Assembly: GCA_038231435.1 (NCBI GenBank)
Contig: JBBRLJ010000001.1
Location: 64,001 to 128,000 of the forward strand
Source: Planctomycetota bacterium
Lineage (GTDB): Bacteria; Planctomycetota; UBA11346
Length of the DNA stretch: 64,000 bases
Reading direction: 5' to 3'
The notes under the pieces were generated by a model. The model was not told the origin of the DNA. It saw only the letters and a list, made by a program, of their open reading frames with translations, and made no database searches. Each line of letters opens with the position of its first letter. The first letter of the stretch is position 1. Below are positions 1 through 64,000 of this stretch, piece after piece. The position numbers were made by a program, and so were the translations under genes.

Positions 1-1073
1 AAGCCCTGTTCGGTCTGCCATTTCTCTATTCCGCCGACACCATGGCGCTTGAGCAACGCCTGCAGCGCATCGAGCGAGGTGCGCGCGAGCCACAGATCGC
101 CATTGATGTTGTTGTAGGCGTGGAACGAGAACACGTCGATCGACGCTCCGCCGCCGGCGCGGAAGAAATCCTCGAGCCATGGCAGGAGTCCCGGGCCGAT
201 CGTGACCGTGCCCGGGCCCATGACCTTCAGCGACGGGTCCGCGGATTTCACCGCGTCGTGGAACGGCTTCATCTCCTTGACCGCGAAATCGGCCCCGCTG
301 CTGCCGAAGTTCGGCTCGTTGCGCGGCTCCCAGTAGTGGACGGTCTTCTTGAAGTGCTCGGCCGCCGCCTTGACGCCCTTGAGATCAGCGGTGCCGTTCG
401 GGAACGCGATCATCAGCTCGCGTTTGCGCGCCGGATCGCGGGGTAGGTATTCCTTCGCGTCGTAGGCGATGTCCGCCTCCATGTGCGAGATCGCCTCGTC
501 GGCCTTGGCGCTGTCGCCGATGAAATGGCGTTGCGGGCCCATGCCCAGGAAAGCGCGCATCGGCTGATCCATCGACGGGTAGTACCCGTTCGACACGCTC
601 GCGTCCGGGAGCGCGGGAAATCCCTGATGGTCGCGGACGATGACGAAGGTGGTCGCGCCCACGATATCGCCCCAGGCCGGCCGCGACTCCTTGCCGTAGA
701 CGTAGAGCTTGTACCAGCCCGGCTGTGCCGCCTTGATGGTGGTCGATGCGCTCGCCGCGCCGCTGTCGACGAGTTCGCCCCAATAGTCGCGCACCTCGTA
801 GGTGACCGCGGCGGCGCCGAGCTCGAACACCACCGCTTGCCCGCGCGTGAACACATGGCTGCGATGCCCGGATTTCGGCGCCGTCCAATCCGGCGGCGCG
901 TCCTTCGTCCAGCCGGCGACGCGTTTCGGCTCGGGATGCCGCGGGATCGCGGGCGCCGTCACGTCATCGGCGGCCGTCGCGGCCAGCGCCACGGGGCCGA
1001 CGATAACCACCATCGAGGCGAGGCCGGCGAGCATCATCATCAGCGTTGGCAGCGAGGCGTGGGTACGTGTCAT
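1..1073 (-). CDS. Secreted clan GH-A glycoside hydrolase (GH39/GH5-like), 3' end truncated by the window edge
   Basis: Not in the ORF track because it runs off the edge. Manual translation from ATG 1073 gives a hydrophobic leader (MMMLAGLASMVVIVGPVALAATAA), acid/base motif YWEPRNEPN, DVFSFHAY and nucleophile motif KWQTEQG. Confidence 0.75.
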   Translation of the reverse strand, partial: MTRTHASLPTLMMMLAGLASMVVIVGPVALAATAADDVTAPAIPRHPEPKRVAGWTKDAPPDWTAPKSGHRSHVFTRGQAVVFELGAAAVTYEVRDYWGELVDSGAASASTTIKAAQPGWYKLYVYGKESRPAWGDIVGATTFVIVRDHQGFPALPDASVSNGYYPSMDQPMRAFLGMGPQRHFIGDSAKADEAISHMEADIAYDAKEYLPRDPARKRELMIAFPNGTADLKGVKAAAEHFKKTVHYWEPRNEPNFGSSGADFAVKEMKPFHDAVKSADPSLKVMGPGTVTIGPGLLPWLEDFFRAGGGASIDVFSFHAYNNINGDLWLARTSLDALQALLKRHGVGGIEKWQTEQG

Positions 1074-1115
1074 GTGAAGGTCCCCGGAGGATGGAGCGGA
1101 CGAGTAGCGACTCGG

Positions 1116-3008
1116 TTATTTGGCAGGCACATCGATGTCGTAGCGCTTGAGCGTCCGCTGCGCCTCGGCCCAAGCGGCGGTGTCGTCGAACTTGGCCTTC
1201 AGCTGACGGGCCGGCGCGATCATCGCCGACACCGCTTGGCCATTGCGCTCGACCCATTTCTTGTCCTTACAGCTGGCCGCGGATCCCGGCACCGCGGCCA
1301 AGCCTGCTTCGGCCGCCTGCAGCTTGCGCAATGGCCCGTTCCAGGCCTCGAGCTGGCGCTTGAATGTTGGATCGTCGAGGCGCGCCTTGGCGTCTTGCGC
1401 CGGCAGTTGTCCCGCGAAGCGTTCGATCAGATCGTCGTCGATGGTTTCGGCGTCTCCCGGCCGCTCTGACTCGAGACTTTTCGCCAAAGCGCCTTGCGCG
1501 ATGGCCCACGCGTTGACGCGCTCAACAGCCGAGTTCGCGATGCGTTCCGAGGCGGAGCCCGGACAGTCCTTCTTCACCACTTCGAACGCCACCCCCAGAT
1601 CCTTTGCCTTGCCAGCATGCTTGGTCCCGGTTGGCGACATCACAGCGTTGGCGCAAGCGAGGACCTTGGCGACCTTGTCCCATTCGGCGAGTTGGCCTGC
1701 GAGTGCCGGGTCCTCGAGACGCTTGGCCGCCGCGTCGCCGGACTCGATACCGGCGTATTGCGCGCACAGCTTCTTGTACAGCTTCGCGGCCGCGGGCAGA
1801 TCGGTCGTCTCGAGCGCCTGCGCGCGCCTGAGCATGGTGCGGCCCCAGCACAGCACGTGGTCGCGGAGGCGCGTGGCCTCGAGCGCCTTATCGGCATCCT
1901 GGCCCGGAGCGGCGAGCTTGTCGAGCTCGTCGAGGACCGGTTGGAAGGTCTTGGCCCCGGCGAGCTTCTTGACCAGGGCTGGCAGCTTGGTGGACGCGAG
2001 CTTGTCAGTCGGTTCGGCTCCGAATGGCTCGTAGCCCTTGATGCTCGCGTCCCAGAATCCGCCGGCGCGATCGAAAACACCGTCGCGGTTGTGGGTGACG
2101 CCGAGCTGGCGGCCGTTCTTCCAGTCGTAGAGCTCGGAATCCATGTACAGAACCTCGAAGTTGCTCGGAATCTTGAGCCGGCCCTGCGTGACGTTGATCC
2201 AGTTCTGGGAATTGGTCGCCCAGCGGAAGCTCTGCCATGCCCAACCGAGCTGTTCACGCCTGAGACCGAGCGCCGGGCTGCACGGGTCCCCTTCGTACTG
2301 GTTCACGCGGAAATCCGCCTGGCTCTGCGCCTGCATGTTCAGCAAGGTGCAGCCGGTGTGGATCCCCGTATTGGAGGCGAACAGCAGACCATCCGGCGAG
2401 ATGCAGTTGCCACATCCGGGATTCCACGTCGGCACCCCCTTCAGGTTGCCGTCCCCCTTGGTGAAATCGTACACCACCACGTCGTAGTTGTCGGTACGCA
2501 GCACCGCGTGTCCGGCATGCGGCGTCATGTCCGGCGACAACATCGGCCATCCGCCGCGATTGAAGGTGATGACGTCCTCCATCTGCTTCGACCACACGTT
2601 CACACGGCGCAGCACGTTCGCGGTCACACCTGGCCGGCAGTCGCGGAAGTAGATCCATTGCGCGCTGTCCGCGACGGGCCACTGCAGCATGGTGCCCGGA
2701 TTGCCCGCTTGGCCTCCGGTGTAGCTGCCAAGCTCGATGGGGTCGCCGCCGTCGATAGAGACCAGTGCCATGCCGCCGTCAGCGCGGGTGAAAGCCACCT
2801 GGTCGCCACCGGGGCTTATGCACAGGTACACCGCATTGGCGGCAAGCGCGGACCAGCCGACGGTGCGATCGCCCCTGAGATCGTAGCGCCTGAGCTCGCC
2901 TGGCTCGATGGCGTCGTGGATGATCCCCAGCCCATGCTTCTCGTAATGGACCGTGACGGCAAAGCCGTCGAGCGCGGGGGACGTCCGCTCGGTGATGACT
3001 AGCGCCAT
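1116..3008 (-). CDS. Hypothetical protein: TolB-like beta-propeller N-half plus duplicated helical C-half
   Basis: Long ORF (685 aa in the track; likely start ATG 3008 because the upstream part is AT-rich). Propeller-like motifs ISPGGDQVAF, LSPDM, ISPDGLLFAS. Ala/Lys-rich helical tail with an internal repeat (AAKRLEDPALAGQLAEW / AKARLDDPTFKRQLEAW). Confidence 0.65.
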   Translation of the reverse strand: MALVITERTSPALDGFAVTVHYEKHGLGIIHDAIEPGELRRYDLRGDRTVGWSALAANAVYLCISPGGDQVAFTRADGGMALVSIDGGDPIELGSYTGGQAGNPGTMLQWPVADSAQWIYFRDCRPGVTANVLRRVNVWSKQMEDVITFNRGGWPMLSPDMTPHAGHAVLRTDNYDVVVYDFTKGDGNLKGVPTWNPGCGNCISPDGLLFASNTGIHTGCTLLNMQAQSQADFRVNQYEGDPCSPALGLRREQLGWAWQSFRWATNSQNWINVTQGRLKIPSNFEVLYMDSELYDWKNGRQLGVTHNRDGVFDRAGGFWDASIKGYEPFGAEPTDKLASTKLPALVKKLAGAKTFQPVLDELDKLAAPGQDADKALEATRLRDHVLCWGRTMLRRAQALETTDLPAAAKLYKKLCAQYAGIESGDAAAKRLEDPALAGQLAEWDKVAKVLACANAVMSPTGTKHAGKAKDLGVAFEVVKKDCPGSASERIANSAVERVNAWAIAQGALAKSLESERPGDAETIDDDLIERFAGQLPAQDAKARLDDPTFKRQLEAWNGPLRKLQAAEAGLAAVPGSAASCKDKKWVERNGQAVSAMIAPARQLKAKFDDTAAWAEAQRTLKRYDIDVPAK

Positions 3009-3166
3009 GAGCACGTATATACCTAGGATACAGGCCGTTGCATCTCGGCGTGACCTAATCAAGTGCGAATTGGGAAGGCCTCCCCCGTGACCTGATTCTG
3101 GATTTCGTGCACGGACGAGCATAGGATTCCCTTCCTCATCGGGTGATGCCAGGGATGTATCCTGGT

Positions 3167-3220
3167 GATTCACTCATATAAATGGGTGAATCGATACTAA
3201 GTGACAACTCTCGTTACTTA
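3167..3220. promoter_or_regulatory. Two adjacent imperfect palindromes in an AT-rich divergent intergenic region (candidate operators)
   Basis: GATTCACTCAT-ataa-ATGGGTGAATC (3167-3192) and TAAGTGAC-n7-GTTACTTA (3198-3220), one mismatch each. Confidence 0.4.
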
Positions 3221-3295
3221 AACAATAGTAGTCGTCGTCGCTGAAGTTCAAAGCCGTCGCTATCGCCGTGACCGTGTCGTCGCGTTCTGAGAGGC

Positions 3296-3363
3296 GGCAG
3301 CGGACCTCCAGCGACGCGACCGAGCGCTACTCGGCCGCGCTCGCTGGATGCCGGATCGCTGCC
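3296..3363. repeat. Long imperfect inverted repeat / stem-loop
   Basis: Nested pairs GGCAGCG/CGCTGCC, TCCAGCGA/TCGCTGGA, CGCG/CGCG and CCGAG/CTCGG around the loop CGCTA. Confidence 0.5.
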
Positions 3364-3970
3364 TGATCGTTGCCTGATCGAGACCGAATTACGCCTCGTT
3401 GGAGGTGCCGGTCGTCACCGACTTCATCACGTTCGATGTCGTTGGCGTGCCAGCCGCGGATCATTGTCGGTAGATTCACTGAACGTGGTCACCGTGGGAA
3501 CTGGATCACCAGGCTGAAGGTCGGACGTTTTGCGGTCGTTAAAAGCAGTCACCACCTTGTGCAGGAACGCGAACCTGTGTCCCCAGCCGTGGTCGTACAT
3601 TCGAATTCAGGCGTCTGTGCTGCCGCTGAAAAGTGGAAAACGAGTTTGCCGCCTTGCGCAGTTTCCCGCAGGCAGCGCAATCCTGCTTTCCATCACTTGC
3701 GCGCCGTCACTGCAGAGCCGTCTGCGGAACGCACGATGTCTTGCGGCAATCTCACCGGCAGGTCGGCATCGAACGCTTGCACATCATACATCGACAACTC
3801 TCATCGCAGTGGTGACCGCGGAGAACGCCCGCATCAAAATCGCAAGACGTGAAACAAATTGTCCGCGAATCGCTCCGTGTATCACCACGAATATTTCCGC
3901 GCTTCGCAATGGATGACGATATCGAAGCCGCCAATCAATAGAACACGCGCCTCTCAAGGAGGCGTCACCC

Positions 3971-6565
3971 ATGCGATCCCTACTCTCCATCCTCGTCCTC
4001 ATCACCGCCACGGCAGCGCTCGCACAGGGCGCGGTGACAGCCTCGGACTTCGCGTACGCGGACTACAGCGCTGGCGGAGTGGATGTGCCATATCGGCTCT
4101 ATACGCCGCCCGGAATGCAGGCCGGCGTGAAGTATCCGCTGATCCTGTTCCTGCACGGCGCGGGTGAGAAGGGAACCGACAACAACCTGCAGCTCGCATA
4201 CAATTGCCAAGGTGCGTTCAATTTCCTGTCGGACGCGAATCAGGCGAAGCAGAAGTGCCTGTTCATGGCCCCGCAGTCGTGGGCTACGGACTGGAGCGAT
4301 CCACAGATGCAGACGAACCTCGCAACGATCATCCAGCAGTTGATCGCGTCCGCATCGGTCGACGCCAATCGCGTGTATGTCACCGGAATCTCGATGGGCG
4401 GAGGCGGGACCTGGCAATGCCTGGCCAGCAATCCGGACGTGTTCGCGGCAGCGATTCCGCAGAGCGGCTGGGGCTGCGGTAATTACGCGGCGTTCAAGGA
4501 TAAGCCGCTGTGGTGCTTCCACGCGGCGAACGATGGCACGGTGGGCGTCGGGGCTGAAGATGGGCCCATCAACGAGCTGCGTTTCCTCGGAGGCAACCCG
4601 ATCTACACGCGCTACGACGGTGGCGGTCACGGCATCTGGCAGACGGCATACGCCACCCCCGGACTGTTCGACTGGTTGATCGCCCAGCGCCGCGGAGTGA
4701 GGGCGAATGCCGCGCCCCTGGTCGCATTCACGTCGCCGACCAACGGCACCTCGTTCACGACGTCGCAGAGCTATGTGACGTTCACCGGAACCGCGACCTC
4801 GTCGGGCGCGATTTCCAGCATCACCTACCAGTTCGGCGAGACGTGGGATGCCGCTTTCCAGACCGGCACCGCTGCGGGAGCATCGGCGTGGTCGTTCGGC
4901 ATCTCGATGCCAGCAGTCAGCACCACGCTGAATCTGCGCGCCATGGCGATCGGAACCAGCTGGTCCTCGCTCGGCGGCAATACCACATACAGCGCATCAA
5001 TGTCCGTTACGCGACAGAACGGCGTGAGCGACACCGTTGCGCCGGCGATCACCATTACCGGTCCCACGAGCGCGACCTCAGCGACCTCGTCGAGCGCGAC
5101 CTACGCCATCTCGGGCAGCGCCTCGGACAATGTCGGAGTCACAGGCATCACCTGGAGCAACAACCGCGGCGGCAGCGGTACGGCTGCCGGTTACGGCAGC
5201 TGGAGCGTCACCGGCATCTCGCTGCAAGGTGGGGCCAACGTCATCACCGTCACTGCGACCGATGCGGCTGGCAACACCGCATCGGACGCCATCACCGTCA
5301 CCTGGAACGCGCCTGATACCATCGCCCCGGCGGTGACGATCACCTCGCCGACCAGCGCAACGAGTTTCAACGCCTCAGCCGCGAGCATCGCCCTGGGCGG
5401 GACCGCCTCGGACAATATGGGCGTCACCAGCATTGGCTGGAGCAACGATCGTGGCGGCAGCGGCAGCGCGAGCGGCACCAACACCTGGAGCGTGGGATCG
5501 ATCGCGCTGCAGAATGGCGTGAACGTGATCACGGTGAGCGCACGCGACGTTGCCGGCAACAGTGGGTCAGACTCCATATCGGTGACCTGGAATCCGCCGA
5601 CTACTCCCCCGGTCGCCGGCGCGACATTCCGCGCCGAGTATTATCCCACGAACAATCTCACCGGCAGCCCGGTGCTGGCGTCGACCGCGAGCGTGTTCTT
5701 CGATTGGGGTTTCGGATCGCCCGCGGGCATGCCGAATGACAATTTCAGCGCGCGCTGGAGCGGCTCTGCCACGCCTACCGCTACGGGCACGTACACGTTC
5801 TTCGCCGCGGGAGACGATGGCATCCGCCTGTGGGTGAACGGAAGCCTGGTGATCGACGCATGGTACCCTCAAGGCGAGCGCGAATACGCCGCGGCGATCC
5901 CGGTCATCGCTGGCGTGCCGGTGTCGATCCGATTCGAGTATTTCGAACTCGGCGGCTCTGCCGTCGCGAAGCTGTCGTGGTCGGGACCGACCCAGGCCAA
6001 GCAGCCCATCCCGGCCTCTGCCGGTACGCCGGTCACCACCGTAGCGTACCGGGCTCTGATCGATTTCGGCGCCTGGAGCAAGCAGACTCCCGGATTCACC
6101 AACGTGTTCGACGAGACGGTCGTGCCCGTGGTCAGCGATACCGGTGCTTCGACCGGCGCCAGGGTCGTGATCACGGATTCGTTCGTCAGCGTAAATGAGA
6201 ACGGAGTGGTTGCCCATGACCTGTATCCAGGCACGGCGCAATCGGATACGCTGTACGTCGACGCGGTGAATAATCCCTATGCCGAAGTCCAGCTGCAGAG
6301 CCTGAACCCCGGCATGACCTATGATGTCACGCTGTTCGCGTCTCGAGGTGGCGTGAACGATGACCGCTCGAAGGTCTACACCGTCGGTGGCTCGTCGCAG
6401 GTCCTCAACGCTGCCAACAACACCAATCGCGTGGTGCGATTCGTCGGCATTCGTGCCGGAGCGGATGGCATCATCCGCATCGGCGTGGCCGCTGCTGCTG
6501 GATCCCCGTATGGGTACCTCGGCGTGGTCGAATTGATCGCGCACGCGCCAGTCGGCAATGGCTGA
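3971..6565 (+). CDS. Secreted multidomain alpha/beta-hydrolase (esterase or predicted peptidase) with Ig-like repeats and a PA14 domain
   Basis: RBS AAGGAGG; signal peptide; YPLILFLHGAGE, RVYVTGISMGGGG (GxSxG), HAAND and GGHGIW triad; Ser/Thr-rich Ig-like repeats (DTVAPAITIT.../DTIAPAVTIT...); PA14 motif FDWGFGSP..DNFSARWSG..DDGIRLWVNG. Confidence 0.85.
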   Translation: MRSLLSILVLITATAALAQGAVTASDFAYADYSAGGVDVPYRLYTPPGMQAGVKYPLILFLHGAGEKGTDNNLQLAYNCQGAFNFLSDANQAKQKCLFMAPQSWATDWSDPQMQTNLATIIQQLIASASVDANRVYVTGISMGGGGTWQCLASNPDVFAAAIPQSGWGCGNYAAFKDKPLWCFHAANDGTVGVGAEDGPINELRFLGGNPIYTRYDGGGHGIWQTAYATPGLFDWLIAQRRGVRANAAPLVAFTSPTNGTSFTTSQSYVTFTGTATSSGAISSITYQFGETWDAAFQTGTAAGASAWSFGISMPAVSTTLNLRAMAIGTSWSSLGGNTTYSASMSVTRQNGVSDTVAPAITITGPTSATSATSSSATYAISGSASDNVGVTGITWSNNRGGSGTAAGYGSWSVTGISLQGGANVITVTATDAAGNTASDAITVTWNAPDTIAPAVTITSPTSATSFNASAASIALGGTASDNMGVTSIGWSNDRGGSGSASGTNTWSVGSIALQNGVNVITVSARDVAGNSGSDSISVTWNPPTTPPVAGATFRAEYYPTNNLTGSPVLASTASVFFDWGFGSPAGMPNDNFSARWSGSATPTATGTYTFFAAGDDGIRLWVNGSLVIDAWYPQGEREYAAAIPVIAGVPVSIRFEYFELGGSAVAKLSWSGPTQAKQPIPASAGTPVTTVAYRALIDFGAWSKQTPGFTNVFDETVVPVVSDTGASTGARVVITDSFVSVNENGVVAHDLYPGTAQSDTLYVDAVNNPYAEVQLQSLNPGMTYDVTLFASRGGVNDDRSKVYTVGGSSQVLNAANNTNRVVRFVGIRAGADGIIRIGVAAAAGSPYGYLGVVELIAHAPVGNG

Positions 6566-6871
6566 TCCGTTCGGCCGGGGTTTCCCGACCGTGATGTGAT
6601 GAGATGTGACAGCACCCGGCGTATTGTCCAAAAGGGCGGTCGCGGGATGCTGTCGCGTCCTGGGGAGTGGTCCAGCTTACTCTCATCAGCTGAATGGATG
6701 CACTGGTTCATAGATCCGAAATTGATTCATGCGAGCCGGTCGACGTGCCGCTCTCAGAATATCTCCACGTTGAAGTCATGAATTTCGAGAGCATTCATCT
6801 TCTACACATGTCTCTGACGAATGCGCGCAACGGCCAGATGCCAGGCCGGCCGGCGAACAGACCGCCCTACC

Positions 6872-7726
6872 TCAGCCCCGCTCCATCCGCCGTTCCTTGC
6901 TCCACCGTGTCGGACTGCGGCCGAACTTCTCGCGGAATCGACGAGTGAAGTACTCCGCGCTGTCGTAGTGGCAGCGCGCGGCGACCTCCTTAACGGTGAG
7001 CGTGCTGCTCGCCAGCAGTTGGCAGGCGCGCTCGAAGCGCACCTGCTCGACGTAATCCTTGGGCGACATCGCGTAGCGTTCGACGAACAGGCGGAAGAGC
7101 GTCGATCGGTTGACCCCGAAGCGCTCAGCCAATGCCGCAATGCGGATCGGGCCCAGGTGGTGGCGGATATAGTCGCGGCAGGCACCGGCGACGCCCACGG
7201 CCTTGCCGGACTCGGCCTCGAAGCCGAGATGCTCGGCTGTCCTCCAGATCAGTTGCCAGGCGGCGGCGGCGGGAAAGATGGGATTGAACCCGCCGTGCTT
7301 GAAACGCGCGAAGACCTCGATTGCGGCGGGCACGACGTCGTTACCCTCGCGCAGCCGATAGGACCGAGTCCCGGGTGGGAATCCCGCGCTCTGGATGACC
7401 CAGGCGACATCGCGGCCGACCAGTGATATCCACACGAAGCGCCAGGGCGATCCGGGGACGTCTGAGAGATCGACGACGTCGCCCGGCCAGTAGAGGAAGA
7501 CGTCATCGCGCGCGAGACGGATCTCGCGGCCGTCGCACAGCGCCGCTCCATCGCCGCCGATCATGAAGCGCATGAAGAAAGTCGGCGCATGCAGCCGGTA
7601 GCGGAAATAGCCACGGCTGGTGCAGTTGCCGATGACGTTTATCGCGACGTCCGGGACTTCGTCGAGCCTCGCCAGGTCGGCGTAGCACATGTCATTGATC
7701 GTCTCGCGGTCGTTCAGCGTCGGCAT
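6872..7726 (-). CDS. AraC family transcriptional regulator
   Basis: Cupin-type N-domain plus C-terminal double HTH (RFERACQLLASSTLTVKEVAARCHYDSAEYFTRRFREKFGRSPTRW). Confidence 0.9.
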   Translation of the reverse strand: MPTLNDRETINDMCYADLARLDEVPDVAINVIGNCTSRGYFRYRLHAPTFFMRFMIGGDGAALCDGREIRLARDDVFLYWPGDVVDLSDVPGSPWRFVWISLVGRDVAWVIQSAGFPPGTRSYRLREGNDVVPAAIEVFARFKHGGFNPIFPAAAAWQLIWRTAEHLGFEAESGKAVGVAGACRDYIRHHLGPIRIAALAERFGVNRSTLFRLFVERYAMSPKDYVEQVRFERACQLLASSTLTVKEVAARCHYDSAEYFTRRFREKFGRSPTRWSKERRMERG

Positions 7727-7942
7727 GGACGGGCCTCGCACGGCGACTCTACCCGCATCGAGGAGGGACTCGGGCCAAGGGCGCTAAATAGGCATCACGT
7801 CATCATCACACACAGCTCGCGATGCGGTCACCCGACCACGGCCTCCTCACCTCTGTGCCGCGAATCCGATTATGCGGGTCGGGTGCAGCATTCTCGCCGT
7901 TGGCGCGAAGACGATCAATGAACCATCCCTACTTTCCATTTT

Positions 7943-8179
7943 TCACCTACCCGACGTCCTCCCCCACCGCCCCCACGCCACCGCTCCCGCCATCACTCCC
8001 ATCGCCACTGCCCAGTCCATTGGATTCTCGACGCTCAGCTTCAGCGAGTAACTCGCATACAGGGCCCCGAGCGCGAAGATCTCGATCGTCAGCACGGTTG
8101 CGGCCCACGGTGTCAGCACCGACATCCGCCTCGTCGCCATAGCCATGGTGAGCAAGACCGCGCCCATCTTCTCGAGCAC
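7943..8179 (-). CDS. Small putative membrane protein
   Basis: GGAGG RBS just upstream of GTG 8179; 78 aa with two hydrophobic segments; no recognised family. Confidence 0.4.
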   Translation of the reverse strand: MLEKMGAVLLTMAMATRRMSVLTPWAATVLTIEIFALGALYASYSLKLSVENPMDWAVAMGVMAGAVAWGRWGRTSGR

Positions 8180-8271
8180 CCTGATCCTCCCCCGATACTG
8201 CGTACACCATGTTGCGAAGTAAGCCTCGGGGTAACATCGTCCTTGGGCCGCTCCCCTCTTTCGATGGTCTC

Positions 8272-9771
8272 CTACTCCTTCGCCGCTAATTCCGGCAGCA
8301 AGTGTTGCAGCTCTGCGAGCGTCGTCCGCCCTTCAGCCGCCTTGCGCACGCCATCGGCGGCCATGGTCACGAAGCCCTGGCCGATGGCGATTGAGCGCAG
8401 CTCGGCATCGGTCGCGTTGCGGCGCAGGGCGAAGCGGAGCTCACGCGTCACCTCGAGCGCCTCGCTGACCATCATTCGCCCGCTGTATCCGGTGTCGTGG
8501 CAAGCGGGGCACCCGGCGGCGCGCTTCCATGCAGGCTTAACCGTGCTCCAGGCGACACCGCCCGACCCGGCTACGAGTTCAGCGTGGCGGGCGCTCGCCG
8601 CCGCGGGAGCGCCCGCCACGGCGCACTTCGCGCACAACCTGCGCACCAGGCGCTGCGCCATTACCAGCGCAACCTCCTCGAGGCCGGCCTCGTGGTCGCT
8701 CGAGAGGTCGGCGATGCGGCGCAACGCGGCGATCGCGTCGGGGGCATGCAGGCAGGCGAGCACGAGATGTCCGGTGATAGCGCATTCGGCGGCGGCCTCC
8801 ATGGTCTCCCGATCGCGCAGGTTCTCGAGCACGACGATGTCGGGATCGACTCGCAGCACTGCGCGCAGCGCCGCGGGATAGTCCATCCCCTGCTCGACGT
8901 CGACGCGCACGCGCACGGCCTGTGGCAGGCTGTAGGGCATGTGCTCCTCGATCGTGACCAGCCGTGCTTCGGTGGTGGCAGTGAGCTGGGCGCAGCCGTA
9001 CATGGCGGTCGATTTGCCGCTGCCGGTCGGACCGGCGAAGATCACCAGGCCATTCGGCGCCTTGAGCGCGCGCTCGAGCGCAGCGCGTTCACGCGGCGCG
9101 AAGCTCATCGCCTCGAGCGTCGGCAGGCTCAACGACAGGTCGTGGAAGCGTGCGACCACGCATTCACCGTGCACCGCCGGCAGGGTGGTCGCACGGATGT
9201 CGATGCGCTGGCCATCGCTCTCGATGGTCATCAGGCCGTCCTGGGCACGGCTGGAGAGGGCGAGGTTCATTCCGGTCATGCGCTTGAGCTGCTCAACCAT
9301 GAGCGGCTGCAGGCGCACGTCGAAGCGCGCGATTTCGACCAGGGCGCCATCGATGCGCAACTGGATCGCGCCCGCGCTCGGAAAGGCGAGCAGGTGCAGG
9401 TCACTCGCCTTCATGCGCATTGCAACGCGGATTGAGAGCTGCATGGCTACCTGGACCAGGTCGCCCGTCGGCTCGGCAGCGCGCTCGCCAAGGCGCTCGC
9501 GCAGGCCGTGGATCAGCGGCTTGATGTCCGTCGGCAGGTCGACGCGAGGACCCTCGCCCTTGAGGAAGCGCTCGATGTCGTCGCGGCGGAAACGCCACTG
9601 GCGCCCGATCTTCACCCCCTTCACGGTCCCGGCGCGCAGCCAGCGATAGAAAGTCGGCCGCGTGGTGGTCAGCGCGGTGATCGCCTGATCCATGTCGAGC
9701 AGGTCGGATGCCGCCGGCGCCGCCAGTGAGGGAGCGGCGGAACGGCTGCGGGGCTTGGCGGTACGGGGCAT
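8272..9771 (-). CDS. Excisionase-like HTH (HTH_17) fused to a GspE/PilB-family secretion ATPase domain
   Basis: N-term LLDMDQAITALTTTRPTFYRWLRAGTVKGVKIGRQWRFRRDDIERFL; ASDLHL, RIDG, Walker A GPTGSGKS, LRVDPDIVV, TGHLV, AQRLVRRLC, CxxC...CxxC zinc motif, TGYSGR. Confidence 0.9.
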   Translation of the reverse strand: MPRTAKPRSRSAAPSLAAPAASDLLDMDQAITALTTTRPTFYRWLRAGTVKGVKIGRQWRFRRDDIERFLKGEGPRVDLPTDIKPLIHGLRERLGERAAEPTGDLVQVAMQLSIRVAMRMKASDLHLLAFPSAGAIQLRIDGALVEIARFDVRLQPLMVEQLKRMTGMNLALSSRAQDGLMTIESDGQRIDIRATTLPAVHGECVVARFHDLSLSLPTLEAMSFAPRERAALERALKAPNGLVIFAGPTGSGKSTAMYGCAQLTATTEARLVTIEEHMPYSLPQAVRVRVDVEQGMDYPAALRAVLRVDPDIVVLENLRDRETMEAAAECAITGHLVLACLHAPDAIAALRRIADLSSDHEAGLEEVALVMAQRLVRRLCAKCAVAGAPAAASARHAELVAGSGGVAWSTVKPAWKRAAGCPACHDTGYSGRMMVSEALEVTRELRFALRRNATDAELRSIAIGQGFVTMAADGVRKAAEGRTTLAELQHLLPELAAKE

Positions 9772-9824
9772 GGGGTTGTCTCCTGACCTCAGAAGATGCA
9801 AATTCGCTCGAGATGACCAAAGGT

Positions 9825-9872
9825 TTTTTATCGTTACGTAAAGTTACACTATGATGCTTTATGATATTTTAA
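9825..9872 (-). promoter_or_regulatory. AT-rich promoter region of the HTH-ATPase gene with 10-bp phased short direct repeats
   Basis: GTTAC at 9833 and 9843; ATGAT at 9851 and 9861; sharp AT island in a GC-rich background. Confidence 0.4.
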
Positions 9873-10148
9873 CCGATCCCCGTCTGGTTCCTTGCTCTGA
9901 GCCGTTTCGAATGCGGGATGACTCGGCGCTCCCACCTTCCCACCCCGGAGCGTAGACGGCGGCGAAATAACAGGCCACAAAACCGGATCCCTACGACCGG
10001 TCGAATCCCTGGACCGGTCATTATTGAAACGTTGGGCGAAGTTGGGCTGTCCATGCGCGCGCGAATGGCGACGGATCGCAGCGTGGACGCCTGGGAGCAG
10101 GTCGACGAGATCCGCAGTGCGCACGGGAATCTTGCGCGCGGCGTCCGG

Positions 10149-11018
10149 TCACATCCCCCCTCTCCGCGGGTCCAGCACGCTCTCGACCTGCGATCGCCAG
10201 CGCGCGGGGCTCGTGCCATATGCGCGCTTGAATACGCGGCTGAAGTGGAATGGGTCGGCGAAACCGACGGCGGCGGCGACCTGGTTCACGGTGCAGGTTC
10301 CGCCGATCAGGAGCTGTTGCGCGCGCTGCATGCGGCGGCTCGCGAGGTAGGCCATCGGTGGTTCGCGCATCACGGTGAGGAACAGTTCATGGAAGCGTGA
10401 TGCGGACAACCCGGCGAGCCGAGCGAGCGCCGCGCGCGAGGCCGGCTGGTCGAGGTGCTCGTCGATCCAGGTCAGCACCGGAGCGAGCCGTTGCAGGTTC
10501 GCCACCAGCGAAGCCGCGCGGGCATTCGCGGGGCAGCCGTCGATGATCAGGTCGAGCAGGCGCAGGCCGAGCGTCGTTCCGCGCACCGCGCGCTCGATCG
10601 GCGACGGTGGCGGATCGCAGCGGTGGAATTCCGCGAGCAGGGCCAGGAGGTCTCCGTAGGCCGTTCGCGGCGGAGGCCGGGCCACCGGCACGTCGAAGAG
10701 CGAGAGCACGCTCACGCCGCCGAGGATCCGGAACGAGGCGTGGCCCCAGCGCGCTACGCCGACGCCGACCTCGGTCGAGTCGATGCGGTGATGGATGTTC
10801 TCGTCCAACACGATCGCCGATCCTGGTTCGGCGACGATGGTGGGCTCGCCGCGGCGTTCGATGCGCGCGCGCAGCCCGAGGTTCTCGACCAGGGTGGTCC
10901 CGGGCAGGGAGCGCCAGCCGGTGGTGTGCGTGCCGATGCGCGTGACGTCTCCCGAGAGCCAGACCACGCGCAGCGTCGCCTCGACGAGGGTGCGCAGCTG
11001 GGTGCCGGCGTCGCTCAC
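10149..11018 (-). CDS. AraC family transcriptional regulator
   Basis: C-terminal RRMQRAQQLLIGGTCTVNQVAAAVGFADPFHFSRVFKRAYGTSPARW; divergent from the PhyH gene. Start is GTG 11018 or ATG 11066. Confidence 0.9.
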   Translation of the reverse strand: MSDAGTQLRTLVEATLRVVWLSGDVTRIGTHTTGWRSLPGTTLVENLGLRARIERRGEPTIVAEPGSAIVLDENIHHRIDSTEVGVGVARWGHASFRILGGVSVLSLFDVPVARPPPRTAYGDLLALLAEFHRCDPPPSPIERAVRGTTLGLRLLDLIIDGCPANARAASLVANLQRLAPVLTWIDEHLDQPASRAALARLAGLSASRFHELFLTVMREPPMAYLASRRMQRAQQLLIGGTCTVNQVAAAVGFADPFHFSRVFKRAYGTSPARWRSQVESVLDPRRGGM

Positions 11019-11231
11019 CGGGCACCGCCCAGGGAGCCGCGGCCACAGCGCCAGCCGCTGAACCATGCCGCCGCCGGAGTATTATCCAGGTTGGCTGGAG
11101 CGTCATCCATGGAGATTTCGGAGGAGTATCGCATATAATCACCCATGTCCGAAACGGATGAAGTCCTCACGGAGGATCGTCCATTCGGCACCCTCGGCAA
11201 CCAGCAAGCGCCCACCCGCGCAGGAGACGCC

Positions 11232-12119
11232 ATGCGCCCCACCCAGCAACAGCTGAGCTTCTTCCACCGCTTCGGCTACCTGGTCGTGCGCCAGCTGTTC
11301 GACGCACGCGAGGTGGCCGCGGTGACGCACGCCTTCGAGCGCACCATGCACGATTTCGGCACCGCGCGCGTCCATGACGGCACGCGCCGCACCGGCATCC
11401 TCGGACCGATCCAGCACATTCCCGAGATGAACGGGATACTCGACCATCCGGGGATCCTCGACCTCGCCGGCGGCATCCTCGGCGACGATTTCAACTACGC
11501 GTGCGGCGATGGCAATTATTACAGCGGCGAGACGGGATGGCACCCCGATGGCGACTGGCACCAGCTGTTCGCCTGCAAGATCCTCTTCTACCTCGATCCG
11601 CTGACGCGCGCGACCGGCGCGTTGCGCGTCATCCCCGGCAGCCATCTCCCCGACCATCCCTTGCGCGCCGGCGGCGCCAAGCCCGCCGAGCGACTGATGG
11701 CGTGGCTGAACGAGAGCGGACTCGGCCAAAGCGAGTACCCCGGCGACGTCGCCGTCGAAACCCAGCCCGGCGACATCATCATCTTCAACCACGATCTCCT
11801 GCATGCATCATTTGGCGGCGGCAAGCGCCGACGCATGTTCACCATGAACCTCACCCGCCACTGCGAGACCCCCGAGGACCTGGCCCTGCTGCGTTCGTAC
11901 GTCTCGGTCCACTCCCCCGGCGGCTATAAGCTGCCAATCGGTGGCATGTACTTCCGCCCCATCCTCGACACCGCCTCACCCGCCCGCATGCGTCATCTCG
12001 AGCAGTGCCGCGGGATCCACGACGAGCTCTTCCCGCACCTCGTCGAGCAGCAGACGCATCGGCAACAGGTCGAGAACATGCTGAAAGTCATGCATCCGGA
12101 AGCTTTGGCGGCGGTCTAG
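11232..12119 (+). CDS. Phytanoyl-CoA dioxygenase (PhyH) family Fe(II)/2-oxoglutarate dioxygenase
   Basis: RBS AGGAG; FFHRFGYLVV, WHPD (HxD), GALRVIPGSH, PGDIIIFNHDLLHAS, distal Arg. Confidence 0.9.
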   Translation: MRPTQQQLSFFHRFGYLVVRQLFDAREVAAVTHAFERTMHDFGTARVHDGTRRTGILGPIQHIPEMNGILDHPGILDLAGGILGDDFNYACGDGNYYSGETGWHPDGDWHQLFACKILFYLDPLTRATGALRVIPGSHLPDHPLRAGGAKPAERLMAWLNESGLGQSEYPGDVAVETQPGDIIIFNHDLLHASFGGGKRRRMFTMNLTRHCETPEDLALLRSYVSVHSPGGYKLPIGGMYFRPILDTASPARMRHLEQCRGIHDELFPHLVEQQTHRQQVENMLKVMHPEALAAV

Positions 12120-12132
12120 AGCGCGGCCCGGG

Positions 12133-12501
12133 TCAGATCGGCTCATCCCCCTCCTCGTCGTCGCGCTTCCTCACGGGAATGACCACATATCCGGGGATCG
12201 GCTTCCTGACCTTCCTGCCCTTCGGAGCCTGGAGCACCGCGCCCTTGGTCGGCACCGGCTTGTTGTAGCTCACCGCCTTCAGCGTCCGCTTGGCTCGGCG
12301 CTTGATCTGTTTCTTCAGGCGATCGAGCAGCCATTCGAGGATGCCGATCTCCTCATTGATGGCTGCCCAGGCGGTGGCGTCTTGGTGCTTGTCGAGCCTC
12401 TTGAGCGCGATGATTCGCACCGCGATGCGGCAATCCAAGGCCAGCGGATCCGTCGCGACCTCAGCGGGGATCTCGAAGTAGGCGCGTTGCCTGGAGGACA
12501 T
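12133..12501 (-). CDS. Hypothetical basic protein
   Basis: Protein-like composition (helical N-part, Lys/Arg-rich middle, acidic tail); no recognised family. Confidence 0.55.
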   Translation of the reverse strand: MSSRQRAYFEIPAEVATDPLALDCRIAVRIIALKRLDKHQDATAWAAINEEIGILEWLLDRLKKQIKRRAKRTLKAVSYNKPVPTKGAVLQAPKGRKVRKPIPGYVVIPVRKRDDEEGDEPI

Positions 12502-12651
12502 GGTGGCTGGTGGGTGCCGCATGCGATGGCGGCAATGGTATTCGGCGATGCGGGAAGCGTGTGCGCTATCGGCCCTCCACATCACGCCATCCGCGATCGC
12601 CCCGGCTCGGCGACCACCGGGCGCTAGGCCCGACAGCTATCCTGTGATGAC

Positions 12652-13122
12652 CTACTTGACCACCATCTCGACGACGGTCTTCAGCAGGGGTTCGTATTCC
12701 TCGATGTTCATGGGCTTGGCCAGGTACGCATCCGCGCCGAGGGCGAGGGCCTCGGCCTTTTCGCTCTCGCGTTGGGACGAACTCAGCATGAGCACCGGGA
12801 TGCCTGGAAAATTCCGCTTCAAGATCACCAGGATCTCTTTGCCGTTCATGATCGGCAGGTTCACGTCCAGGATGATGAGGTCGGGTCTGATCCGTGCCTG
12901 GTATGCCGCGGCGCAGCCCACCCGGTCGATGATGGCCTGGCCGGTACTGAGATCGGGCATCAGTTCCAGGGCGATCGGCAGCGGCTGTCCTAAGCAGCCG
13001 TCCTTGAGGCTCTCCCTCAAGAGGACGAAATCTCCGTCGTTGTCATCGATGACCAGGACCAGCGGCGGGACCGGCTCTGGGACGATCGGAGATGGAGCTG
13101 CATCGGGCATGTAGGCTCCCAC
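12652..13122 (-). CDS. Single-domain response regulator (Rcp1/CheY-like receiver)
   Basis: VLVIDDNDGD, PDLIILDVNLP (phospho-Asp), MLSSS, GADAYLAKP; no cognate kinase nearby. Confidence 0.9.
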   Translation of the reverse strand: MGAYMPDAAPSPIVPEPVPPLVLVIDDNDGDFVLLRESLKDGCLGQPLPIALELMPDLSTGQAIIDRVGCAAAYQARIRPDLIILDVNLPIMNGKEILVILKRNFPGIPVLMLSSSQRESEKAEALALGADAYLAKPMNIEEYEPLLKTVVEMVVK

Positions 13123-13295
13123 AGATTAGAGTATAACCTGAAGGATATCAAGTTGAGGATAGGCTGCCGACCTACGCTGCTGTTCTTTGTTTTTTCTGTC
13201 AGAGGTACCGCCACGCATCTGGATACCGGGCTGATGACACGGTCAGTGCGAGGGATCGGGCGGTCGCTGCAGCCACTGGACAGTTCGACCGCCTA

Positions 13296-14144
13296 TCAGC
13301 CTTTCCGGAATTCCCTCGGCCCCATCCCATCACTGCGCCGCAGGCAACGCGCCAGGTGATGACGCGACGCATACCCGCAGCGCGATGCGATCATCGCCGC
13401 ATCCCCATCCGTTTCACGCAACAGCACCCGCGCCAATGCCAACCGCCGCATCGCCAGCCAGCGACCCGGTTCATCTCCGGTGCGCTCCTGGAACCGGCGC
13501 GTGAGGTGTTCCCGGCTGATCCCGAAACTCGCCGCGAGCGACTTGATCGATGCCGCCTCGTGCGGCGCAGCCAAGAGCGCGTCCACCGCACGGTCTCCGG
13601 CGGCGCGTGGGGCGTCACCCCCGGCGCTGCAAGCGGCGGCGATGCGCAGCACCAGCGCGTGCACGCCCGCCGCTTCGTCGAACGGATGCGGACGCTGCTG
13701 ACGCCGACCGAGCGCGCCGAGGCGCCCGATCTCGAGGGCAAGGCCGCGAGCGGTCACGGCGTCGACCCGGATCAGGTCTCCATAGGTCCCCTCCAATGAC
13801 TGCCAGTGCTCGCTCAGACCGGCCCCCGACAATTCGATCCACCACGAGTCGTAGGGTGTATGTGGGATGCTCCGCCACCCGTAGATCAGTGGTTGGCCGG
13901 TGCGCATGAGCAGCAGCGTGCCCGGGTCCGCAAGACGTTCTCGTCCTGGCGATTGAAGCGGTAAAGAGCCACCGATGGTGAGCTGGGCGATGACATTGCG
14001 GCGCGTGCGCGCGCCGTTGTCCCACCAGTAGCCCTGGCGTGCGGGAATGGCGCTCCGCCCGCCGTCGAAGACGCGCCAGAAGGCGTCGCCCACGTTCGCG
14101 GACTGCGGACCGGTACGGGCGCGAGAGATCACCGGTGAGGTCAC
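13296..14144 (-). CDS. AraC family transcriptional regulator
   Basis: C-terminal HTH (LAASFGISREHLTRRF...IASRCGYASRHHLARCLRRSDGMGPREFR). The 5' part of the 516-aa track ORF is a shadow of the opposite gene; likely start GTG 14144. Confidence 0.85.
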   Translation of the reverse strand: MTSPVISRARTGPQSANVGDAFWRVFDGGRSAIPARQGYWWDNGARTRRNVIAQLTIGGSLPLQSPGRERLADPGTLLLMRTGQPLIYGWRSIPHTPYDSWWIELSGAGLSEHWQSLEGTYGDLIRVDAVTARGLALEIGRLGALGRRQQRPHPFDEAAGVHALVLRIAAACSAGGDAPRAAGDRAVDALLAAPHEAASIKSLAASFGISREHLTRRFQERTGDEPGRWLAMRRLALARVLLRETDGDAAMIASRCGYASRHHLARCLRRSDGMGPREFRKG

Positions 14145-14210
14145 GATAAGTCCACTCCAATGACAGCTTGACCAGCGGCGGACTGGGCGCCACTGGCGAT
14201 GCTGCCGGCC

Positions 14211-16265
14211 ATGGACCACGCCATCTCCGCCGGCGACATCGAACGCGCCACCTTCGACCCCACCGTGCCGCCGCTGCATCTGGGCAGCGGACGCTGCGGC
14301 GCGTGCTTCGATGCCTGGGGCCTGCAGGGCGGTGGCGGGCTGGGGCCGCCAGCCGCGGCCGGCGCCACGGTGATCGAGCACAAGGACCACTGGAGCCGCG
14401 ACGTCTGGGGCAAGGACCAGTGGTTGCCGCTGACCCGCCTGGGGTGGGACACCGACCCGGGCACCCCACGTGCGTGGCGCCAGCGCCTGACCCTCGGCGA
14501 CGCGGTGCTCGCCACCGATGCTGAGGGCGAGGGCTGGTCGTGGTCGGTGCGGGCATGGTTCCACCCCGATCAGCGCGACGTACTCGCGCTGCGCATCCGC
14601 TGCGCTGGTGGCGCAGGTAGCCAAGGTGGTAAGCTCCCAGCGCTGGTGCTCGCGCCCGACGTGGGATCGCCGCCGGCGCGCGCCACCTGGCGGATCCTCG
14701 ACACCGGCGAGCGGAGCTGGTCCGCGCGCGTGCGCTGCCCTGGCGGCGCCGACAGCCTGGTGGCACTGCGCATCGTCGGCGTGGCTCCCGCGAGCGTGAC
14801 CAGCGATGCGCGCGGTGCGCGCATCGAACTCGGCGACGGCGAACATCTGCTGCTGATCGGCTGCGGCGCCATCGCCCGCGCGGGGACGATCCAGCAGGCG
14901 CTGGCCGCGGTGGATCCGGCCTCATGGGCCGACTCGGCCGCGGCGGCGTGGGCGCGGCGCTGGGGAGACGCGCGCCTCGAGCTGCCCGATCCGGCGTTGC
15001 AGGCGTGCTGGGCGCGCTCGCTGTTCTGGCAGTTCTGCGGCAACGCCCCCGAGCAGTCGGCACCCGCGCCGCCGTGCGGCCTCACCGGCACGATGTGGCG
15101 CTTCCCCTTCCCCCAGGATCTGTCCTACATCCACCCGGCCCTGCTGCGCGCCGGTCACGCAGACCTGGTCGCGGGCTGGGTCGAACACTTCCGCTCGCAC
15201 CTCGCCTGGCAGGAGGACGTTACCAAGCGCATCTACCGGCGTGCCAGCGACGGCGTTCCGGCTGCTGGCGCGATGTGGGCGTGGGAATTCCCCATCGGCC
15301 CTGGAGCGGACATGCTCGCGCACGGAACGCCGAACTGGTACCAGTTCGAGATCCACAATGCGCACTACCCCGCGCGCATGGCCTGGGATTGCGCGCGCCA
15401 TCGCCGCGATCCCGCATGGACAGAGGCGATCGCGTGGCCGGTGATCCGCGCCTCGGCGCGCTTCTTCGCCTCGGTGCTCGAGCGCGGCGCCGATGGTTTG
15501 TGGGGCATCCACGTGCTGCCATCGAGCGGGCAGGACGAGTACGGCGGCAATGCCAACGACGCGCCCGACTACCTGTGCGCGCTCTATGCGGCGCGCGCGT
15601 GCCTGCGCACCGCGCTCGCCTGCGCCGAGCAGGTTGGCGACCGGCAGACCGAGCACGCCCAGTGGCGGTCGGTGCTCGCGGATGGCCTGGCCTTCGAGCG
15701 GCTGCGCCACGCCCCGACCGGGCTGCTGGTCGCGAACGCGCGCATGACCGGCGGCGCGGCCTTCGGGCATCAGAAGCATCCGATCCAGCTCCAGCCGCTG
15801 ATCTTCAGCCCGATACCAGCGCGCTTCCATGACCGTGCCGATGCCGACGCCGTACGCGCCTATGAACACGCCGACACGCTCTGCGATCGCGGACCCGAGC
15901 GCCCACGCTTCAGCTGGGGCTGGACGAGCCCTGCCCTGTGGGCCGCCGCGTCACGGCTCGGCCGCGGCGAGGATCTGGGTGCGATGCTGGCCGGCCCAGA
16001 ACTCGACCGGCTCCTCGACCGAGGCGGCGCCTCGCTGCGCGAGTCCACCGTGCCGGGCGAGAACGGCTACTACCTCACCAATCACGGTCTCTTCCTGCAG
16101 GCCGTGCAAGACGCGTGCGTCGACGACACCTTCGGCGAGGTGCGCATCGCGGGCGCGCTGCCCGAGTCCTGGCGTGGCGCCACCTGGCGCGGTCTGCGCA
16201 CCGCCGATGGCGGCAGTCACGACGGCACGTGGAACGGCGCGCAGCGGATGCGGTCGCGCGCGTAG
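14211..16265 (+). CDS. Putative (alpha/alpha)6-barrel glycoside hydrolase (GH95/GH65-like)
   Basis: About 684 aa; PPCGLTGTMW..FPQDLSYI, GAMWAWE, WPVIRASARFF, SSGQDEY, and a C-terminal ALPESWRGATWRGLRT typical of GH95/65-like proteins; divergent from an AraC gene. Confidence 0.6.
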   Translation: MDHAISAGDIERATFDPTVPPLHLGSGRCGACFDAWGLQGGGGLGPPAAAGATVIEHKDHWSRDVWGKDQWLPLTRLGWDTDPGTPRAWRQRLTLGDAVLATDAEGEGWSWSVRAWFHPDQRDVLALRIRCAGGAGSQGGKLPALVLAPDVGSPPARATWRILDTGERSWSARVRCPGGADSLVALRIVGVAPASVTSDARGARIELGDGEHLLLIGCGAIARAGTIQQALAAVDPASWADSAAAAWARRWGDARLELPDPALQACWARSLFWQFCGNAPEQSAPAPPCGLTGTMWRFPFPQDLSYIHPALLRAGHADLVAGWVEHFRSHLAWQEDVTKRIYRRASDGVPAAGAMWAWEFPIGPGADMLAHGTPNWYQFEIHNAHYPARMAWDCARHRRDPAWTEAIAWPVIRASARFFASVLERGADGLWGIHVLPSSGQDEYGGNANDAPDYLCALYAARACLRTALACAEQVGDRQTEHAQWRSVLADGLAFERLRHAPTGLLVANARMTGGAAFGHQKHPIQLQPLIFSPIPARFHDRADADAVRAYEHADTLCDRGPERPRFSWGWTSPALWAAASRLGRGEDLGAMLAGPELDRLLDRGGASLRESTVPGENGYYLTNHGLFLQAVQDACVDDTFGEVRIAGALPESWRGATWRGLRTADGGSHDGTWNGAQRMRSRA

Positions 16266-16440
16266 AGAGCGGGAAGGAGAGAGCGTGCGGGACCATCGCC
16301 ACGAGGAGGAATGGAAAACGGCGATCAGCGCTCTTCTCTATTGTCTCCCGTAACACGCCCCACGCCGACCTCCGCCATTGGCTAGATCGCAGCGGACGGC
16401 ATGATGCCACGCACGTCGACGGATGGAGGATCCAGAGCGC

Positions 16441-16893
16441 ATGAAAAATCTCTTCGAAGCCGCGCGGGTCGCCGAAGTGAAGGAGCGCATGGCGCGGCTG
16501 ACATCGGACAGCCAGCGGCAATGGGGCACGATGACTCCAGCGCAGGCGCTGGCGCATTGCTCCGGCGGGATGGGGATGGCCCTGGGCGAGACCGTTCCGC
16601 CGCGCTTGCTGATCGGGCGGATCATCGGCTGGATGGTGAAACCGTTGGCGCTCGGCAACGACGCACCGATGCGCCGGAATTCGCCGACGGTGAAGGATCT
16701 GATGATCAGGGACCAACGCGACCTGGGAACGGAACGGGAACGGTTGATTGGAATGATCGACCGCTTCGCCGCCGCCGGACCGGCGGGGTGCACCACGCAT
16801 CCGCACAGCTTCTTCGGCCGGCTGACACCGGACGAATGGGCGGAGCTCATGTACAAGCATATCGATCATCATCTGCGCCAGTTCGGCGTATAG
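16441..16893 (+). CDS. DUF1569 / DinB-like protein
   Basis: MKNLF..RQWGTMTPAQALAHC...HPHSFFGRLTPDEWAELMYKHIDHHLRQFGV signature. Confidence 0.85.
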   Translation: MKNLFEAARVAEVKERMARLTSDSQRQWGTMTPAQALAHCSGGMGMALGETVPPRLLIGRIIGWMVKPLALGNDAPMRRNSPTVKDLMIRDQRDLGTERERLIGMIDRFAAAGPAGCTTHPHSFFGRLTPDEWAELMYKHIDHHLRQFGV

Positions 16894-16980
16894 GGCCGAC
16901 CGTCCCGCGCGCGCTATCCAGCCCGCATCCTGCCCTCATCACACCATCGAGCACGCCGTCCCGATTCCCTCGGAGATCCC

Positions 16981-18996
16981 ATGCGCGTCTTCCTGCTCTT
17001 GGTGTCGGTCCTCGCCAGCAATGCCGCAAACGCCTCCGACGCCGCGAAAGCCGGAGATGCCGCTGGCGAGGTCACCCAGCCCATCGACGAACGCGCGGTG
17101 CTCCGCCGGCTTCCGGTCGACCATGGCTGGCTCGACGTCGTGGGCGATCTCGGCGTGCCGGCGCGGGGCTGGACGCGCATCGACCACTTCGCCGCCGCGC
17201 CCGAGCTGCTCGTCGCCGATGAAGTCGACGGGCGCCACTGGCGCGGCACGATGCTCGACGGTCGCCTGCGCGTGCGCCAGACGCTGTCGCGCGAGGGACG
17301 CGAGGGCACAGGAGGAGATGCATTGCGCATCACCCTCGAGGTCGACGAATCCAGCGACCCCGCGGCGCCAGGCGCGGCCGACCACGAACCCGTGCAATGG
17401 ATGCTCGACTTGCCCACGGCAGCCTGGGCCGGCGGCACCTGGCGCGTCGATGATCGTTCGGGGACGCTGCCGGCGACGCTCCACGAGGGCTCGCCGCACC
17501 TCGACTCGCGCGGCGGTTCGCGCATCGAGCTCGGCACCGCCGATGGCACGTCCGGCGTGGTCGTCAGGCTGCCTGCCGGTTCCGCCGCGCTGCTCCAGGA
17601 CGGACGCGGCTGGGGGAACTCGTTCAACCTGTACCTGCCACTGGCGCGCGGCGCCGATGGTCGGTGGTCGCTGTCGTTCACGATCGCGGCCACCGGCACC
17701 ATCGATCACGCGCCCGCCGCCATCGTGGTCGGCGCGGCTGGCGTGGCTGGCGCGACTCATGACGAGCGCATCGCCGGTCTCGGCGGCAACTGGTGCTTCG
17801 ACATCGATGGGCCGACCACTGTGCGCAGTCGCGCGCTGCTGCGCTCGGGCTGGGCGCGTACCGAGATGGACCTGTCGCGCCTGCCGGAGCCGCAAGCCGA
17901 TGCCGAGCCGGCCGCGTGGGCCACGGAGGCGCTGGCAGCGCTCGATGGTGCGCATGGCGAAGCGGCCGATCGCGAACACCTCGCGCTGACCGGCGCGTTC
18001 GCCGGCGAGCACGTCACGGTGCTGACCTCGCTGTGGCGGGCACCCGATTGGATGCTGGAACCGCCAGTACGCGAATCCGGCAACCACATCGCCGCCGAGC
18101 GCTGGCGCTGGTTCACCGCCGCTGCCACGGCGTGGCTCGCGCGGGCGCGCGCTCACGGAGGCGAGCCGGCCTACTTCGCCTTCAACGAGCCCGATTGGGG
18201 CGTACGCATCAAGCTGACGCCCGTGGAACAGCGCGACGCGATCGTGCGACTCGGCGCCGCGTTCGCAGCCGCCGGGCTGCGCACCCGGCTCGCGGCTGGC
18301 GATATCACCAACGCCCGCGACACCATCGCCTACGTGCGCCCGTCGGTCGAGGATGCCCAGGCACGCCGGTACATCGGCTGCATCGCCGTGCACTCGTGGG
18401 GCGGCGCCACGCCCGCGCAGTGGGGCGCGTGGCGCGCATACGCTACCGGGCGCCAGCTGCCCTTGGTGATCTCGGAGGTCGGCCCCGACGCCGAGGCCTG
18501 GCGCTACGGAGCATTCCGAGCGCGCCGTTACCAGGTGGCTGAGGCCGAGCATCTGCTGGGGATCCTGCGCGACGCGCGCCCCGACGCGGCGCTGCGCTGG
18601 GAATTCACCGGCGACTACGATCCGTTCGACGGCGAACGCCCGACCATGCGCTACAGCGTGTGGCGCTGGGCGATCGCGGCGCTGCCGGTGGACGCGGCCT
18701 ACCGCGCGTGCTCCAGCGATCGCGAGCGCGTGCTGGCGGTCGCAGCGACGGTCGGCGACGGCGGTTCGCTGCTGCTCGTCAACACCGGCTGGCGTCGGGC
18801 GGCGCGGATCTCCGGCCTGCCGCGCGGCTCGTATCATGCGGCGATGGCGACCCCCGAGGCGCCGTGGTCGCGGCTGCCGGATGTCACGATCGCAGGGGTC
18901 ACCGGGGATGCGACGACGCTCGATCTGCCGGCCGACGCCTTCGTCGTGCTCACCACGGCGGCGCTGCCCGCAACGTGGGACGAACCGGCACACTGA
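16981..18996 (+). CDS. Secreted clan GH-A glycoside hydrolase (GH30/GH59-like) with an extra N-terminal domain
   Basis: Signal peptide; SLWRAPDWM, FAFNEPDWG (acid/base), IAVHSW, PLVISEVG (nucleophile); C-terminal beta-sandwich. Confidence 0.65.
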   Translation: MRVFLLLVSVLASNAANASDAAKAGDAAGEVTQPIDERAVLRRLPVDHGWLDVVGDLGVPARGWTRIDHFAAAPELLVADEVDGRHWRGTMLDGRLRVRQTLSREGREGTGGDALRITLEVDESSDPAAPGAADHEPVQWMLDLPTAAWAGGTWRVDDRSGTLPATLHEGSPHLDSRGGSRIELGTADGTSGVVVRLPAGSAALLQDGRGWGNSFNLYLPLARGADGRWSLSFTIAATGTIDHAPAAIVVGAAGVAGATHDERIAGLGGNWCFDIDGPTTVRSRALLRSGWARTEMDLSRLPEPQADAEPAAWATEALAALDGAHGEAADREHLALTGAFAGEHVTVLTSLWRAPDWMLEPPVRESGNHIAAERWRWFTAAATAWLARARAHGGEPAYFAFNEPDWGVRIKLTPVEQRDAIVRLGAAFAAAGLRTRLAAGDITNARDTIAYVRPSVEDAQARRYIGCIAVHSWGGATPAQWGAWRAYATGRQLPLVISEVGPDAEAWRYGAFRARRYQVAEAEHLLGILRDARPDAALRWEFTGDYDPFDGERPTMRYSVWRWAIAALPVDAAYRACSSDRERVLAVAATVGDGGSLLLVNTGWRRAARISGLPRGSYHAAMATPEAPWSRLPDVTIAGVTGDATTLDLPADAFVVLTTAALPATWDEPAH

Positions 18997-19251
18997 GGTC
19001 TTACCTGTTCGTCGCGCCTTCGACGACCCCCGACGTCCCTGGCTGAATCACAGGGCCCATCATCCGGATCCAGGCACGTAGCGCCCCCTGCCTGCTCGCC
19101 ATCCGTGCCCGACTTTCGTCGCTACATCCTTTCCCATCGAGCGATGCCGACGCCGAGCCCCCTCCTTCGATGTAGCGGTGGACCTGTCGCCGGAAGCGTG
19201 CTCCCCAGGCCCTCTCTTCCCACGCCGCCACTTCCGCTAGTGTGCCCTGCC

Positions 19252-20208
19252 ATGAAACCCGCACACGCCGCCACCTCCACCTACCGCTTCATCCACGACC
19301 ACTTCAAGCTCCCGGCGGGTTTCCCCCTCGGTGATTGCCATGGGCTGGCCGTCGACAAGCGCGACCACGTATTCCTCCTCCAGCAGAACGGCGACGACAC
19401 GCATCCCGCGATCTGCGAGTTCGATCCGCAGGGCACGTTCGTCCGCGGCTGGGGGAACAAGGTCGCGCGCGGCGCCCACGGCCTGGCGTACGATAAGCGC
19501 GGCGACCAGGAATTCCTCTACGTCATCGATTACGAGAACGGCGGCATCATGGTGAAGTGCTCGCTCGACGGCAAGGAGCTGCTCGAGATCAAGGGCGCCC
19601 CCAAGCACGCCGCGTATCCGAATGGCAATGGCTACCGCCCAACCGACGTCGCCGTCGCCCCCAACGGCGACATCTACATCACCGACGGCTACGGCGCGTC
19701 GCTGATCCACCGCTACGACGCTGCCGGCAAGTATCAGCAGACCATCGGCTGGAAGGGTAATGGCCCCGGCCAGTTCGACTGCCCGCACGGCATCTGTGTC
19801 GACGCGCGCGGTTCCGAGCCGGTGCTGCTGGTCGCCGACCGCGCCAACGTGCGCGTGCAGGTGCTGTCGCTCACCGGCGAGCACAAGCAGACCATCATCT
19901 CACGCGGCCTGCGCTACCCGTGCACCGTGCGCGTGGCGGGCGACCTCACCATCATCCCCGACCTCTTCGGCGCCGCGCTCGTGTGGGACAAGGAGTACAA
20001 GCACGTCGCCACGCTCGGCGCCCATCCAGACATGCGCCCCGGCCAGTGGCCGAGCCATGTCGCCGGCTACCCCAGCGTGCCGCGCGAGGACCGCATCGAC
20101 GGGCGCTTCATCAGCCCGCACGGGATCACCGCCGATTCGAAGGGCAACATCTACGTCGGCGAATGGCTGCGCGATGGCGGCCGCCTGACCAAGCTCAGTC
20201 CAGCCTGA
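19252..20208 (+). CDS. NHL-repeat beta-propeller protein (peptidyl-alpha-hydroxyglycine lyase-like)
   Basis: Repeats CHGLAVD, AHGLAYD, PTDVAVAPNGDIYITDGYG, FDCPHGICVD, LLVADRAN, FISPHGITADSKGNIYVGEW. Confidence 0.85.
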   Translation: MKPAHAATSTYRFIHDHFKLPAGFPLGDCHGLAVDKRDHVFLLQQNGDDTHPAICEFDPQGTFVRGWGNKVARGAHGLAYDKRGDQEFLYVIDYENGGIMVKCSLDGKELLEIKGAPKHAAYPNGNGYRPTDVAVAPNGDIYITDGYGASLIHRYDAAGKYQQTIGWKGNGPGQFDCPHGICVDARGSEPVLLVADRANVRVQVLSLTGEHKQTIISRGLRYPCTVRVAGDLTIIPDLFGAALVWDKEYKHVATLGAHPDMRPGQWPSHVAGYPSVPREDRIDGRFISPHGITADSKGNIYVGEWLRDGGRLTKLSPA

Positions 20209-20245
20209 GCTCGTCCAATCCTGGATCGACGACCGCTGCCTCACC

Positions 20246-21160
20246 TCATCCGACCTCGACTCCCCCGTATCCCGCCTCCACCCTCGGCACCGCCTCGAGC
20301 GACGGCACCCGGTAGCGCGGATCCGCGCGATCCGCATCAAAGGCGATGCCGATGCGCGTCCATCCCCCCTCGATGTCAAAGGCGTGGTCGCCGGTGAGAT
20401 GACGCCACAGGCGGGTGCGATGCATGAACTCGACGAGATGGTTCGACATCCATGGATGGCCACGGCGGAAGACCGGGTGCGGATCGTAGGTGCCGAGCTC
20501 CGAGGTGTCCCACAGGCGTACCTGCGGCACGGTCGGATTCAGGCGCAGCTTGAACATGGTGCGTGGCCGCGGGCTCAGATTCGGGCGCCCCGCGTGCCAC
20601 AGCGCGCCGTGCCACGCGACGATGGTGCCGGCCGGGCAGACCACCTGGGTCGCGCCACGCATGTGCTGATAGCGGTAGAGATTATTGTCGTGCGGGCGGC
20701 GGAAGTGGGTGCCGGGGACCACCAGGGTGCCGCCCATCTCGCGCGTGACCTCATGCGGGAAGATGCTGAGGTTGATGTCGAAGGTGAACGGGCGCAGGTC
20801 GACGGCGAAATCCTGGTGGATGCTCGCGCCGCCGGTGTTGCGCCTGAAGGCCCCGGCTGGCCGGGTATGATTGACGTGGTGGTCGTAGAGCGGTTGCGGA
20901 CCGACCAAGCTGTGGATCAGCCCACGCACCGCCGGCAGTTCGAGGACCTCGCGCATGGCGGTCGCGCGCCACGTGCCTTCGAGCATGCCCGCGAGCGGAC
21001 GGTTGTACGGATGGACGACGCGCGATTCACCAAGATCGCCGGCCTCGAGTTCGGCCTGGAAGCGCCGGCACAGGTCTTCGGGGACGATACGGTCGAAGCG
21101 CAGGTAGCCCTGGTCGGTGAACTCGGCCATCTGGGCGGTGGTGAGCAGCCGGTCATGCAT
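20246..21160 (-). CDS. PhyH family Fe(II)/2OG dioxygenase
   Basis: RBS AGGAG; FTDQGYL, IHQD (HxD), MGGTLVVPGTH, AGTIVAWHGALWHAG, RTMFKLR. Confidence 0.88.
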   Translation of the reverse strand: MHDRLLTTAQMAEFTDQGYLRFDRIVPEDLCRRFQAELEAGDLGESRVVHPYNRPLAGMLEGTWRATAMREVLELPAVRGLIHSLVGPQPLYDHHVNHTRPAGAFRRNTGGASIHQDFAVDLRPFTFDINLSIFPHEVTREMGGTLVVPGTHFRRPHDNNLYRYQHMRGATQVVCPAGTIVAWHGALWHAGRPNLSPRPRTMFKLRLNPTVPQVRLWDTSELGTYDPHPVFRRGHPWMSNHLVEFMHRTRLWRHLTGDHAFDIEGGWTRIGIAFDADRADPRYRVPSLEAVPRVEAGYGGVEVG

Positions 21161-21536
21161 GGCGCGTCTCCTGCGTGGCCTTCTCCAACGTAGTCTTTGC
21201 CATCGCATCCAGCGGCGGCGCGACGCAGTCCTCGAGCTTCTCGAGCACGAACTCGTTCGGCAGCGGTCCCGAGACGTAGCCGTTGTCGGTCGTAGAGGCC
21301 TGGATCTCCGGGAACTTGATCACACGCCAGCCATCGCGCATGGCCGCAAGCACGCTCGCGTACGGCGGCTCGCGGTCATCGCCCTCGAAGTCGGAGTGGC
21401 CAGTGCCGTCGTACTCGGCCCACACCACCACCTCGCTGGTCAAGCAGGCGTTCTGCAGGTAGAGCACCAGCAGGCGCTGGCGCAGAGTGTTTGCCGCGCG
21501 GGCTGTGGCGGGGGGATGTGCGGCGAGCGTGCTCAT
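21153..21536 (-). CDS. Small hypothetical protein translationally coupled to the PhyH gene
   Basis: GGAGG RBS before ATG 21536; 8-nt overlap with the PhyH start; globular-looking sequence LLVLYL..WAEYDGTG..EPPYASVLAAMRDGWRVIKFP. Confidence 0.7.
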   Translation of the reverse strand: MSTLAAHPPATARAANTLRQRLLVLYLQNACLTSEVVVWAEYDGTGHSDFEGDDREPPYASVLAAMRDGWRVIKFPEIQASTTDNGYVSGPLPNEFVLEKLEDCVAPPLDAMAKTTLEKATQETRHA

Positions 21537-21603
21537 CGTTTCCTCCATGCTTGCACGATGGCGTCGGCGACCGACGGTGTCCATGTCGTAAACGGGAACC
21601 TGT

Positions 21604-22446
21604 ATGTCTTTATCGGCGTCTCCACGCATGGTCGTGCCATCTTCGCTGCCTTCTGGCGCATGGTTGCAGCTGGCGATTGTCCGATTCGGCCTGGTCGAGA
21701 TGGACGCGCGACTCGACCGTGCCGCCTGGCAGGACCCGTTCTGGAAGATCTACCTCCATGCCGAGCCCGGAGGCGAGGTCGTCGACGAGCGCGGCCGCAC
21801 CACCCTGCTCGCACCGCGGACCATCGTCGTGCTACCTGCCTGGCAGCGTTGGCAGGTGGTGACGCGGCGCACGCTCGAGCACCTGTACGTGGTGGTCGAC
21901 GCGCCCCAGCTCCCGGCCTCGCTGGTGCGCCGGCATTTCCTCGGCGCGTGGACCATGCCAGACGAACGCGCCTGGCGCGATCGCGCGCGCGGCCTTGCCG
22001 CCGCGGGCGGACGCATCCAGGCCGTACGAGCGCCGACGCTGTCCGACGCCTGCGCCATCCAGGCGCTGTGCAACCGCGTCTTCGAGAGCCTGCTCGCGCC
22101 GCTCGCTTCGACGACGCCGCCGCCCGAGCCGGTGCGGGCTGCGCTCGAACATCTCGACGCCCACCTCGATGGCGATTGCCGCGCCTCGCTGCTCGCGCGC
22201 CGTGCCGGCGTGGGCATCAAAAGCCTCAACGCGGCGTTCCGCTCCGCGCTGGGCGTGAGTGCCGCATCCTACGTGCGCGAACGCCGCATCGCGCGCGCGG
22301 CCGACCTCCTCCTGACCAGCGCCTGGGGACTGGAGCGCATCGCCGAGGCCGCCGGATTCCCGAACCGGCATTACCTGACGCGGGTGTTCACGCGACGGAT
22401 GGGCGTGCCGCCCGCGCGGTACCGCGCGCAACGCGCTCCGCGCTGA
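21604..22446 (+). CDS. AraC family transcriptional regulator
   Basis: RRIARAADLLLTSAWGLERIAEAAGFPNRHYLTRVFTRRMGVPPARYR; divergent from the hypothetical-PhyH operon. Confidence 0.9.
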   Translation: MSLSASPRMVVPSSLPSGAWLQLAIVRFGLVEMDARLDRAAWQDPFWKIYLHAEPGGEVVDERGRTTLLAPRTIVVLPAWQRWQVVTRRTLEHLYVVVDAPQLPASLVRRHFLGAWTMPDERAWRDRARGLAAAGGRIQAVRAPTLSDACAIQALCNRVFESLLAPLASTTPPPEPVRAALEHLDAHLDGDCRASLLARRAGVGIKSLNAAFRSALGVSAASYVRERRIARAADLLLTSAWGLERIAEAAGFPNRHYLTRVFTRRMGVPPARYRAQRAPR

Positions 22447-22524
22447 GCGTTGCCGGGCGGCCAACGCACAGAGTTCGGCGAAGTGCGGCCTTGCCGCGAT
22501 TCAGATCCTAGGGTATTCGTAACC

Positions 22525-24000
22525 ATGCGCTTTCTTCTGCCCCTGGTATTCGTCGCTGGCCCAGGTTTCGCCGCCGTCGACGCGGATCTCCCCACCTGGC
22601 CCGACCCAGCGACCTTCACACCCGGCCAGGAGAACAAGTTCCGCTTGCCGGGCTTCGCGCCCTACCTCGCCTACCCGGACAAGGACCCGTACTACAACGT
22701 GCTGATGGTACCGGCGAATTACGACCCGAAGCGCTCGTATCCCCTCGGCATCGAGTTCCAGCCGCAGAACGGCAAGCCGAGCAGCTGGTTCCTCGCGCAC
22801 GCCAATGACAATCAATCGTTCGTGCTCGGCGTGTCGTGGATGATCCCGGCAAGCGCCAAGGACCGCAAGGAGGGCGACGAGACCAAGGGCCCCGACGACG
22901 TCCATATCGGCCCGATCCTGCACATGGCGACGATCCAGTGGGTGCTCGAGCATTTCAACGTCGATCGAGCGCGCGTCTTCGTCGGCGGCATGTCGGCCGG
23001 CGGCTGGGCGGCGTCCTCCGAGGGCATGTCGGGATTCTTCAAGAACGTCAGTACCCATTTCGTCATCCTCAATGCCGGCAACCGCGGCACCTACAACCCG
23101 GCTTGGTTTGCCGGCGATTTCGCCTTCGTCGCCTCGGGCACCGCCGACTTCAACAACGCCGCCGCGCTGCAGGCGATCGACGAGCTCTCGAAGGCGAAGC
23201 TCGACGTCACCCATTACGAGGAGCCAGGCATCGGCCACGACGTCGGCCCACAGACCTACATCAAGCTCGCCGAGTGGTATCGGCGCTTCGATCCCTCGGC
23301 GCATGCCCAGGAATGGCTCGACCAGGCCACGGCCGCGCTGGCCGACAAGGCGACCAAGGATCCGACGGCGGCGCTCGCGCAACTGGCCGAGGTCGCGACG
23401 CTCGGTGAGAACAGTCCGCAAGGCAAGGCCGCGCGCGAAGCCCTGCTCGCGCGCGAAGGCGACGCGCTGACCACCTACGAGCGCGGCTACGACGCCCTGC
23501 TGCACCGTCGCTACGCGGAAGCCCAGAAACTGCTCATCGCCGCGCAGAAGGCCGCGGCGAAGACCCGGACGCCGCGCATCATGACCCTCGCGAGCAAGCG
23601 TCTGGCCGAGATCCAGGAATGGATGTTCAGCGAGGAATCGGTCGCGCTCCAGGCGGCGCACGCCGCCGGGCGCGATCTCGAGGCGGCGGCCCTGGCACAG
23701 GACTGCGCCACGCGCTGGAAGGACGAACCCAAGGACTGGCCTGCGAACATCACCATGTGGATCAAGGTGACCACCGCCCTGGCGCAGGCGCAGAAGCCCG
23801 ATCCCAAGCATCGCCAGGCGCAGCTCGATCTGGTCAAATGGCGCCTCGCGCTGATGACCGCCAAGGCCGACGGCGCGGCCGACAACAAGAAGGGCCACGA
23901 CATCCTCTCGGCGATCGTCGACGCCCTGCCCGATTCCGGCGAGGCCGCCGAGGCGAAGGAATTGCTGACGCGCTGGCCGGTGGTCGAAGCCAAGAAGTAG
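22525..24000 (+). CDS. Secreted alpha/beta-hydrolase (esterase-like) with a helical TPR-like C-terminal half
   Basis: Signal peptide MRFLLPLVFVAGPGFA; VPANYDPKRSYPL, RVFVGGMSAGG (GxSxG), GTAD, GIGH. Confidence 0.75.
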   Translation: MRFLLPLVFVAGPGFAAVDADLPTWPDPATFTPGQENKFRLPGFAPYLAYPDKDPYYNVLMVPANYDPKRSYPLGIEFQPQNGKPSSWFLAHANDNQSFVLGVSWMIPASAKDRKEGDETKGPDDVHIGPILHMATIQWVLEHFNVDRARVFVGGMSAGGWAASSEGMSGFFKNVSTHFVILNAGNRGTYNPAWFAGDFAFVASGTADFNNAAALQAIDELSKAKLDVTHYEEPGIGHDVGPQTYIKLAEWYRRFDPSAHAQEWLDQATAALADKATKDPTAALAQLAEVATLGENSPQGKAAREALLAREGDALTTYERGYDALLHRRYAEAQKLLIAAQKAAAKTRTPRIMTLASKRLAEIQEWMFSEESVALQAAHAAGRDLEAAALAQDCATRWKDEPKDWPANITMWIKVTTALAQAQKPDPKHRQAQLDLVKWRLALMTAKADGAADNKKGHDILSAIVDALPDSGEAAEAKELLTRWPVVEAKK

Positions 24001-24022
24001 GTCGCGGTCGGAAGCCGCCCTC

Positions 24023-24343
24023 TCAGTCCGCGCGGACATCCTGCGACGGATAGAACCAGCGGGCGGTCGGCATGCTTGAATCCGCTGGCGGTCGCGGCTC
24101 GACCGCCTCCACATCGACCGCGGTCACCTCACTGCATGCGAAGCTCGTCTCCTCGCCGGAATCATCCCGCAGGGTGGCGTGCCGCGCCGACGACAGCAAT
24201 TCCCACCAGTAGCCGACGAGCGCGACCTCGTCCGCGCAGTAGCGGCTGCGGAAACGCACCCGCCGTCCATCCATGAGCGTGAGGCTGAGCATGCGCTGTT
24301 GGAGCGAGCCGAGCTTCGCCTGGCGGTAGATGCGGGTCGTCAC
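24023..24343 (-). CDS. Hypothetical protein
   Basis: 106-aa ORF filling the intergenic space, co-oriented downstream of the desaturase. Confidence 0.5.
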   Translation of the reverse strand: MTTRIYRQAKLGSLQQRMLSLTLMDGRRVRFRSRYCADEVALVGYWWELLSSARHATLRDDSGEETSFACSEVTAVDVEAVEPRPPADSSMPTARWFYPSQDVRAD

Positions 24344-24418
24344 GGGTCACAGCCTATGGCCGACCGCCGTCTATTCGTGCTGTTTTACCCGCTAGAGCCT
24401 TCGGGGTAGGCGGGGTGG

Positions 24419-25141
24419 CTAGAGGTGGCTGGCCACACCCCCGCCCGACGGGACTCCGGGGCACGCAATCCGCTCCACGCCGACCCCCCCTGGCGGGTCC
24501 GATCCGATGATGGCCTCGGTCCCGAACAGCGCATCCCAGAACGGGAACGTTCCCGCGAAGTTCCGCCCAACCTGGGACTCGTGATGGCGATGGTGGAAGG
24601 CCGGCGTCGCCACCACCCGCTCCAGCAAGCCGAAGCGCACACTGACGTCCGCGTGCAGGAACGACGTCCACGCCTTGCGGATCAGCACCAGGGCGATGAC
24701 GTCCGACAGCGAGGCGCCGAGGACGGCGCCGGGGATGCCAGCGGCGACGCCGTGCAGGACGAAGTCCACGGGATGCTGGCGCCAGGCCTCGAGCCAGTTC
24801 AGCCCAACCGAGGCATGGTGCACGCGATGGATGCGCCACAACCACGGGACCCGGTGCATGGCGCGATGCAGCAGATAGCCCAGCAGATCCGCGAGCACGA
24901 AGGCGGCGATGAGCCGGCCAGGAGTGGCGGCTTCGCTGCTGTCGCACCAGCGTTCGAGCGGCGCGAGTAGCGCTGGAGCAAGTGCGTTCATCAACAGCGT
25001 GTTGCCCACGAAGAGCACGACGCACAGCAGCGCGGCGAGCGCCGGCTGCCGATGTCCTCGCTTGGGGAAGATCCGTTCGAGCGGGATGATCGTCCCCGCG
25101 CACAGCGCGAGGAACACCACGGCTCCGAGCAACGTCGGCAT
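24419..25141 (-). CDS. Sterol desaturase / fatty acid hydroxylase superfamily membrane di-iron enzyme
   Basis: His boxes HRAMH, HRVHH, FLHAD and HHRHH plus NFAGTFPFWDALFGT; transmembrane helices; GGAG RBS before ATG 25141. Confidence 0.92.
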   Translation of the reverse strand: MPTLLGAVVFLALCAGTIIPLERIFPKRGHRQPALAALLCVVLFVGNTLLMNALAPALLAPLERWCDSSEAATPGRLIAAFVLADLLGYLLHRAMHRVPWLWRIHRVHHASVGLNWLEAWRQHPVDFVLHGVAAGIPGAVLGASLSDVIALVLIRKAWTSFLHADVSVRFGLLERVVATPAFHHRHHESQVGRNFAGTFPFWDALFGTEAIIGSDPPGGVGVERIACPGVPSGGGVASHL

Positions 25142-25160
25142 GGCCCGTCTCCGCTGTGAC

Positions 25161-25529
25161 TCAATAGCCTTCGTACGCGCCGAACGCGATCGGACCGCCA
25201 CCCATCGATGCCCACTGGAGCAGGGCATACACGCCGACGATCGCCACGATCCCGCTCAGCAGCAGCATCCGTACGCGATGCCTGGCGTTTGCCGGCGCGC
25301 GCGGCGCCAGTCCGATCGGGGGCGGTGCCACGGCGGGCAGCCTGATCAGCGCCGGAGACGCCACCGATGGCGCCGTGCCGGCGTTCTTGGCCATCCATTG
25401 CTTGAGGATGTCACCCCATGCCTTCGGGACGTGACGTGGTCCAGCCTGCTGCTGGCGTCGCGCGCCGAGCAGGGCGGGATTCACGATCCAGCGCGATCCG
25501 TGGCTGAAGGCTTCCGTGCGGTGGTTCAT
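25161..25529 (-). CDS. Small single-TM protein ending in IAFGAYEGY
   Basis: Strong RBS AGGAGAGGAG; 122 aa; TM segment MLLLSGIVAIVGVYALL; C-terminal motif shared with the neighbouring gene; stop lies 19 nt upstream of the desaturase start. Confidence 0.75.
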   Translation of the reverse strand: MNHRTEAFSHGSRWIVNPALLGARRQQQAGPRHVPKAWGDILKQWMAKNAGTAPSVASPALIRLPAVAPPPIGLAPRAPANARHRVRMLLLSGIVAIVGVYALLQWASMGGGPIAFGAYEGY

Positions 25530-25545
25530 GGTCGGCTCCTCTCCT

Positions 25546-25583
25546 GGCGATGGCTGTCCGGACTGGCGATGGCTACCCGGACT
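25546..25583. repeat. 19-bp tandem direct repeat (17/19 identical)
   Basis: GGCGATGGCTGTCCGGACT / GGCGATGGCTACCCGGACT immediately upstream of the RBS of the 25161-25529 gene. Confidence 0.8.
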
Positions 25584-25725
25584 ACACGACAAGATACGCG
25601 CGGCTTCCCGTGCCGTTCTGGTGAAAGATGTCCCTCGATTGCCACGGACGCGCAATCTCGGGCGGGATCGTCCCGCACTTCGGCAATGCCTGTGACCCAG
25701 CCGAGCTCTCGGCGATCCAGCTCCC

Positions 25726-26052
25726 TCAGTAGCCCTCGTACCTGCCGAAACTGATCCTGGGGCGTTCGATCGTGGAGCCCTGCCCGGCTCGTATTCCAGC
25801 TGTCGACGCGGCGGTCGACGACCGGGGGCCCGGCGCGGCGGCACGGGGCGGGGTGGCCGCGGCAGTCGCGGACGGCGCGTCTTCCATCCGCGCCGGCGCC
25901 TGGGCCCGCGTCACAGGCGATGCCGACACCGGGGGCAGCGGGCGCGCCTTCACGACGACGACCGCCGCCGCGCCCAGCGAGAAGATCATGGACAGCACGC
26001 CCAGGAGGACGGTGCCATCGGATGGCCGTGGCTTACGGATGCGGCGGTGCAT
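25726..26052 (-). CDS. Small single-TM protein ending in ISFGRYEGY
   Basis: GGAGG RBS; 108 aa; basic N-terminus, TM VLLGVLSMIFSLGAAAVVVV, Pro/Ala linker, conserved C-terminal motif. Confidence 0.75.
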   Translation of the reverse strand: MHRRIRKPRPSDGTVLLGVLSMIFSLGAAAVVVVKARPLPPVSASPVTRAQAPARMEDAPSATAAATPPRAAAPGPRSSTAASTAGIRAGQGSTIERPRISFGRYEGY

Positions 26053-26143
26053 GGATCGCCTCCATCACCATGAACGCGGCTTGGACGCCCAGGTTCACCG
26101 CGCGGTGGCTGGATTCCGCGCATTCCAGCGTCACCATCCGCTC

Positions 26144-26548
26144 GTGCTCATCACTCCGATCACCATCCGCCTGATCGTCTATGGCCAGAAGGCCAATGTC
26201 TCCGCCATCCGCGGCCGCGCCGCGGATCTCCTGAAAGAGGAGCACGGCAAGGCCGATGGATCGTGCTTCGTCGAGACACCTGCGGCCGATGTCCACGCCG
26301 AGATCATCGCCACGCGCTGGGACGACGAGGTGGTGCTCAAGAAGCCCACCCCGAGCCAGGCCGGCATCGTCATCACGCTGCCAGAGGTCCACGAACGCCT
26401 GACCACCGAGTGGCTCCATGAATTGCCGGTGGCCAAGACCTGCGTCGCGTTCGCTACCTGGAACGGCGCGCGTGATCCCGTGTCCTGGCAGCTGCTGATG
26501 GCCCTGGGTGGACACTGGTCGGAAAATCGCCCGTTCGGATCGACGTGA
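26144..26548 (+). CDS. Hypothetical protein
   Basis: 3' part of track ORF 25772-26548 has globular composition and GC-rich third positions; likely GTG start at 26144. Confidence 0.55.
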   Translation: MLITPITIRLIVYGQKANVSAIRGRAADLLKEEHGKADGSCFVETPAADVHAEIIATRWDDEVVLKKPTPSQAGIVITLPEVHERLTTEWLHELPVAKTCVAFATWNGARDPVSWQLLMALGGHWSENRPFGST

Positions 26549-26662
26549 TCGGCCATCCCGGCCCACAGCGTGCTCGACTTTCGACGACGTCCGCCACGGT
26601 CACCGAGTCCCTCTGCTCTCCTCCCCCATCGAGGCTCCCCCGTCGAATCTCCCCGTCAAAAA

Positions 26663-28351
26663 CTATAGCAACGACAGCTGCTTCGCTCCGTGCGTCGTGC
26701 CCAACACCCGGTCGACGAGATCACGAGCCTCGGACAGGTACCAGCCACGATCGATGACCGCGAGGTCCACCCGCGCGGGGTCCCACACCGGGATCGCTTG
26801 GGTGGCGACGGTAGAGGTCTCGCGATGTCCGGTCGATTGGACGATCGGCTCGCCGCCGCGTCCGACCACCCATCTGACCACGCGCTCGTCGACTGCGCGA
26901 CCGCCCCAGCTCAGATCCCGCGCCCGGCGCCACATGGCGAAATCGGTCACCACCGTGGATCCGGCGATCACGTCCTCCATGCGGCGCTGGTGGACGAGGT
27001 GTTCGACGGCCGCCCGCGCGACCACTGGAGCCGCCGAGCGCCGTGACGCCTCGGCCGCGTCGTCGTCCCCACCCGCGAACCTGCCCTTGGCCTTCACCAC
27101 CTCGCCATCCGGCCCCTGGGCCACGTAGTCATTCACGCTGGTGCGCCAGATCCGCCGGTAGGCGGTGCGCTCGAGCGTCAGGCCGGTCAGCGTCTCCCAC
27201 GCCGATGCACCAGCCTCGGCGTCGCCACGCACCACCACACCATCGGTGTTGGCCGAAATCAGCTCGCAACCGCTGGCCACGAGCCCATCGATCAGCTGCA
27301 GGAGCCTGAGTTGGCCGGTGAGCACCACGCGTAGCGCGTCCGGTGGCGAGAACAGTCCGCTGCGCGAATTCCCGAGCTGCCCGTACAAGCTGTTGATGAC
27401 GTATTTCAGCGCCTGGCTCGCGGTGTGGTCGCGCGCGCGTTTGGCTTCGAGGCGACGCGCCATCAGCAGCCCGACGCGGCGCGAGAAATCCGGCAGCTGC
27501 GGCGGCGAGATGGCGTCGGCCGCAATGATGGATGGATAGTACGAGGCGACGTCCAGATCGACGAGCGGCCCGTCGATCGCTCCCGCCGGATCGCACGAAT
27601 GCAGGCCGCCGACGCCGAGCGCGAGTTCGGCGGAACCAACAGTGAAGGTGCCTCCGGCGGCGGGCGCGAGCGACAGCCGGCCGCGATCGTCCCAGCGCAC
27701 CGAGCCATCGAGGATCGAGCGCATCGCCGCGCGCGCGTCGTCTCCTGTGGCCTGGAAACGCTCCGGCCGGCTCAGCAGTTCGCTCACCGGAACCTCGCCG
27801 GGCACCACCGCGCGCTGCACCTGATCGCGGCGCAAGCCCTCGAGCACCACCGTCTCGGCCAGCTGGCCGGTCGCCGACAGCCACGCGGCATCGCCGATCC
27901 ACGGATGATAATCGAGCAGGCGCTGGCGCACCGCCACCTGGCCGGCGTACCGCTCCATGAGTCGCGCGATGGTCTCGGCCGCCACCAGCGCGTCGCCCAT
28001 CGGCAGCGCCAGGCCGGCCCTGCAACACGCCCCGTCCAGATCGCCGACGATGATGCTGGCGTCGATGGTACGGGCCCATCGGCGCGGGTACCGGCGCAGC
28101 GCGCGGACCAGGTGGCGGTCTGCAGGCGCGCCACCGGCGAAGACCGAGGGCGCCCCCTCGTCACCGGCGGCGATCGCGCACAGCAATCGCTCGCCATCCC
28201 ACGGCGACAACTCGCCCTGGGACTCCGTAACGATGGTGAGGCCAGGGTCGTCGAGCAGCTGCCGGGCCACGTCCCAAGGCAGGATCCGGCTCCTGCCAGC
28301 GGCATGCACGGCGAGACCCGCGCCAGTAGGCAGGACGGCTGCGGTGGGCAC
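26663..28351 (-). CDS. Family B DNA polymerase (phage-like 'NTDG' type) with a degenerate N-terminal exonuclease region
   Basis: LGVGGLHS; motif A VDLDVASYYPSII; motif B RRLEAK..QALKYVINSLYGQLG; VVLTGQLRLLQL; motif C ISANTDGVVV; SVNDYVA; KAKGRF. Start uncertain (GTG 28351 avoids overlapping the kinase gene). Confidence 0.85.
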   Translation of the reverse strand: MPTAAVLPTGAGLAVHAAGRSRILPWDVARQLLDDPGLTIVTESQGELSPWDGERLLCAIAAGDEGAPSVFAGGAPADRHLVRALRRYPRRWARTIDASIIVGDLDGACCRAGLALPMGDALVAAETIARLMERYAGQVAVRQRLLDYHPWIGDAAWLSATGQLAETVVLEGLRRDQVQRAVVPGEVPVSELLSRPERFQATGDDARAAMRSILDGSVRWDDRGRLSLAPAAGGTFTVGSAELALGVGGLHSCDPAGAIDGPLVDLDVASYYPSIIAADAISPPQLPDFSRRVGLLMARRLEAKRARDHTASQALKYVINSLYGQLGNSRSGLFSPPDALRVVLTGQLRLLQLIDGLVASGCELISANTDGVVVRGDAEAGASAWETLTGLTLERTAYRRIWRTSVNDYVAQGPDGEVVKAKGRFAGGDDDAAEASRRSAAPVVARAAVEHLVHQRRMEDVIAGSTVVTDFAMWRRARDLSWGGRAVDERVVRWVVGRGGEPIVQSTGHRETSTVATQAIPVWDPARVDLAVIDRGWYLSEARDLVDRVLGTTHGAKQLSLL

Positions 28352-28433
28352 GTGGAAAGCGTCGACGAGCGGAGGATGAAGGAACCGAATTGTCGCCGCC
28401 CATCGGCCCTGGCGACCGATCCATGACGCCCGA

Positions 28434-31337
<2,904 letters not shown>

Positions 31338-31440
31338 GTCATCACGAGTATAACCCACGAAGCTTCCCCCGTCCATGCGATGCGGCCGATTCCCCAGGCG
31401 CGGATTCCGGGCCGCGCTAGCGTGGCCCATCACGACGAGC

Positions 31441-32436
31441 ATGCGCAAGCGCCCAACACCCACACCGCATCCGCGTCGCACGCGACCCCGCGGCGGACCG
31501 CCGTCATCCACCCATGCCCAAGGTGGGGCCGCCACCGCGGGTGCGGAGCGCTACGACCTCGCGCGACTCGCCAAGGCCCATCCTCCCTTGCAGCGCTGGC
31601 TGCGCCGCTCCCCCTCGGGCGATGACACCATCGACTTCTCCGACGCGCGCGCGGTGCGCGATCTCAACCATGCGATCGTCGCCGACGCCTACGGGATCAC
31701 GGCGTGGGACGCGCCCGCGGACACGCTCTGTCCTGGAGTTCCCGGACGTCGCGACTACGTGCGCGGGATCGCCGGACTGCTCGCCGGCGATCGCGGCGGG
31801 GTGATCCCGCGCGGGCTGGACGTGCGTGTGTTCGACGTGGGCGTGGGAGCCGCCTGCATCTATCCGATCATCGGGCGAGGCGAATACGGCTGGCGGTTCA
31901 TCGGTTCGGACGTTGACGCCGTCGCCATCGCGAGCGCCAAGCGCATCGCGCAGGCGAACCTGCTCCTGCGCGACGCCGTCGAGATCCGCATCCAGTCCAC
32001 CGCCGACCAGGTGCTGCTCGGGGTGCTTGGGCCCCGCGAGCGCGTCGACGCGGTGATGTGCAATCCCCCCTTCCACGCCTCCCGCGAGGAGGCGCGCGCC
32101 GGCACGCGCCGCAAGTGGACGAACCTCGGGCGCGACGCGCTCGCGCGCAAGCCGAACCCGACCACCAATTTCGGCGGCCGCGACGCCGAGCTGTGGTGCC
32201 CGGGCGGCGAGGTCGGCTTCATCGGCAGGATGATCGCCGAGAGCGCCCAGGTGCCGTTGGCGAGCGGCTGGTTCACCGCCCTGCTGTCGCGAGCATCGCA
32301 TGTGCCCGCGATCACGCGCGCCTGGGCGCGGGTGAATCCGGCCGAGACCCACGTGCTGCCGATCAGTCGCGGTCAGAAGCAGAGTCGCATCGTCGCCTGG
32401 ACCTTCCTCGCGGCAGCGGCGCGCGCCGCACGCTGA
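31441..32436 (+). CDS. rlmF: 23S rRNA (adenine1618-N6)-methyltransferase
   Basis: TIDFSD..AVRDLN, LCPGVPGRRDY, DVGVGAACIYPIIG..EYGWRFIGSD, MCNPPFH, NFGG..ELWCPGGE, GQKQSRIVAWTF. Confidence 0.92.
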   Translation: MRKRPTPTPHPRRTRPRGGPPSSTHAQGGAATAGAERYDLARLAKAHPPLQRWLRRSPSGDDTIDFSDARAVRDLNHAIVADAYGITAWDAPADTLCPGVPGRRDYVRGIAGLLAGDRGGVIPRGLDVRVFDVGVGAACIYPIIGRGEYGWRFIGSDVDAVAIASAKRIAQANLLLRDAVEIRIQSTADQVLLGVLGPRERVDAVMCNPPFHASREEARAGTRRKWTNLGRDALARKPNPTTNFGGRDAELWCPGGEVGFIGRMIAESAQVPLASGWFTALLSRASHVPAITRAWARVNPAETHVLPISRGQKQSRIVAWTFLAAAARAAR

Positions 32437-32527
32437 GCGTGCGGTTGCCCGCTCAGCCACCGAACGGGCCGGCTGTTGCGATTGGACCTCGCCGGACGCG
32501 GGTTATTCTCCTTCCATCGGAGATCCC

Positions 32528-33163
32528 ATGCCCGCCCCTCGCCTGCGCCGCGGTTGGACCATCGTGTTCGATGGCGATAGCATCACCAATCGTCGCGTGC
32601 CGCCCTCGCTCGATACCTGGCCGTACCTGCAGCTGATGAACTGGCAGGGAACCTGGGCCGACGAAGTGGCGCGCTTGCTGTTCTGCTGGCGGCCCGAGCT
32701 GCGCCTGGGCTTCCACAATGTCGCCGTCGGCGGGTCGATCGCCGCCGATCTCGACGAACGCGCCGAGCGCTTCGTGCTGCCGCACCGGCCCAAGCTCGTG
32801 CTCGCCACCGTCGGAAGCAACGACGCGAACCGCAAGATCCCGACGCGCGATTTCGAGCGCTCGGTGCGGTCGTACGTGGCCAAGGTGGCCAGCGCCGGTG
32901 GCCGCGTCGCCTGGGTCTTGAACCTTCCCGGCGTGGATGGCACCAGGACGAAACTGGAACCGTATCGGCGCGTGCTGCGCCGGGTGGCGAGCGCGGAAGG
33001 AGGCTGGTGCGTCGACGTCGGTCCGGCGATGCTGCGCGCCATGCGCGAGCTGCGCGCGCAGTGGGATGGGCACACCATCTTCAGCGATGGCAGCCACTTC
33101 AACGCCGTGGGCGCCACCATCATCGCGGGCGAGGTGCTGCGCTTCCTCGGCGATCGCCGCTGA
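32528..33163 (+). CDS. SGNH/GDSL hydrolase family protein
   Basis: FDGDSIT, NVAVGG, GSND and DGSH blocks. Confidence 0.88.
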   Translation: MPAPRLRRGWTIVFDGDSITNRRVPPSLDTWPYLQLMNWQGTWADEVARLLFCWRPELRLGFHNVAVGGSIAADLDERAERFVLPHRPKLVLATVGSNDANRKIPTRDFERSVRSYVAKVASAGGRVAWVLNLPGVDGTRTKLEPYRRVLRRVASAEGGWCVDVGPAMLRAMRELRAQWDGHTIFSDGSHFNAVGATIIAGEVLRFLGDRR

Positions 33164-33259
33164 ACAGATGATCAGCTGCTGAGCGGACGCGACCTCGCGG
33201 GCGAGATCCTCGTCCGATCATGCCTGATGCAGTAGGAACTCGGCCGCGGCCCGGACTCC

Positions 33260-33829
33260 CTACGCTCTGGTCAGAGCCCAGGTCGTCATGGTGCGCGTGG
33301 TTTCGACCAGCGTGGTCTTCAACGGGTCCGCGCGGCTCGCCATCCAGCGCCGCTCGCACGCCATCAGCTCGGCTTCGGAAGCGAGATGGCGGAAACCAGC
33401 GGGCCTGACGTCGGGCAAGCCGATGCGCGTGGACAAGCGGGCGAGGAACAGCCCACCTGGCGCGAGCTGCAGCCAGCACGCCTCGGCCCAGCGCGCGAAG
33501 GCGGCGGCATCGGGTGCGAAGTGGAGCACGGCATTGACGATCACCACGTCGAATCCGCCGGGGGCGAACGGCATGCGCTCGAGGTCGCAGACGAGGATGC
33601 GATCGTCGAGGCGTCCGCCGAACAACGTCCTGGCAGCGGCTACCGCCTGCGCGTCGGCATCGATGGCTGTGATCGCACAGCCGGCAGCCAACAGCGCCGG
33701 CAGGTTGCGCCCGCCACCGCAGCCGACGTCGAGCGCGCTCATCCCCGAGCCGATGCGCCCGCGCAGGATCTGATCGATGAGGTAGATGTCGGCTCCCGCC
33801 AACGGGACCCACGCGGCAGGCAGGTTCAT
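33260..33829 (-). CDS. Class I SAM-dependent methyltransferase
   Basis: 3' part of track ORF 33260-34987: DIYLIDQILRGRI..ALDVGCGGGRN, FDVVIVNAVLHF, LAPGG. Confidence 0.88.
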   Translation of the reverse strand: MNLPAAWVPLAGADIYLIDQILRGRIGSGMSALDVGCGGGRNLPALLAAGCAITAIDADAQAVAAARTLFGGRLDDRILVCDLERMPFAPGGFDVVIVNAVLHFAPDAAAFARWAEACWLQLAPGGLFLARLSTRIGLPDVRPAGFRHLASEAELMACERRWMASRADPLKTTLVETTRTMTTWALTRA

Positions 33830-34015
33830 AGGCTCGCATGATCCCGACGGTGTCGCCCGGCCTAGCGAATTGCCCGTGCACCATCTCCGGCGCGCGCGAA
33901 TGCCACTGACCGTTTCATTCGTCCCATGGACCATCGCACGGACCCGGTCGGGCACGCCAGCAGCCACGCTGTGAACTTCGCCACGCGGCATGCGTTCTCC
34001 TGGAGGGGCGAGAGC

Positions 34016-37000
34016 ATGGGACGCCGCACTGGGATCATCGCGACGGTCGCCGTCTGCATCGCCATGCTGGCGATCGCCGTGGCGCGTTTCCACACCACGC
34101 GTCCGGACGCTGACGGAGCGAGCGCGACGGGCGCGGGCTGGCGAGCGGAACCGACCGAGCTGGTGGCGCGCATCGAGCATCTCGCGGACGCTGGAGAAGC
34201 CGACGCGGCAGCGAGCGTGCTCGCGCAGCTGCTCAAGCGTGACGGCATCGCCGCAACCGGGCTCGACGATCGCGCGCGCATGGCGGCAGCGCGCGGCTAC
34301 CTGAAGGCGAAGCGCACCGATGAGGCCCTCGCGCAGGTCGCGGCCATCCCCTGGGCGGACAAGAGCCGGGCGGTCGCGGCGCAGATCCTCGGCCTCGAAT
34401 TGGCGATACGTTGGCAAGGTCTGTTCGATCGCGATGGCCACCTGGCCCCGGCGGCGCTCGGCCCGCGTTTGTCCCCCGAGGCTCCGCAAGGCCTGCCCAA
34501 GGGCGCGTGGCTGCAGCGCTGGGAGCACTACCGCGCGCTCGCCGAACTCATCGATCGCGGCGCACACATGGTTTCTTCCGAAGGTGGCGCGGTCGCGATG
34601 CCGGCGTCGGCCGCGATGATGCAACTCGCCCGCCACGATCACGGGGATCTCAGCGAATCGGATTTCGCTGCGGCGATGGGCCCTACGCGCGACTGGCAGC
34701 CCGAGCTGGCCCTGGCGATGTGCCGGCTGCGCCTGCAGGAGTACGCCATCCCCGAGGCGATCGCGGCGGCCGAGGCGCTGTGGTCGGGGCATCCCGCCAG
34801 TGGCGAGGCTGCCGAGGCGTACCATCTGCTGCGTGTTTGGCAGCTCGAGCGCGGCCTGGCCTCGGGACACCTGCCGTTGTGGCGGTATCCCGAGGTGGAC
34901 GCTCGGCTCGACGCCCTGGCGACCATCTATAAAGACGCGGCCAGAAGCGCGGATATCGCGGTGGCGAGGATCCAGGAGCTCAACCAATGGGGCATGGCGA
35001 GCGCTATTGCTGCGCAGGCCGCGAAGGCCGCGAAGCCATTGCTGGATGCGGTCGAGACCGCGATCCCAACGGCCGAGATCGCGAGGAACGAGGATGCGAT
35101 CGACGACCGGCCCGAGCGGCGGGTCTTCGCCCTGGCGCTGGCATGGAACGGGCTGGAGTTGGCCAGCGAACGGCGCGAGGTGCCGCTCGGCGAACCCGCC
35201 ACGCTGACCATCACCTCAGTGCATCGCGGCCCGCACACCGTGCGCATCCATCGCCTCCCCAACCGCAAGACCTGGGATGTGATGTGCACCAAACCATCCA
35301 ACGCGTTGCTGCCAGCGGAAGCGGTCCACACCAGGGAACTGCAGGGTGGAGACTGGTCATCCCTCGGCGAGCCCTGCGCGATGCCCTTCAACGTGGATGG
35401 CCTGGGCGAGGGCTTCTATGTCGCCACCGTGGCCGTGCGCGGATGTCCGACCACGGTGCTCACGGGCTTCGTGGTCGTGGACCCGGACCTGTACGTGATC
35501 GCTGGACGCGACGAGGTGGTCACCTGGGTGGTCAGCCGCGCCAGCGGCAAACAGAAGTCCGGCGAACCCCTGCGCGCGACGATGAGCCTGGTGCGCGACC
35601 CAGCGCAAGCGGCTGGATCGGCATGGGACGGCGCAGACCCGGTGTGGCGTGCGGGCTTCACCGAGGCCTTCACCGATGAGCCGTCCGCCGCATTCGTGAC
35701 CGACGCGCTACGACCGGTGTTCGCAGCTGGGCGCACGGCCGGCCTCGCGGCCTCGGCCACTGATCCCCCCTTCTCCGCCGAGCTGGATGCGGTGAGTGGC
35801 GAGGATGGCATCGGCCGCGTGGCGCTGCCCGTGAGACTGCGCGACCGTTCCTACACAGTGGCCGTCTCGATCTCGCGCCCCGATGTGATGGTCAGGCGCG
35901 AGGCCCGCGTAGGACCGGCGGCAGATTGGACCGCGAAGGCCGTGGCGTGGGCGGACCGGCCCCTGGTGCGTCCGGGAGAGACCGTGCATTGGAAGATGCT
36001 GATGCGCGATCTCGATGGCTACAGCTACCGGCTGCCGGTGGGCGAGATCGAGCTGACTCTGCGCCTCGACGACCAGGTGCTGTGGAGTGGAACCCAGGCG
36101 ATCACGGATGCCGGCACGGTGGGCGGAGAGCTCGCCATCCCGCCGGGAGCCGCCGAGGGCCGGCTCACCGTATCAGCGGGAACGTCCGGGCCGCGCCACG
36201 CGCTCGCCGGCATCGAACGGGCGGCGTTGCCGAGCGTGCGCTATGACGTGATCGAGGACGAGACGTCGCGCTTGCGCGCCGGGGAATCCATCCGCACCGG
36301 CATCGGCATCCATGACGCCGCCGGTGAGCCCATCGCCGGCGTCGAAGTCACGTGCTCGGTCACCGCGTACCTCGACGGCGTGGCCACGCCGTGCCCGCAG
36401 CCTGGCATAACCACCAGCGACGTCGCGGGTATTGCCCATGTGGTGATCGCCACCATCCCCGATGCCCAGGCGCTGTACCGCGCATATTTCTCGTTCACCG
36501 TCGATCACCATCGCTACCGCATCGAGCGCTCATGGCAGGCGAGCACCTTTCCCTTCCCCCTCGAGGCGGTGGTGCGCAACCGCCAGCTCTCGGCCGTGGA
36601 TTCGGTGCGCGTCGAGCTGCGCTTCCCGGCCGAGGCGCAGGTGACGGTGCGCCTGGTGCGTGGCGAGCAGGCACTAGGCGAGGATCAGCATCCGCGCGGC
36701 GCCTGGCCGCTGTGGTGCGAAGCGCACGTGCCGCTGGATCGTTCGACGCAGAACGCCGACGCGGTCGAGGTATCTACCGCGGTCGCGGGAGGCGGCAGGG
36801 CGCGCCTGCGCATCCCGATCACCATTGCGCCGCCACCGATATCCGCCGGTGCGCCCGAGGTGCAGCTCTCGCCGGACCGGCTGCGCGTCGAACCGGAGCA
36901 GACGCTGGGACTGACTCTCGGCGTGAATGTTCCGGGACGCGATGTGCTGCTCGTCGGCGGCTCGCGCTCGGTGCAGTTGCTCCGCACCACCCGCCTGGAC

Positions 37001-40000
37001 ACGCCGGCGCACCGAGTGGAGGTGGCGATCGCCAGCGACTGGGCGCCCAACATCTCGCTGCAGGCGGTCGCCTACCTTCCCATCCGCGGATTCACGGCGA
37101 CATCGCGCCAGGACATCGAAGTCAGCCCGGTCGACCGCCTGCTGCGCGTGGTGGTCACTCCCGAGCGCGAGGACTACCATCCTGGTGACGACGTCGCGGC
37201 GAGCGTGCTGATCAGCGATTGGAAGGGCAGGCCCGCGGGCGGGGTATCAGTCAGCATCGGCGTGGTCAATGAGCTCATCTACCAGCTCGCCGATGACGCC
37301 ACGCCCGACCTGTGGACCTATTTCTATGGTTACCGGCGCGCGTACGGCTTGGTCGAGGGCACGGCCACCGCACTGCCCTTTCCGTCTGCGTCGTTGTGGC
37401 ACGGCGTCGCGTGGCGCTGGCAGTCGCCCGAGGGCTTCGCCTGCATCGGCTCGGAGATGGCGCTCTCAGCGATGAACGGCGCGCGCTACGGCGGCGGTCG
37501 CGCGCGGTCGATCTCGAGGGGCGGCGGTGCGTCGGCGAGCGAAGCGGCCATGCTCGCTTTGGAATCGGGCGTCGCCATCGCCTGGGTCGGCGACCTGCGC
37601 ACCGACGCGGATGGGCGGGCGACGATACGCTTCACCATGCCGGCGAACACCGGCCGTTTCCGCTGCACCGCCCGCGCCAGCTCCACCGACGCGCAGCTGA
37701 TGGTCGGCGAGGTGCGCATGGGCATCACCAGCCGTCAACCCTTCGGCTGCGCGCTACGCCTGCCCGAGACCGCGCGCGAGGGAGACGTGGTGCAGGCCGA
37801 ACTGGCGCTCGCCAGCTACGACGACGCGCCGCTGGCGCTGGCGCTGGAATTGCCGGACGGCTCGCGGCGCGAACTCACGTTGCCGGGGCGCGCCCGGCGC
37901 GCGCTCGCAGTGCCGGTGCGCATCGCCGCAGGAGACGGCGAGATACGCGTCGCTGGCGGACAGGTCGGCCGCGTCGTCACCCTGCGCGCATCCGCGGTGG
38001 CGGTGGCTGGCGCAGCCAAGCTCGAGACCCGCATCGTGGCGGCAGCGCACTGCCTGGTGATCGCCGCCGGCATACCACGCACCTGGTCGGGATTGGTCAG
38101 CGCGGGCGCGGATGGCTCCATCAGCCTACCGTGGCCGGTGCCCGAGGGCGCGGCGCTACGCGTGCGCTGTCGCGCTTGGCCAGATGCCTCGGCGCGACGC
38201 GACGCGCTCGCCGCCAGCGCGCGCGCGGGCGTACCCGCGGGAGCGGTCGCCGCCTTGGCATGGCTCGAAGCGCCCGCCGGCGAACGGCGCGCACGAGCCC
38301 TGGCGACGTGCTGGTCCACGCTCGACAAGTACATCCCTTCGGCGCTCGCGCGCCAAGCCGCCGCTCGCCGTGGCGAGGCCTTCGGATCCCTGGGCGCCGT
38401 ACCCGACGGCGTCGACGGCGATTGGCTGCTCGCGCGCGGTCGCTTCGATGGCCTGCTGCTCGGTGCGCCGCGCGAACGCGGCCATGTCGCCAGCGCGGGC
38501 AGTGATCGGATCGCGGCGGTGGCCATAGCGCTCGCCGAGAGTTGGCCCGAGGGCCATGCCTGGTGGCCTGGCATCCTCCAGGAGCTGGACCGCGCCAGCG
38601 ATGGCCAGGGCACAGATCCAACGCTGTTCAGTCTCGCGCTCGGCATCGACGCGGCGCGCATGGCGGGCGATGAGTCCGCCCGTACCCGCTTGGCGGCCCG
38701 GCTCGGGCGCCTGCCGTGGACCTGCGAGTTCGATCAAGCCCTGGCCCTGGTATCCATCCCGTCGGGACCGGGATCGATCGGCGGCGCGGTCCTCGTCCAG
38801 GATCGCGCGGGAGTCGGTGCAGCCGCCGCGACCGACATCGCCACCCTCGCCACCATCGCCACCCTCGACGCAGGCGCCGCGAGCGAGTGGCTCGGCGTCG
38901 CCGGTCCGTCGTTCACGTTGTCATCGACGCCAGGCGCGCTCGCGGATCTGGAAGTGCTGATGCAGACACCGGCACCGCTGCAAGCGAAGTCCGTCCAGCT
39001 CAGCGCCACCTTCTACGAGCGCTGCGAGGACGGCGGCTACACCGCCGTCCCCGCCGGTCGAGCGCTCTGGCCCGGACGTCCGCTGGCGATGGCGATCGCA
39101 TCGCCACAGATGGCCGAGGTGGTGCTGCGCCTGCCGAGCCTGCTGCGCATCGCCCCCGAGGGCGGCGAGTTCCTCATCGTCGATGCCGAGCGGTCGTCGA
39201 TCAGGATCGACGGAGACATCCGCCTGGCCGCGAGCCTGCTCGAGGGTGGCGATCGTGATGGCGCCCTCGCCAGTTTCTTCTCCATGTGCCAGCGCAATCC
39301 GGTGCTGCGGACAGGCGTGGGCCAACGCCTGCCGGTGCATGGAGCGGATTCCAAAGCCTTGATCTCCGCGGATGGAACCCTGTCGTTAAGCGTCTGGCCC
39401 GGACAGCCCACGTTCATCGCGCTCGCGACCTCCAGCGAGGGAACGGCGGCCTGGCCGCCGCTCGCCATCACTGGCACCATGCCAGGCGCTCAAGAACGCC
39501 AGCAGGAGCTTCCCAGCATCGTGGTGGGTGTCGGCGACATCGCGCCCCTAGCAGCACCGGAGATCGGCCTACCTGCGCGCGCACTCGCACGTCTGCGCCA
39601 CCTGGCCGCCGATGCGTCCACCGAGGACCTGAGCGCGCTGCTGCTCCAGATGCAGGACCTCGATGTCGACGACGATCCCCGCATCGCGCTGCTCGACCGG
39701 CACGCGGCGCACGATCCAGCGGCGCTGCTGGCGCATCCCCTCTCTGGGGTCCCGGGACACTGGTCGACGGCCGCGCTGCGCGCCTGGAGCGACGGCGACT
39801 TGATGCTGGCGGTGGACACTCCTACTTTGAAGCGCTGGTTGAGCCTCATGGATGGGGGCAGGAACCGCGCGACCGGGCTACAAGATGTTCCGGATGCCGG
39901 AGCGGAACTGGTCGCGGGGGTGGATTGGACCGCCGAGCTCGCACACCCCACCATGCGCACGTTGATCCTGCTCGCCGAGGCCGATGCCGCGCTGCGCAGG

Positions 40001-40636
40001 GAGATCGAGGTGCGCCTGCCGACCTCGATGGCGACGGCGCCGCGCGTAGTCTCGACCGCCAGGGACTGGTTCAGGCGTCTTGGCGCGCTCGGTCTCGCCC
40101 CGGCGCGGGACTACGACACCTGGGTCTGGGAGCAGGAGCTCGATGCGGATCTGCAGTCGACACTGGGATATCCAAGCGGGGTCGACGGCTGGGTCGCCTT
40201 CCTGCGCACACGCTGCGGGCTCGAGGTGCGCATCGGCACGGGGGTACCTGTCGAGATCCCCGGCATCGACCAGGTCTCGGGCCCGCGGCTGGGCGCATCC
40301 TTGCTCACGACGTGCGGATATGCCCTGCAACGTGTGGGCCCCGCGCTCGAGATTCGTCCGGCGCGGGGATTCATCCTCCAGGAACACCTCCTGACCATCA
40401 GCATCGATGTCACCGACGAACGCCTCGATACGGTTGTCGCCGACCTCGATACGCTGCTCGCCAATCGCGGCCTGCCGCCGCTGGAGGTGGACCCCGCATT
40501 CCATGGCGGCGATACGCGAGTCACGTTCGCCTGCAAGGAAGCGGACTGGCGGAACGCGGTGACATCGTTGGCGAGCGTGATCGGCGCGACGGTTGCATTC
40601 GACGGGAATCATGCGGCCCTGCGCCACGCGCATTGA
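34016..40636 (+). CDS. Giant alpha-2-macroglobulin (MG2/A2M) family protein, thioester motif absent
   Basis: N-terminal TM/signal and TPR-like region; ADRPLVRPGETVHWK (MG2), WAPNISL, REDYHPGD, VSIGVVNE, LRTDADGRATIRFTMPANTGRFR (A2M), LRLPETAREGD; no CxEQ. Confidence 0.85.
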   Translation: MGRRTGIIATVAVCIAMLAIAVARFHTTRPDADGASATGAGWRAEPTELVARIEHLADAGEADAAASVLAQLLKRDGIAATGLDDRARMAAARGYLKAKRTDEALAQVAAIPWADKSRAVAAQILGLELAIRWQGLFDRDGHLAPAALGPRLSPEAPQGLPKGAWLQRWEHYRALAELIDRGAHMVSSEGGAVAMPASAAMMQLARHDHGDLSESDFAAAMGPTRDWQPELALAMCRLRLQEYAIPEAIAAAEALWSGHPASGEAAEAYHLLRVWQLERGLASGHLPLWRYPEVDARLDALATIYKDAARSADIAVARIQELNQWGMASAIAAQAAKAAKPLLDAVETAIPTAEIARNEDAIDDRPERRVFALALAWNGLELASERREVPLGEPATLTITSVHRGPHTVRIHRLPNRKTWDVMCTKPSNALLPAEAVHTRELQGGDWSSLGEPCAMPFNVDGLGEGFYVATVAVRGCPTTVLTGFVVVDPDLYVIAGRDEVVTWVVSRASGKQKSGEPLRATMSLVRDPAQAAGSAWDGADPVWRAGFTEAFTDEPSAAFVTDALRPVFAAGRTAGLAASATDPPFSAELDAVSGEDGIGRVALPVRLRDRSYTVAVSISRPDVMVRREARVGPAADWTAKAVAWADRPLVRPGETVHWKMLMRDLDGYSYRLPVGEIELTLRLDDQVLWSGTQAITDAGTVGGELAIPPGAAEGRLTVSAGTSGPRHALAGIERAALPSVRYDVIEDETSRLRAGESIRTGIGIHDAAGEPIAGVEVTCSVTAYLDGVATPCPQPGITTSDVAGIAHVVIATIPDAQALYRAYFSFTVDHHRYRIERSWQASTFPFPLEAVVRNRQLSAVDSVRVELRFPAEAQVTVRLVRGEQALGEDQHPRGAWPLWCEAHVPLDRSTQNADAVEVSTAVAGGGRARLRIPITIAPPPISAGAPEVQLSPDRLRVEPEQTLGLTLGVNVPGRDVLLVGGSRSVQLLRTTRLDTPAHRVEVAIASDWAPNISLQAVAYLPIRGFTATSRQDIEVSPVDRLLRVVVTPEREDYHPGDDVAASVLISDWKGRPAGGVSVSIGVVNELIYQLADDATPDLWTYFYGYRRAYGLVEGTATALPFPSASLWHGVAWRWQSPEGFACIGSEMALSAMNGARYGGGRARSISRGGGASASEAAMLALESGVAIAWVGDLRTDADGRATIRFTMPANTGRFRCTARASSTDAQLMVGEVRMGITSRQPFGCALRLPETAREGDVVQAELALASYDDAPLALALELPDGSRRELTLPGRARRALAVPVRIAAGDGEIRVAGGQVGRVVTLRASAVAVAGAAKLETRIVAAAHCLVIAAGIPRTWSGLVSAGADGSISLPWPVPEGAALRVRCRAWPDASARRDALAASARAGVPAGAVAALAWLEAPAGERRARALATCWSTLDKYIPSALARQAAARRGEAFGSLGAVPDGVDGDWLLARGRFDGLLLGAPRERGHVASAGSDRIAAVAIALAESWPEGHAWWPGILQELDRASDGQGTDPTLFSLALGIDAARMAGDESARTRLAARLGRLPWTCEFDQALALVSIPSGPGSIGGAVLVQDRAGVGAAAATDIATLATIATLDAGAASEWLGVAGPSFTLSSTPGALADLEVLMQTPAPLQAKSVQLSATFYERCEDGGYTAVPAGRALWPGRPLAMAIASPQMAEVVLRLPSLLRIAPEGGEFLIVDAERSSIRIDGDIRLAASLLEGGDRDGALASFFSMCQRNPVLRTGVGQRLPVHGADSKALISADGTLSLSVWPGQPTFIALATSSEGTAAWPPLAITGTMPGAQERQQELPSIVVGVGDIAPLAAPEIGLPARALARLRHLAADASTEDLSALLLQMQDLDVDDDPRIALLDRHAAHDPAALLAHPLSGVPGHWSTAALRAWSDGDLMLAVDTPTLKRWLSLMDGGRNRATGLQDVPDAGAELVAGVDWTAELAHPTMRTLILLAEADAALRREIEVRLPTSMATAPRVVSTARDWFRRLGALGLAPARDYDTWVWEQELDADLQSTLGYPSGVDGWVAFLRTRCGLEVRIGTGVPVEIPGIDQVSGPRLGASLLTTCGYALQRVGPALEIRPARGFILQEHLLTISIDVTDERLDTVVADLDTLLANRGLPPLEVDPAFHGGDTRVTFACKEADWRNAVTSLASVIGATVAFDGNHAALRHAH

Positions 40637-40653
40637 GGCGCGACCAGTCCCCA

Positions 40654-40681
40654 TTGACGTCACGTCCACGTCCGGCACGAT
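40654..40681 (+). promoter_or_regulatory. Putative sigma70 promoter of the ankyrin gene
   Basis: TTGACG (40654-59), 16-nt spacer, CACGAT (40676-81); would start transcription near 40687, the first base of the leader hairpin. Confidence 0.45.
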
Positions 40682-40686
40682 CGCCA

Positions 40687-40817
40687 GTGCGCGAAAGGGC
40701 GCACCCCGTCCGCGGGCAGGACCGAGTCCACCTTTCCCGACAATCCGACGGTAGCGGTCCCGCAACCTCCCTTTCTGCCCCCTCTGCGGACACGTGGGCA
40801 AGATAAAGGAGGTCGCC
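40687..40817 (+). ncRNA. Candidate structured cis-regulatory 5' leader RNA
   Basis: Hairpin GTGCGC/GCGCAC; nested stems GTCCGC/GCGGAC, GGGCAG/CTGCCC and GGACCG/CGGTCC; alternative pairing of ACCTCC..TGCCC (40765-80) with GGGCA..GGAGGT (40796-813), which contains the SD. Confidence 0.5.
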
Positions 40818-42080
40818 ATGGCGACCCGTCTGCTTCCCGACCATCCCCATCTCGATCAGCTCAAGCGTCAGGCCAAGGAGCTGCTGCACGATCACCGGGC
40901 GGGCGATCCGGCGGCCTTCTCCCTCATCGCCGAATTCCTGCCCCCGCTGTCGCGGCCGCTCGCGCTCGCCGATGCGCAGCACGCGATCGCGCGGCGCTAT
41001 TCATTCCGCTCATGGGCGAAGCTCAAGGAGTTCATCGACACCTACGACGCCTCTGGCGTCTCGCCTGCGGCCGCGCGCCTGCGGCAGGCGATCGACGCCG
41101 ACCAGATCGCGCTGATGGCGCGCCTGCTCGACGATGAACCCGAGCTGATCGACGAGCCGGTGGCACGCGCGAAGATCCGCTACCGCAACCAGCGACCGCT
41201 GACCTACGCGTGCCAGAGCAACCACCCACGCGCGGTCGCGTTGCTGCTCGAACGCGGCGCCGATCCGGCGGCCGACGGATACCTTGCGGTGGCACGCGCG
41301 TCGATGAACGACGGCCAGCTGCCCTGCCTCGAGCTGCTGTTCGCGCGTGGGCTCGATCCGAACCTTGAGGTCTACGACTGGGGACCGCTGCTGCTCTATC
41401 CGTGCGAGTGCCTGGCCCCGGGCGTGATCCGCTTCCTGCTCGAGCGCGGCGCCGATCCGAACCGCTCCGATCCGCAGGCCCGCTGCACCCAGACTCCGCT
41501 GGCGATGGTGATGGATACCTACGCGCGGTCGCCAGCCCAGGCACGCTGCCTCGAGGCGCTGATCGCTGGCGGGGCGAGGTTCGAGGATTCGCCGGTGATG
41601 GACGTGCATCGCAACCGCCTCGACGCGCTGGCGCGGCGGCTCGATGCCGAACCGGGCCTCGTCCACCGGCGGTTCCCAGGCCTGGACTATGGCCGCACCG
41701 CCCACCGCGGCCTGACCGCGTCCGGCGGCACGCTGCTGCACGTGGCGGCGGAATTCTGCGTGGTGGAGGTCGCGAGACTGCTGCTGTCGCGCGGCGCCGA
41801 CGTCGATGCCCGAGCGGAGATCGATGCCGACGGGCATGGCGGCCAGACGCCGCTCTTCCACGCGGCATCGCACTACCACGATTGGGGAGTGGAGATGGTC
41901 GGACTGCTGCTCGAGCACCGCACCGATACCAGCACGCGCTGCACGCTGCGCGGCCACATCGAGCATCCCGGCGAATACGTGAGCTGCACCGCCCTCGGGT
42001 ATGCGCAGCGCTTTCCGCCCGAACGCGCCGACTCCGATCCGACCTTGGCGCTGCTGCGCGGGGCATGCGCACCCGCCTGA
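40818..42080 (+). CDS. Ankyrin-repeat protein with a small N-terminal helical domain
   Basis: RBS AAGGAGG; N-term LPDHPHLDQLKRQAKELL...LADAQHAIARRYSFRSWAKLK; ankyrin repeats PLTYA..LLLERGADP, TLLHVAA..LLLSRGADVDA, GQTPLFHAA. Confidence 0.9.
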   Translation: MATRLLPDHPHLDQLKRQAKELLHDHRAGDPAAFSLIAEFLPPLSRPLALADAQHAIARRYSFRSWAKLKEFIDTYDASGVSPAAARLRQAIDADQIALMARLLDDEPELIDEPVARAKIRYRNQRPLTYACQSNHPRAVALLLERGADPAADGYLAVARASMNDGQLPCLELLFARGLDPNLEVYDWGPLLLYPCECLAPGVIRFLLERGADPNRSDPQARCTQTPLAMVMDTYARSPAQARCLEALIAGGARFEDSPVMDVHRNRLDALARRLDAEPGLVHRRFPGLDYGRTAHRGLTASGGTLLHVAAEFCVVEVARLLLSRGADVDARAEIDADGHGGQTPLFHAASHYHDWGVEMVGLLLEHRTDTSTRCTLRGHIEHPGEYVSCTALGYAQRFPPERADSDPTLALLRGACAPA

Positions 42081-42081
42081 A

Positions 42082-42115
42082 CGCTCCCTCGACCCGAGAA
42101 CGGGTCGAGGGAGCG
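42082..42115 (+). terminator. Perfect 15-bp hairpin after the ankyrin gene stop (terminator-like, no U-tract)
   Basis: CGCTCCCTCGACCCG-agaa-CGGGTCGAGGGAGCG. Confidence 0.6.
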
Positions 42116-42163
42116 ATGGAGTCGCGCTTGGAGGAGGGCCGCCGATGCCATACTCGCGGTTCG

Positions 42164-43141
42164 ATGCCCCTGCTTACCTTGCGCCCCACGCTCGTCCTGC
42201 TCATCGCTGCTCTCGCCGGCTGCGGCGGGCATTCCGCCCTCGACCAGCCCGGGTGGCATCAGGGCGTGGTGGAGCACGACCAACGCGAGCTCGGCTTCGA
42301 GATCGCCGGCACGGTACGGTCGGTGACGGTGACGCGCGGCGCGCCGGTCGACCGCGACCAGGCGCTCGCCGAACTCGATGACCGGCTCGAAACCGCAGCG
42401 ATCGCGCAACGCGAGGCCGAGGTGCGTGTCGCCGAGGCGCGGCTCGCGCTCGTCGCCGCCGGTCCGCGCGCCCAGGATATCGCGATCGCGCGCGCCCAGG
42501 CCGAGTCGGCCGGAGTCTCCGCCGAGGTCGCTGGCGCCGAATTCGAGCGCCAGCGGGCCATCGCCGCGCAGAAGGCCCTGTCGGCGAGCGAGCTCGACCT
42601 GGCGCGCGGACGCCTGGCCGAGGCCACCGCCAACCGTGTCTCCGCCGAGCAGCGTCTGGCCACGGCGGTCGAAGGCGCACGGCCCGAGGAGAAGGCCGAG
42701 GCACAGGCCGCGCTCGAGGCCGCCCAGGCCACACTCGCCTTCGAGCGCGAGCGACTCGCCCGCCACTGGCTGCATGCGCCGATCGCCGGCCGCGTGGTCG
42801 AGGTCGCCGTCGATCCGGGCGAAGCCGCGCTGCCGGGGCGCGTGGTGTTGACCATTGCCGACACGCGCCACCCCTACATCGACGCCTATGTTCCCGAGAA
42901 GCAGCTCGCCGGCCTCGCCATCGGCGGCCACGCCCAAGCGCGCATCGACGGCGATGACCGCGTCTTCTCGGGCACCATCGAGGACATCGGCCGCCAGCTC
43001 GAGTACACGCCGCGCTTCCTGTTCAGCCCCGCCGATCGGCCGAACCTGGTGATGCGCGTGCGCGTGCGCGTCGACGATGCCGACGAACGCCTGCATGCAG
43101 GCGTGCCCGCCGCCGTGCGCTTCGGCGACGACGTGAAATGA
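42164..43141 (+). CDS. HlyD/YbhG-like membrane fusion lipoprotein
   Basis: Lipobox LAGC; GFEIAGTV, coiled-coil hairpin, LHAPIAGRV, EYTPR; stop overlaps the next start (ATGA). Confidence 0.88.
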   Translation: MPLLTLRPTLVLLIAALAGCGGHSALDQPGWHQGVVEHDQRELGFEIAGTVRSVTVTRGAPVDRDQALAELDDRLETAAIAQREAEVRVAEARLALVAAGPRAQDIAIARAQAESAGVSAEVAGAEFERQRAIAAQKALSASELDLARGRLAEATANRVSAEQRLATAVEGARPEEKAEAQAALEAAQATLAFERERLARHWLHAPIAGRVVEVAVDPGEAALPGRVVLTIADTRHPYIDAYVPEKQLAGLAIGGHAQARIDGDDRVFSGTIEDIGRQLEYTPRFLFSPADRPNLVMRVRVRVDDADERLHAGVPAAVRFGDDVK

Positions 43142-44085
43142 CCGCCGGCGCGGGCGAGAGCGTGGTGGCAACCCGCGCCCTGTCCCGGCGCTTCGGCGAC
43201 CTGGTGGCGGTGCGCGGCATCGACCTCGACATCCGTCGTGGCGAGGTATTCGGGGTGCTCGGGCCCAATGGCGCCGGGAAATCGACGCTCATCCGCATGC
43301 TGTGCGGGATCCTCGCGCCCAGCTCAGGATCCGGCACAGTACTCGGCCTGGACGTGGCGACGCAATCGGAGCGTATCAAGGAGCGGATCGGCTACATGTC
43401 GCAGCGCTTCTCGCTCTACGAGGATCTCACCGTCGAGGAGAACCTGCGCTTCTACGCTGGCCTCTACGGCCTGCCATTCATCGGCAAGCGGCCGCAGGTG
43501 CACGAGACCCTCGCCCGCATCGGCCTCCAGGACCGCCGATCACAGCTGGCCGGCACGCTTTCGGGAGGATGGAAGCAGCGCCTGGCGCTGGCCTGCTCCA
43601 CCATCCATTCGCCGCCGCTGCTGTTTCTCGACGAGCCGACCGCTGGTGTCGATCCGGTGAGCCGCCGTGCCTTCTGGGACCAGATCCACCGCATCGCGCA
43701 CGACGGCACCACCGTGCTGGTCACCACCCACTACATGGACGAGGCCGAACGCTGCCACCGCATCGCGTTCATCTTCCGCGGCATGCTCATGGACGTCGGT
43801 ACGCCGGATGAGGTGGTCGATCGGCGCAGACTGTCGGTGTGCGAGATCGAATCTGGCGATCCCGCGGCCGCGGCCGCGGTGCTCTCGGCGACCGCGGGGA
43901 TCGCCGATGTCTCGTTCTTCGGGCGTAGCCTGCGCGTCACCGCGCGCGACGGCGTCGATGCCGCCGCGTCAGCGGTCACGGCACTGGCGGCGGCAGGGAT
44001 CTCGACGCCGGCGCCCCGGCCGCGTCGCGCAACGGTCGAGGATGCGTTCATCTCGCTGGTGCGCACCGAGGAACGCACGTCATGA
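43138..44085 (+). CDS. ABC transporter ATP-binding protein (YbhF-like)
   Basis: GPNGAGKS, YMSQRFSLY, LSGGWKQR, LFLDEPTAGVDP, TTHYMDEAE. Confidence 0.95.
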   Translation: MTAGAGESVVATRALSRRFGDLVAVRGIDLDIRRGEVFGVLGPNGAGKSTLIRMLCGILAPSSGSGTVLGLDVATQSERIKERIGYMSQRFSLYEDLTVEENLRFYAGLYGLPFIGKRPQVHETLARIGLQDRRSQLAGTLSGGWKQRLALACSTIHSPPLLFLDEPTAGVDPVSRRAFWDQIHRIAHDGTTVLVTTHYMDEAERCHRIAFIFRGMLMDVGTPDEVVDRRRLSVCEIESGDPAAAAAVLSATAGIADVSFFGRSLRVTARDGVDAAASAVTALAAAGISTPAPRPRRATVEDAFISLVRTEERTS

Positions 44086-45212
44086 GGCGGTTGCTCGCCG
44101 TCGCCTGGAAGGAGATGCGCCAGCTGATGCGCGATCGCCTCACCGCGGGCATGATGCTGGGCATCCCGGCGCTGCAGTTCCTGCTCTTCGGCTACGCTAT
44201 CAACACCGATGTGCGGCACCTGCCGCTCGCGGTGCTCGATCGCGATCGCACGCCCGCGTCGCGCGAACTCGCGCGGGCCCTGACCGTGACCGGCTACTTC
44301 GACATCGCCGGCGCCGTCGAGGACGACGCCCAGGTCGAACGCGCCCTGCGCATCGGCGGAGCGCGCGCCGCGCTGGTCATCCTGCCCGGATTCTCAGCGG
44401 ATCTCGCATCCGGACGCGGAGCGCGCGCACAGCTGGTGGTGGACGGCACAGACCCCCTCACCGTCACCAGCGCGAGCAACGCCGCGGTTGGATTGGCCTC
44501 GGCGCGCTCGGTGGCGCTGATGGTCCAGCGCCAGGCGGTCAGCGGCGGAGCAGCCGGAGGATCGGCGCAGCCGGCATTGACGATCGAACCGACGGTGTGG
44601 TACAACCCCGAGCTGCGCACCGCCGTCTACATCGTGCCCGGACTGGTGGGGGTGATCCTCACCCTGACCATGGTGATGATGACGGCGATGGCGATCGCGC
44701 GCGAGCGCGAACGCGGCACGCTCGAGGCGTTGGTGGTGTCTCCGGTCCGGCGCATCGAGCTGATCGGCGGCAAGATCCTCCCTTACATCGTGCTCGGCTA
44801 TCTGCAGATGACGCTGGTCCTGCTGCTCGGCTGGTGGCTCTTCGACATCCCGCTCGCGCGCCTAGGCTCGCTCTATCTCGCGGCGCTGCTGTTCATCGCC
44901 GACAACCTCTCGATCGGCCTGCTGTTCTCGACCCTCGCGAGCACCCAGGGCCAGGCGATGCAGATGTCGTTCTTCTTCCTGCTGCCCAACATCCTGCTCA
45001 GCGGCTTCATGTTCCCGCTCGCTGGCATGCCTGCCCCGATCGCGGCGGTGGCCGAGATCCTGCCGCTGACGCATTTCCTGCGCATCGTGCGCGGGCTCGA
45101 GCTCAAGGGCGCGACGCTCCTCGACTTCGGCGGCGACCTGCTGGCATTGGCCGTGGCGCTCACCGTGCTGGTGGCGCTGAGCACATGGCGCTTCCAGAAG
45201 CGCTTGGCCTGA
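44082..45212 (+). CDS. ABC-2 transporter permease (YbhS/YbhR-like)
   Basis: KEMRQLMRDR, LFGYAINTDV, WYNPEL, IARERERGTLEAL, LSGFMFP; multiple TM helices. Confidence 0.93.
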   Translation: MRRLLAVAWKEMRQLMRDRLTAGMMLGIPALQFLLFGYAINTDVRHLPLAVLDRDRTPASRELARALTVTGYFDIAGAVEDDAQVERALRIGGARAALVILPGFSADLASGRGARAQLVVDGTDPLTVTSASNAAVGLASARSVALMVQRQAVSGGAAGGSAQPALTIEPTVWYNPELRTAVYIVPGLVGVILTLTMVMMTAMAIARERERGTLEALVVSPVRRIELIGGKILPYIVLGYLQMTLVLLLGWWLFDIPLARLGSLYLAALLFIADNLSIGLLFSTLASTQGQAMQMSFFFLLPNILLSGFMFPLAGMPAPIAAVAEILPLTHFLRIVRGLELKGATLLDFGGDLLALAVALTVLVALSTWRFQKRLA

Positions 45213-45319
45213 TCACGCCGGATACGGCTAACGGTCCTGATTCCAGCCGTTTGCACGTTCCCCCGAGGGGGGGTCGCCATGCCATTGGTCGGCCGCGGCC
45301 CGAGCGCTACGATGGCGTC

Positions 45320-46135
45320 ATGGATCTCGCGCGCATCGCGACGTGCCTCGAACGGCGCCCGCTCGGTTTCGAACTCGGACTTCGCCATCACGTTCCCGTC
45401 CACGAGCCCTACTGGGAGAGCCATGAGGGCCTCGAGATCGCGCTGCACGTGTCCGGATCCGGCGTGGTCGACCTGGGCGATGGCGCAACGAACGCGTTCG
45501 GCCCAGGCTGCATCGAGGTCTACGCCCCGCGCATGCGCCATCGCCAGGTGATGGCGCGCGGCGGCGACGACTGCTTCGTCCGGGCAGCGCCCATGCCCGA
45601 GCTCGAGGCGGTCCTGACCGGGAACCTGTTCATGCCGCGCCCGCCCGATGCGCTTGCCGAGCACGATCTGCGTGCGCTCTCCGACGCGCCCACTCGGCCG
45701 ACGCGCATCCAGCTCGCCGAGTTCGGCCACCGCATGACCGCGCTGCTCCTGCGCCTGTTGTCGCACGCCGAGACGCGACCGGCTGGAGCCCGCCTCCTGC
45801 CCCCCGCCCCGCGTCCTGGGAAGGTGCTCGCGCGCGAAGCCCAACGCTACATCGACGACCACGTCGCGACCATCGATCGGATCGAGGAGATCGCCGACGC
45901 GCTCGGCATCAGCCACGACCGTCTCAGACATGTCTTCACCCGCGAATCCGGGCGCAGCCTGGTCAGGGCCTTGATGGAGGCCCGCGTCGTGCGCGCCAGC
46001 GACCTCCTGACCACGACCGATCTGCCGCTGGCAGCGGTGGCGTCGTGCTGCGGCCTGCACAGCGAAAGCTACCTCTGCCGCGTCTTCCGCCAGGTCCGCG
46101 GCTGCTCGCCCGCCTCGTTGCGCGCTCGCGCCTGA
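45320..46135 (+). CDS. AraC family transcriptional regulator
   Basis: 3' part of track ORF 43667-46135; cupin H..E...H and HTH ARVVRASDLLTTTDLPLAAVASCCGLHSESYLCRVFRQVRGCSPASLR. Confidence 0.88.
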   Translation: MDLARIATCLERRPLGFELGLRHHVPVHEPYWESHEGLEIALHVSGSGVVDLGDGATNAFGPGCIEVYAPRMRHRQVMARGGDDCFVRAAPMPELEAVLTGNLFMPRPPDALAEHDLRALSDAPTRPTRIQLAEFGHRMTALLLRLLSHAETRPAGARLLPPAPRPGKVLAREAQRYIDDHVATIDRIEEIADALGISHDRLRHVFTRESGRSLVRALMEARVVRASDLLTTTDLPLAAVASCCGLHSESYLCRVFRQVRGCSPASLRARA

Positions 46136-46237
46136 TCGGATCAGCGACGGCCGACACCGCATCTGTGCGCCCGAAACGTGCAATCCCCAGCCGATAGGTG
46201 CGATTGCAAGACGTCCGCATGTCGACATCACCTGGGC

Positions 46238-47134
46238 ATGATCACCACGTCAATCGCCGACAGCAGCGCCTCTTCCCCAACGCCGTCCCCCTCCGCCATG
46301 GATTCCGAGCGCCTCGCGTCGTTCGTCGAGAATGGCTGGGCGATCATCCCCGGCGCACACGATCGGCGTTGGATCGACACCATGCGCGCGCGCTTCCCGG
46401 TGCTGCGCGAGCGCCAGCCGAGCGCGAACGGCTGGAAGCACTTCATGATCGCGGACGTGGTCGAGGCCGAACCGGAACTCTGCATCGAGGCTGCGATGAA
46501 GCCGGCGGTGCTCGATTTCGCCGAGTTGCTGATCGGACCGCACGTGCAGCTCGAGTCAGTCACCTTCGCCGGCTTCGCCCCCGACCCAGCCGCGGCGGAT
46601 CCGCAGCGCGTATCGGGCTGGCACCGCGATCTCTTCGCCTGCTATCCCCAGGAAGGCCACTACCAGCGGCCGACCCTGTTCAACGCCATGGTCTATCTGC
46701 AGGATCTCACCGACGAGATCGGCCCCCTGCGCGTGATTGCCGGATCGCATCGCCGCGCGATGACCGTCGCACCCGGGAGCCAGGACCGCCGCCACCCTGA
46801 AGAGGTGGTGCTGTATCCGCAAGCCGGGGACGCGGTGGTCTTCCACCACGCGCTCCTGCATTCCGGGTCGCTCAATCGCGGCACCGACACGCGCTACTTC
46901 TTCGCCACGACCTACAACCACCAGTGGATGAAATTCCGCGCCAACTACAGCGGCCCGGCGTGCCAGGCGGTGATCCGCATCGCGCGCGAGCGCGGCGACC
47001 GCCGCCTGCTGCGCCTGCTGGGCGTCGACGATCAGCTCTGGGACCGCGCCGGAGATTGGGCGATGCAGCCGGACGAGGCGCGCTGGGAGCGCTGGCGCGC
47101 CGAGGACCGCGCTGCGCTGGTGACGCGGTCGTAA
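46238..47134 (+). CDS. PhyH family Fe(II)/2OG dioxygenase
   Basis: FVENGWAII, GWHRD (HxD), VYLQDL, GPLRVIAGSH, AGDAVVFHHALLHSG, distal Arg. Confidence 0.9.
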   Translation: MITTSIADSSASSPTPSPSAMDSERLASFVENGWAIIPGAHDRRWIDTMRARFPVLRERQPSANGWKHFMIADVVEAEPELCIEAAMKPAVLDFAELLIGPHVQLESVTFAGFAPDPAAADPQRVSGWHRDLFACYPQEGHYQRPTLFNAMVYLQDLTDEIGPLRVIAGSHRRAMTVAPGSQDRRHPEEVVLYPQAGDAVVFHHALLHSGSLNRGTDTRYFFATTYNHQWMKFRANYSGPACQAVIRIARERGDRRLLRLLGVDDQLWDRAGDWAMQPDEARWERWRAEDRAALVTRS

Positions 47135-47149
47135 CGTTCGGCATTCCCA

Positions 47150-47178
47150 GGGATTCGCCCTTCCTGCGGGCGGGTCCC
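47150..47178. terminator. Possible bidirectional terminator hairpin between convergent genes
   Basis: GGGATTCGCCC-n7-GGGCGGGTCCC (with G-U pairs). Confidence 0.4.
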
Positions 47179-48326
47179 TACGGGTTCGCTGAAAGCGCCG
47201 CGCCTGTCTCCGCGTGAGGCGCGGACGGGATGCGCAGCTCGAGCTGCTCGCCAGGCAGCAGGTCGCCGGAATCGACCAGGGAGAAACGCAGGCAGCGCAC
47301 GCGCGTGTCGATCACATCCCCCGGAGCCCCGGAGGATTCACGTTTCGCACGCGCGACGGGCTCGATGAGCAGCACCTTCGCTGTCCAGGTGCGCGTCGGG
47401 TCGCCGCGACGCCAGGCGATCGCGTCGGCGGTACCCGCCCGCCATGCGTCGAGCGCATCCACCTCGGCGGTCAGGCGCAGGCGGGAGTCGTCGGCTAGAT
47501 CTAGCAGTCCGCCGCCCTCTGGCGCCACCCATTCACCGGCATGGACGGCGAGACGCATGATCTTGCCCGCGCGTGGAGCGTGGATGGTGCGCTGTGAGAG
47601 CGCGACGCGGGCGATCTCCACCGCCGACCGATCGGCGGCTGCGGTCGCCTCGGCAACCGCGATCGCGCTCACCGCCGCCTGCGCCTCTGCCTCGGCTACC
47701 GCGACATCGCGCGTCCAGCCGGGCGCGGCCGCCCGCAAGGCTTCCGCCGCGGCCTGGGCCGCGCGCGCGTCCGCGGCCTCGGCCTGGCGCGTACGCTCAG
47801 CCAGGTCGGCGGCCGGCACGATGCCGCGCGCCAGCTTCTGATAGCGTGCGAGTCGCTCGCGTGCCTCGGCTGCCTCGGCGCGCGCGACGCGTTCGGCCTC
47901 GGTCGCTGGCGCCACGTCTTCTGGACGCGGCTGCCCAGACACACGCGCGAGCCGGGCTTGCGCGATCGCGAGTTCTGCCCGGCGCAGGTCGACAATGATG
48001 GCAGCGGCGGACGCGATGCTTTCAGCGGCCTGGACGCGCGCGCGCGCCTCGGCGTCGTCGAGCACCACCAGCACATCCCCGGCCGCGACGCGCTGGCCGA
48101 CCACCACCTGGACCGCCGCGACCACGCCCGCCACCGCCGGCGCCACGCGTGTCGACTCGTCCAGTGGTTCCACCAGGCCGATCCCGTAGACGCCGCCCAC
48201 CGCAGGCTCGGACGATGCGATGGTCGGATCGGGGATCCGCGGCGAGCGCGCCGCGACCAGGGCGGCAAATCCCGCGCCTACGACGGCGAGGGCGGCGGTG
48301 ATACCGAGCGTGGCGCGGTTCCTCAT
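47178..48326 (-). CDS. Periplasmic adaptor / membrane fusion protein (DevB/HlyD-like)
   Basis: N-terminal TM, GIGLVEP, VAGVVAAVQVVVGQRVAAGDVLVVLDD, long coiled coil, IHAPRAGKI, IDTRV. Confidence 0.88.
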   Translation of the reverse strand: MRNRATLGITAALAVVGAGFAALVAARSPRIPDPTIASSEPAVGGVYGIGLVEPLDESTRVAPAVAGVVAAVQVVVGQRVAAGDVLVVLDDAEARARVQAAESIASAAAIIVDLRRAELAIAQARLARVSGQPRPEDVAPATEAERVARAEAAEARERLARYQKLARGIVPAADLAERTRQAEAADARAAQAAAEALRAAAPGWTRDVAVAEAEAQAAVSAIAVAEATAAADRSAVEIARVALSQRTIHAPRAGKIMRLAVHAGEWVAPEGGGLLDLADDSRLRLTAEVDALDAWRAGTADAIAWRRGDPTRTWTAKVLLIEPVARAKRESSGAPGDVIDTRVRCLRFSLVDSGDLLPGEQLELRIPSAPHAETGAALSANP

Positions 48327-49201
48327 GGATGCTCCTTCCGCGTTCCCGCGGATGCGACTGATGCCGTGGATGCGGCTGGTGCGGTATCGGAATCGGGGGA
48401 TGTCACCACCGGTGGGGCGAGCTGGGCAAGTTGTGCGGCGTCCCCAAGGACCGGCGCGTCGGCGGATCCGTCGTCGTCACCGGCTCCGCCTGGCGTGGAG
48501 TCTCCCACTGGCAGCCGGCGGCGGACGATGCGCACAATGTGGCCATCCTCCATGGTGGCGATGCGATCGGCGAAGCCGTAGGCGCGCTGATCGTGCGTGA
48601 CCACGATCAACGTCCTCCCGCGTTCTGCCGCGAGCGAGCGCAGTAGGATCATGGCGCGGCGGCCGGTCGCCTGGTCGAGGGCGCTGGTCGGCTCGTCGCA
48701 CACCACCAGCGACGGCTCGTGGACGATGGCGCGCGCAATGGCGACGCGCTGCTGCTGACCGCCCGAGAGCTGCTGCGGATAGGTACCGAGCCGCGAACCC
48801 ATGCCTACCCGCTCGAGTACCATGGTCGCGCGCTCGCGTGCGACCATGCGGCTCATGCCGATCAAGAGCGCCGGCAGCTCGACGTTCTCGAGCGCGGTCA
48901 GGCCCGGGATCAGATTGAAGGCCTGGAAGACGAAACCGAGATGCCGCGCACGGAAATCAGCGAGCGCCCTGGGTGAGAGGCTGAAGGGACGCTCGCCCAG
49001 CACCTCCACCTCGCCGGCATCGGGACGTAGGATCGCGGCGAGCACCGACACCAGGGTGGTCTTGCCGCATCCCGACGGACCGATGACCATCATCAGCGCT
49101 CCGGCGGGCACCTCGAGCCGCACGCCGCGCAGGGCGCGCACCGACGCCTCGCCTGCGCCAAAGGATTTGCTCACGCCACTGAGTGAGGCGGCGGCTTGCA
49201 T
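48323..49201 (-). CDS. ABC transporter ATP-binding protein (DevA/LolD-like)
   Basis: GPSGCGKTT, GFVFQAFNLIP, LSGGQQQRVAIARA, CDEPTSALD, VVTHD. Confidence 0.95.
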   Translation of the reverse strand: MQAAASLSGVSKSFGAGEASVRALRGVRLEVPAGALMMVIGPSGCGKTTLVSVLAAILRPDAGEVEVLGERPFSLSPRALADFRARHLGFVFQAFNLIPGLTALENVELPALLIGMSRMVARERATMVLERVGMGSRLGTYPQQLSGGQQQRVAIARAIVHEPSLVVCDEPTSALDQATGRRAMILLRSLAAERGRTLIVVTHDQRAYGFADRIATMEDGHIVRIVRRRLPVGDSTPGGAGDDDGSADAPVLGDAAQLAQLAPPVVTSPDSDTAPAASTASVASAGTRKEHP

Positions 49202-49202
49202 A

Positions 49203-50453
49203 TCAGCTCCGGAACACCGTCGCGGGATCGGCGCGCGTCGCCCGCCATCCGCCGAAGAGCGCGGCGATCACCACGATCACCACCGTCGCGCCCGCCGTGA
49301 GCGCAAACAATCCGGGGGTCAGGCGCGAGGCGAGGATGGTGCCGTGGACGGCGCGATCGAAGAGCGCCGCAAGGCCGATGCCGATCCCGTAGCCGAGCGC
49401 CCCCGCCGTGAGCGCCTGCGCGCAGACCATCGCCATGATCGTCCTGGTGCCCGCGCCCATGGCCTTGAGCGCGGCGAAATGACGCAGGTGATCATTGATG
49501 AACTGCAGGAAGGTCTGCCCGGCGATCGCCAGTCCCACTACGAAGCCGAGCCCGACGGCGATGGCGAAATTCGCAGGGATTCCGGTGTTTATCAGCAGGA
49601 AGATGAAATTCTCGTCGGAGAACGCGTCTCTAGTCAATGCCTTCAGCCCGGTCGCCGACGACACCGCGCGCGCCAGGCGCTCGTGATCGGCGCCAGGAAC
49701 GGCGCCGGCGAGGATGAAGCCCACCGAGCGCCGCTCCACCGCCTCATGGCGTCCGCGCGCGACCCAGATCACCGGCTGAAACTGGAAATTCCGCAGCGTG
49801 CGGCTGATGCCGACCACGGTCATCTCGCGTTCACCGACCGCCACGCGGTCGCCCACGCGCACCGGTATCCGGCTCGCTCCGGATCCGATCGCCAGATGGT
49901 CGGCAGCCTCGGCGTCGATCACCACCGCGTCTGGTCGCCGCAGGTCCTCAGCGTTCCCGGCTAGCATCGCGGTCGGCCCGCCGGCGAGCGTGCGTTCATC
50001 GATCGAGAACATCTGGCACTGCTCGTAGGTCCCGTCGCGGCGCCGCACCAGTTCGGGGCGCACGTTCAGCGCCGATGCCCAGGCCACGCCCTCCACCGAG
50101 GCCACGCGTCGCACGTCCGCAGGGCGCAGCGGCCACGAGATGGTGGTCATCTGCGCGTGCGGATCCGCCACCCACAAGTCGGCGCGCGAGGCGTCTACGG
50201 GATGCCGCGACAACTCCATCACGCCGAGGAACACGCCGAGCTGCTGGGTCATGAGCAGGGACGAGAATGCTATGCCGAAGACGATGCCCAGCAGCCTGGT
50301 GCGGTCGTAGACCAGCATCGACACCGCCTGGCGGAGCAGCCAGGGAGCCGACGGCGCAGCGGCGAGCTGGACATCGGAGGTCTCGACGACGGGCTCGACC
50401 CGGCCGCCGGAGACGCGGCGGACACGACCTCGCGACGGAGGACGCTGGCTCAC
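49203..50453 (-). CDS. ABC transporter permease (DevC/FtsX-like)
   Basis: MLVYDRTR..GIAFSSLLMTQQ, ADLWVAD, NTGIPANF, GQTFLQF, FAALKAMGA, ADPATVFR. Confidence 0.9.
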   Translation of the reverse strand: MSQRPPSRGRVRRVSGGRVEPVVETSDVQLAAAPSAPWLLRQAVSMLVYDRTRLLGIVFGIAFSSLLMTQQLGVFLGVMELSRHPVDASRADLWVADPHAQMTTISWPLRPADVRRVASVEGVAWASALNVRPELVRRRDGTYEQCQMFSIDERTLAGGPTAMLAGNAEDLRRPDAVVIDAEAADHLAIGSGASRIPVRVGDRVAVGEREMTVVGISRTLRNFQFQPVIWVARGRHEAVERRSVGFILAGAVPGADHERLARAVSSATGLKALTRDAFSDENFIFLLINTGIPANFAIAVGLGFVVGLAIAGQTFLQFINDHLRHFAALKAMGAGTRTIMAMVCAQALTAGALGYGIGIGLAALFDRAVHGTILASRLTPGLFALTAGATVVIVVIAALFGGWRATRADPATVFRS

Positions 50454-51409
50454 GACCGCCCCTGGGCATGGACCCGGGCGGAGGTGATGGTCGGATCATT
50501 CTGCACTCCCGCCGATCGCGAGCGTTCGGCCACCTCTTGCTCGTGCATGGCCTTGAAGGCGGGAAAGCGCGCGAAGCACAGGCGCCGCAGCAGGCGGCCG
50601 CGTAGGCTGCGAGTCAGCGATGGCCGCGGGCGCAGCTTGCGCACGCGACCGCGGAACGGGTCGTAATAGATGCCTCGGGGTGCGGCCATGGGTGCCCCTC
50701 GTCCACACAGCAGTTTCAACGTTTCGGTGCCTGCCGCCGCCGCGCACAGCATACAGGCGGTCGCGAGCGCCGGCCCGTTCTCGCCGGGGATGTCGACGCG
50801 CGCGGGATCGACATCGCTCACCAGGCCAGGCGCCAGGCCCAGGGCCATCGCCATCAGCTGCTCGGCGCGAGTCATGCCTTCCTCGAAGCGGAAGTAGTCC
50901 TCGAACGACATGCCACACGGCAAGAACACCAGCACCGCGGCGCCGTATCCGATCGGCCCTGCGTTCACCACTGGGATACCGCGCGCGCGGCAGGCGCCAT
51001 AGAGCAGCTTGCGCGCCTCGATGCGGAAGAAATCGATGCCATCGACCACCACCTCGACCCCGAACAGGAAGGACTCGATGTTGGTTTCGGTGATCCCCTC
51101 GCTGAAAACGCGCACCGAAGCGTCCGGGTTGATCGATGAGATCATGTCGGCGCAGACATCGGCCTTGCCCATGCCGATGGTCAGCATGGTCGCGCCGAGT
51201 TGGCGATTCAGGTTGGGGATATCGAAAGTGTCGGGATCGGCGAGATGGAAGGCGCCGATCCCGAGGCGGGCGAGCGTCTGCGCATGTCCGCCGCCGACGC
51301 CGCCGAGGCCTGCGAGCGCGACTCTGGCACCGCGCATGCGCGCCTGCTCGACCTCGCTCACCAGGCCGAGATTTCGCCGGAAGGCCTGATCATAGGCGAA
51401 GGCGCTCAT
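50450..51409 (-). CDS. ThiF/E1-like adenylyltransferase (N-acyl amino acid synthase-associated type)
   Basis: FAYDQAFRRNLG, VALAGLGGVGG, ADPDTFDIPNLNRQ, GK, VVDGIDFF, GMSFEDYF; no MoeB-type CxxC zinc sites; 4-nt overlaps with both neighbours. Confidence 0.88.
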   Translation of the reverse strand: MSAFAYDQAFRRNLGLVSEVEQARMRGARVALAGLGGVGGGHAQTLARLGIGAFHLADPDTFDIPNLNRQLGATMLTIGMGKADVCADMISSINPDASVRVFSEGITETNIESFLFGVEVVVDGIDFFRIEARKLLYGACRARGIPVVNAGPIGYGAAVLVFLPCGMSFEDYFRFEEGMTRAEQLMAMALGLAPGLVSDVDPARVDIPGENGPALATACMLCAAAAGTETLKLLCGRGAPMAAPRGIYYDPFRGRVRKLRPRPSLTRSLRGRLLRRLCFARFPAFKAMHEQEVAERSRSAGVQNDPTITSARVHAQGRS

Positions 51410-52317
51410 GGAGGGACACCGAGGCGCTGGCTGATCGGCACGGGACGCTTGCTGAGGTAATTCACCAGCAATGGATGACTGACGGCCTGCGCTTCCCAAG
51501 CCGGAGCCAACGGCGCGAGCAGCGATGCCGTCCGCGGGTCTTGCAGGAGGGCGCGCAGCGCGCGGCGGTCGATGCGGTATGGTTGGCGCAGCCCGCGAAA
51601 CTCCACACCGGGACCGATCGGATGGAAGACGAAACCGACACTGCGTGCGAGCTGCTGCAGGCGCGGTTCCATCAGAGCGAGGATGTAGTCCAACCGCGCA
51701 TGGACGGCGAGATGCGCAGCAGACAACCACAGGAACGAAGCGAGATTCTGGCGATGCTGGCTTTCCTCGCGCCAGCGGACCGCATCGATAGCCGCGGGCG
51801 GCCGACAGTCCTGCGAACGCGTGAAGCGTCGGAACGGCGCAACGATGCAGAAGCGCGATATCTCGGTGTATCCAAGGCGATCGCTGCCATCACGCGGCAG
51901 CATGCCCGTCTCCAGATGGGTGCAGACCTCCTCGAGATGGAACGGCGCCGCCAGGCATTGGGGATCGGCGAGCATCAGCCGGAAGCAGCCGATCGGCATG
52001 CCGGTGGCACGGTAATAGGCGACCACGCTCACCGAACGCATATCCGCGGCGTCGTATTCCAGATGATCTGGAAATCGCCCAGCCGGCTCGTAACCCAACT
52101 CATCGCAGTACACTTGCCAGCGCACCGAGAACGCGTCGCGCTCGGTGCTATCATCGGTCGCGACGCGCAGCTCGAAGATCTCGTCGATGCCGTGCTGGGG
52201 AGGCAGCACGCCGTCGGGCACGATTGGATCGGGCATCACCAGCGACGGCATGCGCTGGTAATGGAACGCCGGCACCAGCCGATTCGCGAGCGGAGTGATG
52301 GTCAGCGCCGCGCTCAC
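51406..52317 (-). CDS. GNAT N-acyl amino acid synthase (FeeM / exosortase-associated acyltransferase-like)
   Basis: AFSVRWQVYCDELGYE, LEYDAADMRS, IGCFRL, EISRFCIVAPFRR, ALMEPRL, PIGPGVEFRGLRQPY; GTG start overlaps the ACP stop (GTGA). Confidence 0.85.
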   Translation of the reverse strand: MSAALTITPLANRLVPAFHYQRMPSLVMPDPIVPDGVLPPQHGIDEIFELRVATDDSTERDAFSVRWQVYCDELGYEPAGRFPDHLEYDAADMRSVSVVAYYRATGMPIGCFRLMLADPQCLAAPFHLEEVCTHLETGMLPRDGSDRLGYTEISRFCIVAPFRRFTRSQDCRPPAAIDAVRWREESQHRQNLASFLWLSAAHLAVHARLDYILALMEPRLQQLARSVGFVFHPIGPGVEFRGLRQPYRIDRRALRALLQDPRTASLLAPLAPAWEAQAVSHPLLVNYLSKRPVPISQRLGVPP

Positions 52318-52547
52318 GGCTTGCCGCCCAAGGCGAGGATCTTCTGCGCCACATCGGCCAAGGTGGTGGTGTCCTTCGGCTCGTAGTCGGACATCTGCAC
52401 GCCGCAGATGCTCTCGATCTCCATCACCAGATTCACCGCGGTCATCGAATCCCAGTTCGGGCAATCGCTCAGGCGCAAGGTCGGCACCAGGGCGTCGTCG
52501 GCGAGTGACGGGAAGGCGTTGCGCATCGCCAGGGCGAGATTCTGCAT
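52314..52547 (-). CDS. Acyl carrier protein
   Basis: 77 aa, acidic; WDSM phosphopantetheine site, LVMEIESICGV, TTLADV; RBS AAGGAG. Confidence 0.85.
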   Translation of the reverse strand: MQNLALAMRNAFPSLADDALVPTLRLSDCPNWDSMTAVNLVMEIESICGVQMSDYEPKDTTTLADVAQKILALGGKP

Positions 52548-52549
52548 GG

Positions 52550-53650
52550 TCAGGCTCCTTGGGTGGTGGTTGGATCGGCAACGGGCGACGCGCTTGCGTC
52601 GGCCCGGGGACAGGCGTCGTGCGGTGCGATGAAACGGCATCCAGCCCAGGCGAGCCCGCCGCCGAAGACGGCGAGCAGTACCGATTGGCCCGCGGGGACC
52701 GGTCCACCGCGCGCGAGCTCGTCCAAGGCGATGAACACGCCCGCAGCTCCGGTGTTGCCGTAGCGGTCGAGATTGACCGGGAAGCGCTCGCGCGACAGCC
52801 CGCTGCGATCGGCGATTCCGTAGATGATGTTGATGTTGGCCTGGTGCAGCACCGCCGCGTGCACGCGCTCGCGGCCGCCTGCCATGGCAGTCAGCGCCTC
52901 GATCATCATCGCACCCTTGTCGATGGCGAACTCGAGGACCTTCTTCCCTTCCATGCGGAAGTAGAGCCGCTTGGGATCGGTACACGTCGTGCTGGGCTCG
53001 CGCGTGCCTCCGGCGGGAATCTCGATCACATGCTGTCCGCTGCCATCGCAGCCGAGGATGGTTTCATCGACGCAGGCGCGCGCCCAGGCCTTGTCAGCGT
53101 GCGCCGCTCCACCGATCAGCACCGCGCCAGCACCGTCACCGAAGTAGGGATAGGAGCTGAAGTCCTTCGGATTCATCAGCTTGGTGGTGGTATCGGCGCC
53201 GATCACCAGCAGCGGGCCCTTGGCGATCGGCAACATGCCGATCGCCGCGGTCAGCGCGTACAGCGCGCTGCTGCACACCGCCGCGAGATCGAAGGCGAAG
53301 GCGCTGGTAGGCGCCTTGAGCGCGTCGTGCACGATCGCCGCGGTCGGCGGGATGATCTTGTCCGCGCAACAGCTGCCGACCACGATGCCGCCGAGTGCGG
53401 AGGCGGAGATCCCGGCGCGTTCGAGACAGCGCCGAGCCGCCGCGATGGCCAGATCCGACGTCGCGGTCTCGGCGTCGGCGTGGCGACGCTCGCGGATGCC
53501 GGTCTTCACCGCGATCATCGGCAGCATTGCCGCCGGGAACTGCGTCAGATCGGCGTTGGCGACCACGCGATTTGGCACGGCGTGGCCGGTCGCCAGGATG
53601 TACGCCGGCGCGCTCGTGTGCCGCTGGACTGATGGGGACTGGCTCTGCAT
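52550..53650 (-). CDS. fabH: 3-oxoacyl-ACP synthase III (KAS III)
   Basis: KTGIRERR, FDLAAVCSS (Cys), FGDGAGAVL, MEGKKV, LHQAN (His), YGNTGAA (Asn), FGGGLAW. Confidence 0.92.
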   Translation of the reverse strand: MQSQSPSVQRHTSAPAYILATGHAVPNRVVANADLTQFPAAMLPMIAVKTGIRERRHADAETATSDLAIAAARRCLERAGISASALGGIVVGSCCADKIIPPTAAIVHDALKAPTSAFAFDLAAVCSSALYALTAAIGMLPIAKGPLLVIGADTTTKLMNPKDFSSYPYFGDGAGAVLIGGAAHADKAWARACVDETILGCDGSGQHVIEIPAGGTREPSTTCTDPKRLYFRMEGKKVLEFAIDKGAMMIEALTAMAGGRERVHAAVLHQANINIIYGIADRSGLSRERFPVNLDRYGNTGAAGVFIALDELARGGPVPAGQSVLLAVFGGGLAWAGCRFIAPHDACPRADASASPVADPTTTQGA

Positions 53651-53788
53651 GCGGGCTCCACAACGGATGCCCGGCGCCGATGGCATTAGGCGCGCCCCTC
53701 GGGTGCTCGGCCGGGCTCGACACGCCACTGTATGACGCAGGAATCCGCTCCGGCCTCGCCGCAGAAGCCCGGCCCCGAGCTTGGCTCG

Positions 53789-55876
53789 TCAGGGCTTGGT
53801 CGGGGTCATCCAGGGCGACTCGCCCGGAGTCATCAAGCGGAAATCCGCGCGCGCTGGATGCGCGGGATCCGGCCCGAAGCCCGGCATCGCCACCGTCGTT
53901 CCGGGCGTGCGCTCCGGCAGCGCCGCCACGGCCGCGCGCATGTCCTCGACCGGCGGCGCCTGCCATGCCTCGATCTCGTCGATGCGCAGGCGATCGAGGC
54001 GGTTCAATCCGATCACGAACAGCTGCAAGCGCGCCCCGGGCGCGGGCTCGCCGAACGCCAGTGCAGCGCGCTCGCCTTGCAGCCGGATCTCCATGTGCTC
54101 ACCGGACAGGTACTCGACGACGCGCGTGTACTCGGAAGCGGCTCCCTCGACGGGCGCGGGCAGGTCCAGGTCCTTGCCGATGTCGAGCAGCTGGGTCAGC
54201 GACCGGAAGGAATCCCACTGCACGAACACGCTGTAGGTACCCACCGTGTTCGGCAGGCACAAGCCTTCCTCGATGGTGATCCGCACCGGCACTGCCGGCG
54301 CTTGCACGTCGATCGCGACACCGAAACGCCCAGAGGTTGTCTCCATGCAGCCGGACCCACCCACGCCGCCTGACGCGAGATGCCGCCACGAGCCCCCGAG
54401 GACCGTGAAATCCGTTGGTCCGCCGTCGTCGAAATCCCATGCGCGGTGGTAGCCGGTTGCTGGCGCGCCCTCGGCGACCAGCGGAGTGGTTTCCACTGCG
54501 CCGGAGGCCTCGAAGCCGACGACCTCCTCGATCCACAGTTGTGCATCGGCGTCGGCGGGCGTTCCATCGGCATGGACGACCCGCCACTCGTAGGAGGCGA
54601 GCGGTGTCCCGGCTGCGAGCGTGCGCCGACCTCCGGTGTCGAGACGTGCGGTGAAACCACTGTCCAGGCTGATGGTGGCCGTGGTCAGGGTCTCGAAACG
54701 CGGGCGCAGGCGGACGTGGTATGCCTGGCCGCCAGTGTCGGTCGCCACCACCTCGATCAGGTCGGCGCTCGCGAAATGATCGGCGACATAGCGGAAGCTC
54801 AGGCAGGTGCGGCCTCCCGCCGGGAACGGTTCGGGCGATGCGCCAGAGTGGCGTGGGCCGTGCATGCCAAGGTAGGTGCGCTGGCCACCGGCAACACTCT
54901 GGGTGCGGACCGCCACCGTACCTGCCGGAGTTCCAGGAGGCTGGCCGAGCGCATCCGGCCACGCTTCGGGCGAGTCGGCGAACACCGTGGAGAACAGCGT
55001 CTTGGTGCCGAGCACCAACCGATCGGCGAGCGACCCCGAGCGCACGCTGGCGAACATGGCCTCGCGGTCGGCAGTGGCGGTGGCGGCATGGCCGGATCCG
55101 ATCTCGGCCACCGCGCCATCGCTCAGTCGGGTCAGGCGCACGCGCCCTTCGTCGACCTGCAGCCGCGTCGCCGAGGACGACACAGATAGCCGCAAGCGGG
55201 TGCCGATGACCTCGGCGCGTGCCTGCGAGGTGGAGAACACCAGCGCCTTGCCGGCGGCGCGGTGGGTGACCGCCGCATCGAGTTCGCCTTGTTCGAGCTC
55301 GAGCCGATCGCTCCCTGGCGCGGACATGCGCAACGTGGTCGATGGGCCGAGATCGAGGCGCGTGCCGTCGGCGTAAGCGAGGGCGAGATGGGAGCCCTCG
55401 CCCACCACGATGCGGTCGCCGGCGGCGATCGGCGCTGCTGGAACGAGCGGCGTCGTGCGTCCATCGCGCTGCGCCTCGGCTGAGCCGCCGACGTCGACGA
55501 CCGTCGCGATCGCGTGCGCCGCAACCAGCGGATCCGCGCCCGTGCCGGTCGCGTGGTCGCGCCTGGCGGCGACCACCGCCAGCATGGTCGAGATCAGCAG
55601 CAGCGCGGCCGCGGCGAGCCCCCACCGCCAGCGCGCCGCACGCGGCTTCGGCGCTGGCACGAGGCGCAGGCGCGTCGAGGGATGGTCGGGATGGCCGGCG
55701 CGCATGCGCAGCACCGACGAGAGCAGGACTTCGCGGGTGCTGAGTTCGGCGAATCGCGCCGCAGCGGCGGGATCCTCGCGCAGGCGCTGGTCGAGGGCCG
55801 CGAGCGCCTCGCCGTCGAGATCGCCGGTGAAATACGCGATGATGTCGCCGTCGAGCTCACGCGGGGACGCGGTCAC
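53789..55876 (-). CDS. FecR-domain anti-sigma factor with a large C-terminal extracytoplasmic region
   Basis: N-terminal anti-sigma helices, TM, FecR core (YADGTRLDLGP, LEQGELDAAV, AEVIGTRL, LQVDEGRVRL); 4-nt overlap with the sigma gene. Confidence 0.88.
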   Translation of the reverse strand: MTASPRELDGDIIAYFTGDLDGEALAALDQRLREDPAAAARFAELSTREVLLSSVLRMRAGHPDHPSTRLRLVPAPKPRAARWRWGLAAAALLLISTMLAVVAARRDHATGTGADPLVAAHAIATVVDVGGSAEAQRDGRTTPLVPAAPIAAGDRIVVGEGSHLALAYADGTRLDLGPSTTLRMSAPGSDRLELEQGELDAAVTHRAAGKALVFSTSQARAEVIGTRLRLSVSSSATRLQVDEGRVRLTRLSDGAVAEIGSGHAATATADREAMFASVRSGSLADRLVLGTKTLFSTVFADSPEAWPDALGQPPGTPAGTVAVRTQSVAGGQRTYLGMHGPRHSGASPEPFPAGGRTCLSFRYVADHFASADLIEVVATDTGGQAYHVRLRPRFETLTTATISLDSGFTARLDTGGRRTLAAGTPLASYEWRVVHADGTPADADAQLWIEEVVGFEASGAVETTPLVAEGAPATGYHRAWDFDDGGPTDFTVLGGSWRHLASGGVGGSGCMETTSGRFGVAIDVQAPAVPVRITIEEGLCLPNTVGTYSVFVQWDSFRSLTQLLDIGKDLDLPAPVEGAASEYTRVVEYLSGEHMEIRLQGERAALAFGEPAPGARLQLFVIGLNRLDRLRIDEIEAWQAPPVEDMRAAVAALPERTPGTTVAMPGFGPDPAHPARADFRLMTPGESPWMTPTKP

Positions 55877-56400
55877 GCTCCACTCCCCTGGCGGCGGGCG
55901 CGCTCGACGCAGTCCTCGAGCGCCAGCCGGGCGCGCTTGAGCACCGCGTACGCCCCCTGCACCGTGCGGCCGATGCGCTGGGCGATGGTCGGCACGTCGA
56001 GGCGCTCCACGTAGCGCGCCATCACGCCGGCGCGCGCGTCCCCGGACAGCTTGTCGACGCAGCTCGCCATGGCTTCGGACAAGCCGTTCTCGGTCTCCAC
56101 CGGATAGGCGACGGCGACCTGATCGAGGGCCTCGGACGAGAGCATGCGCGACATGCGCCCCTGCTTGCGCAAGAGCTCGCGCGACTTGCGCCGGATCACT
56201 TCCTTGAGCCAGGGCATGAACCCGTCGCTGGCCGGCAGCCCGTCGCGCTGCGACATCAGCACCAGGGCGACCTCCTGGTAGATGTCGTCGGCGAGGTGGA
56301 AATCACGGGTTATGGCGAAAGCGTAGGCCTCGATCATGCGCCGGTTGACGAGGGCGAGCTCCATCGCCCGGCGGTGCACATCCTGCTGGTCATCGTCCAC
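55873..56400 (-). CDS. ECF RNA polymerase sigma-70 factor (Planctomycete/Verrucomicrobia type)
   Basis: AYAFAITRDFHLADDIYQEV, FMPWL, MASCVDKL, IAQRIGRTVQGAYAVLKRARLALEDCVE; GGAGG RBS. Confidence 0.92.
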   Translation of the reverse strand: MDDDQQDVHRRAMELALVNRRMIEAYAFAITRDFHLADDIYQEVALVLMSQRDGLPASDGFMPWLKEVIRRKSRELLRKQGRMSRMLSSEALDQVAVAYPVETENGLSEAMASCVDKLSGDARAGVMARYVERLDVPTIAQRIGRTVQGAYAVLKRARLALEDCVERARRQGSGA

Positions 56401-56569
56401 GCGCGCTCCTCCGAGGCCTTGCCCACCATCGAGTGTCGCTGGCCAGGCGATTTAGGCGATGCTGTTTTCCCCCGGGAGCCTCGGACGAGCCGCTGGAGCG
56501 GTGCAGGGGTTGCATGGACGGCTCGTGCCCCTTCCTCGCGGGTCGCCTCGGGACCCTCTCAGCGTGATC

Positions 56570-57661
56570 TCAGGGCGCCCCGGCCAGGTGTTCCGCCAGG
56601 AAGGCATAGGCGCGATCGCCGTTGATGCGATGCCTGCCCTCGAAGAGGTCCTCGGCGACCAGCGCCTCGGCGCCGAACACCCGGTAGTGATCGCGGGTCC
56701 GGGCCAGGCCTTCGCGCACCGCGGCGATCGGGAAGATCTCGTCGCGGGTCCCTGATTCGACCAGCACCGGCCGAGGCGCCACCAGCGCCGCGATGTCGTG
56801 CATCTCGCCGAAGCGGTGCAGTCCGGGCACCACGTTGCAGGAGCAGTGGTTGCAGTACAGCACGCTGCCCGCGAACGACGACAGGTAGCCGCTGATAGCG
56901 CACGCCGAGATGCGCGGATCGAGGGCGGCCGAGAATAGCGTGTGCATGCCGCCTCCGGATATGCCCATCGCGCCGATGCGCGCGGCATCCACCTCGGAGC
57001 GGCCGATCAGCCAATCGAGCAGGCGCTTTCCGTCGCGCACGCGCATCCCGACCACCGAGCCGCCGAGATGGAAGGCGAGCGCAGCGGTGTGGTGGCAGCA
57101 GTACGGCACCGGCGAACACGTCGCGACCAGTGGTGAATAGTCGGTCTGGCGATCGCCGAACGCCGAAATCTCGGGCGCCGCCACGACGAAGCCGCGCCGG
57201 CACAGCTCGAGCGCGAAGTCGCGCTGGTAGCCGTCGACGACGCGCCGTTCCGAGCCGTCTTCCCACAGGCCAACGATCTCCTTCGCGCCGTAGCCGTGTC
57301 CGTGGAAGGCGAGCACCGCGGGCCGCTTCCCGCGAGCGTCCGCTGCCACCCGGGCAGCGTTCTTGGGCAGCAGCAGGTAGACGGGCATCTTGACCTTCTC
57401 CGCCGTCGTCAGCTCGTGCAATTCGCGCACGTGATCGCCACGGTCGATGCTCTCTAGCAAGCGCGCCTTCACGCGGAAAGCCGGCTCCTGGAAACCGATC
57501 AACCGGTCGAGCTCACGACGCGTCGCGCGCTGCCAGCGCCGCGCCACGGCCGGGGAGCGCGCGGTGAAACGGTGCGGAGCGCTCTCCGGCGCATGCATCG
57601 CCCACAGGGCGTGGGCCGGCTGGTAGTCCTTCGGTTTGGAAGCGGACCTGGATGTCGGCAT
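56570..57661 (-). CDS. Alpha/beta hydrolase (dienelactone hydrolase / abhydrolase_7-like)
   Basis: PAVLAFHGHG, RIGAMGISGGG, HCSCNVVPGL, IAALVAPRP, GTRD, GRH. Confidence 0.88.
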   Translation of the reverse strand: MPTSRSASKPKDYQPAHALWAMHAPESAPHRFTARSPAVARRWQRATRRELDRLIGFQEPAFRVKARLLESIDRGDHVRELHELTTAEKVKMPVYLLLPKNAARVAADARGKRPAVLAFHGHGYGAKEIVGLWEDGSERRVVDGYQRDFALELCRRGFVVAAPEISAFGDRQTDYSPLVATCSPVPYCCHHTAALAFHLGGSVVGMRVRDGKRLLDWLIGRSEVDAARIGAMGISGGGMHTLFSAALDPRISACAISGYLSSFAGSVLYCNHCSCNVVPGLHRFGEMHDIAALVAPRPVLVESGTRDEIFPIAAVREGLARTRDHYRVFGAEALVAEDLFEGRHRINGDRAYAFLAEHLAGAP

Positions 57662-57768
57662 GGCTGCTCCGTTCCGCTCACGTGACTGGTGTCGACTGGC
57701 CCGGACGGGCGTCAGGCATCGGACGCCGCCCGTCGTTGAATTCAACCAGGCATCGCCCGGGCCCGCCG

Positions 57769-58107
57769 TCAGCGCGGACGCCAGCCGAAGCGGCGCAGGT
57801 CGATCCGCCCGCGCTCGTCGAAAGCCACTCCCTCAGCTTCGAGCCGCTGCCGCTGCCGGTCGTCGGCTCCGGGCTCGGCGCGGCGGCTCACCATGCCCTG
57901 GCTGTTCACCACCCGGTGCCAGGGCGTGCGCGCATCGAGCGGCAGCGCATGCAGGGCGTATCCGACCTGCCGCGCGCGGCCAGGCAGCCCGGCGATCTCC
58001 GCCACCTGCCCATAGCTGGCGACGCGTCGGCGCGGAATCGCGCGCACCACGTCATAGATGCGTTCGTAGGCGGGATGCCTGTGCGGGAAGGAGGCCGCGA
58101 TGGGCAC
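57769..58107 (-). CDS. Alkyltransferase-like protein (MGMT family, Atl/YbaZ type)
   Basis: IYDVVRAIP..VASYGQVA..ARQVGYAL..PWHRVVNSQG..QRLEAEGV; Trp replaces the catalytic Cys of PCHRV. Start uncertain. Confidence 0.88.
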   Translation of the reverse strand: MPIAASFPHRHPAYERIYDVVRAIPRRRVASYGQVAEIAGLPGRARQVGYALHALPLDARTPWHRVVNSQGMVSRRAEPGADDRQRQRLEAEGVAFDERGRIDLRRFGWRPR

Positions 58108-58352
58108 GGCGCGCGGCGCGCCGGTTCCAGAGCCGACCCCAGGGCAGGCTCGCGCTCGACCGCTCGCTGGAACGTGGATGGATCGGCGACCTGCCATGGG
58201 TGTACGCTCGGCGAGTGGTTGGCAGTGGAAGCACTGACGGCCGGGGAGCCAGCGGTGCTCGTATTCGCAACGGTCATCCACCCTCCGCCACGAACAACCG
58301 GCTCGCCACGAGGAGCCGCTGGCGGTGGCGGCCAGGCCGGCATGCTGCCGGG

Positions 58353-58970
58353 ATGCCCGATGCTCCCGCGCCAGCCAAGGGATTCGTGGCCCGCATGAAG
58401 CTGATCCTGCTGTGGATCTGGTGGGGCGGCAGCACCAAGCCCGGGCCGGGTTGGGCTCTGGTCGGGGGCTTGGCCCTCGGGTTCATCGTTGGCGTGCTCT
58501 TGGACATGCGCTTCCGCGAAGTCGAGATCGTCGAGCGCGTGCGCACCTACATCTTCGGCGAGAAGTCGATGGAGCTGCCCAAGCCGGTGACTCCCCCTCC
58601 GCCAGGCATGGTCTGGGTGAAGGTGCTGACCACCGGATATTGCCCGTGCAGGATCTGCTGCGAGAAGGCGGTGCAGGATTGGAAGACGGCCATCAACCGC
58701 GACATCCGCACCTATCCCTACGGTATCGCCAGCGCGCATCAGCTGGTGCCGCCGCGCCTCTGGCTCACCATCCCCGGCTACGGGTACGCCATGGTCGACG
58801 ATACGGGCGGCGCCATGCTCAAGGACGCCAGCCGCGGCATCGTCCACCTCGATCTACGCTTCGAGGATCACCAGATCGCCCGCCATTGGGGGCGGCGCTG
58901 GGTGTGGGTCGCCCTGCCCGAAGAGAGCGGAGCGGCGCAGTTGCCGCGCGAGCCGGAGCCGACGCATTGA
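58353..58970 (+). CDS. Membrane-anchored 3D-domain (MltA/Sps-like) protein
   Basis: TM segment; TTGYCPCRICC, LTIPGYG, VDDTGGA, HLDLRF..ARHWGRR. Confidence 0.8.
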   Translation: MPDAPAPAKGFVARMKLILLWIWWGGSTKPGPGWALVGGLALGFIVGVLLDMRFREVEIVERVRTYIFGEKSMELPKPVTPPPPGMVWVKVLTTGYCPCRICCEKAVQDWKTAINRDIRTYPYGIASAHQLVPPRLWLTIPGYGYAMVDDTGGAMLKDASRGIVHLDLRFEDHQIARHWGRRWVWVALPEESGAAQLPREPEPTH

Positions 58971-58988
58971 CCAACGCAGGCATTTCCA

Positions 58989-59011
58989 TGATATAATACT
59001 GGTATTATATC
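58989..59011 (+). promoter_or_regulatory. Extended -10 promoter overlapped by a perfect 22-bp palindrome (candidate operator) upstream of the GH5 gene
   Basis: TGaTATAAT at 58989-97; GATATAATAC-tg-GTATTATATC at 58990-59011. Confidence 0.6.
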
Positions 59012-59144
59012 CCGTGTCCGCGTCCATCTCCGGTTTTTCTAGTATTTCTGTCATACATTGCGTAGTTAGGCGTTCGAATGATAGACGAATAAGATACCGG
59101 TCCTATTCGACCCTCGCCACCCACGCGTCTTTCTGGAGCCCTCG

Positions 59145-60722
59145 ATGCTCATCCCCTCCGCCACCGCCCGAGCGCTCCTCATCGCCACCCTGGTCACAAT
59201 CACGATCGCCACCGCGCACGCCGCCGATCCGAAGCAATTGCTCGAACACGGCGACTTCGAAGCGGTCGATGCGCAAGGCAACGCCACCGGCTGGGGGCTG
59301 GCGCCCGGCATCACCGTGACCAGCGATCCGTTGAACCACTTCCTCCGCTTCCAGGCAGCCGGTCCCGCCAAGGCGGTGACGCTCTATCGCCAGGTCCCGC
59401 TCTCCGGCGCCAAGGCCATCGCGGTCACATGCCGGGTGCGCTACGCCGGAGTCGAGCGCGGCGCCGAGGGCTGGCACGACGCCCGCATCATCATGAACTT
59501 CAAGAACGACAAGAACGACAACGTCGGCGGCGACCCGTCGCATCCGTTCTTCACCGGAACCAGCGATGCGTGGCAGCCGGTCAAGGTCGTCTGCGCGGTG
59601 CCCGCCAGTGCAACATCGCTCGCGATCATGCCGGGGATGTGGCAGGCCAAGGCTGGCACCCTCGACATCGACGACCTCTCGGTGACCGCCATCGATCCCG
59701 CGAGCCTGCCCAAGAAGGACGACGCCCCCACCGCCAGCGTGGTCATCGATGCCGGACGTGCCCACCCGAAGATGCTGAAGACCGATGGCCCGCGCCTGAT
59801 CGACAGCGACGGCAAGGACGTGTGGCTCCAGGGCGTCAACGTTCCGAGCCTCGAGTGGTCGGACGGCGGCGAATCCCTGCTGCAATCGATCGTCGTCGCG
59901 ATCGACGACTGGAAGGCGAATATCATCCGACTGCCGGTGTCTGGCGAACGCTGGGCCAAGGGCGAACCCTACCGTGCGCTGGTCGACCAATGCGTGCTGG
60001 CCGCATCGTCGCGCGGCGCCTACCTGCTCCTCGACCTGCATGGCTACCGCGCGCCAAGCGATGCAGACATCGCGTTCTGGGTGTCGGCCGCGGCGCGCTA
60101 CAAGGACCAACCAGGCGTGATCTATGGCCTGCTCAATGAACCATTCGGCACCTCGTGGGAGATCTGGAAGAACGGCGGCGAGATCACCGACAAGAAAAGC
60201 GACGCGCCAGGGAACGACCAGCAGACCGTGTCGCATACCTCGCCCGGCCTGCAGAAGGTCGCCGACGCCGTGCGCGGCACCGGAGCGCACAACGTCATGG
60301 TCATCGGCGGCCTGGACTGGGCGTACGACCTCTCTGGGGTGATCGCCGGTTCGGCCATCGAGGACCACGGCGGAAACGGCATCATCTACGATTCGCACGT
60401 CTATTACTGGAAATCGGGCTGGCAGCACTCCTTCCTCGACATCGCCGCGAAATATCCGGTGATCCTCGGCGAAGTCGGCTGCGACATCAAGAACCTGTCC
60501 TTCATCCCGCCCGAGCGCTTCGAGAACCCGTACACCTGGGCGCCGGACATGCTCGCCTGCATCCAGAAGAACCACGTCCACTGGACCGGCTGGTCGTTCC
60601 ATCCTGGCGCGAGCCCTGCGATGCTTCAGGACATGAAGACCTACGCCCCGACACCGTACTGGGGTTCCTTCGCCAAGGCTGCGCTGCTCGGGGCGCACTT
60701 CGAGTCCACCAAGCTGCGCTGA
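59145..60722 (+). CDS. Secreted GH5 glycoside hydrolase (cellulase family) with an N-terminal carbohydrate-binding-like domain
   Basis: Signal peptide; HGDFE..W jelly-roll domain; LQGVN, NIIRLP, LLDLH, LLNEP, DSHVY, PVILGEVG, WTGWSF. Confidence 0.9.
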   Translation: MLIPSATARALLIATLVTITIATAHAADPKQLLEHGDFEAVDAQGNATGWGLAPGITVTSDPLNHFLRFQAAGPAKAVTLYRQVPLSGAKAIAVTCRVRYAGVERGAEGWHDARIIMNFKNDKNDNVGGDPSHPFFTGTSDAWQPVKVVCAVPASATSLAIMPGMWQAKAGTLDIDDLSVTAIDPASLPKKDDAPTASVVIDAGRAHPKMLKTDGPRLIDSDGKDVWLQGVNVPSLEWSDGGESLLQSIVVAIDDWKANIIRLPVSGERWAKGEPYRALVDQCVLAASSRGAYLLLDLHGYRAPSDADIAFWVSAAARYKDQPGVIYGLLNEPFGTSWEIWKNGGEITDKKSDAPGNDQQTVSHTSPGLQKVADAVRGTGAHNVMVIGGLDWAYDLSGVIAGSAIEDHGGNGIIYDSHVYYWKSGWQHSFLDIAAKYPVILGEVGCDIKNLSFIPPERFENPYTWAPDMLACIQKNHVHWTGWSFHPGASPAMLQDMKTYAPTPYWGSFAKAALLGAHFESTKLR

Positions 60723-60759
60723 TCTCGCCGCTTCGACGGCATCGCGGCCCAGCGCAGGA

Positions 60760-61821
60760 TCAGGGCCGCTTCCGTCGTCGCGTCGCTGGTGGCGGATCGG
60801 GAATCGGCGCCGCGCCCTCGGCCGCCCGACGCGTGCGCGATGGCCGTTCAACCGGCTTGCGCGAGGCCCGCTTGCGCTGCGCTGATGCCGAGGCGTCACC
60901 TACTCGCCGTTTCGGCGCGGCTCGCAGGCCTCGCGGGGGATGCGCGTCGAAGAGCGCCACGACCTCAGGCGCGCGCGCCGAGGCGCGCACCGGCACGCCA
61001 CGCTTGTCGACGGCATCCGGATCGGCCCCGTGCGCGAGCAGCAGCCGCGTCAGCGGCACCATCACGTCGGCCGTGCCGGCCGTGCCGCTCGCGCCGGTCC
61101 CGGACACCGCTCGCCGCAAGGGCGTCGAGCCACGCAGCTTGTCGCGCGCGTTCACATCCGCGCCCCGCTCCACCAGCACCGTGGCGACGGCGAGATTGCG
61201 CGCCCGCACCGCCTGATGCAGCGGCGTGACGTCATCCCAGTTGCGCGCGTCGATGGCGGCGCCGCGGTCGAGCAGCAACCCGGCCATCGCCGCGGCTGGC
61301 CGAGGCGGGGCCTGACGCAGGTCCGCCACGCGGTGCAGCGCGGATTCGCCATTGGCGTCCGAGTCCGCGGTGGTGGCGCCATGCTCGATCAGCAGCGACA
61401 CCAATTCGGGACGCAACGCCTCGACGGCGTGGTGCAGGATCGGCGAGCCTTCCTCGTCGCGCAGCCGCGCGAGCGCCGCATCGCGCCGCAATGCGCTTCT
61501 GAGTAGGCCACGTTCGCCAAGGTGGACGGCGGTGACCACTGATGTGATTGCGCCCTTGTCGCGCAGGAAGGCGACTATGTCCGCGGCTCCGCGTCTGGCT
61601 GCATAGGTGATCGGCGTGAGGTGGACACGCCCCTGCTGGATGTCCGCGCTCCGGCGCGCCAACCGCGACACCAAGTCGAGATCACCATAACGCGCGGCGC
61701 TCAGGAGTGGGGTGTTGCCCCAGCGATCAGCCGCATCGGGATCGACTCGCCCGGCGAGCTTGGCGAGGATGGCTTGGTCATGGCGCCACAGCGCGCGGCA
61801 GAAGGCTTCGACGTCGTCCAT
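60760..61821 (-). CDS. Ankyrin-repeat protein with a basic C-terminal tail
   Basis: GNTPLLSAA, LTPITYAA, ESALHRVA, VTPLHQAV..ERGADVNARD, STPLRRAV. Confidence 0.88.
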   Translation of the reverse strand: MDDVEAFCRALWRHDQAILAKLAGRVDPDAADRWGNTPLLSAARYGDLDLVSRLARRSADIQQGRVHLTPITYAARRGAADIVAFLRDKGAITSVVTAVHLGERGLLRSALRRDAALARLRDEEGSPILHHAVEALRPELVSLLIEHGATTADSDANGESALHRVADLRQAPPRPAAAMAGLLLDRGAAIDARNWDDVTPLHQAVRARNLAVATVLVERGADVNARDKLRGSTPLRRAVSGTGASGTAGTADVMVPLTRLLLAHGADPDAVDKRGVPVRASARAPEVVALFDAHPPRGLRAAPKRRVGDASASAQRKRASRKPVERPSRTRRAAEGAAPIPDPPPATRRRKRP

Positions 61822-61958
61822 GGGGTACACCATGGCGCGCACCGGTACCGCGACAATGACCGCCGGAGGGACGTCCCAGCGAGCCGTGGCGACACCGATG
61901 GCTGATGGTTGCATTGATCGGACTTGCCGCGCGGATGGATTGGCGTCTGCTCGCCTTC

Positions 61959-62345
61959 ATGGCCATGGATGGCAGGTATCTGGAGCATCTGCGCGCCCTG
62001 CCCCGCAAGCGGGCGCGAGAGGCGGTCTCACAGCGGCTCGAGACCGAGTTGCCAAGCCTCTCCCGGCTGCCCGCGGTGGCCGAGGCGCTCGCCAGCCTGG
62101 GCCTCGAACGCACCGTCCTCGTGCGCTACACGTTCGATGAGCCACTGATCGAAGCGGGCGAGGCGCAGGTCCAGTTCACCTACCACCTGGGCGATCCCAC
62201 CGCCGCCCCCGGAGCCGCCTACCAGGAGGAAGTCCGCGGTTCGGGCATCGCGTTCATCGACGCGACGGGCGCGATGCGCTTCGAGGATGTCGACGCCGAG
62301 ATCTCCCGTCTCGTCGACGATGCCGAAATCCCCGCCGACGATTGA
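61959..62345 (+). CDS. Hypothetical acidic protein
   Basis: GC-rich third positions and globular composition; no recognised family. Confidence 0.55.
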   Translation: MAMDGRYLEHLRALPRKRAREAVSQRLETELPSLSRLPAVAEALASLGLERTVLVRYTFDEPLIEAGEAQVQFTYHLGDPTAAPGAAYQEEVRGSGIAFIDATGAMRFEDVDAEISRLVDDAEIPADD

Positions 62346-62429
62346 CCCGCCCGCCGCGAGCGGATCACCTGCTTTCCATTCGTCATGGCGTTCGCTTGGT
62401 CATTGGCCTTTCTTGGTGATCGAGCTTGG

Positions 62430-64000
62430 TCACGGCGCGTGGGCGCGCGCCAACGCGGATGCGGCCTGGCCTGGCAATGCAGGCAAGGCCACGCGCGAAC
62501 GCCACTTCGCCCACACCGTAGCGTCCTGGAGCAGCGGCATCACGTTGCCGCCGACCACTGAGCGCGCCTGGAACCCCTGCTGGCGGCCGCTGACGGTGTC
62601 GTACCAGTCGCTCAACGGCACTCGGTTCGGCGTCGACGAGACATAGGCGCAGCAGGCGTCGAGCATCGCCTGGCGGTCTTCGCGCCGCTCGGCCAGACTC
62701 GCCGACCAGATCGCGTGATCGAGGGTGGTGTAGGTCTTGCGGTTGTCCAAGGGCAGGCCGAAGCGCTCGAGCTTGGTCATGTAGAAGGCGACCTCGCGGC
62801 GCGCCACGGTTGCCGGAAACAGGTCGAGGCCGAGCAGACCGTCCCAGATCAGATTGTACTTCTGGCTCCAGGTGCCGGGCTGGTCGAAGGCGAGGCGGTA
62901 ATGGTCGCCGTCATCGGCGAGCGGCATCCAGCGCGCCACCATGCTCTTGGCCAGAGCGCGGAAGGCGCGCGCGTCATCGTCGTGCCCGAGCGCGCGGCAG
63001 AGTTCCGCGAAGGAGCCGAGACCGAGGATGGCCTTCACCGACAGGTTCACGTTGTGCGCGAGGTGCCCGGAGAAATCGTCGGTGCAGAGTTGGTCGGCGG
63101 GGTCGAAGCCCTCGTCGCGCAGGTAGCACGCCCAGGTCCGCAGCACCGGCCAATGCGCCCGCGCGAATCCCGGATCGCCGTCGGCGACTGCCAGGGCTTG
63201 CGCGAGGATCAGGATGTTGCCGCATTCCTCGACCGGCATCTGGTCGTCGTCCGTCAGCTCGCCGCCGCCATAGACCTGACCGTTGGCGAGCGGATAGGTT
63301 CCGAGGTCGTGCGGAGCGAACGGGAATTTCCAGGCGCTGGTCGCGGCGTAGCGCATCACCGGTTCGAGCATGGCGCGCAGCAGGGAGGGATTCAGCAGCA
63401 GGTACAAGGGCGCCGACGGGAAGGTCACGTCGACCGTGGCGATGCATCCGTTCGAGAAGTTCTCTTTCGAGAAGAACATCGGCGTGCCGTCCACATCCAT
63501 GACCAGCTTGTGCGCGGCGATGCTCTGCCGGTAGCTCAGGGCCGCGACGTCGGCGAAGGCATTGCCGCCCGCCTTCACGCAGTCATGGCTGAATTCACGA
63601 TCGAAGGCCTGGCAGCGTTCGGTGATCGCCTCGCGTTCACGCGCGGCGGCGACCAGCAGCCCGTCGATCTCGGTCCGGCCGCTGGCCCGCCAGTAGGGAC
63701 GCAGTCTTCGACGCAGGTACTCGATCGAGAACTGGTCGTCATAGGCGATCATCACCGTGCGCTCGACCTCGGCGCTACCCACGAGACCGAAGGTCGCGCG
63801 CACTGCCAGGGCCGGCCAGCAGTCGTTGACGCGCCGCGGCATGCGCATGTCGTCCGCCGGCGATGGCTCGCCAGCGATGAAGCGCGCGCGCAGCGTGCGG
63901 TGGTCGCCAATCGCGGTATGCGCCTGCTGACCATCGGCGGCGGCCAGGAACAGCTGTCCCCAATCGATGCGCAGATCATCACCCTGACGGGCGAGGACAC
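62430..64000 (-). CDS. Glutaminase A (GtaA)-like six-hairpin protein (DUF4965/DUF1793 family), 5' end outside the window
   Basis: Frame stays open to the window edge (QGDDLRIDWG); FSKENFSNGCIATVDV, FAPHDLGTYP, MPVEECGN, QLCTDDFSGHLAHN, WSQKYNL, PLSDWY, FQARSVVGG. Confidence 0.88.
   Translation of the reverse strand, partial: VLARQGDDLRIDWGQLFLAAADGQQAHTAIGDHRTLRARFIAGEPSPADDMRMPRRVNDCWPALAVRATFGLVGSAEVERTVMIAYDDQFSIEYLRRRLRPYWRASGRTEIDGLLVAAAREREAITERCQAFDREFSHDCVKAGGNAFADVAALSYRQSIAAHKLVMDVDGTPMFFSKENFSNGCIATVDVTFPSAPLYLLLNPSLLRAMLEPVMRYAATSAWKFPFAPHDLGTYPLANGQVYGGGELTDDDQMPVEECGNILILAQALAVADGDPGFARAHWPVLRTWACYLRDEGFDPADQLCTDDFSGHLAHNVNLSVKAILGLGSFAELCRALGHDDDARAFRALAKSMVARWMPLADDGDHYRLAFDQPGTWSQKYNLIWDGLLGLDLFPATVARREVAFYMTKLERFGLPLDNRKTYTTLDHAIWSASLAERREDRQAMLDACCAYVSSTPNRVPLSDWYDTVSGRQQGFQARSVVGGNVMPLLQDATVWAKWRSRVALPALPGQAASALARAHAP

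Follow-up and report, generated by a model that had tools for sequence, protein, structure and literature searches.

What do two small membrane proteins that resemble each other only in their last nine residues do directly ahead of the gene for a membrane-bound hydroxylase? This question is raised by a locus in a 64,000-nucleotide stretch of DNA from a Planctomycetota bacterium (GCA_038231435.1), the whole of which is here called the window. An initial annotation of the window had read the common ending as a functional terminus, either modified by the neighboring enzyme or used as a docking signal, and had proposed a new peptide-modification or sorting system. We therefore followed the two small proteins and the enzyme computationally through sequenced genomes and metagenomes.

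Two small proteins with one tail precede a hydroxylase gene

The locus consists of three minus-strand genes in a row, ORF A, then ORF B, and then the hydroxylase gene. The features are as follows.

25726..26052, minus strand: ORF A, 108 aa, with a basic N terminus, one transmembrane (TM) helix, a Pro/Ala-rich disordered linker, and the tail ISFGRYEGY-COOH
25945..26019, minus strand: predicted TM helix of ORF A (residues 12-36), from AF2/DSSP and hydropathy
25726..25755, minus strand: tail motif of ORF A (I-S-F-G-R-Y-E-G-Y plus stop), from the sequence, a six-frame scan, and BLASTP
26059..26063, minus strand: RBS-like GGAGG, 6 nt 5′ of the ORF A ATG, read from the sequence
25161..25529, minus strand: ORF B, 122 aa, with an 85-aa N-terminal region without relatives, a TM helix, and an 18-residue tail ending IAFGAYEGY-COOH
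25218..25274, minus strand: predicted TM segment of ORF B (residues 86-104), its 19-mer of highest hydrophobicity
25161..25190, minus strand: tail motif of ORF B (I-A-F-G-A-Y-E-G-Y plus stop), from the sequence, a six-frame scan, and BLASTP
25536..25545, minus strand: RBS-like AGGAGAGGAG, 6 nt 5′ of the ORF B ATG, read from the sequence
24419..25141, minus strand: FA_hydroxylase-family (PF04116) integral-membrane His-box enzyme of the di-iron type, 240 aa, of the cassette-linked clade, from Pfam and the tree

The coordinates and sequences of ORF A and ORF B agreed with the initial annotation, and so did the spacing to the next gene, which does encode a His-box protein of PF04116: the ORF B stop occupies 25161-25163, and the hydroxylase ATG follows at 25141, 19 nt further on. 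This start codon agrees with the homologues, whose first residues align with residue 1 of the hydroxylase. An RBS-like purine run was found 6 nt before the ATG of each small ORF, as had been stated. The in-frame GC3 was 0.84 for ORF A and 0.80 for ORF B, next to 0.82-0.86 for the neighboring genes. A scan for consensus promoters and terminators returned no sites, and the sequencing runs listed for the stretch were five DNA runs, from sediment or soil metagenomes, and no RNA run.

BLASTP of ORF A against ORF B aligned the last 9 residues only, 7 of them identical, so the similarity is indeed limited to the tail. The tail codons differ synonymously between the two ORFs (GAG/GAA and TAC/TAT) and the tail is kept in other genomes, which confirmed that the conservation is at the protein level. 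When the complete 5,198,390-base genome was translated in all six frames, the strings "EGY-stop" and "G.YEGY" each occurred twice, at the ends of ORF A and ORF B. Because "EGY-stop" is unique to these two ends genome-wide and is conserved at the same position in other genomes, the shared tail is not a chance resemblance.

The small proteins form a family conserved at the C terminus

The tail-Tyr family is defined here as proteins of 57-168 aa that have one hydrophobic helix and the C terminus G-x-[FYM]-[ED]-[GAS]-Y and are encoded directly upstream of a clade-specific PF04116 gene. A family profile was built from 23 small proteins and scored against 1.84 billion representative proteins. It retrieved 87 family representatives at E≤1e-3, 48 of them at E≤1e-10; all were 57-168 aa long, and nearly all of the 87 were aligned to the last residue. 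The consensus C terminus was [KR]-[VIL]-x-F-G-x-[FY]-E-G-Y-stop. Counted back from the last residue in 90 family proteins, position -1 was Tyr in 88, position -2 Gly in 82, position -3 Glu in 83 and Asp in 6 more, position -4 Phe in 79 and Tyr in 5 more, position -6 Gly in 89, position -7 Phe in 68, position -9 Val, Ile, or Leu in 69, and position -10 Arg or Lys in 68. On this alignment, the extreme C terminus is the sole strictly conserved element of the small proteins.

ORF A falls within the family by the above definition and by its profile match (E 2e-9), whereas ORF B has the architecture and the tail, with profile-level similarity confined to the latter. The earlier description of the pair as two unrelated proteins thus calls for refinement: ORF A is a detectable family member, and ORF B has just the tail and the architecture in common.

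No Pfam or NCBIfam model matched the small proteins, and the source annotation of the family proteins was "hypothetical protein" only. Gene callers often truncate family members, and many database entries begin inside the TM helix. A word-based protein search with ORF B returned ORF B itself and nothing else, the same kind of search with the 23-sequence alignment returned 5 matches that were all query members, and the ESM Atlas gave no match above 0.80. A literature search by motif, for which the sources were available in part, yielded unrelated results and no paper on such a protein family. Neither the family models nor these sources spoke against the earlier remark that no described family with this motif was known. 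Judged by the profile and the predicted helix, the small proteins are a previously undescribed family of putative single-pass inner-membrane proteins that comprises about 87 clusters.

Tail and hydroxylase are linked in both directions

The hydroxylase alignment was scanned against one genome per species, which gave 51 loci with hydroxylase relatives, and 28 of these carried an upstream small single-pass ORF with the tail motif or a close variant. In 21 of the 51 loci, the ORF lay directly upstream, was 57-119 aa long, and ended in G-x-[FY]-E-G-Y-stop. Variant tails occurred at the same place in 7 more, namely KFKFGRMDAY in three loci, FAFGAFDGC in one, and, in three Kofleriaceae loci, GVAGY, GADEY, or GWDGY immediately after a TM helix. 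Upstream DNA was absent in 2 of the 51 loci, and the small tail ORF was not found in another 21, which hold more distant hydroxylases matched mostly from about residue 64-88 onward. The loci with the tail belonged almost all to Myxococcota MAGs (Archangium, Myxococcaceae, Nannocystis/Nannocystaceae, Polyangia, and Kofleriaceae). The gap from the stop of the small ORF to the start of the hydroxylase gene was only 0-4 nt in 15 of 21 loci. In the congeneric genome G002 (L002 = L021), the hydroxylase is 61% identical, and a 57-aa ORF ending ITVGTFEGY-stop runs directly up to its ATG; in three out of three Myxococcota genomes the motif pattern was present once per genome, at the cassette.

In the reverse test, a 20-base DNA pattern derived from the tail alone was run on metagenomes. 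It found 12 loci, 10 of which encode family-type small proteins, and in all 10 a hydroxylase homologue of 44-54% identity followed within about 40 nt downstream. The other two loci had an identical 23-aa ORF with neither a TM helix nor a hydroxylase. A metagenome scan with a single protein query gave no match. The co-localization with FA_hydroxylase genes suggested by the initial annotation was thus observed from the enzyme side (28/51 loci) as well as from the tail side (10/10 family-type loci), and this two-way link to a His-box hydroxylase, together with the protein-level conservation, bears out the view of the tail as a functional terminus. On such comparative evidence, ORF A, ORF B, and the hydroxylase gene are one co-inherited cassette and a real functional unit.

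Beyond the small gene and the hydroxylase gene, nothing was conserved around the cassette when two annotated Myxococcota loci with 3-kb flanks were compared with the window. The neighbors were thioredoxin-like, GNAT, DUF1801, ceramidase, and OsmC genes at the Archangium-type locus, cytochrome c and alginate-export porin genes at the Nannocystaceae-type locus, and an AraC regulator, an esterase-like protein, a kinase, and a polB-like ORF in the window. A link to an MG2/A2M gene had also been suspected. This gene exists at 33926-40636, 8 kb from the cassette in the window, but it had no counterpart within 3 kb of the cassette in the two annotated Myxococcota loci, and the suspicion was not supported.

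The linked hydroxylases form a clade of their own

The hydroxylase matched PF04116 over profile positions 2-132 of 132, with an E value of 2.8e-30 and 105.9 bits versus a cut-off of 31. It has the His-box motifs HRAMH, HRVHH, and HHRHH, which are of the HxxxH, HxxHH, and HxxHH type and predicted to bind metal, and H92, H96, H105, H108, H109, H123, H130, H163, H183, H186, and H187 were invariant in 21 hydroxylase sequences. In a quick maximum-likelihood tree of 56 rows, for which the careful search was unfinished, the window, 27 cassette loci, and L027, a locus with no upstream DNA, formed one clade with an SH-aLRT of 99. The paralogues in the window's own genome (L014 and L020) fell outside this clade. 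Cassette-clade enzymes share an extension of about 75 residues at the N terminus (LLGxxVFLxLMAGLFVPLE...), which is conserved and has two helices, and non-cassette relatives align only from about residue 75 of the hydroxylase. By tree and gene linkage, the small-protein family defines a putatively partner-dependent clade of FA_hydroxylase enzymes.

The AF2 model of the hydroxylase had a pLDDT of 79. When it was used as a Foldseek query, the three best matches were Scs7p chains (including 4zr0 and 4zr1), but these were weak, with E values of 0.7-1.7 and a TM score of 0.35; a PDB sequence search with the hydroxylase profile gave no matches. The best NCBIfam match was OlsE (NF052566), at 63.6 bits versus a cut-off of 475. 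A role as an OlsE-type ornithine lipid hydroxylase is unsupported, as this score is far under the equivalog cut-off and PF13444 (OlsB-type) was present in just 2 of 5 cassette genomes.

Squalene epoxidase (PF08491) was not found in the window genome G000, which is 87.6% complete, and G002 had just a 19.5-bit match; cyclase (PF13243) matches in both genomes were weak, at most 32.5 bits. With no squalene epoxidase and no strong cyclase in G000 or G002, a sterol substrate of the ERG3/ERG25 type was rejected for the window genome. Another genome, G312, carries both squalene epoxidase and oxidosqualene cyclase genes. In the planctomycete host, sterol is probably not the substrate, and by analogy with other PF04116 enzymes, the hydroxylase most likely oxidizes a membrane lipid.

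The tail is predicted at the periplasmic face

The N-terminal flank of the hydrophobic helix was more positive than the C-terminal flank in 66 of 68 small proteins. This charge bias, the sole basis used, predicts an N-in/C-out orientation and agrees with the extracytoplasmic C terminus expected in the initial annotation. AF2 modeling of ORF A with 64 aligned sequences gave a single helix at residues 12-36 (pLDDT >90) and coil elsewhere, including the tail. The predicted layout of the small proteins is a basic N terminus in the cytoplasm, a single TM helix, and a disordered region outside the cytoplasm. Only 3-18 residues separate the tail from the helix in ORF B and in the Kofleriaceae variants, so the tail appears to act right at the outer face of the inner membrane. 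In 70 of 90 proteins, the tail comes after a cluster of at least four Lys/Arg residues, while the planctomycete versions have no such cluster. In the hydroxylase, a reading of the sequence with the AF2 helices puts the His boxes on the same, presumably cytoplasmic, side as the basic loop that follows helix 1.

A docking partner of the hydroxylase is the preferred reading

We tentatively propose, at a probability of roughly 0.45, that the small protein is a dedicated membrane-tethered partner or regulator of this FA_hydroxylase clade, docking via its tail at the periplasmic face. It would be made stoichiometrically, as an accessory subunit or regulator of the clade enzymes, and its TM helix would tether it in the same membrane as the hydroxylase. 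At the periplasmic surface of the membrane, the tail with its free Tyr carboxylate would then be a short linear motif that docks onto the enzyme, for which the two-helix N-terminal extension peculiar to the clade is a possible site. Docking might stabilize the hydroxylase, control its gating, or connect it with some other component of the envelope. The tail is read as a linear motif because AF2 shows a TM helix and a coil tail only.

Several observations disfavor such a partner. An integral subunit would not usually have TM helices so weakly conserved between subgroups, or one as different from the rest as that of ORF B. A strict Glu, Gly, and terminal Tyr with all else free are also seen in cofactor-type precursor peptides, and the Lys/Arg cluster ahead of the tail fits poorly with translocation of this segment. 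Furthermore, no enzyme position covarying with the tail variant was found: between the enzymes of the FGRMDAY group and those of the FEGY group, one conservative L/V column differs, and nothing else was usable. A complex prediction of the hydroxylase with ORF A, both supplied as alignments, gave a median score of 0.15 against a mark of 0.32 and speaks neither for nor against binding.

It is rather unlikely that the tail is instead the substrate of the enzyme, its C-terminal Phe, Glu, or Tyr being hydroxylated, desaturated, or cross-linked to yield a modified peptide, either tethered to the membrane or set free, or a product akin to a cofactor. Such a role would fit a near-invariant short core (Tyr in 88, Gly in 89, and Glu in 83 of 90 proteins) that ends otherwise freely varying small proteins directly upstream of an oxygenase, the two divergent copies in the window genome with the core alone in common, the Lys/Arg cluster ahead of the core in 70 of 90 proteins as a possible cleavage site, and a clade of linked enzymes with its own N-terminal extension. 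However, the predicted N-in/C-out orientation puts the tail opposite the His boxes, the two genes usually occur at a 1:1 ratio with abutting frames, and the neighborhood has no conserved protease, transporter, RRE, or second maturase. To our knowledge, all characterized PF04116 enzymes act on lipids, and the literature search, in sources available in part, found no link of the enzyme family to peptides. The more specific idea that the FGx[FY]EGY tail is oxidized before or during export, giving a tethered or released redox-active or signaling peptide of a new RiPP or cofactor class, is likewise unlikely.

PDZ proteases read C-terminal aromatic tails, and the C terminus of the small proteins is free, aromatic, predicted to be periplasmic, and disordered. 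The tail could accordingly be imagined as a signal by which an envelope factor encoded elsewhere, for instance a periplasmic receptor or a protease of the PDZ-domain or tail-specific kind, recognizes the small protein, which would then be a sensor or timer that couples the state of the envelope to the hydroxylase operon. We consider this quite improbable, because it leaves the link to one hydroxylase clade in every family-type case unexplained, and because the annotated loci have no PDZ or protease gene beside the cassette and no counterpart of the window's A2M gene. Finally, it is extremely improbable that the small ORFs are non-functional and the tail a relic of a duplication at the locus, or an RNA or DNA element that happens to be read. 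Outside the window genome, ORF B lacks homologues, but protein-level conservation with synonymous differences extends over 28 genomes of two phyla and 10 metagenome contigs, and both ORFs have coding-typical GC3, RBS-like sites, and a motif unique in the genome.

Comparison with known systems

Membrane His-box di-iron oxygenases of the FA2H, ERG3/ERG25, CrtZ, and OlsE type are generally viewed as stand-alone lipid enzymes that need an electron donor only. The window enzyme resembles the FA_hydroxylase superfamily (Scs7p/FA2H, ERG3/ERG25, CrtZ, and OlsE) in passing the Pfam gathering score and in its invariant His boxes, but differs in the N-terminal two-helix extension of the cassette clade and in the tail-Tyr small protein encoded upstream. 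We know of no description of a tail-Tyr small protein ahead of any member of this superfamily.

CydX (of cytochrome bd), KdpF, AcrZ, and yeast Erg28, which scaffolds the PF04116 enzyme Erg25, are small single-pass subunits or regulators of membrane enzymes. The tail-Tyr proteins are like them in being about 100 aa or less, with one TM helix, in the same operon as a membrane enzyme and with frames abutting that of the enzyme. They have no sequence relation to these proteins, as Pfam and NCBIfam gave no match, and their conservation falls on a linear motif at the C terminus, outside the membrane, rather than on the TM helix.

PqqA and MftA are precursor peptides with a conserved Glu/Tyr or a C-terminal Tyr that are acted on by the radical-SAM enzymes PqqE and MftC, respectively. 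The likeness is in layout only, that is, a small gene directly upstream of an oxidative enzyme, with a near-invariant Glu/Tyr C-terminal core and the rest variable. In contrast, the cassette enzyme is an integral-membrane His-box oxygenase and not a radical-SAM enzyme, the cassette peptide is 57-168 aa long with a TM helix and a tail predicted to be periplasmic, and no RRE/PqqD, protease, exporter, or further maturases are conserved near the cassette.

The C-terminal sorting signals PEP-CTERM, GlyGly-CTERM, MYXO-CTERM, and LPXTG consist of a motif, a TM helix, and a basic tail, and occur on many proteins per genome together with a dedicated sortase. They too are short conserved C-terminal motifs of envelope proteins, partly in Myxococcota, but the tail-Tyr motif is the last 7-9 residues, comes after the TM helix, and is tied to a hydroxylase. 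Identity as a sorting signal was rejected, as there were 2 occurrences in the window genome, 1 in each of three other genomes, and no NCBIfam match.

The cassette presents one bacterial oxygenase clade that is inherited with a tiny membrane protein conserved just in a nine-residue tail ending in a free tyrosine. If this protein is a subunit or regulator, it would represent a new control of a lipid oxygenase from the periplasmic side; if its tail is a substrate, it would represent a new peptide-modification chemistry and the first peptide-modifying member of the FA_hydroxylase superfamily. Either way, the cassette would be a clean two-gene system open to test.

Distribution and origin of the cassette

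Of 301 Planctomycetota genomes scanned with the pattern, 11 gave a match, which is close to the frequency obtained with the reversed control. The true cassette was present only in the window genome G000 among these 301 sampled genomes, and 4 other stop-ended matches had no hydroxylase. In Myxococcota, 10 of 121 genomes had a match, 4 of them stop-ended, and the true case was in the centre genome only, with a phylum-wide tail pattern that misses MDAY-type variants. Given so few true cases among the 121 genomes, the cassette is sparse even in Myxococcota. In the quick tree, the window and G002 grouped with a Myxococcaceae MAG, in which the tail is also YEGY (SH-aLRT 94). The flanks of the G002 cassette matched other G000 contigs, and thus the cassettes of G002 and G000 are not syntenic. 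The overall picture suggests that the cassette in this planctomycete genus was acquired horizontally, with Myxococcota as the putative donor. In the window genome, the small gene is present as two very different versions.

Genes flanking the cassette

The cassette, in which genes for small membrane proteins with a tyrosine-ended tail accompany a FA_hydroxylase (PF04116) gene, lies in the window among the following features.

24023-24343, minus strand: open frame of 106 aa, downstream of the cassette
about 26096-26548, plus strand: open frame of ~150 aa, upstream of the cassette and divergent from it
26663-28570, minus strand: 635-aa ORF with a below-threshold DNA_pol_B match
28434-31535, minus strand: Ser/Thr protein kinase of 1033 aa
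33926-40636, plus strand: bacterial alpha-2-macroglobulin-like protein (2236-aa ORF) with MG2, A2M, and A2M bait-region domains

The initial annotation had considered that the alpha-2-macroglobulin gene might be tied to the cassette; no such linkage was found at the two Myxococcota cassette loci annotated with 3 kb flanks. Pfam scans returned no match for either of the two short flanking frames, nor did an NCBIfam scan for the 106-aa ORF, and the longest frame of the plus-strand ORF overlaps the start of ORF A, the upstream small-protein gene. The DNA_pol_B hit, the only match of the 635-aa ORF, was sub-threshold (E 7.6e-4; 18.8 bits versus a cut-off of 23). Weak LRR matches occurred in the long C-terminal region of the kinase.

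Possible lipid context

Three features touching on lipid metabolism were recorded in the window and in Archangium-type (Myxococcota) genomes.

51826-52122 of the window, minus strand: Acetyltransf_5 (PF13444, OlsB-type N-acyltransferase) domain, E 1.2e-9, within a 494-aa open frame
4080-5993 of the Archangium-type locus L023, minus strand: neutral/alkaline ceramidase-family gene (PF04734, E 5e-34)
G312:C90:193304-196676: adjoining squalene/oxidosqualene cyclase and squalene epoxidase domains

The 494-aa frame, whose PF13444 domain is ~26 kb from the window's cassette, could encode an ornithine or aminolipid synthase. The ceramidase-family gene, located ~400 nt downstream of the L023 cassette on the opposite strand, is a possible hint of a sphingolipid context, in the Archangium-type lineage only. 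The cyclase and epoxidase domains adjoin in G312, an Archangium-type genome that also carries the cassette, which suggests a sterol pathway there, in contrast to the window's genome.

Paired cassettes and truncated small-protein entries

Two cassette loci, L042 and L047, are contigs of a single Myxococcaceae MAG, which holds two cassettes; one tail reads FDFGAFEGY and the other FAFGAFDGC, and the hydroxylases are sister rows in the hydroxylase tree. This pair looks like a within-genome duplication with loss of the terminal tyrosine from one tail.

Among the collected small proteins, the database starts of P0002, P0019, P0020, P0025, and others are internal methionines within the TM helix (profile positions 20-92). 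Since many database versions begin inside this helix, the family is often truncated by gene callers.

Follow-up and report, generated by a model that had tools for sequence, protein, structure and literature searches.

The polB-like gene of an uncultured Planctomycetota bacterium, at positions 26663..28351 on the minus strand of the 64,000-nucleotide stretch of DNA analysed here (the window), encodes a 562-aa family B DNA polymerase that we read, at a probability of roughly 55% and judging from sequence and structural models, as a host-adapted, clamp-tethered accessory polymerase without proofreading. Since its copying site is kept, its proofreading site is lost and its tail is predicted to dock on the clamp, the enzyme is probably error-prone. 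An earlier sequence-only reading had described a proofreading-deficient phage-type polymerase that was domesticated and carried an eroded exonuclease domain. The core of that description stood, while the modelled fold, sequence conservation, dN/dS and the patchy occurrence of the gene spoke against erosion and against domestication in the sense of stable inheritance.

The gene has no conserved neighbour and belongs to a clade of about 45 proteins, the other 44 of which are full- or near-full-length, free of frame breaks and 53–69% identical. It starts with GTG and ends in a TAG/TGA-type stop at 26663–26665 (coordinates re-translated). According to the ORF list and its translation, the open frame at the locus extends over 26663..28570 on the minus strand and shares its first 137 nt with the upstream kinase ORF (28434..31535); GTG at 28351 is therefore the plausible start, and orthologues start at the same position. 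The resulting length agrees with the earlier estimate of ~560 aa, and the host-like composition claimed before was likewise found, with a GC3 of 0.842 compared with 0.82–0.87 in neighbouring genes with family matches. No sigma-70-like promoter was found at the gene, no common upstream regulatory motif was visible by eye across eight upstream regions, and the one weak terminator-like hairpin at the stop codon does not exceed chance expectation.

Polymerase domain and phage-type relatives

The palm, fingers and thumb occupy residues 236–552 (26696..27646, minus strand). The phrog_1252 ‘DNA polymerase’ profile matched residues 235–554 over profile positions 319–656 of 663 (E 3.5e-64), and a profile of the family itself matched solved Pol II, Pol alpha and RB69 polymerases across motifs A–C with E values of 1e-9 to 1e-5. 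The AF2 model of the 562-aa protein (pLDDT 94, pTM 0.90) recovered archaeal PolB, Pol alpha and Pol II in Foldseek at E about 1e-12. VIA gave Z-scores of 18.0 to 15 against solved PolBs over model residues 1..556, the alignment with KOD polymerase (Z 18.0, rmsd 5.3, 440 residues) placing residues 1..556 of the model on 135..754 of the chain. The Pfam model DNA_pol_B (PF00136) scored 19.2 bits, below its gathering cut-off of 23; the family is too divergent for this model, and the low score reflects the reach of the model rather than a biological trait that defines family B.

The motifs that had been reported as intact were all located: GVGGLH at residue 246, DLDVASYYPS at 265, NSLYG at 320, SANTDG at 366 and VNDY at 406. 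Motif A, DLDVASYYPS (D265, D267, Y271, Y272; residues 265–274), lies at 27530..27559, motif B, KYVINSLYG (K316, N320, Y323, G324), at 27380..27406, and motif C, SANTDG, at 27239..27256, with N368 in place of the first Asp and D370 as metal ligand; KAKG (K420..G423; 27083..27094), all on the minus strand, is the counterpart in this lineage of the KxY primer-terminus motif. D267, Y271, Y272, K316, N320, G324, N368, D370 and K420 are identical in 66/66 aligned sequences (alignment A2), in which G423 is invariant as well. The protein has motif A of the Dx2SLYPS type with the catalytic Asp and the steric-gate Tyr, motif B of the Kx3NSxYG form and motif C (xDTDS/G) with the metal-binding second Asp, together with the exonuclease fold, palm, fingers and thumb, as expected of family B. 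PMC5695915 documents polymerase activity in a piPolB that has just the second of the two motif C Asp residues, and some minor bacterial PolB groups are described with a residue other than Asp at the first position of motif C (PMC7544198, PMC5695915). By its residues, the polymerase active site has stayed intact in the clade. The assignment of the NTDG form of motif C to a phage lineage also held, as Asn occupies this position in 26/26 exonuclease-intact relatives and 40/40 clade members, and 951 phage records were matched.

The clade descends from exonuclease-intact polymerases of the phrog_1252 kind. These are its nearest relatives, found both in phages and in a second Planctomycetota lineage; a long stem branch of 1.58 changes per site leads to the clade. 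The phage enzymes (those of Achromobacter phage phiAxp-2 and Pseudomonas phage Iggy, together with metagenomic relatives of ~590 aa) have the same compact architecture, in which palm, fingers and thumb come straight after the exonuclease fold and no N-terminal domain is present, and share with the clade DxDVASYYPS, KxxxN(G/S)xYG, SxNTDG and KxKG at 25–43% identity over the polymerase half. They have kept ExoI, ExoII and ExoIII and match the profile end to end, whereas the clade has lost all three motifs and matches over the polymerase half only. The genes of phiAxp-2 and Iggy also sit among phage replication and packaging genes, whereas the clade genes stand alone in chromosomes.

The second Planctomycetota lineage (loci L043, L045 = L022, and L046) comes from the same bacterial family, and one genome, G031, has both lineages. 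It is placed as the sister group of the clade (SH-aLRT 99), a placement that may be aided by a shared high-GC amino-acid composition. Like the clade, it is a lone gene amid non-phage genes; unlike the clade, it has intact ExoI–III and an N-terminal extension of ~90 aa and lacks a C-terminal Q-x-x-L-[LF] tail.

N-terminal exonuclease fold and its dead-proofreader parallels

Structure matches and motif counts assign residues 1–235 (27647..28351, minus strand) to a DnaQ/DEDD-type exonuclease fold (core 1–160) whose catalytic motifs are lost, followed by a linker subdomain; the roughly 170 aa given earlier for the N-terminal part are thus corrected to about 235 aa. The whole model aligned from its residue 1 to KOD polymerase from residue 135, to Pol II from residue 150 and to RB69 polymerase from residue 108, and the top structural matches of the N-terminal domain alone were DEDD exonucleases (Z 8.5–6.1).

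Neither the ExoII pattern N-x(2,3)-[FY]-D nor the ExoIII pattern Y-x3-D occurs in any of the 40 clade rows of alignment A3, and none of these rows has an acidic residue on the first strand (columns of residues 4–10). In the control, all six exonuclease motif residues were conserved in every ungapped row of the 26 exonuclease-intact relatives in A2, bearing in mind that the MAFFT alignments A1 and A2 differ in where they place the N-terminal motifs. Profile coverage gave the same picture: 7/7 exonuclease-intact relatives matched phrog_1252 over positions 2–656, and the three clade members tested matched merely over 318–656. The motif counts in aligned clade rows thus leave no complete set of exonuclease carboxylates, in keeping with the earlier statement that ExoI, ExoII and ExoIII are absent.

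In place of the lost motifs the clade has a conserved motif of its own, GDLDGACCRAGLALPMGD (residues 103–120; 27992..28045, minus strand), which contains two adjacent cysteines. All 40 rows share G103, C110, G113, L116 and P117, and at least 90% of them have D104, C109, R111 and D120; the invariant motif of the clade can be written GDLxAACCRAGLxLP. A comparison of 38 clade N-termini with 71 intact ones in hhalign returned one weak alignment, limited to residues 125–228 (probability 4%, E 0.0097). A profile of seven N-termini searched against 1.84 billion representatives found no relatives outside the clade beyond short partial and repeat-protein matches; its five hits were one full clade member, three short proteins (73–110 aa) covering parts of the domain, and one repeat protein.

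Selection on the gene was estimated by dN/dS (NG86), which was 0.138 at a dS of 0.31 for the pair G022–G030, its N-terminal and C-terminal parts taken separately giving 0.167 and 0.105, and 0.135 for G031–G036. The proofreading site is lost, and the exonuclease fold, as seen in the models and alignments, appears to be retained under purifying selection. Values of about 0.14, far from 1, do not fit a decaying remnant, and ‘eroded’ proved the wrong word for a domain that keeps its fold and is conserved around a new invariant motif.

Loss of the proofreader has parallels among cellular polymerases. PolB2 and the eukaryotic Pol zeta and Pol alpha likewise combine an exonuclease fold lacking catalytic residues with an active polymerase site (activity in the clade being read from sequence), but their architecture is the canonical one of three parts, N-terminal domain included, whereas the clade has neither this domain nor a conserved neighbour. 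PolB2 (group G2) is described as an error-prone extender in lesion bypass that is predicted to work with two partner proteins (PMC12926913). The exonuclease inactivation in the clade appears to be independent of PolB2, Pol zeta and Pol alpha and to have taken place within the phage-type lineage; the likeness to PolB2 is one of working principle, not of membership.

In a 2026 survey in Nucleic Acids Res built on complete genomes, eight bacterial PolB groups are distinguished, and PolB2 is the only one described there with a dead proofreader (PMC12926913); all clade members found here are, by comparison, from MAGs. The same source lists crAss-like_1, crAss-like_2, PolB_SITDG, PolB_CDTDS and piPolB as minor groups without the N-terminal domain, most of them with an intact proofreader. 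Among the fold matches of our model were crAss-like phage polymerases. That survey describes E. coli Pol II (group G1) as an accessory PolB of bacteria that is not essential and has a clamp-binding motif. Its fold matches the model (Z 16.2, rmsd 5.6, 425 residues aligned), with residue 1 of the model at Pol II residue 150, but Pol II differs by its N-terminal domain, its active DEDDy proofreading and its YGDTDS motif, all lacking in the clade protein, to which the NCBIfam Pol II models gave at most 34.2 bits against cut-offs of 570–1435.

C-terminal tail and the sliding clamp

The protein ends in QLSLL (residues 558–562; 26666..26680, minus strand), which the motif count in the clade and a complex model mark as a candidate beta-clamp-binding motif. 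The pattern Q[LMTE][ST]x[LF] is present in the C-terminal tail of 38/40 clade rows; this sets the clade apart from the phrog_1252 enzymes, as 1/75 exonuclease-intact relatives have the strict form of the motif and 8/75 the loose form. PMC12309361 gives the bacterial clamp-binding consensus as QL[S/D]LF or QxxLF and reports that binding in E. coli is sensitive to the fifth position. Of the 38 motif-bearing rows, 24 have Leu there and only 14 have Phe, a point against the reading as an accessory polymerase.

A complex model of the polymerase with two copies of the genome's own DnaN (L062:739–1884) scored 0.63, compared with 0.00 for the best of three controls; a score of 0.63 was reached by 116/157 solved complexes and 2/215 mismatched pairs. 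The runs agreed in at least 52% of contacts, the partner pLDDT was at least 48, and the modelled interface brings polymerase residues 553–562 into contact with DnaN residues 184–189, 261–266 and 373–380. The tail looks to dock on the host DnaN in this model, although the pass may reflect likeness to solved clamp–peptide complexes. If predicted correctly, the docking tail points to synthesis on clamp-loaded DNA rather than to free nucleotide-product synthesis.

IS transposases that bind the clamp have been reported. Clamp binding is no proof of host function, given such transposases and given that phage Iggy encodes a beta clamp of its own. In Iggy, the clamp gene lies two genes upstream of its PolB.

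In one lineage of this compact phage-type PolB without an N-terminal domain, now resident in the chromosomes of one Planctomycetota family, sequence and models show a single loss of the proofreading site, with the exonuclease fold retained as a conserved module for structure or interaction. We propose that the host sliding clamp would recruit the enzyme to primer ends on cellular DNA, and these would be extended without proofreading in an error-prone gap-filling or lesion-bypass/extender role, by analogy with the exonuclease-dead PolB2 or Pol zeta and with the clamp-tethered Pol II. The single gene of about 1.8 kb passes horizontally between related genomes and is dispensable to them. The three Y-family polymerase homologues that the genome also encodes weigh against such a role.

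Family B polymerases are rare in bacteria, and the clade would represent a second, independent route to a bacterial PolB without proofreading: from a phage replicase, through loss of the exonuclease site with the fold kept under selection, to a predicted docking peptide for the host clamp. As such, it may offer a clean natural case of a viral replicase turned cellular accessory polymerase and of the role of a retained dead exonuclease domain. Single-gene mobility within one family raises the possibility that mutagenic capacity is passed horizontally, and a 562-aa enzyme, if active and naturally exonuclease-free, could be of interest to polymerase engineers. A bolder proposal, which we hold to be rather improbable, is that the clade forms an unlisted bacterial PolB group, a horizontally mobile, clamp-tethered single gene whose proofreading domain has become a new conserved module (GDLxAACCRAGLxLP) and which serves as a transferable mutator or diversifier, or, in view of the piPolB-like SxNTDG and KxKG, as a primer-independent restart or defence polymerase.

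Distribution, mobility and competing explanations

All clade members found came from Planctomycetota MAGs of a single family, within which 8 of the 36 genomes searched and 0/2 congeners (61% and 79% completeness) have the gene. The identities of PolB do not track those of DnaN (Spearman 0.016 over 28 non-independent pairs): G031 and G036 share 81.6% in PolB and 53.6% in DnaN, and the congeners G008 and G031 share 63% and 78%, respectively. This lack of correlation indicates horizontal movement as a single gene. Between two congeners, a DNA identity of 90% is limited to the stretch from ~110 bp upstream of the start through the stop codon. One copy of the gene is split by an IS element, which together with the patchy distribution suggests that the gene is dispensable, and short fragments occur in G004 and in G030:C44. 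A gene exchanged horizontally within one family and broken by an IS element in one genome does not bear out domestication as stable inheritance.

The surroundings of the gene are chromosomal. No integrase, primase, helicase or capsid family was detected among the ORFs scanned at window positions 14199–41999, as the sequence-only reading had stated, and no phage genes lie in the flanks of the other annotated clade loci, whose genes are of ordinary chromosomal kinds, topoisomerase I, NADH dehydrogenase subunits and Pol I among them. No close relatives were found in viral contigs either; by these flanks and this search the homologues do not lie in prophages, and with that none of the three refuting conditions set by the sequence-only reading held. 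A plasmid search returned just 15 distant partial matches. Convincing direct or inverted repeats were absent both around the window gene and at the edges of the homology between G022 and G030, and no gene is common to the flanks of the window and of eight other loci. For an empty-site comparison, the congeners G001 and G002 have diverged too far and are too fragmented, the neighbours falling on different contigs.

Much of this is also what would be expected of flexible-genome cargo with a role in conflict, that is, a lone-gene polymerase directed against phages or plasmids, or a selfish gene making use of the host clamp, instead of a repair enzyme, and we give this explanation a real but minority chance. 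Phage ancestry, the patchy presence, horizontal exchange uncoupled from DnaN, the IS disruption and the confinement of high DNA identity to the gene and its short upstream stretch all favour it, as do defence-type genes in some flanks (PIN_3 and HTH_17 in L038, PIN in L018, an N6_N4 DNA methylase in L017 and a Schlafen AlbA_2/HATPase_c_4 protein in L023) and the matches of the upstream kinase in the window to the PADLOC models PD-T4-6 and mad6. These kinase matches are, however, of a generic protein-kinase-domain kind, the kinase is not conserved beside the gene, and no PADLOC model matches the polymerase itself. The flanking genes are mostly housekeeping genes, integrase, transposase and terminal repeats are absent from the flanks of the gene, and we know of no mechanism by which a lone exonuclease-dead PolB would defend a cell. 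A functionless, decaying remnant of a prophage or other element has the split copy, the fragments and the patchy distribution in its favour and is nonetheless largely refuted and scarcely credible: dN/dS is low in both halves, the 44 other clade proteins have unbroken frames, the catalytic residues are invariant, the composition is host-like and no phage genes lie nearby.

Two further explanations concern the enzyme itself. PMC5695915 defines piPolBs by SxTTDG and KTRG and describes them as priming de novo and bypassing non-bulky lesions. A piPolB-like polymerase that starts chains without a primer and bypasses lesions would account for the SANTDG and KAKG/KTKG that this lineage has in the equivalent positions, where K420 and G423 do not vary; the motifs are similar in form to those of piPolBs, not identical, and we treat the resemblance of KAKG to KTRG as a lead only. 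This explanation is unlikely, as both motifs are common to all exonuclease-intact relatives, including ordinary phage replicases adjoining helicases, the extended piPolB motif has an upstream KH that is absent here, and the exonuclease site conserved in piPolBs is lost in the clade. Among solved structures its fold comes closest to RNA/DNA-primed PolBs, and the flanks examined contained no pipolin context (integrase, att sites). As regards the piPolB subdomains TPR1 and TPR2, the observation is a polymerase part of just about 320 aa with these fold matches. A non-catalytic scaffold or regulator, a pseudo-enzyme occupying the clamp or recruiting partners through the remodelled N-terminal domain, would fit the new, strongly conserved surface motif with its two cysteines and the long stem branch. 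Dead PolB paralogues are known elsewhere, which lends this idea some plausibility. We consider it highly improbable, as the catalytic and dNTP-binding residues of the polymerase that were examined do not vary in any of 40/40 clade members, which would be unexpected of a scaffold.

Two genes preceding polB were considered as partners and set aside, neither being clade-wide: a cupin/AraC_binding ORF lies ahead of the gene in genus g5 alone (G022 and G030), and an AraC regulator takes that place in G031.

Gene model and family B assignment

The polymerase gene occupies a reverse-strand open frame running from 28570 to 26663 in the ORF listing and translation of the window, the first 137 nt of which overlap the 3' end of a Ser/Thr kinase gene (28434..31535, 1033 aa). 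Because an in-frame GTG at 28351 yields a product of 562 aa and orthologues share this start site, the coordinates 26663..28351 proposed in the sequence-only reading are correct. Re-translation also recovered every motif that it had quoted: GVGGLH (residue 246), DLDVASYYPS (265), NSLYG (320), SANTDG (366), and VNDY (406). The kinase, encoded on the same strand 82 nt upstream of the polymerase gene, carries leucine-rich repeats; its matches to the PD-T4-6 and mad6 defence models come from the generic kinase domain. It was seen beside the polymerase in none of the other genomes examined. The forward strand at 33926-40636 encodes an alpha-2-macroglobulin-like protein of 2236 aa that has MG2, A2M_BRD, and A2M domains.

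The polymerase belongs to a phage-type lineage of family B and is barely visible to general libraries: Pfam DNA_pol_B scored 19.2 bits against a cut-off of 23, and NCBIfam Pol II models scored at most 34 bits against cut-offs of at least 570. The PHROG family phrog_1252 ("DNA polymerase") covers residues 235-554 with an E-value of 3.5e-64, and a 66-member family profile matches the solved Pol II, Pol alpha, and RB69 polymerases over motifs A-C (E 9.6e-10 and weaker). An AlphaFold2 model built on the 66-member family alignment (mean pLDDT 94.0, pTM 0.90) aligned end to end with solved PolBs (Foldseek E ~1e-12), the matches including KOD polymerase (Z 18.0, rmsd 5.3 over 440 residues, model 1..556 to chain 135..754), E. 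coli Pol II (Z 16.2, rmsd 5.6, 425 residues), and RB69 polymerase (Z 15.8, rmsd 5.6, 439 residues). Since model residue 1 falls on residue 135 of KOD, 150 of Pol II, and 108 of RB69, the protein starts at the point where the exonuclease domain of canonical PolBs does, and it lacks the PolB N-terminal domain. The best predicted viral structure match was a 665-aa polymerase of an uncultured tailed phage (query-normalised TM 0.78, E 1.2e-28). A tblastn search returned 951 phage records, none of which reached 40% identity or extended beyond the polymerase half.

The N-terminal domain

Relatives of ~590 aa (24-43% identity) carry ExoI (D-x-E), ExoII (FN-x3-[YF]D), and ExoIII (YC-x-ND), and across the 26 exonuclease-intact rows of a 66-row alignment all six motif residues are retained wherever the row is ungapped. 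The window protein belongs to a clade of ~45 proteins lacking these motifs: in a 40-row clade alignment, N-x(2,3)-[FY]-D and Y-x3-D were each found in 0/40 rows, and neither Asp nor Glu occurs in any row at the positions of the initial beta strand (residues 4-10). Placement of the N-terminal motifs by MAFFT differs between the 66-row alignment and another one that includes relatives. As a control, all seven exonuclease-intact relatives tried (three metagenomic, two Planctomycetota, and two phage proteins) matched phrog_1252 positions 2-656, while the window protein and two other clade members matched positions 318-656 only. Judged by sequence, the clade has lost the proofreading site, and the first 235 residues of its members have no counterpart elsewhere. 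An hhalign comparison of clade and intact N-termini gave a single weak alignment (probability 4%), and an N-terminal profile run against 1.84 billion representatives retrieved five proteins: one full clade member, three short partial-domain proteins, and one repeat protein.

The AlphaFold2 model contains a beta-beta-beta-alpha-beta-alpha core in the N-terminal domain. Modelled alone (pLDDT 78, pTM 0.71) and compared with ~48,000 solved chains, this domain returned a list made up mostly of DEDD-type 3'-5' exonucleases and the exonuclease domains of polymerases, among them E. coli exonuclease I and DNA polymerase 9qpc (both Z 8.5) and residues 6-196 of phi29 polymerase (Z 8.1), with Pol epsilon, RNase D, the Pol III epsilon subunit, and Klenow next. 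These Z values are middling, and the argument lies in the consistency of the list and in no single score; the models thus point to a retained exonuclease fold. Residues D35, L85, W92, G103, C110, G113, L116, and P117 are invariant in the clade, which shares the motif GDLxAACCRAGLxLP. The proofreading domain had been described as eroded from the sequence; the absence of Exo motifs holds, but erosion does not fit a domain that is conserved and keeps its fold in the model.

A 2026 survey distinguishes eight bacterial PolB groups, namely G1 Pol II, G2 PolB2, G3, piPolB, crAss-like_1, crAss-like_2, PolB_CDTDS, and PolB_SITDG (PMC12926913), and the sections consulted, including the legend of Supplementary Figure S16, describe the minor groups as lacking the N-terminal domain with the proofreader mostly intact. 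The titles and abstract openings of papers on Planctomycetes family B DNA polymerases, and of the matches listed for exonuclease-deficient, domesticated, or phage-derived PolBs, contain no description of the clade. On the basis of these comparisons, the clade appears to be an independent, phage-derived, exonuclease-dead, clamp-motif-bearing bacterial PolB.

Distribution, sister lineage, and gene exchange

A large protein collection yielded 44 further full-length clade members at 53-69% identity, followed by a gap down to 36%. Among 60 relatives' genomes, matches occurred in 9/36 of the same family, comprising eight clade members (56-64% identity) and a 39% fragment in genome G004; neither of the two congeners (61% and 79% completeness) had a match. 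The G004 match (contig C104, 15344-15676) spans 111 residues corresponding to residues 450-560, in an open frame of just 169 aa, and may be a polymerase remnant or a divergent fragment. Across 400 genomes sampled evenly from the phylum, clade-level matches were confined to the window's family, with 0/377 genomes outside it positive at this level and two giving 30-32% matches. The species-representative collection held nine clade loci, every one from a MAG. Seven of the records bear the title Planctomycetota bacterium and the other two Candidatus Kuenenia; the latter (L035 and L041) correspond to G022 and G030 of the genome search, which are members of the window's family.

The polymerase half was analysed in a quick maximum-likelihood tree with 63 rows: the window protein, six clade members from the genomes, 14 of the remaining 43 clade proteins, three Planctomycetota exonuclease-intact and two phage proteins, and every second of 75 distant proteins, minus one without the anchor motif. 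All clade members fell on one branch (SH-aLRT 100) whose stem is long, at 1.58 changes per site, so a single loss of proofreading explains the data. Next to it, as sister group (SH-aLRT 99), stood the Planctomycetota exonuclease-intact lineage together with one metagenomic protein, a pairing that could be favoured by the deviant amino-acid composition flagged by the program in many high-GC rows.

This second lineage (~630-680 aa; L045, identical to L022, 7035-9038; L043 3970-6015; L046 881-2884) is found within the clade's own Planctomycetota family, both being present in G031. Its members have an N-terminal extension of ~90 aa, no clamp-type tail, and are encoded by lone genes with non-phage neighbours; at L045 and L046, a SET-domain gene and then a GSDH/ricin-lectin gene follow downstream.

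The context of the clade is chromosomal and non-phage: flanking genes encode topoisomerase I, NADH dehydrogenase subunits, Pol I, transporters, and regulators, and no phage genes were found in the annotated flanks. No protein predicted at 14-42 kb of the window has a relative in the flanks of eight other clade loci, which have nothing in common except the polymerase and scattered paralogues. Between the congeners G022 and G030, 90% DNA identity is limited to the stretch from ~110 bp upstream of the start through the stop codon. Across eight genomes, PolB and DnaN pairwise identities were uncorrelated (Spearman 0.016 over 28 non-independent pairs); G031 and G036 share 81.6% identity in PolB and 53.6% in DnaN, and the congeners G008 and G031 share 63.1% and 77.9%, respectively. 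Together, the identity limits and the PolB-DnaN mismatch argue that the gene alone is passed horizontally between members of the family. No mobility genes or terminal repeats were detected around the gene in the window or at the G022/G030 homology boundaries.

The polymerase gene of G030 is interrupted after "...ARAALEH" by what is probably an IS element: the inserted DNA has perfect 10-bp inverted ends, and 9 bp of target are duplicated. The two parts of the gene (L023 10549-10692 and, reverse-complemented, L015 1-150) lie at the ends of contigs C91 and C110, both of which terminate inside the insertion. In the genus of G022 and G030, a 105-aa cupin/AraC_binding ORF lies directly upstream of the polymerase gene. 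G030 has a separate full copy of this ORF elsewhere and, at a third site, part of the ORF with two short pieces of the 5' end of the polymerase gene left behind it; the loci concerned are L018 8453-8770, L031 1503-1817, and L032 1532-1895.

Catalytic site, clamp motif, and possible function

Residues D267, Y271, Y272, K316, N320, G324, N368, D370, and K420 do not vary across the 66 rows of the larger alignment. Asn replaces the first Asp of motif C throughout the lineage, in its phage members too, and a piPolB with Thr at this position is an active polymerase, according to an excerpt of PMC5695915. Nei-Gojobori analysis showed purifying selection: dN/dS was 0.138 at dS 0.31 for G022-G030, the only unsaturated pair (0.167 in the N-terminal and 0.105 in the C-terminal part), 0.135 at dS ~1 for G031-G036, and 0.22-0.36 for the remaining, saturated pairs.

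After the thumb, 38/40 clade members carry Q[LMTE][ST]x[LF], at the C-terminus or within ~25 residues of it, with Phe (14) or Leu (24) as the fifth residue; the exceptions are one QLRFL and one unrelated tail. The bacterial clamp-binding consensus is given as QL[S/D]LF or QxxLF in the consulted part of PMC12309361. Of 75 exonuclease-intact relatives, one has the strict pattern and eight a loose one, and the motif is absent from the Planctomycetota exonuclease-intact lineage. A complex model of two copies of the genome's own DnaN (aligned with 26 relatives) and polymerase residues 520-562 scored 0.63, versus 0.00 for the best of three controls, a mark reached by 116/157 solved complexes and 2/215 mismatched pairs. 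The runs had at least 52% contact agreement and a partner pLDDT of at least 48, with polymerase residues 553-562 contacting DnaN 184-189, 261-266, and 373-380. As this interface is of a textbook type, the score indicates likeness to known clamp-peptide complexes and not binding itself.

We propose that the beta clamp would load the polymerase onto primer ends, where it would synthesise DNA without proofreading, most plausibly during gap filling or lesion bypass and extension. A simple repair role is weakened by the three Y-family homologues already in the genome, by the dispensable and mobile nature of the polymerase gene, and by the use of the clamp by mobile elements and phages as well, phage Iggy having a clamp gene close to that of its PolB. 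The main rival to such a repair setting is a role in conflict or as a selfish gene. Minor alternatives are primer-independent synthesis, a non-catalytic scaffold, and a gene in decay.

In Pseudomonas phage Iggy (L101, 655-1638 and 2218-4398), a gene annotated as the phage's own DNA polymerase III beta subunit adjoins DpdA and lies two genes upstream of PolB, so this polymerase lineage may have a long history of clamp use.
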